Source of the DNA: a virus
Lineage: Duplodnaviria > Heunggongvirae > Uroviricota > Caudoviricetes
Length of the DNA stretch: 4,270 nucleotides
Virus record (IMG/VR): IMGVR_UViG_2706794685_000016
Direction: 5' to 3' (one strand)
Shown: piece by piece, positions 1-4,270 of the stretch
Layout: each line of letters opens with the position of its first letter
Position numbering within the stretch: position 1 is the stretch's first letter
Made by a program: the position numbers and the translations under genes
Notes under the pieces: generated by a model
Databases searched by the model: none
Seen by the model: only the letters and a program-made list of their open reading frames with translations
What the model was told of the DNA's origin: nothing

Positions 1-282
1 ATGTCGTCGGTAATGTGTGATGGTCTGTTAGTGGGTAATGCCGAAATTATTCCGTTCAGTCCGCGCAGGTATCTTTATCACGCCTATCTGGCATATATGA
101 GGGCACACGGATTCGGTAAACCTGTAACACTGACGCGCTTCGGTAAAGATATGCCGGGGGCAATGGCGGAATATGGCAGGGAGTATATGAAACGGAAAAC
201 GAAGCACGGTTTGCGTTCAAATGTGACCCTGACAGAGGATTCAGAAGACTGGATGCCATCATGTGCAATAGGTCACAAATGA
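1..282 (+). CDS. Putative 3' end of a replication initiator gene (P4 alpha-like primase/helicase origin-binding region); possibly a complete 93-aa ORF instead
   Basis: Seen: frame open from nt 1 (ATG) to TGA at 280-282. Inference: it lies immediately upstream of an iteron array whose core TGTTCACC is the type I iteron bound by the C-terminal domain of phage P4 alpha. Function is assigned by position, not by a recognised motif in the protein. Confidence 0.4.
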   Translation: MSSVMCDGLLVGNAEIIPFSPRRYLYHAYLAYMRAHGFGKPVTLTRFGKDMPGAMAEYGREYMKRKTKHGLRSNVTLTEDSEDWMPSCAIGHK

Positions 283-309
283 CGATGGAAAAAATTAAAC
301 TTATGGAAT

Positions 310-534
310 AACTGTTCACCCTGCAATAAATGTCTTTTATATCAGTATATTATAGGGTGAACAGTTATTTATGAACTGTTCACCAAACTATTCACTGTTC
401 ACCTTTTTGATTCTTTATTGAGCTTTAAGGGTGAACAGTGGTGAACAGTTGGTGAATAGTTTTTGTGAAACTGTTAACCCATTAACATCATGAATAAAAA
501 GGGAAAATTGCAAAAGGTGAACAGGTGAAGGGTT
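310..534. repeat. Iteron array in an AT-rich intergenic region (origin-of-replication-like; ori/crr-type)
   Basis: Seen: forward copies of GGTGAACAGT(T) at 356-366, 430-439, 440-450, 451-461 (1 mismatch), 516-525 (1 mismatch), 524-534 (degenerate); reverse copies AACTGTTCACC at 310-320, 374-384, 394-403 and 469-479 (1 mismatch). Copies 356-366 and 374-384 form a perfect 11-bp inverted repeat with a 7-nt spacer; 430-461 is three head-to-tail copies. Flanked by A/T-rich sequence (481-560). Established: TGTTCACC is the P4 ori/crr type I iteron. Confidence 0.7.
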
Positions 535-575
535 AAAATGCAAAAATTTTATTTTATTGCTGTGAGGTAAAGCCT
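500..575 (+). promoter_or_regulatory. Probable promoter / DNA-unwinding region upstream of the 576 ORF
   Basis: Seen: A/T-rich stretch with a TTGCAA (508-513) and TAAAAT (533-538) pair at 19-bp spacing (non-ideal), and GAGG (564-567) about 8 nt before the GTG at 576. Overlaps the last iterons, so initiator binding could regulate it. Weak match to sigma-70 consensus. Confidence 0.25.
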
Positions 576-821
576 GTGACAACGAAGCACGCCAAAAAAC
601 CACAATCTCACGCCCTTGATTTGACAGAACACTGGCTGAGGGTGGCGATAAAAATCATCGACCGCAACGCCGGGGAAGGATACGCGAAAGCACATCCCGA
701 ACTGATAAGCGCATTCATGACCACGACGGCGGCAAACTTTGCCACGCTGACAGAACGGGAGATTGCCGAAGCGGAACAGGTGACAACCATCAACGTTAAA
801 ACCGGAGAGCAGACAGCATGA
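576..821 (+). CDS. Hypothetical small protein (81 aa), GTG start
   Basis: Seen: ORF with GTG start preceded by GAGG; stop TGA (819-821) overlaps the ATG (818-820) of the next gene in an ATGA arrangement, indicating translational coupling. No recognisable motif. Confidence 0.5.
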   Translation: MTTKHAKKPQSHALDLTEHWLRVAIKIIDRNAGEGYAKAHPELISAFMTTTAANFATLTEREIAEAEQVTTINVKTGEQTA

Positions 822-1201
822 CAGCACAGATAGCGGCTTACGGGCGGCTGGTGGCTGACCCGCAGTTAAAGACCACCAGCAAGGGTACGCAAATGACGAT
901 GGCGAGTATGGCGGTTCCCCTGCCGTGCAGCCAGGCAGATGACGGAACGGCGACGATATGGTTATCCGTCCTGGCGTTTGGCAGACAGGCTGACGCACTG
1001 GCAAAGCACCAGAAAGGCGAGCTGGTGAGCGTGGCGGGTAACATGCAGGTAAGCCAGTGGACAGGCCAGAACGGAGAAACGCGGCAGGGCTGGCAGGTTA
1101 TCGCAGACAGTGTAATCAGTGCCAGAACGGCGCGACCGGGCGGTAAAAAAGGCCAACAGGGGCAGGCCACTGATGCACTGAACAGGGCCAAACAACAGGC
1201 G
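818..1201 (+). CDS. SSB-like single-stranded DNA-binding protein (OB fold), 3' end lost in assembly gap
   Basis: Seen: ATG preceded by GGAG (804-807). The translation aligns by eye with E. coli SSB: IAAYGRLVADPQL versus VILVGNLGQDPEV, and TIWLSVLAFGRQADALAKHQKGELVSVAGNMQVSQWTGQNGETRQ versus [46 protein letters not shown], followed by a Gly/Gln-rich linker (RPGGKKGQQGQ). The reading frame beyond 1201 runs through Ns and is not interpretable. Confidence 0.7.
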
Positions 1202-1465
1202 NNNNNNNNNNNNNNNNNNNNNNNNNNNNNNNNNNNNNNNNNNNNNNNNNNNNNNNNNNNNNNNNNNNNNNNNNNNNNNNNNNNNNNNNNNNNNNNNNNN
1301 NNNNNNNNNNNNNNNNNNNNNNNNNNNNNNNNNNNNNNNNNNNNNNNNNNNNNNNNNNNNNNNNNNNNNNNNNNNNNNNNNNNNNNNNNNNNNNNNNNNN
1401 NNNNNNNNNNNNNNNNNNNNNNNNNNNNNNNNNNNNNNNNNNNNNNNNNNNNNNNNNNNNNNNNN
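1202..1465. other. Assembly gap (264 N)
   Basis: Seen: run of n characters; content and true length unknown. Confidence 1.
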
Positions 1466-1479
1466 ATTTACAAAAAACA

Positions 1480-1522
1480 GGCGCAAAAAAAAGCGCCCCG
1501 ATGGTGCCACCGGAGGCGCTTT
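1480..1522. terminator. Overlapping alternative hairpins (possible terminator for the gene ending in gap 1)
   Basis: Seen: GGCGC(1480-1484)-A8-GCGCC(1493-1497); alternatively AAAGCGCC(1490-1497)-N17-GGCGCTTT(1515-1522). On the minus strand the first hairpin reads GGCGC-T8-GCGCC followed by TGTTTTTTG. No strong U-tract on the + strand, so terminator function is uncertain. Confidence 0.3.
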
Positions 1523-1613
1523 GTCAGCGACAAAGGATACTGCCACTACCGAAATGATGAGTCTTAATTGTGCTGGCTTGGCAATAATTAGTCAATTCTT
1601 TTGCTGGTATGAC

Positions 1614-1643
1614 AAAAATCAGAAAACACATAATCTGATTTTT
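1614..1643. promoter_or_regulatory. Perfect 10-bp inverted repeat (operator candidate) upstream of the morphogenesis genes
   Basis: Seen: AAAAATCAGA (1614-1623), 10-nt spacer AAACACATAA, TCTGATTTTT (1634-1643). It lies about 75-100 bp upstream of the 1717 start and contains a CATAAT hexamer (1629-1634) in the spacer. Confidence 0.4.
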
Positions 1644-1716
1644 AGATAGAAAATGATTTATTTACCAGTTTTATCGATCAATAATGATGCCCGTTAATCA
1701 TAACGGAGGCAGACTT

Positions 1717-1911
1717 ATGCCAGAGAACAACAGCAGAAAACCGGATAAAAGTGCAACAGTGCACATAGACGCCGGAACTATGGAGAAGCTCGAACGCTAT
1801 CAGCAGTTCATTAAAAGTCATCACCCTGGAATGCCAGTACCCACGAAAGGGCAGATTGCGAGAAGCGCGGTTGAATACTGGTACAGGGCAACGTTAGGAG
1901 CCTGGCTATGA
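1717..1911 (+). CDS. Hypothetical small protein (64 aa from the ATG at 1717)
   Basis: Seen: strong SD GGAGG (1705-1709) 7 nt upstream of the ATG at 1717; the in-frame ATGs at 1684 and 1687 lack an SD. Stop TGA (1909-1911) overlaps the protease ATG (1908-1910) in an ATGA arrangement. No cysteines, so not an Ogr/Delta-type zinc finger. Confidence 0.55.
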   Translation: MPENNSRKPDKSATVHIDAGTMEKLERYQQFIKSHHPGMPVPTKGQIARSAVEYWYRATLGAWL

Positions 1912-3053
1912 AAACATGGTTTTCCATTAAGGCTATGGCTGATGTTGTACATGTACGCATTTATGACGAGATCGGCGGGTACGGTGTAAAAGCATCGGCA
2001 CTTACTGACGAGATCAACGCGTGCGGTAATGTGCCTGAAATCCATCTTCGCATCCATTCACCTGGTGGCGACATCTTTGAAGGGCTGGCTATCTATAACG
2101 CCCTGAAAAATCATCCGGCAAAGAAAATTGTACACATTGAAGGCATGGCGGCTTCTATGGCCTCGTTTATTGCCATGTGTGGCGATCACATCGTTATGCC
2201 TGAAAACGCGATGATGATGATACATGCCCCCCGTGGTGTTACTGCCGGAGTGTCGGGCGACGTTCGCCGCTTTGCTGACCTGATGGACAAGCTGGGCGAC
2301 ACGATGGCGGAAACCTACGCCGGAAGAACGGGCAGGAGCAAACAGGAAATCACCGCCATGATGGAGGCGGAAACCTGGATGGATGGCAATGAGTGTAAGG
2401 CTAATGGCTTCGCAGATGAGGTTATACCCGCGATTACAGCAATGGCCAGAATTGAATCAAAACGAATCGGAGATTTTTCGAATATGCCGGAAAATATTAA
2501 AAGCATGATCAGCCAGAAAACTGGCAGCGGAGAACAGGAACGACTCAACGGGATACGTGAATTGTTTGGCACGTTCAATGGAAGATATAACGACCTGGCT
2601 ATAAGTTGTCTTGCTGATTCAGGCTGTAGCGTTGAGGATGCACGCGAACGCCTTTTACTCACTATGGGTAAAGAATCGACACCGACAAACAAAACCACCC
2701 CCGCAAATCTTTACTACGCGTACACGGATAACGGCAACATAACCGGCGATGCAATGCGTCAGGGGCTTAATGCGCGTCTGGGACATGAACAGGCAGAACG
2801 CGGCAACCCTTACGCCATGATGAGCCTTTTCGATATGGCACAGGCATCATTAACCCATCGCGGCATAAGCACAGGCAGCTACAGCACACGCTCGCAGATA
2901 GTAAACGCGGCATTCACCCACAGCAGCAGCGATTTTACTTATATCCTTGCTGGTGGTGCTGAAAAATCCGTGAACACAGCGGCGAAACGTTCCGCCAGTG
3001 GACGAAAAAAGGTTCATTGTCAAACTTCCATGAGGCACGTCGTGTTGGCCTGA
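1908..3053 (+). CDS. ClpP-family prohead (head maturation) serine protease with about 190-aa C-terminal scaffold/linker-like extension
   Basis: Seen: AGGAG (1896-1900) 7 nt before the ATG. The N-terminal half carries ClpP signature motifs in the right order: IHSPGGD (cf. ClpP INSPGG), GMAASMASF with the putative catalytic Ser codon at 2154-2156 (cf. GQAASMGAF), MIHAP with the putative His codon at 2223-2225 (cf. MIHQP), and WMDGNE...FADEVI (cf. the Asp-containing C-terminal region). Established: ClpP-like proteases of this kind process HK97-type proheads. Confidence 0.85.
   Translation: MKTWFSIKAMADVVHVRIYDEIGGYGVKASALTDEINACGNVPEIHLRIHSPGGDIFEGLAIYNALKNHPAKKIVHIEGMAASMASFIAMCGDHIVMPENAMMMIHAPRGVTAGVSGDVRRFADLMDKLGDTMAETYAGRTGRSKQEITAMMEAETWMDGNECKANGFADEVIPAITAMARIESKRIGDFSNMPENIKSMISQKTGSGEQERLNGIRELFGTFNGRYNDLAISCLADSGCSVEDARERLLLTMGKESTPTNKTTPANLYYAYTDNGNITGDAMRQGLNARLGHEQAERGNPYAMMSLFDMAQASLTHRGISTGSYSTRSQIVNAAFTHSSSDFTYILAGGAEKSVNTAAKRSASGRKKVHCQTSMRHVVLA
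3005..3011 (+). other. A_AAA_AAG heptamer in phase with the protease ORF (candidate -1 frameshift site or homopolymer indel hotspot)
   Basis: Seen: frame-0 codons are CGA(3003-3005) AAA(3006-3008) AAG(3009-3011), so the heptamer A AAA AAG is in the phase required for tandem slippage. The -1 frame is open from 2963 and continues for 216 codons into the capsid ORF; frame 0 stops at 3051-3053. Established: A_AAA_AAG is the E. coli dnaX slippery sequence. Confidence 0.35.
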
Positions 3054-3659
3054 ATGGCTTCTCTACATTAAACAAAGTGCCGGAAGGCGCGGAATATAAA
3101 TACATCACCACCAGTGACCGTGGCGAACCAATCGCGCTGGCAACTTACGGAAATATTTTCAGCATTACCCGACAGGCGATTATTAACGATGACCTGAATC
3201 AGTTAACAGTTATCCCACAGGCAATGGGGCGAGCAGCCGCCAGAACGGTGGGTAATCTGGTTCATCTGGTGCTGACAGGAAACACAAAGCTTTCTGACGG
3301 TATACCGCTGTTCAGCAAAAAACACGGAAATGATATTGATAACGGAGTCAGCACTACAGGGCTTGGCATTGCACGCCGTGCAATGCGCACACAGAGGGAT
3401 GAAAACGGTGAGGTGCTGAATATTGTGCCAAAATTCCTTCTTGTTCCTGCGGCTCTGGAAGACAGAGCGTTGCAAATGGTTAACTCAACCACGCCTTTCG
3501 GTGCCGATACAAACAGTGGTTCATATAACCCGTACCACAAACAACTGGATATTATTGTCGATCCCCGCCTTGATGAAGTCAGTGATAAGCAATGGTACAT
3601 GCTTTCAGCACAGGGAACGGACACAATTGAGGTGGCTTATCTTGACGGTAATGACGAGC
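3017..3659 (+). CDS. Major capsid protein domain (HK97-fold-like), 3' end lost in assembly gap; no credible independent start
   Basis: Seen: long ORF in the -1 frame relative to the protease. Its only candidate start is TTG at 3017 with a poor SD; the first in-frame ATG is about 70 codons in. It contains PKFLLVPAALEDRAL, resembling the N-P-x-D-W-A-A-L type motif of HK97-family capsid proteins. Position directly after a prohead protease supports the call. The frame after 3659 runs through Ns. Confidence 0.6.
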
Positions 3660-3933
3660 NNNNNNNNNNNNNNNNNNNNNNNNNNNNNNNNNNNNNNNNN
3701 NNNNNNNNNNNNNNNNNNNNNNNNNNNNNNNNNNNNNNNNNNNNNNNNNNNNNNNNNNNNNNNNNNNNNNNNNNNNNNNNNNNNNNNNNNNNNNNNNNNN
3801 NNNNNNNNNNNNNNNNNNNNNNNNNNNNNNNNNNNNNNNNNNNNNNNNNNNNNNNNNNNNNNNNNNNNNNNNNNNNNNNNNNNNNNNNNNNNNNNNNNNN
3901 NNNNNNNNNNNNNNNNNNNNNNNNNNNNNNNNN
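3660..3933. other. Assembly gap (274 N)
   Basis: Seen: run of n characters; content and true length unknown. Confidence 1.
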
Positions 3934-3988
3934 AGATTCTTTACAAAAAATCTGAGCTTGTTTTCTTAACCAGCGCGATGGGGGCACA

Positions 3989-4270
3989 ATGACAGAAGCC
4001 GAAATACTGGGATTAATCCGCCGCGTCGCCGGAATCAGCCAGCAGGTTGACGAACAGGCCATGCAACCGGACAGCGTGACCGCTGAAAATTATGCGCGTG
4101 TGGTGGATGAGGTAATGCGCCGTGACGGTATTGAGCTTAACGGCGTGGATATGCGCAACATACGAACCAGAGTTCTTGAGTTGCTGGCATACCGTCGCCG
4201 TTCTCAACAACGGAGGGAGAGCGCGAAAAATACTTACCAGTGGAGGAAGCCGGAGCACTTACGGCGGTAA
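3989..4270 (+). CDS. Hypothetical protein (93 aa) downstream of the capsid gene; possibly a head-completion or connector-type protein by position only
   Basis: Seen: ATG at 3989 preceded by a G-rich stretch GGGG (3981-3984); complete ORF ending with TAA at 4268-4270. No recognised motif; the functional guess rests on gene order in HK97-like head modules. Confidence 0.45.
   Translation: MTEAEILGLIRRVAGISQQVDEQAMQPDSVTAENYARVVDEVMRRDGIELNGVDMRNIRTRVLELLAYRRRSQQRRESAKNTYQWRKPEHLRR

Follow-up and report, generated by a model that had tools for sequence, protein, structure and literature searches.

Among Gram-negative PICIs, a major capsid gene next to pri-rep and the origin is the commonest late gene, carried by 21 of 29 reference elements (PMC10111431), and SatelliteFinder treats it as a core PICI component (PMC10085698). 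In EcCICFT073, the one tested relative to carry a capsid gene, that gene is of the lambda E type and not a fusion; its deletion left interference in place, and the heads into which DNA was packaged were of phage size (PMC6092414). A cf-PICI is defined by a portal, a terminase, a head-tail connector, and HNH (Alqurainy et al.). The initial annotation of the DNA considered here (4,270 nucleotides, the window) described a capsid gene beside a P4-type origin as unusual and proposed a capsid-forming satellite or else a very small phage or a hybrid. Its recognition of a satellite with a P4-type origin, a protease, and a capsid protein stands; its capsid-forming, small-phage, and hybrid readings do not, and the survey figures above show that the arrangement is not unusual.

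The window is very probably the right-hand 4.3 kb of a classical Gram-negative PICI of approximately 9.9 kb, in a decayed copy, and this copy is an ordinary, broken member of a well-known parasitic-island type. The island is located in a Shigella sonnei-type chromosome, with cspD on one side and clpS on the other (among the loci compared, L008 is S. sonnei 75/02, CP019689). Three intact loci (L006, L009, and L010), 99 to 100% identical to the window and also bordered by cspD and clpS, encode int (PF00589), AlpA, small ORFs, DUF4222, a 596-aa primase, p81, SSB, p64, a 626-aa fusion, and p93; in L006, the full element spans approximately 830–10750. In near-identical copies from complete genomes, the order reads int, alpA, small genes, Pri-Rep, ori, p81, SSB, cos1, p64, protease-MCP, cos2, and p93. 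Extension of the locus, as had been proposed, found the integrase gene and alpA to the left and reached chromosomal clpS to the right; portal, terminase, head-tail connector, HNH, tail, and lysis genes were all absent from the extended island in these copies. This gene content marks a satellite and not a phage, and it points to a classical Gram-negative PICI rather than a cf-PICI, a small phage, or a P4-like element. When six genome_contigs satellite loci were searched by tblastn with the portal, TerL, and TerS of the helper, the sole match inside them was a TerS-like one in Buttiauxella, and no TerS or Rpp component was found in the island, which therefore has four of the five SatelliteFinder core components. 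The head module is present in 209 of 5426 E. coli genomes, and gene-bearing copies are integrated in the chromosome at cspD-clpS and tqsA. Relatives elsewhere lie within helper genes: in O157:H7 the island is inside the terL of a lambdoid prophage, and in Kluyvera and Rahnella it is inside the helper's own protease-MCP gene.

The window's copy is dead or dying, since its initiator is split by an insertion sequence, an IS1 sits between int and alpA, and its capsid gene is frameshifted. The first of these elements (IS3 family, IS600-like) interrupts the primase gene immediately before the first base of the window, occupying approximately 4704–5962 of locus L007, in which the window begins at 5966. 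Relative to L006, L009, and L010, a 13-bp deletion between 2971 and 2972 breaks the capsid gene into ORFs 1908–3053 and 3017 onward. The initiator 3' end, iterons, SSB, protease, and capsid listed by the initial annotation are all present, at about the positions it gave them (see the table).

Table. Features of the window, with strand and supporting evidence
Feature	Coordinates	Strand	Evidence
Pri-Rep initiator 3' end (stump), P4-alpha-type winged-helix origin-binding domain	1..282	+	Pox_D5 (Pfam), E 2.6e-11; PDB 1KA8 (solved structure, origin-binding domain of P4 alpha), E 1.5e-22
Replication origin, TGTTCACC iterons	283..575	.	Iteron count; P4 "ori type 1 repeat"; A+T content
TGTTCACC iterons, plus strand	313-320, 377-384, 396-403, 472-479 (1 mismatch)	+	
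TGTTCACC iterons, minus strand	356-363, 430-437, 440-447, 451-458 (1 mismatch), 516-523	-	
p81, 81-aa conserved satellite protein	576..821	+	phrog_1231, E 4.7e-49
Single-stranded DNA-binding protein gene (SSB)	818..1201	+	PF00436, E 3.1e-16; phrog_44, E 6.9e-35
Putative cos1, mostly N-masked	1202..1477	.	Homologous stretch L006 7164-7430
Putative leader upstream of head module	1478..1716	+	Hairpin, palindrome
p64, small protein gene upstream of fusion	1717..1911	+	phrog_4934, E 1.3e-46
ClpP-like prohead protease/scaffold linker/major capsid protein fusion, pseudogene here	1908..3659	+	ORF 1908-3053: CLP_protease, E 3.7e-33; phrog_133 (head maturation protease), E 1e-152. ORF 3017-3659: Phage_capsid_4, E 6.9e-39; Mu-like gpT
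Putative cos2, mostly N-masked	3660..3988	.	Homologous stretch L006 9627-10000
p93, last island gene	3989..4270	+	phrog_1561, E 2.9e-53

Judged by its repeats and its initiator, the origin is genuinely P4-type, in agreement with the initial annotation. The TGTTCACC octamer is identical to the annotated "ori type 1 repeat" of P4, and the intact 596-aa initiator of L006 (Pfam domains D5_N/DUF5906/Pox_D5) shares 50% identity with P4 alpha residues 320–771. Seven exact copies and two with one mismatch within 313–523 make a nine-copy iteron origin. Across the whole window, 12 matches at ≤1 mismatch were counted versus 3.5 ± 1.9 expected, a number reached by none of 200 shuffles. The iterons form two sets flanking an A+T-rich spacer (404–428), in a stretch that is 68% A+T compared with 51% for the whole window, and this layout agrees with that of E. 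coli PICI origins described previously (PMC6092414). All nine related loci have an extra 10-bp unit, ACTGTTCACC, at window position 310/311.

Between satellites, p81 shows a dN/dS of 0.2 to 0.34, and the value for SSB is 0.04; SSB is 140 aa long in relatives, with its last ~13 codons under an N mask in the window. The closing gene, p93, occupies the position relative to cos that terS has in the helper, but it showed no similarity to TerS or Rpp, and its AF2 model is helical and of low confidence. The exact p93 protein occurs in 3832 blocks of the assembly collection, and a p93 gene with 92% nucleotide identity closes the EcCICFT073-type island L001 as well.

N masks cover two parts of the window (1202–1465 and 3660–3933), and these coincide with two helper-type cos sites of its relatives, the N runs measuring 264 and 274 nucleotides versus 256 and 319 in the homologous stretches. 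Both sites would be lambda-like and helper-type. In relatives, cos1 takes in the 3' end of SSB, a terminator, a cosQ that has diverged, cosN (ACGGGGCGG...), and a region resembling cosB and ending in TTTACAAAAAA, which is readable in the window at 1467–1477. Both cos copies can be aligned to the lambda cosQ/cosN junction, and cos1 also to helper prophage cos. The cos2 stretch, 79% identical to cos1, holds the capsid gene 3' end (under the N mask in the window), a terminator, cosQ (GGGTCCT), cosN, a helper-type cosB, and a terminal TTTACAAAAAA (3941–3951), and it barely differs from the cos region that precedes the DUF1441 TerS in an O157 lambdoid prophage (L003 3100–3300). The DNA between cos1 and p64 may function as a leader: it contains a hairpin, GGCGC-A8-GCGCC, at 1481–1498 and a palindrome with 9-bp arms, AAAATCAGA-N10-TCTGATTTT, at 1615–1642, its fold has a z of −2.5, and the palindrome block is conserved among E. 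coli and Shigella satellites.

Profile searches bear out the earlier reading of the proteins at 1908–3659 as a prohead protease and a capsid protein, which are encoded by a single gene in intact relatives; in L012 the fusion is split into 381 and 252 aa, and the capsid domain matched no PDB sequence. The closest phage homologs belong to Stx-converting lambdoids and mEp460-like phages, at about 49 to 51% identity, and the fusion and the single head-shell gene of the helper are diverged paralogs. Satellite copies form a monophyletic group in a midpoint-rooted neighbor-joining tree without bootstrap support, retain the Ser83 and His106 catalytic motifs, and have a linker of 146 to 150 aa versus 161 to 179 aa in prophages. 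Together with a dN/dS of 0.13, close to the 0.14 to 0.15 of the primase, the monophyly, motifs, and consistently shorter linker argue that the capsid gene is functional across the family. The gene is translationally coupled through an ATGA overlap to p64, for which a Shine-Dalgarno sequence favors a start at 1717 over that of the mechanical ORF at 1684 (75 aa). In each of the eight satellite-context loci checked (L003, the six genome_contigs loci, and L006, where the gene call at this point is 64 aa long), a p64 homolog immediately precedes the fusion, which is never so in a prophage context. The dN/dS of p64 is 0.11, and its AF2 model, of low confidence and with a tentative beta-alpha-alpha topology, gave no fold match. 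One modest point is new: satellite-borne fusions appear to be a clade of their own, under purifying selection, with a shorter linker and a kept 64-aa partner gene.

In an intact copy, following published work on Gram-negative PICIs, induction of a lambdoid helper would bring the tyrosine integrase and the AlpA/Vis-type regulator to control excision and expression. The P4-alpha-type helicase/origin-binding initiator would bind the TGTTCACC iterons just 3' of its own gene and replicate the island with the island's SSB, roles suggested by homology to P4 and EcCICFT073. Since the two lambda-like cos sites copy that of the helper, concatemers would be expected to be cut by the helper terminase, presumably a DUF1441-type TerS with a gpA-type TerL, and packaged into helper-derived particles; the helper family would be lambdoid phages with DUF1441 TerS and a fused head gene. 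Between the two cos sites lie p64 and the fusion. The fusion may co-assemble with or replace the helper capsid protein on the helper portal to give satellite-adapted, probably smaller shells, in the manner of Ccm in SaPIbov5. We consider this quite plausible, if a little short of probable, and the EcCICFT073 deletion result makes it a guess.

A cf-PICI would instead build complete capsids of its own, rely on a terminase of its own for packaging, and borrow nothing but tails. The island does carry a head maturation protease and a major capsid protein, and its int, alpA, and pri-rep are of the type common to cf-PICIs, but the full element lacks portal, head-tail connector, HNH, TerS, and TerL, measures 9.9 kb versus 15.4 kb for EcCIEDL933, and has helper-type cos sites that imply dependence on the helper terminase. 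This reading is already refuted for the intact relatives, barring unrecognizable portal or terminase analogues among p81, p64, and p93, and for the window it is highly unlikely. The visible decay (IS insertions and frameshift) and the phage derivation of the head gene would also suit a prophage that is defective or very small, or the remnant of a phage-satellite hybrid, with replication and head genes left from a larger phage. We give this scant credence, because one and the same gene order of ~10 kb is found intact, between defined chromosomal borders, in Shigella, E. coli, Kluyvera, Yersinia, Rahnella, and further genera, which together with the gene content in effect excludes a small phage or hybrid, and because the head gene belongs to a satellite-specific clade under purifying selection that shares no more than ~51% identity with any phage in the collection. 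Nor is the island at all likely to be a P4-like satellite parasitizing a P2-type helper through Sid, Psu, and Delta. Its octamer is that of P4, its helicase/origin-binding domain resembles that of P4 alpha, and its Vis/AlpA homolog shares 45% identity with P4 Vis. However, tblastn found no homologs of Sid, Psu, Delta, Epsilon, or cI, Pri-Rep shows no relationship to the P4 alpha primase domain over its first 144 aa, and cos is lambda-type and not P2-type.

The same PICI could carry a capsid gene with no particle-building role, as a spare copy for an interrupted helper late gene, as an interference or decoy protein, or as a dispensable gene like that of EcCICFT073, whose loss did not lift interference (PMC6092414). 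Relatives that sit in late genes of the helper, its own protease-MCP gene among them, fit this view, a "backup copy" idea has been proposed (PMC10111431), and such PICI capsid genes are reported not to be required for transfer (PMC10111431, PMC6092414). Against it, the chromosomal copies at cspD-clpS and tqsA likewise maintain the gene, under strong purifying selection, an old clade only ~51% identical to helper genes makes a poor spare part, and the catalytic motifs, the clade-specific shortened linker, and the dedicated partner gene are all conserved. We regard a non-structural role as credible but on balance rather doubtful.

Compared with known systems, the classical PICI proposed here resembles P4 in its TGTTCACC iterons just 3' of the initiator gene, as in P4 crr, in the 50% identity of its helicase/origin-binding domain, and in a common Vis/AlpA and integrase type, but it differs in its initiator N-terminus, its lack of Sid, Psu, Delta, and Epsilon, its lambda-type cos, and its capsid gene, which P4 does not have. 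With cf-PICIs such as EcCIEDL933 (Alqurainy et al.), it shares the int/alpA/pri-rep backbone and a protease and capsid protein of its own, unlike them having helper cos sites, a shorter element, and no portal, connectors, HNH, TerS, or TerL. The O157:H7, Kluyvera, and Rahnella relatives match helper-embedded PICIs (Tommasini, Mageeney and Williams 2023, PMC10111431) in sitting in terL or the protease-MCP gene and in having, like 11capE, a gene paralogous to a head gene of the helper, whereas the window's lineage is integrated in the chromosome and not in a prophage. SaPIbov5, whose Ccm is a capsid-protein homolog that redirects capsid assembly of its cos phage, is likewise a cos-packaged satellite with its helper's cos and a diverged homolog of the helper major capsid protein. 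Ccm is 23% identical to its helper's protein, whereas the fusion encodes an entire protease-scaffold-capsid polyprotein, shares ~51% identity with its helper counterpart, and is no more than a candidate for redirecting capsid size. The comparison extends to EcCICFT073 and other classical Gram-negative PICIs (Fillol-Salom et al. 2018, 2019). Differences from EcCICFT073 include the p64 and ClpP-protease/scaffold/MCP fusion in place of lambda E-like capsid and D-like decoration genes, the absence of an Rpp (Nu1-like) gene, the helper-type cosB kept in cos2, and helpers that are lambdoid phages with DUF1441 TerS and a fused head gene. Shared features are the order int-alpA-...-pri-rep with an iteron origin immediately 3' of pri-rep, two iteron sets around an A+T-rich spacer, two cos sites with a lambda-like cosN (PMC6092414), a helper-derived capsid gene after ori, and a p93-type terminal gene, and the replication-module DNA of the EcCICFT073-type island L001 is 96% identical to that of the window.

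The classical definition of a phage-inducible chromosomal island (PICI) fits the window on every tested feature but TerS/Rpp, and the definitions of a capsid-forming PICI (cf-PICI) and of a P4-like satellite fail. Gram-negative PICIs combine int, alpA, and pri-rep (a P4-alpha-type initiator gene) with a 3' iteron origin, frequent capsid-morphogenesis genes, and cos- or TerS-based packaging (PMC6092414; PMC10085698). Under the PICI model (Fillol-Salom 2018; SatelliteFinder), an integrase, AlpA, pri-rep with a 3' iteron origin, and a capsid gene were all found and TerS/Rpp was not; in line with the model, which describes a size of about 10-20 kb, the ~9.9-kb element lacks tail and lysis genes and any further structural genes of a phage. 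The SatelliteFinder PICI model allows TerS/Rpp to be absent as a variant, with four of five core components (PMC10085698). All of the elements listed in the initial annotation are present, sequence and ORF reading together with Pfam and PHROGs scans having confirmed each. Its description of the arrangement as unusual did not hold, since Gram-negative PICIs are textbook examples of satellite replicons with an adjacent capsid gene, and 21 of the 29 reference elements have such a gene (PMC10111431).

Features of the window and of the related loci L006 (intact sister island) and L007 (window's lineage); coordinates are those of the window unless a locus is named
Feature	Position	Strand	Evidence and remarks
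Initiator C-terminus, D5/P4-alpha type	1-282		Pox_D5, E 2.6e-11; PDB 1KA8 (P4 alpha origin-binding domain, solved), E 1.5e-22
Iterons TGTTCACC	313-523	both	7 exact and 2 with one mismatch; directly 3' of the initiator ORF
p81, 81-aa gene	after ori		phrog_1231
SSB gene	after p81		PF00436, E 3e-16
N runs	1202-1465 and 3660-3933		coincide with the two cos copies plus the 3' ends of the SSB and capsid genes
p64 gene	1717-1911		phrog_4934; likeliest start 1717, giving 64 aa
ClpP-like prohead protease	after p64		PF00574, E 3.7e-33
Capsid domain, Mu gpT-like	after protease		PF25209, E 6.9e-39
p93, 93-aa gene	last in window		phrog_1561
Tyrosine integrase (outside window)	L006 911-2149		PF13356 and PF00589
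AlpA-type regulator	L006 2559-2768		PF05930
IS1	L007 424-1190		between int and alpA
IS3-family element, IS600-like ends	L007 4704-5962		in the primase gene

Extension of the locus, as proposed in the initial annotation, placed int and AlpA on the left and clpS on the right without portal, terminase, tail, or lysis genes, the outcome expected of a satellite. In the assembly collection, 3832 blocks list the exact 93-amino-acid p93 protein. Of nine loci that were retrieved, eight came from complete chromosomes; all nine were 99-100% identical to the window across its unmasked parts, and one (CP019689) is Shigella sonnei 75/02. In the intact sister islands L006, L009, and L010, the order was cspD, int, AlpA, several small ORFs, DUF4222, a 596-amino-acid primase-helicase, ori, p81, SSB, p64, a single 626-amino-acid protease-capsid fusion gene product, p93, and clpS, with an element of ~9.9 kb whose ends were marked by imperfect direct repeats (L006 ~830 and ~10750). 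Portal, terminase, connector, tail, and lysis genes are all absent among the annotated genes of the intact element, and none of its ORFs showed Nu1, DUF1441, or Rpp similarity. Likewise, p93 and p64 showed no similarity to Rpp, TerS, or portal that would mark them as relics of these genes (BLASTP and Pfam, E up to 10); the AF2 model of p93 was of low confidence (pLDDT 68). In six satellite loci from genome_contigs, tblastn queries with helper portal, TerL, and tape-measure proteins found no match, and a helper TerS query found none except one TerS-like gene in Buttiauxella. The latter (L020 ~12185) is a DUF1441-type TerS homolog, 36% identical to that of the helper, located 3' of the fusion at the position held by p93 in Shigella, and could be a candidate TerS or Rpp analogue for the DUF1441-TerS helper family.

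The P4-type origin reported by the initial annotation is real. The TGTTCACC iterons form two sets flanking an A+T-rich spacer, their number was reached in 0 of 200 shuffles, and the iteron region is 68% A+T versus 51% for the window. The same octamer occurs 11 times in the annotated record of the P4 genome, each time within the "ori type 1 repeat" features of crr and ori; the link to P4 was taken from this record, and a literature search with the octamer alone gave mostly unrelated primer sequences. The island iterons also match crr in position, lying likewise just 3' of the initiator gene. Furthermore, residues 320-771 of P4 alpha (helicase and origin-binding domain) are 50% identical to the initiator of an intact sister locus, whose N-terminal 144 residues bear no relation to the P4 primase domain. 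Beyond the initiator, the island integrase and AlpA are 23% and 45% identical to P4 integrase and Vis, and tblastn of the P4 proteins against the element matched only int, alpha, and Vis, with no homologs of Sid, Psu, Delta, Epsilon (Ash), or cI. Tested as a P4-like satellite, the element thus has alpha with type 1 iterons, a nonhomologous N-terminal primase domain, and none of the hijacking genes. Since only int, alpha, and Vis/AlpA are shared, the assignment to P4-like elements was rejected: the replicon is P4-like, yet the element as a whole does not belong to the P4-like satellites.

Within the origin, the 10-bp iteron unit ACTGTTCACC at 310/311 is single in the window and tandemly duplicated in nine of nine related loci, a difference that is an iteron copy-number polymorphism. 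The window-specific junction had no exact match in a scan of genome_contigs. When the intact element was searched against Rfam, the output was limited to two sub-threshold matches to plant miRNA precursor families, both in the origin (L006 6323-6436); we attribute them to the inverted arrangement of the iterons and take them to be artefacts.

The stretches lying under the N runs are, in intact loci, two ~230-bp copies that are 79% identical and that each follow a terminator. Alignment to the lambda end junction placed cosN (ACGGGGCGG...CGCGG) in both copies and cosQ (GGGTCCT) in copy 2, the latter being diverged in copy 1. In addition, copy 2 through its cosB region is nearly identical to sequence just 5' of the DUF1441-type TerS gene in a lambdoid O157:H7 prophage. 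Given these matches, the island is predicted to hold the packaging signal of its helper twice, on either side of the head module. The N runs measure 264 and 274 nt versus 256 and 319 nt for the homologous stretches of near-identical genomes; either the mask is not length-preserving or the source has indels there.

The copy in the window is a pseudogenised relic of a known kind of mobile element. In its lineage (L004, L005, L007, L008, L011, and L012), the primase is split by the IS3-family element, which stops 1-3 bp before window base 1, and an IS1 lies between int and alpA; such insertions are typical of IS-driven decay in Shigella. The fusion gene is thrown out of frame by a 13-bp deletion between 2971 and 2972, which is why it appears as two overlapping ORFs (1908-3053 and 3017 onward). 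Several complete genomes share this deletion, which is therefore a genuine mutation rather than a sequencing artefact.

The two halves of the window have different relatives. The replication half had matches in 1772 of 5426 complete E. coli genomes (best 96% identity), located in EcCICFT073-type islands with lambda E-like capsid, decoration, and Nu1-like genes. The head half matched 209 genomes at up to 89% identity, within ~10-kb int-alpA-primase islands in which its annotation was invariably "ClpP-like prohead protease/major capsid protein fusion." In O157:H7 (L003), the island interrupts terL of a lambdoid prophage that has a fusion of this kind as its own head gene. In Kluyvera genomosp. 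1 (L018 3236-3571 and 14500-16146) and Rahnella victoriana (L085 2660-2986 and 14124-15194), the satellite lies inside the protease-capsid (MCP) gene of the helper prophage, with the insertion point near codon 98-112, and brings along a paralog that is ~54% identical to the interrupted gene. These three loci qualify as helper-embedded PICIs (PMC10111431); the lineage of the window, inserted between cspD and clpS, does not. The nearest phage proteins to the fusion, from Stx-converting lambdoids and mEp460-like phages, were just 49-51% identical.

Among 48 full-length fusion homologs (one genome per species), six were 57-62% identical to the query, and all six lay in a satellite context with a p64 homolog, not a portal gene, upstream. 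Homologs at or below 51% identity were nearly all in a terS-terL-portal-fusion-decoration operon; one locus among them, L053, was without portal or terminase match. In a neighbor-joining tree without bootstrap support, nine satellite fusions formed one clade apart from 15 prophage fusions. The linker between protease and capsid measures 146-150 aa in all satellites versus 161-179 aa in all prophages. Between the Shigella and O157 copies, dN/dS was 0.13 for the fusion, 0.11 for p64, and 0.14-0.15 for the primase, and the ClpP-type motifs around Ser83 (GxAASMAS) and His106 (MIHxP) are conserved. Purifying selection, kept catalytic motifs, and a satellite-specific clade and linker together indicate that the fusion is maintained for function in satellites. 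Of note, identity between the Shigella (L006 7862-9739) and O157 (L003 12442-14328) fusions is 99% over the protease part but only 86% over the capsid part, a contrast suggestive of intragenic recombination. Searched against PDB sequences, the fusion protein matched ClpP structures only, and its capsid domain was left unmatched; the putative HK97 fold of this domain follows from the Pfam family assignment.

The p64 gene is translationally coupled to the fusion and was found 5' of it in every satellite-context locus checked and never in prophages. A homolog search gave just six close E. coli proteins, and p64 has no significant fold or family match; in a Foldseek comparison with the PDB, no structure scored below E = 4. 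Its low-confidence AF2 model (pLDDT 69.5) shows an extended N-terminus and two helices, and a resemblance to the ribbon-helix-helix fold would be a guess from topology alone. About 75 nt 5' of the p64 start, a perfect palindrome with 9-bp arms (AAAATCAGA-N10-TCTGATTTT, 1615-1642) is kept in the satellites of E. coli and Shigella, and the head module may use it as an operator. Compared with shuffled sequences, the 255-nt leader has the better fold (z -2.5), whereas a promoter scan found fewer sites than in shuffles and so carries no information.

What kind of element results from joining this head module to a satellite replicon was left in the initial annotation between a capsid-forming satellite and a very small phage or hybrid. 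The small phage was rejected on the content of the ~9.9-kb element, which is without portal, terminase, connector, tail, or lysis genes; for the same reason, the satellite part of the first proposal stands, and self-encapsidation or self-packaging does not. Alternatively, PICIs with p64 and the fusion might stand midway from classical PICIs to cf-PICIs as a separate, "shell-forming" type, which would build its own self-processing shell, reach a smaller T number for ~10 kb through the shortened linker, and steal helper portal, terminase (via the two copied cos sites), and tails. We regard this as unlikely. The shorter linker is compatible with altered shell assembly and is not proof of it, and, by analogy, small-capsid redirection of the Ccm type by the fusion may be indirectly hinted at by that clade-specific linker, purifying selection, and the kept catalytic motifs. 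In satellites, p64 and the fusion may serve shell formation or size redirection, or may instead be a dispensable or spare copy, alternatives that intact relatives would allow to be told apart.

The window itself carries little weight, being a decayed representative, in a Shigella sonnei-type genome, of a phage satellite that is common and has been described before; the element type is known, and only the description of the satellite-specific p64-fusion module is mildly new. This sub-lineage is old, satellite specific, and under purifying selection, with a systematically altered scaffold linker, and its intact relatives (S. sonnei L006 and E. coli S19-651) are therefore a reasonable system for testing helper-capsid remodelling. 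Among known satellites, cf-PICIs fit genes for capsid, protease, portal, connectors, HNH, TerS, and TerL into about 15 kb. Like them, the island encodes a major capsid protein and a head maturation protease of its own, but its intact gene list is missing the portal and head-tail connector/adaptor as well as TerL, TerS, and HNH, with helper-type cos sites instead, and membership in the cf-PICIs was rejected on these grounds. In EcCICFT073, both cos sites are functional and a capsid gene is paired with a decoration gene; deletion of this capsid gene left lambda interference unrelieved, and the island is packaged in phage-sized heads (PMC6092414). Capsid genes of the reference elements have also been reported to be unnecessary for helper-assisted transfer (PMC10111431). 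A precedent for a cos satellite that makes small capsids is SaPIbov5, which does so via the capsid homolog Ccm.

What the first reader, a model, noticed from the sequence alone, without database searches (positions are those of the whole stretch)
310..534. Dense bidirectional iteron array with a perfect palindromic pair and a triple tandem block
About 10 copies of GGTGAACAGT(T) lie in 225 bp, in both orientations. They include a perfect 11-bp inverted pair with a 7-nt spacer (356-384) and three contiguous direct copies (430-461), followed by an A/T-rich block (481-560). This is the architecture of an initiator-binding origin, and the core equals the P4 type I iteron. The same sites overlap the likely promoter of the downstream 576/SSB operon, so initiator binding could couple replication to expression.
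Basis: partly seen in the sequence, partly recalled or inferred. Interest (0 to 1): 0.5.

Follow-up and report, generated by a model that had tools for sequence, protein, structure and literature searches.

The report
Replication origin of a phage satellite
The repeat cluster is real and is almost certainly the replication origin of an E. coli phage-parasitic island (PICI), an already described kind of origin that here uses the same initiator-binding repeat as satellite phage P4.

Summary
Eleven copies of GGTGAACAGT (six exact) lie in 311-533, in both orientations, including the 11-bp palindromic pair (356-384) and the triple tandem block (430-461).

The array starts right after the gene for a P4-alpha-like helicase initiator. 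That protein's last 93 aa (window 1-282) match the solved origin-binding domain of P4 alpha (PDB 1ka8, E=1.5e-22).

The window belongs to an ~11-kb island with the same gene order as EcCICFT073. The equivalent region of that PICI is a published, plasmid-tested origin, and the two arrays are colinear.

In relatives the layout keeps its spacing (within about 12 bp at one block, 1-2 bp elsewhere), while all copies switch core in concert: GGTGAACA, GGTAGACA, GGCGGACA, GGTGGACA, GGTGCACA or GGTAGAGA. The switch tracks the wing of the initiator's DNA-binding domain.

The 5' half aligns with P4 ori1 and the 3' half with a P4 crr unit. The array therefore looks like P4's two cis elements fused, and the island has no second cluster.

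The promoter-coupling idea has no real support. The best candidate melting site is 321-355, not 481-560.

Verdict: a new member of a known kind, of modest interest. This copy's activity was not tested.

The parts
1..282 (+). 3' end of the initiator gene (Pri-Rep, P4-alpha-like). It encodes the C-terminal winged-helix origin-binding domain. The predicted wing hairpin is about aa 63-74, nt 187-222.
   Evidence: PDB 1ka8 (P4 alpha origin-binding domain) E=1.5e-22. Pfam Pox_D5. The full-length relative is 50% identical to P4 alpha over the helicase and DNA-binding domain. The hairpin is predicted at aa 64-73, at low confidence.
311..320 (-). Iteron 1 (exact). Most relatives carry two adjacent copies here; the window has lost one 10-bp copy.
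321..355 (.). 35-bp A/T-rich spacer between inverted iterons. It is the best candidate for the melting site. It contains the conserved CAGTAnnTTA motif and an IHF-like site with one mismatch (340-352).
   Evidence: Least stable 25-mer is 330-354. Colinear with the 35-bp spacer of P4 ori1 and the 39-bp spacer of EcCICFT073. IHF-like site.
356..365 (+). Iteron 2 (exact), left arm of the perfect palindrome 356-384.
375..384 (-). Iteron 3 (exact), right arm of the palindrome.
387..396 (-). Iteron 4, degenerate (AGTGAATAGT). It overlaps iteron 5 by 3 nt.
394..403 (-). Iteron 5 (exact). It ends the ori1-like module (about 311-425).
   Evidence: Window 312-424 aligns with P4 ori1 reverse complement, z=11.8. 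Multiple alignment A2.
430..461 (+). Iterons 6-8, the triple tandem block (periods 10 and 11; the third copy is GGTGAATAGT).
   Evidence: The same triple occurs in P4 ori1.
470..479 (-). Iteron 9 (GGTTAACAGT, 1 mismatch).
480..515 (.). Conserved non-iteron segment (TTAAC..ATGAAT..A-rich), shared with the P4 crr unit. Its function is unknown.
516..533 (+). Iterons 10-11, an overlapping direct pair (GGTGAACAGG / GGTGAAGGGT). This corresponds to the GGTGAACAGTGTGAACA pair of P4 crr.
534..557 (.). Terminal A/T run (92% A+T). It is the 3' boundary of the origin and the second candidate melting site.
   Evidence: Present in each P4 crr unit. Homology among E. coli copies ends at about window 553.
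576..821 (+). First gene after the origin: an 81-aa protein of unknown function (phrog_1231). It is followed by an SSB gene that starts at 818 and is cut by masked N from 1202.

Best explanation
Window 311-557 is the replication origin (ori) of an EcCICFT073-type phage-inducible chromosomal island.

Proposed mechanism, with the status of each step:
1. After induction, the island's Pri-Rep protein binds the 8-10-bp iterons through its C-terminal winged-helix domain (window 1-282). Pri-Rep is an SF3 helicase related to P4 alpha. The wing hairpin reads the variable central bases. Binding is inferred from homology and covariation.
2. Protomers bound on inverted iterons either side of the 35-bp A/T spacer (321-355) assemble the helicase, melt the DNA and start theta-type replication with host polymerase. 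The SSB encoded just downstream may assist. This step is inferred by analogy with P4 alpha and with the tested EcCICFT073 replicon.
3. The 3' half (430-557) is the counterpart of P4's cis-required region crr. It probably acts as an adjacent enhancer or loading platform, not as a distant looping partner. This is inferred.
For: - Position: the array starts right after the initiator gene. Island gene order (int, HTH, Icd-like, DUF4222, primase, array, small ORF, SSB, capsid gene) matches EcCICFT073.
- Experiment on the homologue: the region 3' of EcCICFT073 pri-rep, with iterons flanking an A/T region, supports plasmid replication. Deleting rep abolished colony formation, and deleting ori significantly reduced it (PMC6092414). 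It has been reused as a primase-dependent conditional origin (bioRxiv 10.1101/2022.09.30.509847).
- Colinearity: the window array is colinear with that origin and with P4 ori1. Its 3' half aligns with P4 crr (z = 8-14 against shuffles).
- Initiator: the DNA-binding domain matches PDB 1ka8 at E=1.5e-22. Helicase plus DNA-binding domain are 50% identical to P4 alpha.
- Iteron identity: the core equals the annotated P4 type I repeat.
- Covariation: each related locus uses essentially one core only. The cores change in concert at homologous positions, and most positions hold to 1-2 bp (up to about 12 bp at the triple block). The change tracks the wing segment of the DNA-binding domain, while the putative recognition helix stays the same.
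- Selection: within the GGTGAACA class, iteron columns are 74% conserved against 57% for spacers, p=3e-5.
- Single site: there is only one cluster in the island.
Against: - Nothing was tested on this sequence. The tested EcCICFT073 origin uses a different core (GGTAGAYA), and its initiator is only 48% identical.
- The start site of synthesis is unknown. In P4, crr is not itself the start site.
- The initiator lacks P4 alpha's Zn-ribbon and Toprim primase domains, so how priming occurs is unclear.
- This copy may be decaying. One iteron is lost, the initiator tail is frameshifted and the capsid gene carries a 13-bp deletion.
- The covariation rests on about seven specificity classes that are not phylogenetically independent.
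Confidence: 0.85

Rival explanations
1. The array is only a crr-like, cis-acting enhancer or initiator-loading site. DNA synthesis would start elsewhere, for example at a site inside the initiator gene, as reported for P4 replicon II (ori2 plus crr).
For: The 3' half is alignable with P4 crr and sits where crr sits, just 3' of the initiator gene. One isolated exact GGTGAACA lies inside the primase gene of the relative L001, at 11724. P4 replicon II is cited in PMC6092414 (refs 42, 43). Its details come from my own memory, because the papers were not retrievable.
Against: The 5' half is colinear with P4 ori1 itself, including the 35-bp A/T spacer. Both P4 elements are therefore represented in the array. 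A single in-gene 8-mer is at chance level.
Confidence: 0.08
2. The repeats also, or mainly, act as an operator. Initiator binding to the last iterons (516-533) would control a promoter for the downstream 81-aa/SSB genes, coupling replication to expression.
For: The iteron cores (TGAACA, TAGACA, TGGACA) resemble a -35 hexamer. A weak candidate exists: -35 TGAACA at 518, an 18-nt spacer, and a TG-extended -10 AAAAAT at 542, 8/12 matches. No terminator separates the initiator gene from the array.
Against: The consensus scan finds no + strand promoter. The A/T run plus iteron pair is conserved in P4 crr, where the first unit is followed by a spacer and the second crr unit rather than a gene start. 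It is also conserved in E. coli Iso00041, where the next gene is on the opposite strand. Gram-negative PICIs are described as transcribed in one direction, rightward (PMC6092414); taken with the lack of a terminator after the initiator gene, read-through could express the downstream genes.
Confidence: 0.12
3. The array is a packaging (cos/pac) site, a recombination site, or a binding array for a repressor unrelated to replication.
For: Dense inverted and direct repeats of this kind also occur at cosB/pac sites and at operators.
Against: The repeats co-vary with the initiator's DNA-binding domain. They equal the alpha-binding iterons of P4. The homologous EcCICFT073 region was tested as an origin, and that island's cos sites were tested separately from the ori. 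No RNA family matches the window.
Confidence: 0.02

Closest known systems
EcCICFT073 ori (Gram-negative PICI origin; Fillol-Salom et al. 2018, PMC6092414)
   Same: It has the same position, immediately 3' of pri-rep, and the same island gene order. Its layout is the same: two inverted copies, an A/T spacer, one + copy, three - copies, two or three + copies, one - copy, a spacer, two + copies, then an A/T run. The initiator is homologous along its full length, including the unusual N-terminal domain.
   Different: The iteron core is GGTAGACA/GGTAGATA instead of GGTGAACA. The initiators are 48% identical and have a different wing. The window copy lacks one 5' iteron.
Satellite phage P4 ori1 and crr (alpha-dependent origin)
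   Same: The type I iteron core is identical. The initiator's helicase and winged-helix domain are homologous (1ka8). Window 312-424 is colinear with ori1, and about 430-557 with a crr unit, both in initiator-sense orientation.
   Different: P4 keeps ori1 and crr 4.7 kb apart and duplicates the 120-bp crr unit; here one copy of each is fused in about 250 bp. P4 has a terminator between alpha and crr, type II repeats, and a DnaG-type primase domain in alpha. None of these is present here. The island lacks sid, psu, delta and epsilon.
SaPI origins of Gram-positive PICIs
   Same: The logic is the same: the origin lies immediately 3' of the rep gene and has iteron sets flanking an A/T-rich region. 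This is as summarised in PMC6092414. That each island's iterons are specific to its own Rep is from my own knowledge, not from a paper read here.
   Different: No sequence comparison with a SaPI was made here; the initiator lineage and iteron sequences are expected to differ.
Iteron plasmid origins (Rep_3/pi-type, e.g. pSC101, R6K, P1)
   Same: They also use multiple initiator-binding repeats next to an A/T-rich unwinding element.
   Different: Their iterons are about 19-22 bp direct repeats bound by a non-helicase Rep, with DnaA boxes. Here the units are 8-11 bp in both orientations, the initiator is itself an SF3 helicase, and there are no DnaA boxes or GATC sites.

Membership tests
Gram-negative PICI origin (EcCICFT073 type) | Lies immediately 3' of the pri-rep (initiator) gene | tested here: met
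   The initiator ORF ends at 282 and the array spans 311-557. The same holds in L001 and EcCICFT073.
Gram-negative PICI origin (EcCICFT073 type) | [quoted passage not shown] | tested here: met
   Iteron at 311-320, spacer 321-355 (least stable 25-mer 330-354), iterons at 356-403.
Gram-negative PICI origin (EcCICFT073 type) | Colinear with the experimentally tested EcCICFT073 origin | tested here: met
   Alignment A2 and direct reading of L078 21997-22284. The core sequence differs.
Gram-negative PICI origin (EcCICFT073 type) | PICI island context: integrase, AlpA-type regulator, pri-rep, capsid-related gene, mostly unidirectional genes, about 10-11 kb | tested here: met
   Closest E. coli relative L001, 96% identical to window 1-1200. 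The window itself shows only primase end, ori, SSB and capsid.
Gram-negative PICI origin (EcCICFT073 type) | Supports replication only with its cognate Pri-Rep | not testable with these tools
   Shown only for EcCICFT073 (PMC6092414; bioRxiv 2022.09.30.509847).
P4 alpha-dependent origin (ori1 + crr) | Type I iterons TGTTCACC / GGTGAACA | tested here: met
   Seven exact 8-mers in the array. The P4 annotation and scan agree.
P4 alpha-dependent origin (ori1 + crr) | Initiator with an SF3 helicase and a C-terminal winged-helix domain homologous to alpha | tested here: met
   1ka8 E=1.5e-22. 50% identity over 457 aa.
P4 alpha-dependent origin (ori1 + crr) | Bipartite: ori1 plus a distant crr made of two 120-bp direct repeats | tested here: not met
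   There is a single cluster in the island, holding one ori1-like and one crr-like module side by side.
P4 alpha-dependent origin (ori1 + crr) | Initiator carries a Zn-ribbon/Toprim (DnaG-type) primase domain | tested here: not met
   Pfam finds these domains in P4 alpha but not in the island protein. NCBIfam finds nothing in the N-terminal 150 aa.
P4 alpha-dependent origin (ori1 + crr) | Type II repeats in ori | tested here: not met
   CAYTTAAAGY gives only chance-level single hits.
P4-like satellite (element level) | sid, psu, delta and epsilon genes | tested here: not met
   None is annotated in L001 or EcCICFT073.
Iteron plasmid origin (Rep_3 type) | Direct repeats of about 19-22 bp, DnaA boxes, non-helicase Rep | tested here: not met
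   Units are 8-11 bp in both orientations. There is no DnaA box within one mismatch. The initiator is an SF3 helicase.

The most novel reading that the evidence does not exclude
The array is a fused form of the two cis elements that P4 keeps 4.7 kb apart (ori1 and crr). The fused layout is the common state of this initiator family.

This PICI type uses the same iteron core as P4 and a similar wing. P4 alpha and the PICI Pri-Rep may therefore recognise each other's origins. That would couple two satellite families with different described helpers (P2 for P4; lambda, phi80 and a resident CFT073 prophage for EcCICFT073), through cross-activation or incompatibility. The array is present in 11% of complete E. 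coli genomes.

The wing hairpin would then be a simple, swappable specificity determinant for building orthogonal conditional replicons.
Probability: 0.3. Interest if true: 0.55.

Novelty: new member of a known kind. Interest (0 to 1): 0.25.

Why it matters
It places this window in a known class, the PICI replication origin, and shows the origin is common: 594 of 5426 complete E. coli genomes carry the array.

The comparative data add three modest points:
- A fixed-geometry array whose iteron core and initiator wing change together gives a natural series of probably orthogonal initiator/origin pairs. This is useful because the EcCICFT073 pair is already used as a conditional replicon.
- P4's odd bipartite ori1/crr looks like a split version of this single array. 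That contradicts the published remark that no other known replicon shares the PICI origin layout.
- Shared specificity with P4 predicts testable cross-talk between satellites.

Tried and rejected
- Two CFT073 regions were fetched before the right one was found (searches were wrong; one search is EcCICFT073).
- A protein search with the 93-aa domain returned only fragments.
- The full-length initiator model was poor (mean pLDDT 42). Only the N-terminal aa 16-128 were confident, and Foldseek against the PDB gave nothing below E=0.7. The N-terminal domain therefore stays unassigned; Pfam and NCBIfam found nothing there, and its only PHROGs hits are an unknown-function family (phrog_2850) and the N-terminal part of a family merely labelled 'DNA primase'.
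- The model of the window's own domain is low confidence (pLDDT about 50). It was used only for secondary-structure topology.
- No homologue of the P4 copy-number regulator Cnr (ORF106) was found among the two genes upstream of the initiator.
- The P4 ori2/replicon II papers and the 1ka8 paper were not retrievable. The P4 cosmid paper gave no origin detail.
- Negative scans: no DnaA boxes, GATC sites or convincing Fis sites, and only IHF-like sites with one mismatch. No P4 type II repeats. No Rfam family. No terminator and no consensus + strand promoter in 200-900.
- The single-strand DNA fold is strongly structured (z=-6). This follows simply from the inverted iterons and was not taken as evidence of a functional hairpin.
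- Co-occurrence of P4-like satellites with this origin type in the same genomes could not be computed with the tools available.

Full report
**Observation.** The repeat cluster is real. GGTGAACAGT with up to two mismatches occurs 14 times in the window, and 11 of those lie in 311-533. Dinucleotide shuffles give a mean of 2.8 and a maximum of 8. Six copies are exact, three have one mismatch and two have two mismatches. Six lie on the + strand and five on the - strand. The 11-bp palindrome with a 7-nt spacer at 356-384 is exact. Tandem Repeats Finder as three copies of period 10-11. The region is 65-69% A+T, against about 40-50% in the flanking genes. The two least stable 25-mers are 330-354 and 533-557.

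**Context.** ORF 1-282 is the C-terminal end of a larger protein. It matches Pfam Pox_D5 and the solved origin-binding winged-helix domain of P4 alpha (PDB 1ka8, E=1.5e-22).

Window 1-1200 is 96% identical to chromosomal islands in E. coli. In strain RM10410 (L001) the island is about 11 kb and sits between pgrR and mppA. Its genes are integrase, an HTH regulator, an Icd-like protein, DUF4222, a 605-aa 'DNA primase family protein', the array, an 81-aa ORF, SSB, a ClpP-protease/capsid fusion and small ORFs.

The 605-aa protein is 50% identical to P4 alpha over the SF3 helicase and the DNA-binding domain. It lacks alpha's Zn-ribbon and Toprim primase domains.

**Closest characterised element.** EcCICFT073 has the same gene order: DUF4222, primase, a 289-bp intergenic region, a small ORF, SSB, then capsid (L078). 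Fillol-Salom et al. 2018 state that Gram-negative PICI origins lie immediately 3' of the initiator gene and have two iteron sets flanking an A/T-rich region. They showed that EcCICFT073 rep+ori drives plasmid replication: the rep mutant gave no colonies and the ori deletion significantly reduced them (PMC6092414). The same primase/ori pair was later used as a conditional replicon.

Reading the EcCICFT073 intergenic region shows the same layout as the window, but with GGTAGACA/GGTAGATA as the repeat. The two initiators are 48% identical along their full length.

**Comparative evidence that the initiator binds the repeats.** A scan of one genome per species returned 72 related loci.
- Arrays sit in the same place, and each locus uses essentially one core only.
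  - GGTGAACA: the window, E. coli, Klebsiella, Raoultella, Pluralibacter, Kluyvera ascorbata, the induced element vB_KppS-Ant, Rahnella and P4.
  - GGTAGACA: E. ruysiae, Kluyvera georgiana, Enterobacter hormaechei.
  - GGCGGACA and GGTGGACA: Serratia.
  - GGTGCACA: Proteus.
  - GGTAGAGA: Symbiopectobacterium.
- The arrays align position by position, and the core changes in concert at every site.
- Site positions relative to the initiator's stop codon mostly agree within 1-2 bp across classes, with up to about 12 bp of play at the triple block. For example, L010 has 32-, 42-, 85+, 106-, 117-, 125-, 170+, 180+, 201-, 245+, 253+. L052 has 35-, 44-, 92+, 113-, 124-, 134-, 157+, 167+, 200-, 244+, 252+. 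The window matches once its missing 10-bp copy is allowed for.
- In the DNA-binding domain the putative recognition helix (RFGxDMPGAMAEYG) is nearly constant among four closely related classes (GGTGAACA, GGTAGACA, GGCGGACA, GGTGGACA). The segment after it (KRKTKHG-LRSNVTL in the window) changes with the core, including a 5-aa insertion in the GGTAGACA, GGCGGACA and GGTGGACA loci. P4 alpha is only about 50% identical overall, yet it keeps both the segment (KRHTKQG-IQTNLTL) and the core.
- That segment is predicted to be the beta-hairpin wing (low confidence). The winged-helix topology of 1ka8 is described in PMC2777425.
- Within the GGTGAACA class, iteron columns are more conserved than spacers: 74% against 57%, p=3e-5.

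**Relation to P4.** The P4 record annotates type I repeats (TGTTCACC) in ori (9310-9413) and in crr (4291-4590). crr lies just 3' of alpha, after a terminator.
- Window 312-424 aligns with the reverse complement of P4 ori1, which is the alpha-sense orientation. The shared layout is inverted copies, a 35-bp A/T spacer containing a common CAGTAnnTTAnAGGG, one + copy, then three - copies. The score is 45 against 18±2.3 for shuffles. The multiple alignment includes EcCICFT073.
- Window 474-529 aligns with the crr unit: TTCACCC-TTAnCA-TGAA-A-rich-AAAGGTGAACAG(T)GTGAA. An A/T run then follows in both, z=10.5.
- The island has no other cluster.
- The array therefore combines one ori1-like and one crr-like module.
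- The same fused layout follows full-length, roughly 770-820-aa initiators in Rahnella, Proteus and Symbiopectobacterium. Only close P4 relatives (L040, L041) show the crr-only unit downstream. By inference, the fused form is the common state and P4's split form is the exception.

**Promoter idea.** The consensus scan finds no + strand promoter and no terminator in 200-900. A relaxed scan gives only 8/12 candidates. The best uses the iteron TGAACA at 518 as the -35 element and a TG-extended AAAAAT at 542 as the -10 element.

The iteron pair plus A/T run is conserved in P4 crr. It is also conserved in E. coli Iso00041, where an IS903B lies upstream and a HEPN gene on the opposite strand lies downstream. 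Homology to the window there ends at about 553. The A/T run therefore belongs to the origin, and the genes after it are variable cargo. A regulatory side-effect of initiator binding cannot be excluded, but nothing supports it.

**Other checks.** No DnaA boxes or GATC sites were found, and only one-mismatch IHF-like sites, one of them at 340-352. There are no P4 type II repeats and no Rfam family. The genes upstream of the initiator show no Cnr homologue. The initiator's N-terminal domain (aa 16-128) is predicted as a confident alpha/beta fold with no match in the PDB. How priming occurs is therefore open.

**Verdict.** The main claim holds: this is an initiator-binding origin that uses the P4 iteron. 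It belongs to a described and experimentally validated class, the PICI origins, and it is widespread, with the array present in 594 of 5426 complete E. coli genomes. It is a new member of a known kind. The modest additions are the ori1+crr fusion reading, the wing/iteron covariation series and the predicted cross-specificity with P4 alpha. Activity of this particular copy is untested, and the copy shows signs of decay.

Noticed in passing
L001 10480-12297 (initiator; the window holds only its last 93 codons, 1-282): The protein annotated as 'DNA primase' lacks P4 alpha's Zn-ribbon and Toprim domains. Its N-terminal ~140 aa form a predicted alpha/beta domain (pLDDT 70-88) that matches no Pfam or NCBIfam family, only PHROG families without an assigned domain function (phrog_2850 unknown; N-terminus of phrog_864 'DNA primase'), and no PDB fold. 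The same domain is conserved in EcCICFT073 Pri. Its primase activity is unproven.
   Followed up: partly
window 2970-2980 (ORFs 1908-3053 and 3017-3955): Compared with RM10410, the window has a 13-bp deletion in the ClpP-protease/capsid fusion gene. This splits the gene into two overlapping frames, so the capsid gene of this copy is probably a pseudogene.
   Followed up: partly
window 255-312: The initiator's extreme C-terminal tail differs from relatives: ...SCAIGHK* here against ...SCASVTNDDGKN* in L001. This looks like a small indel causing an early stop at 280-282, with the ancestral stop near 297-299. The DNA-binding domain itself is intact.
   Followed up: no
window 310-311 (compare L001 12312-12329): The window lacks one 10-bp iteron at the 5' edge. 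Most E. coli copies are 303 bp and carry ACTGTTCACCACTGTTCACC, so iteron copy number varies between copies.
   Followed up: partly
L079 (E. coli Iso00041) 6000-7240: An IS903B is inserted between the primase gene and the array, at about window position 315. Downstream there is a HEPN-domain gene on the opposite strand instead of the 81-aa/SSB genes. The origin thus marks the border between the conserved replication module and variable cargo.
   Followed up: partly
window 480-496 and 340-352: Two non-iteron motifs are conserved across specificity classes and in P4: TTAAC..ATGAAT (in P4 crr, TTATCAC.CTGAAAT) and CAGTAnnTTA inside the A/T spacer. Nothing is known to bind them. The second overlaps an IHF-like site with one mismatch in the window only.
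   Followed up: partly
L002 (LR881103.1, 'Escherichia phage vB_KppS-Ant') 11689-12290: A 16.5-kb element deposited as an induced prophage carries capsid, portal and terminase genes, which looks like a capsid-forming PICI. It has the same GGTGAACA array after its primase gene. The same replication module therefore serves PICIs with different packaging modules.
   Followed up: partly
window 1202-1465 and 3660-3933: Two runs of masked N interrupt the SSB gene's 3' end and the capsid gene. Anything inside them could not be assessed.
   Followed up: no
L017 (Erwinia rhapontici) about 4.3 kb upstream and 2.1-2.2 kb downstream of the initiator stop: A locus with a 792-aa alpha-type initiator has GGTGAACA clusters far from the gene on both sides, and only two one-mismatch copies (+81, +93) just downstream. 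It may be a second example of a split, P4-style origin.
   Followed up: no

What the first reader, a model, noticed from the sequence alone, without database searches (positions are those of the whole stretch)
1614..1643. Perfect 10-bp palindrome upstream of the morphogenesis operon
AAAAATCAGA-N10-TCTGATTTTT is a perfect dyad within the 250-bp intergenic region that precedes the 64-aa ORF, protease and capsid genes. That is the expected place for the control point where a helper- or element-encoded regulator switches on capsid gene expression. It is too A/T-rich to be a good intrinsic terminator stem.
Basis: seen in the sequence. Interest (0 to 1): 0.45.

Follow-up and report, generated by a model that had tools for sequence, protein, structure and literature searches.

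The report
Lineage-specific palindrome beside satellite capsid promoter
The perfect 10-bp palindrome is real and sits just upstream of a conserved promoter-like block that precedes the capsid genes of an E. coli/Shigella phage satellite, but related satellites keep the block and not the symmetry, so the palindrome is probably not the switch.

Summary
The dyad AAAAATCAGA-N10-TCTGATTTTT is at 1614-1643 exactly as described. About 0.005 such repeats are expected by chance in the visible intergenic stretch.

The window is a Gram-negative phage-inducible chromosomal island (PICI) of the EcCICFT073 type. This copy is decaying: its primase is split and its protease-capsid gene is frameshifted. The two N-masked runs hide two lambda-like cos sites, and the dyad lies outside the cos unit.

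I compared 45 distinct relatives of this region.
- The 10/10 symmetry occurs only in the window's own lineage.
- Most close relatives keep a 7-bp core, which chance alone gives in 28% of shuffles.
- Four relatives break the core without compensation.
- Twenty-six relatives, plus three deeper ones, have no dyad.

What all of them keep is a block at about 1619-1686. It ends in TTTATT-17 bp-AATAAT, with a GATC just before the -10 hexamer. This is a sigma-70-like promoter that would start transcription near 1692. The dyad centre would then lie near -63.5, and its right arm falls in an UP-element-like T-tract.

As RNA the hairpin is weak (-7.8 kcal/mol), so it is not a terminator. No regulator could be linked to it.

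Verdict: the promoter is probably real, the palindrome is only partly part of it, and interest is modest.

The parts
1614..1623 (.). Left arm of the dyad (AAAAATCAGA). Only its inner part is conserved outside the window's lineage, as TC[A/T]GAA at 1619-1624.
1624..1633 (.). 10-nt spacer (AAACACATAA). It contains a -10-like CATAAT at 1629-1634. Its sequence varies among close relatives, and one relative has a 9-nt spacer.
1634..1643 (.). Right arm of the dyad (TCTGATTTTT). It lies inside the conserved block. TCT and the T-tract 1639-1642 are conserved in all classes.
1619..1686 (+). Conserved promoter-like block shared by all classes of related satellites. Flanking sequence is mosaic on both sides. 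The left edge falls at about the same place in three unrelated upstream contexts, and the right edge is immediately after the -10 hexamer.
1657..1662 (+). Candidate -35 hexamer TTTATT. Relatives have TTTATC, TTTACT or TTTACG.
1676..1679 (.). GATC (Dam methylation site) in the promoter spacer just upstream of the -10 hexamer. It is kept in every relative examined, including the deepest.
1680..1685 (+). Candidate -10 hexamer AATAAT. Deeper relatives have AATGAT or TATTAT. A at position 2 and T at position 6 are always kept. The predicted start is about 1692 (inferred, not mapped).
1705..1709 (+). Shine-Dalgarno GGAGG, 7 nt before the ATG of the small ORF. It is partly inside a small hairpin (CCGTT 1691-1695 / AACGG 1702-1706).
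1717..1911 (+). 64-aa ORF (PHROG 4934, function unknown). It was found in related satellites and in no phage record. Its stop overlaps the start of the protease-capsid gene (ATGA).
1908..3053 (+). ClpP-like prohead protease part of the protease/major-capsid fusion gene. It is frameshifted in this copy. The gene is intact at 626 aa in L299 and L300.
3017..3659 (+). Major-capsid (HK97-fold, Phage_capsid_4) part of the same gene in another frame. It continues into the second masked run.
1479..1525 (.). A-run / G+C-rich hairpin / T-run, terminator-like in both directions. It lies between cos1 and the promoter block.
1466..1477 (+). Right end (ATTTACAAAAAA) of the cos1 unit; the rest of the unit is masked. 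The same end is seen at cos2 (3941-3951) and at the helper prophage's own cos just before its terS gene.

Best explanation
The dyad lies on the upstream flank (about -78 to -49) of the promoter for the satellite's late operon (64-aa ORF, then the protease/major-capsid fusion). The functional unit is the conserved block at about 1619-1686, not the palindrome.

The block consists of:
- a weak -35 (TTTATT);
- a 17-bp spacer carrying a GATC;
- a -10 (AATAAT);
- an A/T-rich upstream part with a T-tract (1639-1643) followed by an A-tract (1650-1653), placed where the two subsites of an UP element lie.

The right arm and the inner five to six bases of the left arm belong to this block. The outer bases that make the repeat a perfect 10-mer are substitutions specific to this lineage. 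The perfect symmetry is therefore most likely incidental, or at most a recent local elaboration.

The promoter is needed because terminators and a cos site separate the operon from upstream satellite transcription. Elements embedded in a helper prophage's late operon could also be read through passively.

Shown: the sequence, its conservation pattern and its consensus matches. Inferred: promoter activity, the start site near 1692, and the UP-like role.
For: Identity of the element:
- The gene order is that of a Gram-negative PICI (PMC6092414, PMC10111431).

Need for a promoter here:
- The SSB gene is followed by a terminator, then cos1, then a second terminator-like hairpin at 1479-1525. Transcription must restart or be antiterminated before the capsid operon.

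Conservation pattern:
- Identity to the E. coli relative L002 is about 93% across cos1, 60-80% across 1485-1616, and about 90% again from 1617 to the ORF.
- About 170 further E. coli genomes match only 1631-1686.
- Among 43 aligned distinct sequences the invariant or near-invariant positions are TC.GAA 1619-1624, TAATCT 1631-1636, TTTT 1639-1642, TAGAAA 1647-1652, TTTAT 1657-1661 and 1667-1686.
- Class A, class B and L249 have three unrelated sequences upstream of about 1618. Two unrelated leaders follow 1686.

Promoter signal:
- TTTAT[T/C]-17-AATAAT is the only sigma-70-like candidate at the same position in all nine sequences scored. It is top-ranked in six of them.
- Relatives whose small ORF is only 59-64% identical keep it as TTTACT-17-AATGAT and TTTACG-17-TATTAT. 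They retain A2, T6, the 17-bp spacing and the GATC.

The dyad is not conserved:
- 10/10 pairing is found only in the window lineage.
- A 7-bp core is found in 14 distinct class A sequences.
- The core is broken in 4.
- Pairing is 2-5 of 10 in 26 class B/C sequences.
- A 7-bp core of this kind is expected by chance in 28% of shuffles.
Against: - No transcription start has been mapped, and I found no paper that characterises this promoter.
- The PWM score of the candidate promoter is modest (8.45 bits with approximate frequencies). The A/T-rich block gives other promoter-like hits: ATGACA-16-TAATCT in the window, and TTAATC-17-TATGTT or TATATT in classes B and C.
- Within class A, conservation resumes at about 1617, the start of the 7-bp core. 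That is also what an operator would produce.
- A 10/10 repeat has a chance expectation of only about 0.005 in this stretch.
- The match to the UP-element consensus is partial and was judged by eye.
Confidence: 0.5

Rival explanations
1. The dyad is a genuine operator for a dimeric regulator in class A satellites. One version is an activator centred near -63.5 of the TTTATT/AATAAT promoter (class I geometry). The other is a repressor overlapping a second, lineage-specific promoter (ATGACA 1608-1613, with CATAAT 1629-1634 or TAATCT 1631-1636). The only element-encoded candidate always present with the dyad is the 64-aa ORF product (autoregulation). A helper-encoded or host protein is the alternative.
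For: - The perfect 10/10 symmetry is rare by chance.
- The 7-bp core is kept in 14 of 18 distinct E. coli class A sequences, and conservation within class A resumes at the core's left edge.
- Its centre near -63.5 is close to the positions used by class I activators (established knowledge of CRP-type promoters).
- E. coli class A sequences carry a third half-site, TTTCTGA-N6-TCAGAAA, sharing the middle TCAGA.
- The model element EcCICFT073 has a different perfect 15-bp inverted repeat in front of its own small ORF and capsid operon.
- The presumed N-terminal strand of the small ORF (VH[I/L]DA) is invariant across ORF types.
Against: - The symmetry is not conserved. Four class A variants break one arm, and one of them also shortens the spacer. 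None compensates.
- Classes B and C and deeper relatives keep the block with no inverted repeat, in combination with three different small-ORF types.
- There is a single copy per element.
- L002 (with dyad) and L041 (without) carry the identical AlpA protein WP_001095275.1.
- There is no TCTGA cluster upstream of alpA.
- The small ORF gave no DNA-binding signal in Pfam, in a PDB sequence search, in Foldseek, or in hhalign against Arc/Mnt/CopG/ParD.
Confidence: 0.22
2. The palindrome has no function at all. It is a chance product of A/T-rich, low-complexity promoter-upstream DNA (an A-run and a T-run around the near-palindromic pentamer TC[A/T]GA) in a decaying element.
For: - The ancestral 7-bp core is expected by chance in 28% of shuffles.
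- The three outer pairs vary freely among relatives.
- TCAGA and TCTGA differ only at the central base, so one substitution turns class B's direct repeat into class A's inverted repeat.
- The window copy is degenerate, with a split primase and a frameshifted capsid gene.
Against: - The right arm and TC.GAA of the left arm sit in positions conserved across all classes, so the DNA under the dyad is constrained even if the symmetry is not.
- The perfect dyad is identical in all five assemblies checked, including elements whose primase and capsid genes are called intact.
Confidence: 0.2
3. The dyad acts as an RNA hairpin, either a terminator or attenuator for transcripts coming from upstream or a leader structure.
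For: - It has an A-run / stem / T-run layout.
- In class B relatives a true rho-independent terminator (GCCGGA...TCCGGCTTTTTT) sits immediately upstream of the block. EcCICFT073 has a strong hairpin plus T6 there.
Against: - The RNA fold is -7.8 kcal/mol with z = -1.3, and 25 of 200 shuffles fold as well.
- The stem has only 2 G-C pairs and a 10-nt loop. The T-run is part of the stem rather than a tail.
- The terminator scan does not call it.
Confidence: 0.03
4. The dyad is part of the packaging signal, as a cosB-type site for small terminase or an Rpp-like protein, or as a DNA-bending site for packaging.
For: - It lies about 300 bp to the right of cosN of cos1.
- EcCICFT073-type PICIs are known to have unusual cosB regions read by an Rpp-TerS complex (PMC6739421).
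Against: - The cos unit shared by cos1, cos2 and the helper prophage ends at TTTACAAAAAA (window 1467-1477). In the helper, terS starts about 45 bp later.
- The dyad and block are absent after cos2.
- L302 has the block with no cos upstream.
- There is no IHF consensus.
- Neither this element nor L001/L002 shows a terS or rpp-like gene.
Confidence: 0.03

Closest known systems
Gram-negative PICI EcCICFT073 (Fillol-Salom et al. 2018, 2019)
   Same: - Same gene order: int, alpA, small genes, DUF4222, primase, iteron origin, small ORF, SSB (with or without PerC), intergenic region, small ORF overlapping a capsid gene, and a 93-aa ORF.
- Two lambda-like cos sites.
- Unidirectional transcription.
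- A palindrome also sits in front of its small ORF and capsid operon.
   Different: - EcCICFT073 has a lambda E-type capsid plus a decoration gene, not a ClpP/MCP fusion.
- Its cos sites lie downstream of the capsid genes, one of them inverted, and it carries rppA.
- Its upstream region is unrelated in sequence: TTGCTC-16-TATAAT overlapped by a perfect 15-bp inverted repeat followed by T6, 28 nt before the ORF.
- Only PalpA has been studied experimentally. I found no study of the late promoter.
Class I activator-dependent sigma-70 promoters (for example CRP at -61.5) and UP-element promoters
   Same: - Weak -35 and a reasonable -10.
- A dyad centred near -63.5.
- An A/T-rich -40 to -60 region with a T-tract followed by an A-tract.
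   Different: - The CRP consensus is not met. The best match, TATGA-N6-TCAGA at 1608-1623, scores 8/10, is centred near -76.5 and is absent in class B.
- The UP consensus is only partly matched.
- No activator is known.
P2/P4 late promoters (Ogr/Delta sites, TGT-N12-ACA near -55)
   Same: A satellite morphogenesis operon switched on from a promoter with a poor -35 and an upstream element of partial dyad symmetry.
   Different: - There is no TGT-N12-ACA near -55.
- The helpers here are lambdoid siphoviruses whose late genes are controlled by Q antitermination, not by an Ogr-type activator.
- No Delta/Ogr homologue was seen.
SaPI operon I (LexA-controlled packaging operon)
   Same: A satellite packaging/capsid operon with its own regulated promoter.
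   Different: There is no LexA box in 1526-1716. The only CTGT-N8-ACAG-like match is the SD-proximal hairpin, with 2 mismatches.

Membership tests
Gram-negative PICI (EcCICFT073 type) | Integrase, then AlpA-family regulator, then primase/replicase, all co-oriented, in an element of about 10-15 kb | tested here: met
   L299 and L300 carry the window's element intact. They encode Phage_integrase, Phage_AlpA, DUF4222 and a D5_N/DUF5906/Pox_D5 primase in one orientation over about 10 kb. The window itself holds only the primase C-terminal fragment.
Gram-negative PICI (EcCICFT073 type) | Iteron-type origin downstream of the primase gene | tested here: met
   GGTGAACAG-type repeats and a perfect inverted repeat at window 300-530.
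Gram-negative PICI (EcCICFT073 type) | Carries helper-type cos site(s) | tested here: met
   Two lambda-like cosQ/cosN units in L003 at the positions of the window's masked runs. They resemble the cos of the lambdoid prophage in L002.
Gram-negative PICI (EcCICFT073 type) | Induced and transferred by a helper phage | not testable with these tools
   Only context is available: relatives sit inside gpA of lambdoid prophages.
Sigma-70 promoter | -35 and -10 hexamers with 16-18 bp spacing, A2 and T6 in the -10 | tested here: met
   TTTATT(1657)-17-AATAAT(1680), 8 of 12 matches. The built-in scan, which needs 9 of 12, did not call it. My PWM ranks it first in the window.
Sigma-70 promoter | Hexamers and spacing conserved in diverged relatives | tested here: met
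   Same position and 17-bp spacer in all nine sequences tested. The variants AATGAT and TATTAT keep A2 and T6.
Sigma-70 promoter | Mapped transcription start | not testable with these tools
   No data found in the searchable literature.
Operator of a dimeric transcription factor | Dyad symmetry at the site | tested here: met
   10/10 complementary arms with a 10-nt spacer.
Operator of a dimeric transcription factor | Symmetry and half-site spacing conserved, or changed in a compensated way, in relatives | tested here: not met
   The perfect form is in one lineage only. Four variants are broken on one side, one of them with a 9-nt spacer. It is absent from 26 class B/C sequences and three deeper relatives.
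Operator of a dimeric transcription factor | A cognate regulator that co-occurs or co-varies with the site | tested here: inconclusive
   The AlpA allele does not co-vary. The class A small ORF is always present with the dyad but also occurs without it. Its DNA-binding nature is unproven.
Intrinsic (rho-independent) terminator | Stable G+C-rich stem followed by a U-tract | tested here: not met
   -7.8 kcal/mol, z = -1.3, 2 G-C pairs, and the T-run is part of the stem.
LexA box, CRP, IHF, CII, FNR, Fur and Ogr/Delta sites | Match to the published consensus at a sensible promoter position | tested here: not met
   Pattern scan of 1526-1716. The only near match is a CRP-like 8/10 at 1608-1623. 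Consensus sequences were taken from my own knowledge.
cosB / terminase-binding region | Lies within the cos unit shared with the helper and with the second cos copy | tested here: not met
   The shared unit ends at window 1477.

The most novel reading that the evidence does not exclude
The conserved upstream half of the block (about -74 to -38, with TC[A/T]GA, TAATCT and TAGAAA patches) is the operator of the satellite-specific small protein encoded by the first gene of the operon (PHROG 4934, with an invariant VH[I/L]DA segment, possibly ribbon-helix-helix-like). That protein autoregulates or times capsid-gene expression. The window's lineage has remodelled the site from direct to perfectly inverted half-sites. 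This would define a dedicated late-gene regulator and operator pair for Gram-negative PICIs, whose late-operon control appears to be undescribed in the literature I could search.
Probability: 0.12. Interest if true: 0.5.

Novelty: new member of a known kind. Interest (0 to 1): 0.27.

Why it matters
How Gram-negative PICIs switch on their captured capsid genes is not described in the literature I could search. Only AlpA autoactivation at PalpA has been studied.

The comparative analysis gives a concrete, testable promoter: a block at 1619-1686, a start near 1692, and a conserved GATC. It also shows that experiments should target the whole block rather than the eye-catching palindrome.

If the promoter responds to a helper, to Dam methylation state or to the small ORF product, it would explain how stand-alone elements time capsid expression. 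Elements embedded in a helper's late operon can rely on read-through instead.

As it stands, the palindrome itself is an ordinary, lineage-specific feature.

Tried and rejected
- **Terminator or attenuator:** rejected on folding energy and on the lack of a separate U-tail.
- **Part of cos/cosB:** rejected. The cos unit shared with cos2 and with the helper ends at 1477.
- **Known factor sites (LexA, IHF, CII, FNR, Fur, Ogr/Delta):** no match. The CRP-like site is weak and not conserved.
- **AlpA site:** there is no second copy of the dyad or block in the element, no TCTGA cluster upstream of alpA, and the same AlpA occurs with and without the dyad.
- **Mimicry of a helper late promoter:** no phage DNA match to the block, even at E = 10.
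- **Known RNA family:** none in Rfam.
- **Small ORF as a ribbon-helix-helix protein:**
  - Pfam gave nothing significant.
  - The PDB sequence search gave nothing.
  - The single-sequence AlphaFold model has pLDDT 67 and two helices.
  - Foldseek gave no hit.
  - This remains an untested idea.
- **Wider taxonomic sampling:** two scans of species-representative genomes found no relative. The family appears confined to E. coli/Shigella-type strains plus a few divergent contigs.

Full report
**Observation.** The window reads AAAAATCAGA (1614-1623), AAACACATAA (1624-1633) and TCTGATTTTT (1634-1643). This is a perfect 10-bp inverted repeat with a 10-nt spacer.
- In dinucleotide-preserving shuffles, such a repeat (arms of 10 or more, loop of 20 or less) is expected 0.074 times in the unmasked window. 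It is expected 0.004-0.007 times in the visible intergenic stretch 1466-1716.
- As RNA the hairpin is weak: -7.8 kcal/mol, z = -1.3, and 25 of 200 shuffles fold as well. It has no separate U-tail, and the terminator scan does not call it.

**What the window is.** The ORFs are, in order:
- a primase C-terminal fragment (Pox_D5);
- an 81-aa protein (PHROG 1231);
- an SSB;
- the 64-aa ORF (PHROG 4934, function unknown);
- a ClpP-like prohead protease fused to an HK97-fold major capsid protein, frameshifted here;
- a 93-aa ORF (PHROG 1561).

Related, fully annotated loci place these genes inside elements of about 10 kb. Their order is integrase, AlpA-family regulator, Icd-like protein, DUF4222, primase or RepA, SSB, capsid gene, sometimes a small terminase gene, and the 93-aa ORF.
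- These elements are inserted at tRNA-Pro/yejO, at tqsA, between cspD and clpS, or inside the terminase gene gpA of lambdoid prophages.
- This is the Gram-negative PICI architecture of EcCICFT073 (PMC6092414, PMC6739421). The gpA-embedded copies match the 'helper-embedded' form (PMC10111431). I retrieved EcCICFT073 itself for comparison.
- The exact 64-aa protein is indexed in 3780 blocks of the assembly collection. The window's copy matches the variants with an IS-split primase and a frameshifted capsid gene, so it is a decaying copy. L299 and L300 carry it intact.

**The masked runs.** The near-identical locus L003 shows that the two N-runs hide two lambda-like cos sites (cosQ and cosN, for example CCACGGGGCGGGCGGTTCGCGG).
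- One follows the SSB gene and its terminator. The other follows the capsid gene.
- Both units, and the cos of the helper-type prophage in L002, end in TTTACAAAAAA. In the prophage, terS follows about 45 bp later.
- In the window this end is at 1467-1477 and again at 3941-3951. The dyad, about 140 bp further on, is therefore outside the cos unit.
- Between cos1 and the dyad lies a terminator-like hairpin that reads in both directions (1479-1525). A poorly conserved patch follows it.

**Comparative test of the dyad.** I collected the homologous region from:
- E. coli complete genomes: 151 genomes match at 84-87% identity, and 318 match when only the core block is required;
- IMG/VR contigs;
- metagenomes;
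- assemblies that encode the same or diverged small ORFs.

Forty-five distinct sequences anchored on the -10 region were compared.
- The 10/10 dyad is found only in the window's own lineage. It is identical in L297-L301.
- Fourteen distinct class A sequences keep only the 7-bp core AATCAGA-N10-TCTGATT. Their three outer pairs vary (AAT...TTC, TTA or TTT).
- Four class A sequences break the core on one side (TCTAATT three times, AATTAGA once). One of them also has a 9-nt spacer. None has a compensating change.
- Twenty-six class B/C sequences pair at only 2-5 of 10 positions. At the place of the left arm they have a rho-independent terminator followed by GTCTGAA.
- A 7-bp core of this kind is expected by chance in 28% of shuffles.
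- Deeper relatives, whose small ORF is 59-64% identical (L302, L305, L303), have no inverted repeat either.

**What is conserved instead.**
- Identity between the window lineage and L002 is about 93% over cos1, 60-80% over 1485-1616, and about 90% from 1617 to the ORF.
- Across all classes the invariant or near-invariant positions are:
  - TC.GAA (1619-1624);
  - TAATCT (1631-1636);
  - TTTT (1639-1642);
  - G1645;
  - TAGAAA (1647-1652);
  - TTTAT (1657-1661);
  - TA (1663-1664);
  - 1667-1686.
- The block has three unrelated left-hand neighbours (class A, the class B terminator, and L249). It has two unrelated right-hand leaders, which begin immediately after CAATAATG.
- A simple sigma-70 weight matrix ranks TTTATT(1657)-17-AATAAT(1680) first in the window. 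It finds the same pair at the same position in all nine sequences tested.
- In the deeper relatives the pair becomes TTTACT-17-AATGAT and TTTACG-17-TATTAT. These keep the 17-bp spacing, A2 and T6 of the -10, and the GATC just upstream of it.
- This is the pattern expected of a real promoter whose start lies near 1692. The start site is inferred, not mapped.
- With that start, the dyad centre is near -63.5. The right arm spans -58 to -49 and the left arm -78 to -69.
- The conserved T-tract (in the right arm) and the A-tract at 1650-1653 lie where the distal and proximal UP-element subsites lie. This rests on established knowledge of UP elements. The match is partial and was judged by eye.

**Search for a regulator.**
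- The dyad occurs once per element, and no 9-mer of the block recurs in other intergenic regions.
- L002 (with dyad) and L041 (without) encode the identical AlpA protein WP_001095275.1, while L001 (with dyad) has another allele. AlpA type therefore does not track the dyad.
- There is no TCTGA/TCAGA cluster upstream of alpA.
- Class A small ORFs occur with class A, B and C upstream regions. The class B block serves three small-ORF types.
- The small ORF has no Pfam family, no PDB sequence relative and no phage homologue.
- It has few relatives overall: eight cluster representatives among 1.84 billion proteins.
- A single-sequence AlphaFold model (pLDDT 67) shows an unstructured N-terminus and two helices. 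It gave no Foldseek hit.
My impression that it is RHH-like is therefore unsupported.
- No phage DNA resembles the block. No Rfam family matches.
- Consensus scans for LexA, IHF, CII, FNR, Fur and Ogr/Delta sites were negative. A CRP-like TATGA-N6-TCAGA (8 of 10) at 1608-1623 is badly placed and not conserved.

**Comparison with the model element.**
- In EcCICFT073 the equivalent intergenic region is unrelated in sequence.
- It has a near-consensus TTGCTC-16-TATAAT.
- This is overlapped by a perfect 15-bp inverted repeat (AATCATAACTGGATG-AA-CATCCAGTTATGATT) followed by a T-run, 28 nt before a 68-aa ORF that overlaps the capsid gene.
- The general layout recurs: a palindrome-bearing control region, then a small ORF, then the capsid gene. 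The sites themselves are not homologous.
- The papers I could read characterise only PalpA. They do not describe a late promoter.

**Conclusion.**
- The most likely reading (about 0.5) is that the dyad lies on the upstream flank of a genuine, conserved promoter for the satellite's late operon.
- Its right arm and inner left arm are part of that block, but the perfect symmetry is a lineage-specific accident or elaboration.
- A true operator confined to class A elements remains possible (about 0.2).
- So does complete lack of function of the symmetry (about 0.2).
- The RNA-hairpin and packaging roles are unlikely.
- The finding is a reasonable lead to an uncharacterised promoter in a known satellite family, but it is not surprising in kind.

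Noticed in passing
window 1202-1465 and 3660-3933 (masked); read in L003 1192-1455 and 3650-3968: The two N-runs hide two lambda-like cos sites in the same orientation, bracketing the small ORF and capsid module. Both resemble the cos of the lambdoid prophage in L002, including the cosB side up to TTTACAAAAAA. This differs from EcCICFT073, where cosB differs from the helper's and cos2 is inverted.
   Followed up: partly
window 1676-1679: A GATC (Dam site) sits in the promoter spacer immediately upstream of the -10 hexamer. It is kept in every relative, including the most diverged (L302, L303, L305). It could couple promoter activity to replication or methylation state.
   Followed up: no
L143 33379-33440 (EcCICFT073): A near-consensus promoter TTGCTC-16-TATAAT is overlapped by a perfect 15-bp inverted repeat followed by a T-run, 28 nt before the small ORF and capsid operon. 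It looks like either an operator over the start site or a leader terminator that would need antitermination.
   Followed up: partly
window 1-282 and 1908-3053 / 3017-3659: This copy is decaying. Only the C-terminal fragment of the primase is present (IS-split in L297 and L298), and the protease/capsid fusion gene is frameshifted. L299 and L300 carry intact versions (596-aa primase, 626-aa fusion).
   Followed up: partly
window 300-530: Replication-origin-like iterons (GGTGAACAG and variants in both orientations), including a perfect inverted repeat of 10 bp or more at 356-385. Diverged relatives use other iterons (GTCTCCACC in L303, GTAACCCAC in L305).
   Followed up: no
window 3366-3386: A perfect 21-bp palindrome, GCATTGCACG-C-CGTGCAATGC, lies inside the capsid coding region.
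   Followed up: no
L002 1993-12240 and L041 206-10600: These relatives are inserted inside the large terminase gene (gpA) of lambdoid prophages and are co-oriented with the late operon. This is the helper-embedded PICI configuration. The host prophage encodes its own ClpP/MCP fusion homologous to the satellite's.
   Followed up: partly
window 1717-1911; L041 7088-7297; L143 33463-33669: A small ORF (59-81 aa) always precedes the capsid gene, and in every locus examined at the junction (window, L041, L143, L297-L305) its end overlaps that gene's start. It was found in these satellites and in no phage record. Its N-terminal segment is conserved (VH[I/L]DA in the window's family, VSVYISPD in EcCICFT073). 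Its function is unknown.
   Followed up: partly
L002 9140-9174: E. coli class A relatives carry two overlapping 7-bp inverted repeats that share the middle TCAGA: TTTCTGA-N6-TCAGAAA and AATCAGA-N10-TCTGATT. Class B relatives instead have two or three direct TCTGA-like copies. The pentamer persists while its arrangement changes.
   Followed up: partly

What the first reader, a model, noticed from the sequence alone, without database searches (positions are those of the whole stretch)
2963..3053. Protease-scaffold ORF and capsid ORF joined only through an in-phase A_AAA_AAG slippery heptamer
The capsid domain has no convincing start of its own, and the -1 frame it occupies opens at 2963, overlapping the protease ORF by 90 nt. 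Within that overlap sits A_AAA_AAG (3005-3011) in exactly the phase needed for -1 slippage. Three readings are possible: (a) programmed -1 frameshifting producing a protease-scaffold-capsid polyprotein alongside a shorter frame-0 product ending at 3053; (b) a single-base indel error in the A6 run of a draft assembly, the true gene being one continuous protease-capsid fusion; (c) a genuine inactivating mutation in a decaying element. Reading (a) would make the abundant capsid protein the frameshift product, which is atypical, so (b) is at least as likely.
Basis: partly seen in the sequence, partly recalled or inferred. Interest (0 to 1): 0.7.

Follow-up and report, generated by a model that had tools for sequence, protein, structure and literature searches.

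The report
Broken capsid gene, not programmed frameshift
The two overlapping reading frames are one phage-satellite head gene (protease fused to capsid protein) broken by a real 13-base deletion in Shigella sonnei, and the "slippery" A AAA AAG is an ordinary Lys-Lys codon pair that this deletion put out of frame, so this is an ordinary pseudogene.

Summary
Frame 0 ends at 3053, the capsid frame is open from 2963, and A_AAA_AAG at 3005-3011 is in the -1-slip phase. The window is Shigella sonnei DNA, identical or nearly so to Ss046 and many draft assemblies. It lies in a small integrase/AlpA/primase satellite island.

In 206 E. coli genomes and 49 other species, the homologous gene is one continuous ORF, the ClpP-like prohead protease/major capsid protein fusion (NCBIfam NF045540). 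The window lacks 13 nt (GCTTGCAGGCTGG) at 2971^2972, 33 nt upstream of the heptamer. Restoring them gives a 626-aa ORF identical to an intact S. sonnei allele.

The A6 run is unchanged in intact homologs, where it reads in frame as AAA AAA (Lys-Lys).

- **Assembly error:** excluded. The same 381-aa product occurs on at least 1000 contigs, including a finished genome. A5 and A7 variants are absent from the collection.
- **Programmed frameshifting:** unsupported. There are no stimulators, and homologs conserve neither the overlap nor the motif. The trans-frame product would lack the conserved LxGW segment inside the capsid domain.
- **Decay:** the island's primase is split by an IS.

This is reading (c), with a different lesion at a different site.

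The parts
1..282 (+). C-terminal remnant (93 aa, Pox_D5 domain) of the satellite's primase gene. In S. sonnei the gene is split by an IS3-family insertion just upstream of the window.
   Evidence: Pfam PF03288 2.6e-11. E. coli primase aa 1-498 and 506-584 map to L080 3304-4824 and 6113-6346, with HTH_Tnp_1/rve genes between them.
818..1240 (+). Satellite SSB gene (140 aa in unmasked copies). Its 3' end is hidden by the N-mask that starts at 1202.
   Evidence: Pfam SSB 3e-16. Called as 140 aa in L080-L086.
1717..1911 (+). 64-aa ORF immediately upstream of the head gene, overlapping its start by 4 nt.
   Evidence: Called in all S. sonnei loci. No family match.
1908..2971 (+). Undamaged 5' part of the protease/scaffold/capsid fusion gene: ClpP-like protease (aa 44-173), linker/scaffold region, and about the first 21 residues of the capsid domain.
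   Evidence: Pfam and NCBIfam. 100% identical to residues 1-351 of the intact S. sonnei allele P0003.
2971..2972 (+). Junction of the 13-nt deletion (GCTTGCAGGCTGG in E. coli homologs; removes Leu-Ala-Gly-Trp plus 1 nt). This is the true frame break.
   Evidence: DNA alignments with L001, L002, L093, L003, L005 and L006. Re-inserting the 13 nt gives a 626-aa ORF identical to P0003.
2972..3053 (+). Out-of-frame tail of the truncated product (NTAAKRSASGRKKVHCQTSMRHVVLA, then TGA).
   Evidence: Translation. Absent from every homolog.
3005..3011 (+). A_AAA_AAG. These are ancestral in-frame AAA AAA G(GT) = Lys-Lys-Gly codons, which became an in-phase slippery heptamer only through the upstream deletion.
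   Evidence: Same A6 run in intact L001 and L093, read as ACG AAA AAA GGT. 10 of 49 homologs have A6 here; the rest use AAG or other residues.
2972..3775 (+). Remainder of the capsid domain, now in the -1 frame relative to the 5' part. The stop lies at 3773-3775 inside the N-mask (read from L082). Gene callers start it at TTG 3017 (252 aa).
   Evidence: Pfam Phage_capsid_4. Unmasked sequence from L082. The 252-aa call occurs on at least 1000 contigs. Weak SD before the TTG: -3.8 kcal/mol against -6.5 for the real start.
3989..4270 (+). 93-aa conserved last ORF of the satellite.
   Evidence: Present in the E. coli islands L001, L002 and L093. No family match.

Best explanation
The region is a pseudogene. 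The ancestral gene is a single ORF encoding a ClpP-like prohead protease, a scaffold/linker and an HK97-type major capsid protein in one polypeptide. It is the only structural gene of a roughly 9-kb integrase/AlpA/primase phage satellite of Escherichia and Shigella.

In the dominant Shigella sonnei lineage, a 13-nt deletion at window 2971^2972 removed four conserved codons (Leu-x-Gly-Trp) plus one base. The deletion lies inside the N-terminal part of the capsid domain. Ribosomes therefore read 26 wrong codons and stop at 3053, and the rest of the capsid domain is stranded in the -1 frame.

The A_AAA_AAG heptamer is the pre-existing Lys-Lys-Gly codon string AAA-AAA-GGT, which the deletion shifted by one base. 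Its 'perfect phase' follows directly from the direction of the shift, not from an evolved signal. A small fraction of ribosomes may slip there incidentally. The product would carry 11 unrelated residues in place of 15 conserved ones, and there is no sign that it is used.

Shown here: the deletion, its reality across assemblies, the continuity of homologs, the lack of stimulators, and the IS damage to the island. Inferred: loss of function, and the low level of any slippage.
For: (1) Homologs are continuous.
- All 55 listed rows from 206-209 E. coli genomes are annotated as one 'ClpP-like prohead protease/major capsid protein fusion protein'.
- A single-frame tblastn HSP spans the junction in 49 of 49 loci that carry both domains. 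These come from Kluyvera, Yersinia, Pasteurellaceae, Shewanella, Pseudomonas and others.

(2) The 13-nt gap is unique to the window in DNA alignments.

(3) Re-inserting the 13 nt yields 626 aa identical to the S. sonnei protein P0003, which is on 113 contigs.

(4) NCBIfam NF045540: the intact allele scores 863 bits against a cut-off of 475. The window ORF scores 442.7, below the cut-off.

(5) The deleted segment is conserved: S-[VLI]-[LMI]-x-G-[WY], with Gly in all 49 species and Trp in 47 (Tyr in 2). It lies inside Phage_capsid_4, residues 331-623.

(6) The lesion is real.
- The 381-aa and 252-aa products are each on at least 1000 contigs (2904 index blocks), all named S. sonnei, including complete chromosome CP000038.1.
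- The junction sequence is identical in 7 of 7 loci fetched and in 4 IMG/VR contigs.

(7) The A-run is not the lesion.
- A6 is identical in intact L001 and L093.
- The A5 and A7 products are absent from the collection.

(8) No frameshift stimulators.
- Downstream folding z-scores are -0.67 and -0.20.
- The best hairpin starts 17 nt after the motif at -9.7 kcal/mol.
- The upstream anti-SD duplex is -3.0 kcal/mol, against -6.9 for AGGGAG.

(9) The island is decaying.
- The primase is split by an IS3-family element.
- IS1 lies next to the integrase.
- IS21 lies downstream in Ss046.
Against: - A_AAA_AAG is among the most slip-prone heptamers in E. coli (PMC4066793). Its occurrence in phase within a 27-codon tail has an empirical prior of only about 1%, or about 6% for any heptamer with Y = A/T, so the coincidence is not trivial.
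The exact 13 bases are therefore inferred from E. coli homologs and from the identity of the restored protein.
- No expression or proteomic data were available, so loss of function is inferred rather than measured.
Confidence: 0.92

Rival explanations
1. Programmed -1 ribosomal frameshifting at A_AAA_AAG. The element deliberately makes an abundant protease-scaffold protein ending at 3053, plus a frameshifted protease-scaffold-capsid polyprotein.
For: - The in-phase heptamer is present, and it is the only one in the ORF.
- The motif is highly shift-prone in E. coli when stimulated (PMC4066793).
- The prior for such a motif in the tail is low, about 1-6%.
Against: - The overlap exists only in the S. 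sonnei deletion allele. 49 species and more than 200 E. coli genomes have one ORF.
- The motif is in-frame Lys-Lys in those genes and varies synonymously or by residue.
- There is no downstream structure or upstream SD.
- Without stimulators, heptamers gave at most about 10 times a 0.055% background in a reporter (PMC4066793).
- The product would replace the conserved LAGWEHSGETFRQWT with NTAAKRSASGR.
- The major capsid protein would be the minor product.
- The island's primase is destroyed by an IS.
Confidence: 0.02
2. Sequencing or assembly error: a single-base miscount in the A6 homopolymer, or some other artefact, so that the true gene is continuous in this strain.
For: Homopolymer miscounts are common in draft assemblies, and adding one A does produce a 622-aa ORF.
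Against: - The lesion is a 13-nt deletion outside any homopolymer.
- A6 is the length found in intact homologs.
- The identical allele is in the finished Ss046 chromosome and in thousands of independent assemblies.
- The A7 (622 aa) and A5 (374 aa) products are absent from about 15 billion proteins.
- Intact (626 aa) and deleted alleles both exist as discrete, recurrent S. sonnei alleles.
Confidence: 0.01
3. Fortuitous leaky rescue. The deletion is real, but incidental slippage on A_AAA_AAG restores enough full-length fusion protein for the allele to remain partly functional. This would be a 'saviour' frameshift, as discussed in PMC5009743.
For: - The slip would restore the capsid frame exactly.
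- Unprogrammed slippage on AAA-AAA runs can be high in some contexts: 25-60% at C-AAA-AAA in pDEST17 (PMC1851650).
Against: - The restored protein still lacks the conserved Gly and Trp and neighbouring conserved residues of the capsid N-terminal region.
- There are no stimulators.
- The satellite cannot replicate with a split primase, so selection has nothing to act on.
- The deleted and intact alleles are otherwise identical in protein sequence, which indicates a recent lesion rather than a maintained arrangement.
Confidence: 0.05

Closest known systems
NCBIfam NF045540 (scaf_prot_MCP1), ClpP-like prohead protease/major capsid protein fusion protein, as annotated in E. coli satellites and lambdoid prophages
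   Same: Same domain order and near-identical sequence. The restored gene scores 863 bits (cut-off 475) and is 92.6% identical to E. coli WP_032313484.1. The island context is also the same: Icd-like, DUF4222, primase, SSB, fusion gene and a 93-aa ORF.
   Different: The window copy is split by a 13-nt deletion into 381-aa and 252-aa pieces, and the larger piece scores below the family cut-off (442.7 bits).
dnaX / IS911 / IS3-type programmed -1 frameshift sites of E. coli (A_AAA_AAG plus stimulators)
   Same: Identical slippery heptamer in the correct phase.
   Different: No upstream SD-like element, no downstream hairpin or pseudoknot, no conservation of motif or overlap in homologs, and no plausible function for the two products.
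Frameshifted pseudogenes of Shigella (genome decay with IS expansion, established knowledge for S. sonnei Ss046)
   Same: A small out-of-frame deletion fixed in a clonal lineage, sitting in an island also hit by IS1, IS3-family and IS21 elements.
   Different: Nothing substantive. The only unusual point is that a slippery heptamer happens to sit in the shifted tail.
Gram-negative PICI-type and P4-like phage satellites (SatelliteFinder PICI model: integrase, AlpA, primase-replicase, capsid-like gene, terS; PMC10085698)
   Same: Integrase, AlpA-type regulator, D5-type primase and a capsid-like gene, with cos-region-like sequences shared with lambdoid phages.
   Different: No terS-like gene in the S. 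sonnei copy (a DUF1441 gene is present only in the relative L002). It lacks the portal, adaptor and terL genes required for cf-PICI. Helper dependence was not tested.

Membership tests
ClpP-like prohead protease/major capsid protein fusion (NCBIfam NF045540) | N-terminal ClpP-type head-maturation protease domain | tested here: met
   PF00574 3.7e-33, residues 44-173. NF045542 scores 202.9 bits against a cut-off of 120.
ClpP-like prohead protease/major capsid protein fusion (NCBIfam NF045540) | C-terminal HK97-type major capsid domain | tested here: met
   PF25209 1.8e-41 on the -1 frame of the window. It spans residues 331-623 in the intact allele.
ClpP-like prohead protease/major capsid protein fusion (NCBIfam NF045540) | Both domains in one ORF, with the whole protein above the curated cut-off (475 bits) | tested here: not met
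   The window ORF scores 442.7 bits. After restoring 13 nt the product (identical to P0003) scores 863.2 bits. The window copy is therefore a pseudogene of this family, not an intact member.
Programmed -1 ribosomal frameshift site | In-phase X_XXY_YYZ slippery heptamer within the frame overlap | tested here: met
   A_AAA_AAG at 3005-3011, phase verified.
Programmed -1 ribosomal frameshift site | Downstream stimulatory hairpin or pseudoknot about 5-9 nt after the motif | tested here: not met
   z = -0.67 for 3012-3090 and -0.20 for 2975-3060. The best local hairpin starts 17 nt downstream at -9.7 kcal/mol.
Programmed -1 ribosomal frameshift site | Upstream internal Shine-Dalgarno-like stimulator (as in dnaX and IS911) | tested here: not met
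   The best anti-SD duplex in the 20 nt upstream is -3.0 kcal/mol, against -6.9 for AGGGAG.
Programmed -1 ribosomal frameshift site | Conservation of the heptamer and of the two-frame arrangement among homologs | tested here: not met
   49 of 49 two-domain homologs and the E. coli copies are single-frame. The A6 run is present in 10 of 49 and always as in-frame Lys-Lys codons.
Programmed -1 ribosomal frameshift site | Detectable trans-frame protein at a set ratio | not testable with these tools
   Needs a reporter assay or mass spectrometry.
Assembly or sequencing artefact | The lesion is not reproducible across independent assemblies, or lies in an error-prone homopolymer | tested here: not met
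   At least 1000 contigs (2904 blocks), including finished CP000038.1. 7 of 7 loci and 4 IMG/VR contigs share the junction. The deletion is 13 nt of non-repetitive sequence. A5 and A7 variants are absent.
PICI-type phage satellite (SatelliteFinder core: int, alpA, pri-rep, capsid-like gene, terS) | Integrase, AlpA-type regulator, primase-replicase and capsid-like gene in one orientation within about 10 kb | tested here: met
   L080 and L081 gene tables. Intact E. coli island L093.
PICI-type phage satellite (SatelliteFinder core: int, alpA, pri-rep, capsid-like gene, terS) | Small-terminase-like or packaging-redirection gene | tested here: not met
   None in the S. sonnei island or in L001 and L093. 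A DUF1441 gene is present only in L002.
PICI-type phage satellite (SatelliteFinder core: int, alpA, pri-rep, capsid-like gene, terS) | Induction and packaging by a helper phage | not testable with these tools
   There is only indirect evidence: cos-region-like sequence shared with lambdoid phages.

The most novel reading that the evidence does not exclude
The 13-nt deletion, by chance, turned a fused protease-capsid gene into a two-product gene. It would make mostly free protease-scaffold, plus a small amount of a 622-aa fusion through unprogrammed -1 slippage on A_AAA_AAG, and this leaky product would keep some capsid-related activity in S. sonnei. That would be a natural snapshot of how a programmed frameshift site might originate from an indel next to a Lys-Lys codon pair.
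Probability: 0.03. Interest if true: 0.45.

Novelty: already known. Interest (0 to 1): 0.1.

Why it matters
It matters mainly as a correction. An in-phase slippery heptamer in a frame overlap is not evidence of recoding unless the overlap and the motif are conserved in homologs. Here a single alignment with intact relatives moves the lesion 33 nt upstream and explains the "perfect phase" trivially.

For annotation, the S. sonnei ORFs called "protease/scaffold protein" (381 aa) and "prophage protein" (252 aa) should be merged as one frameshifted pseudogene of the NF045540 family. The intact/deleted allele pair could serve as a minor lineage marker in S. sonnei.

The satellite family itself carries a single protease-capsid fusion gene flanked by two lambdoid cos-like sequences. 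It is biologically more interesting than the frame break, but it is not what the finding was about.

Tried and rejected
- **DNA of the intact S. sonnei allele (P0003).** A gapped pattern built only from window sequence found just the deleted allele in IMG/VR (4 contigs) and nothing in JGI metagenomes. The 13 bases are therefore taken from E. coli homologs and checked only through identity of the restored protein.
- **Genome-contig scan.** It did not recover the source genome or close relatives (best 59% aa). It did give 49 species-level two-domain homologs, which I used for conservation.
- **Rfam scan of the unmasked locus.** One sub-threshold hit, to a plant microRNA precursor family (MIR5380, 32.1 bits against a gathering score of 150). 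It lies in the GTGAACAG repeat region, I take it as spurious, and it does not touch the frameshift region.
- **PDB sequence search.** Only ClpP proteases matched; there is no solved relative of the capsid part. The structural role of the deleted LxGW segment therefore remains inferred (N-terminal part of the capsid domain).
- **Independent initiation of the capsid piece at TTG 3017.** Considered and rejected. The SD is weak (-3.8 kcal/mol) and the product would lack about 40 N-terminal residues of the capsid domain.
- **Transcriptional slippage on A6.** Considered and rejected from general knowledge: efficient slippage in E. coli needs longer runs. Not tested.
- **Minus-strand ORFs over the region (2850-3038, 2935-3111).** They have no support and were not pursued.
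- **Literature search for this locus in S. sonnei.** Nothing specific was found.

Full report
**What is in the window**

The 4270-nt window has two N-masked stretches, 1202-1465 and 3660-3933. On the plus strand it holds:
- a 93-aa ORF with a Pox_D5 (primase C-terminal) domain at 1-282;
- an 81-aa ORF at 576-821;
- an SSB gene from 818;
- a small ORF ending at 1911;
- a 381-aa ORF at 1908-3053 with a ClpP-type protease domain;
- in another frame, open from 2963, a Phage_capsid_4 domain that runs into the second mask;
- a 93-aa ORF at 3989-4270.

- a TGA at 2960-2962 precedes the capsid frame;
- frame 0 stops at 3051-3053;
- AAAAAAG at 3005-3011 reads CG[A AAA AAG] in frame 0.

**Where the frame really breaks**

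Megablast against 5426 complete E. coli genomes found the region in 206-209 of them at up to 89% identity. Every listed row is annotated as one CDS, [quoted passage not shown].

I aligned the window with three of these (L001, L093, L002) and with Kluyvera, Yersinia and Buttiauxella copies. The alignment shows one gap, unique to the window. Thirteen bases (GCTTGCAGGCTGG in L001 and L093) are missing between 2971 and 2972.

The A6 run and its neighbours (TGG ACG AAA AAA GGT TC) are identical in the intact E. coli genes. There they are read in frame as Trp-Thr-Lys-Lys-Gly.

A 13-nt loss moves downstream sequence into the original +1 frame. Any pair of in-frame homopolymer codons then becomes an in-phase X_XXY_YYZ.

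**Origin, and whether the lesion is real**

An exact look-up of the 381-aa product found it in 2904 index blocks and on at least 1000 contigs, all named Shigella sonnei. These include the complete Ss046 chromosome CP000038.1.
- Seven loci were fetched. All contain the same junction and A6 sequence, and one (L082) is 100% identical to the window across 1466-3659.
- Four IMG/VR contigs also carry the junction.
- The same 90% protein cluster holds 626-aa S. sonnei proteins annotated as the intact fusion (P0003 on 113 contigs, P0006 on 4).
- Re-inserting the 13 nt into the unmasked S. sonnei sequence gives a 626-aa ORF identical to P0003 residue for residue.
- The proteins expected from an A7 run (622 aa) or an A5 run (374 aa) are absent from the roughly 15-billion-protein collection. 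The 252-aa capsid fragment, as called by gene finders, is again on at least 1000 contigs.

An assembly error is therefore excluded, and so is an A-run miscount in particular.

**Family-wide conservation**

A scan of one genome per species returned 77 loci. In 49 of these (L001-L049 counting the two E. coli loci), a single tblastn HSP in one frame covers residues 1 to about 623 of the intact protein. The remaining loci match only the protease domain.

In the protein alignment the deleted residues sit in a conserved motif, S-[VLI]-[LMI]-x-G-[WY]. Gly is present in all 49 and Trp in 47, with Tyr in the other 2.

Pfam places the capsid domain at residues 331-623 of the intact allele. The break at residue 352 is therefore inside the capsid domain, not at a protease-scaffold/capsid boundary.

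At the Lys-Lys position, 10 of 49 homologs have AAA AAA. Others have AAG AAA, AAG AAG or AAA AAG, or different residues (KT, RT, HK, TR, SR and so on). There is no nucleotide-level constraint beyond coding.

NCBIfam NF045540 scores the intact allele at 863 bits against a cut-off of 475. It scores the window's 381-aa ORF at 442.7, below the cut-off.

**Test of the frameshift-signal hypothesis**

The heptamer is present and is the only in-phase one in the ORF. The other features of a programmed site are missing:
- RNA folding downstream gives z = -0.67 for 3012-3090, and z = -0.20 for 2975-3060, which includes the motif.
- The best local hairpin begins 17 nt after the motif at -9.7 kcal/mol.
- The strongest anti-SD pairing in the 20 nt upstream is -3.0 kcal/mol, against -6.9 for the dnaX-type AGGGAG.

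Sharma et al. 2014 (PMC4066793) measured heptamers in a reporter. Without stimulators they gave 2.1 to 10 times a background of 0.055%, that is, well under 1%. Unprogrammed slippage on AAA-AAA can be much higher in over-expression contexts (PMC1851650), so some trans-frame product cannot be excluded.

That product would read ...AEKSV-NTAAKRSASGR-KKGSLSNF... where the intact protein reads ...AEKSV-LAGWEHSGETFRQWT-KKGSLSNF.... It would lack the conserved segment.

In 50 intact family genes, the empirical chance that a 27-codon tail in this shifted frame holds any XXX-YYY (Y = A/T) pair is about 6%. For AAA-AAA-G it is about 1%. This is a mild coincidence noticed after the fact.

**Context: a decaying satellite**

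In S. sonnei (L080, L081) the order is: integrase, IS1, AlpA, small ORFs, DUF4222, primase (D5_N/DUF5906), an IS3-family element (HTH_Tnp_1 + rve), the 93-aa primase remnant that opens the window, an ORF, SSB, a 64-aa ORF, the broken head gene, small ORFs, and then clpS-clpA. Ss046 has an extra IS21.

The E. coli primase maps to the two S. sonnei fragments on either side of the IS.

An intact E. coli island (L093) runs from integrase to the 93-aa ORF in about 9 kb, and the fusion gene is its only structural gene. This resembles Gram-negative PICI-type satellites (PMC10085698). There is no terS-like gene in this copy, and helper dependence is untested.

With replication already disabled, nothing would maintain a recoding signal in the S. 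sonnei copy.

**Verdict**

The mechanism is a fixed 13-nt deletion that makes a pseudogene of a known fusion-gene family, in an IS-riddled satellite of S. sonnei. Reading (c) is right in kind, and readings (a) and (b) are rejected. Interest is low and novelty is nil, apart from the small cautionary value.

**Limits**

- I could not retrieve the nucleotide sequence of the intact S. sonnei allele.
- No expression data exist here.
- The structural role of the deleted segment is inferred, because the PDB search returned no capsid relative by sequence.

Noticed in passing
window 1202-1465 and 3660-3933 (masked); read from L082 1376-1639 and 3834-4107: Both masked stretches hold a copy of a roughly 110-nt sequence. 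It consists of a terminator hairpin and then TCCTGGTGGGGGKGGCCTGTCCACGGGGCGGG..GCGGAAAAARGCGYATTTTT, about 85% identical between the copies. It matches 22 lambdoid phages at 76-90% identity (Stx2 phages, 1720a-02, CP-1639, mEp460). In those phages it lies between the lysis genes and the terminase genes, and within about 190 nt of the right end of the linear mEp460 record. This suggests a cos-region-like sequence. The satellite thus carries two such copies flanking the 64-aa ORF and the head gene. There is no Rfam match, and folding is unremarkable (z = -1.08).
   Followed up: partly
window 300-530, especially about 310: An intergenic region is rich in GGTGAACAG / CTGTTCACC repeats, which look like iterons and may be the satellite origin. 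The window has one fewer 10-nt unit (ACTGTTCACC) than all seven other S. sonnei loci.
   Followed up: partly
window 1-282; L080 4893-6049: The first ORF of the window is the C-terminal stump of the satellite primase. In S. sonnei the gene is interrupted by an IS3-family element. IS1 sits beside the integrase, and IS21 follows the island in Ss046.
   Followed up: yes
protein P0010 (S. sonnei SRS04835.1, 376 aa): One S. sonnei isolate has the allele with the LAGW codons intact, but it ends ...WTKKGEVA* immediately after the Lys-Lys-Gly codons. This is a separate disruption at that point, possibly an IS insertion or a rearrangement. It is not explained by any change in A-run length.
   Followed up: no
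L001 7003-10639; L083 4801-9602: In some E. coli and S. sonnei genomes the satellite lies directly next to a lambdoid prophage head module: gpA-type terminase, portal, and a 675-aa ClpP/capsid fusion of the same family. This prophage is a candidate helper type and a possible source of the satellite's head gene.
   Followed up: no
L084, L085 (S. sonnei drafts): The 3' end of the island (window 3934-4270 or 4115-4270) is duplicated a few kb away, next to a second integrase/IS1 or next to clpS. This suggests tandem or rearranged satellite copies in some isolates.
   Followed up: no
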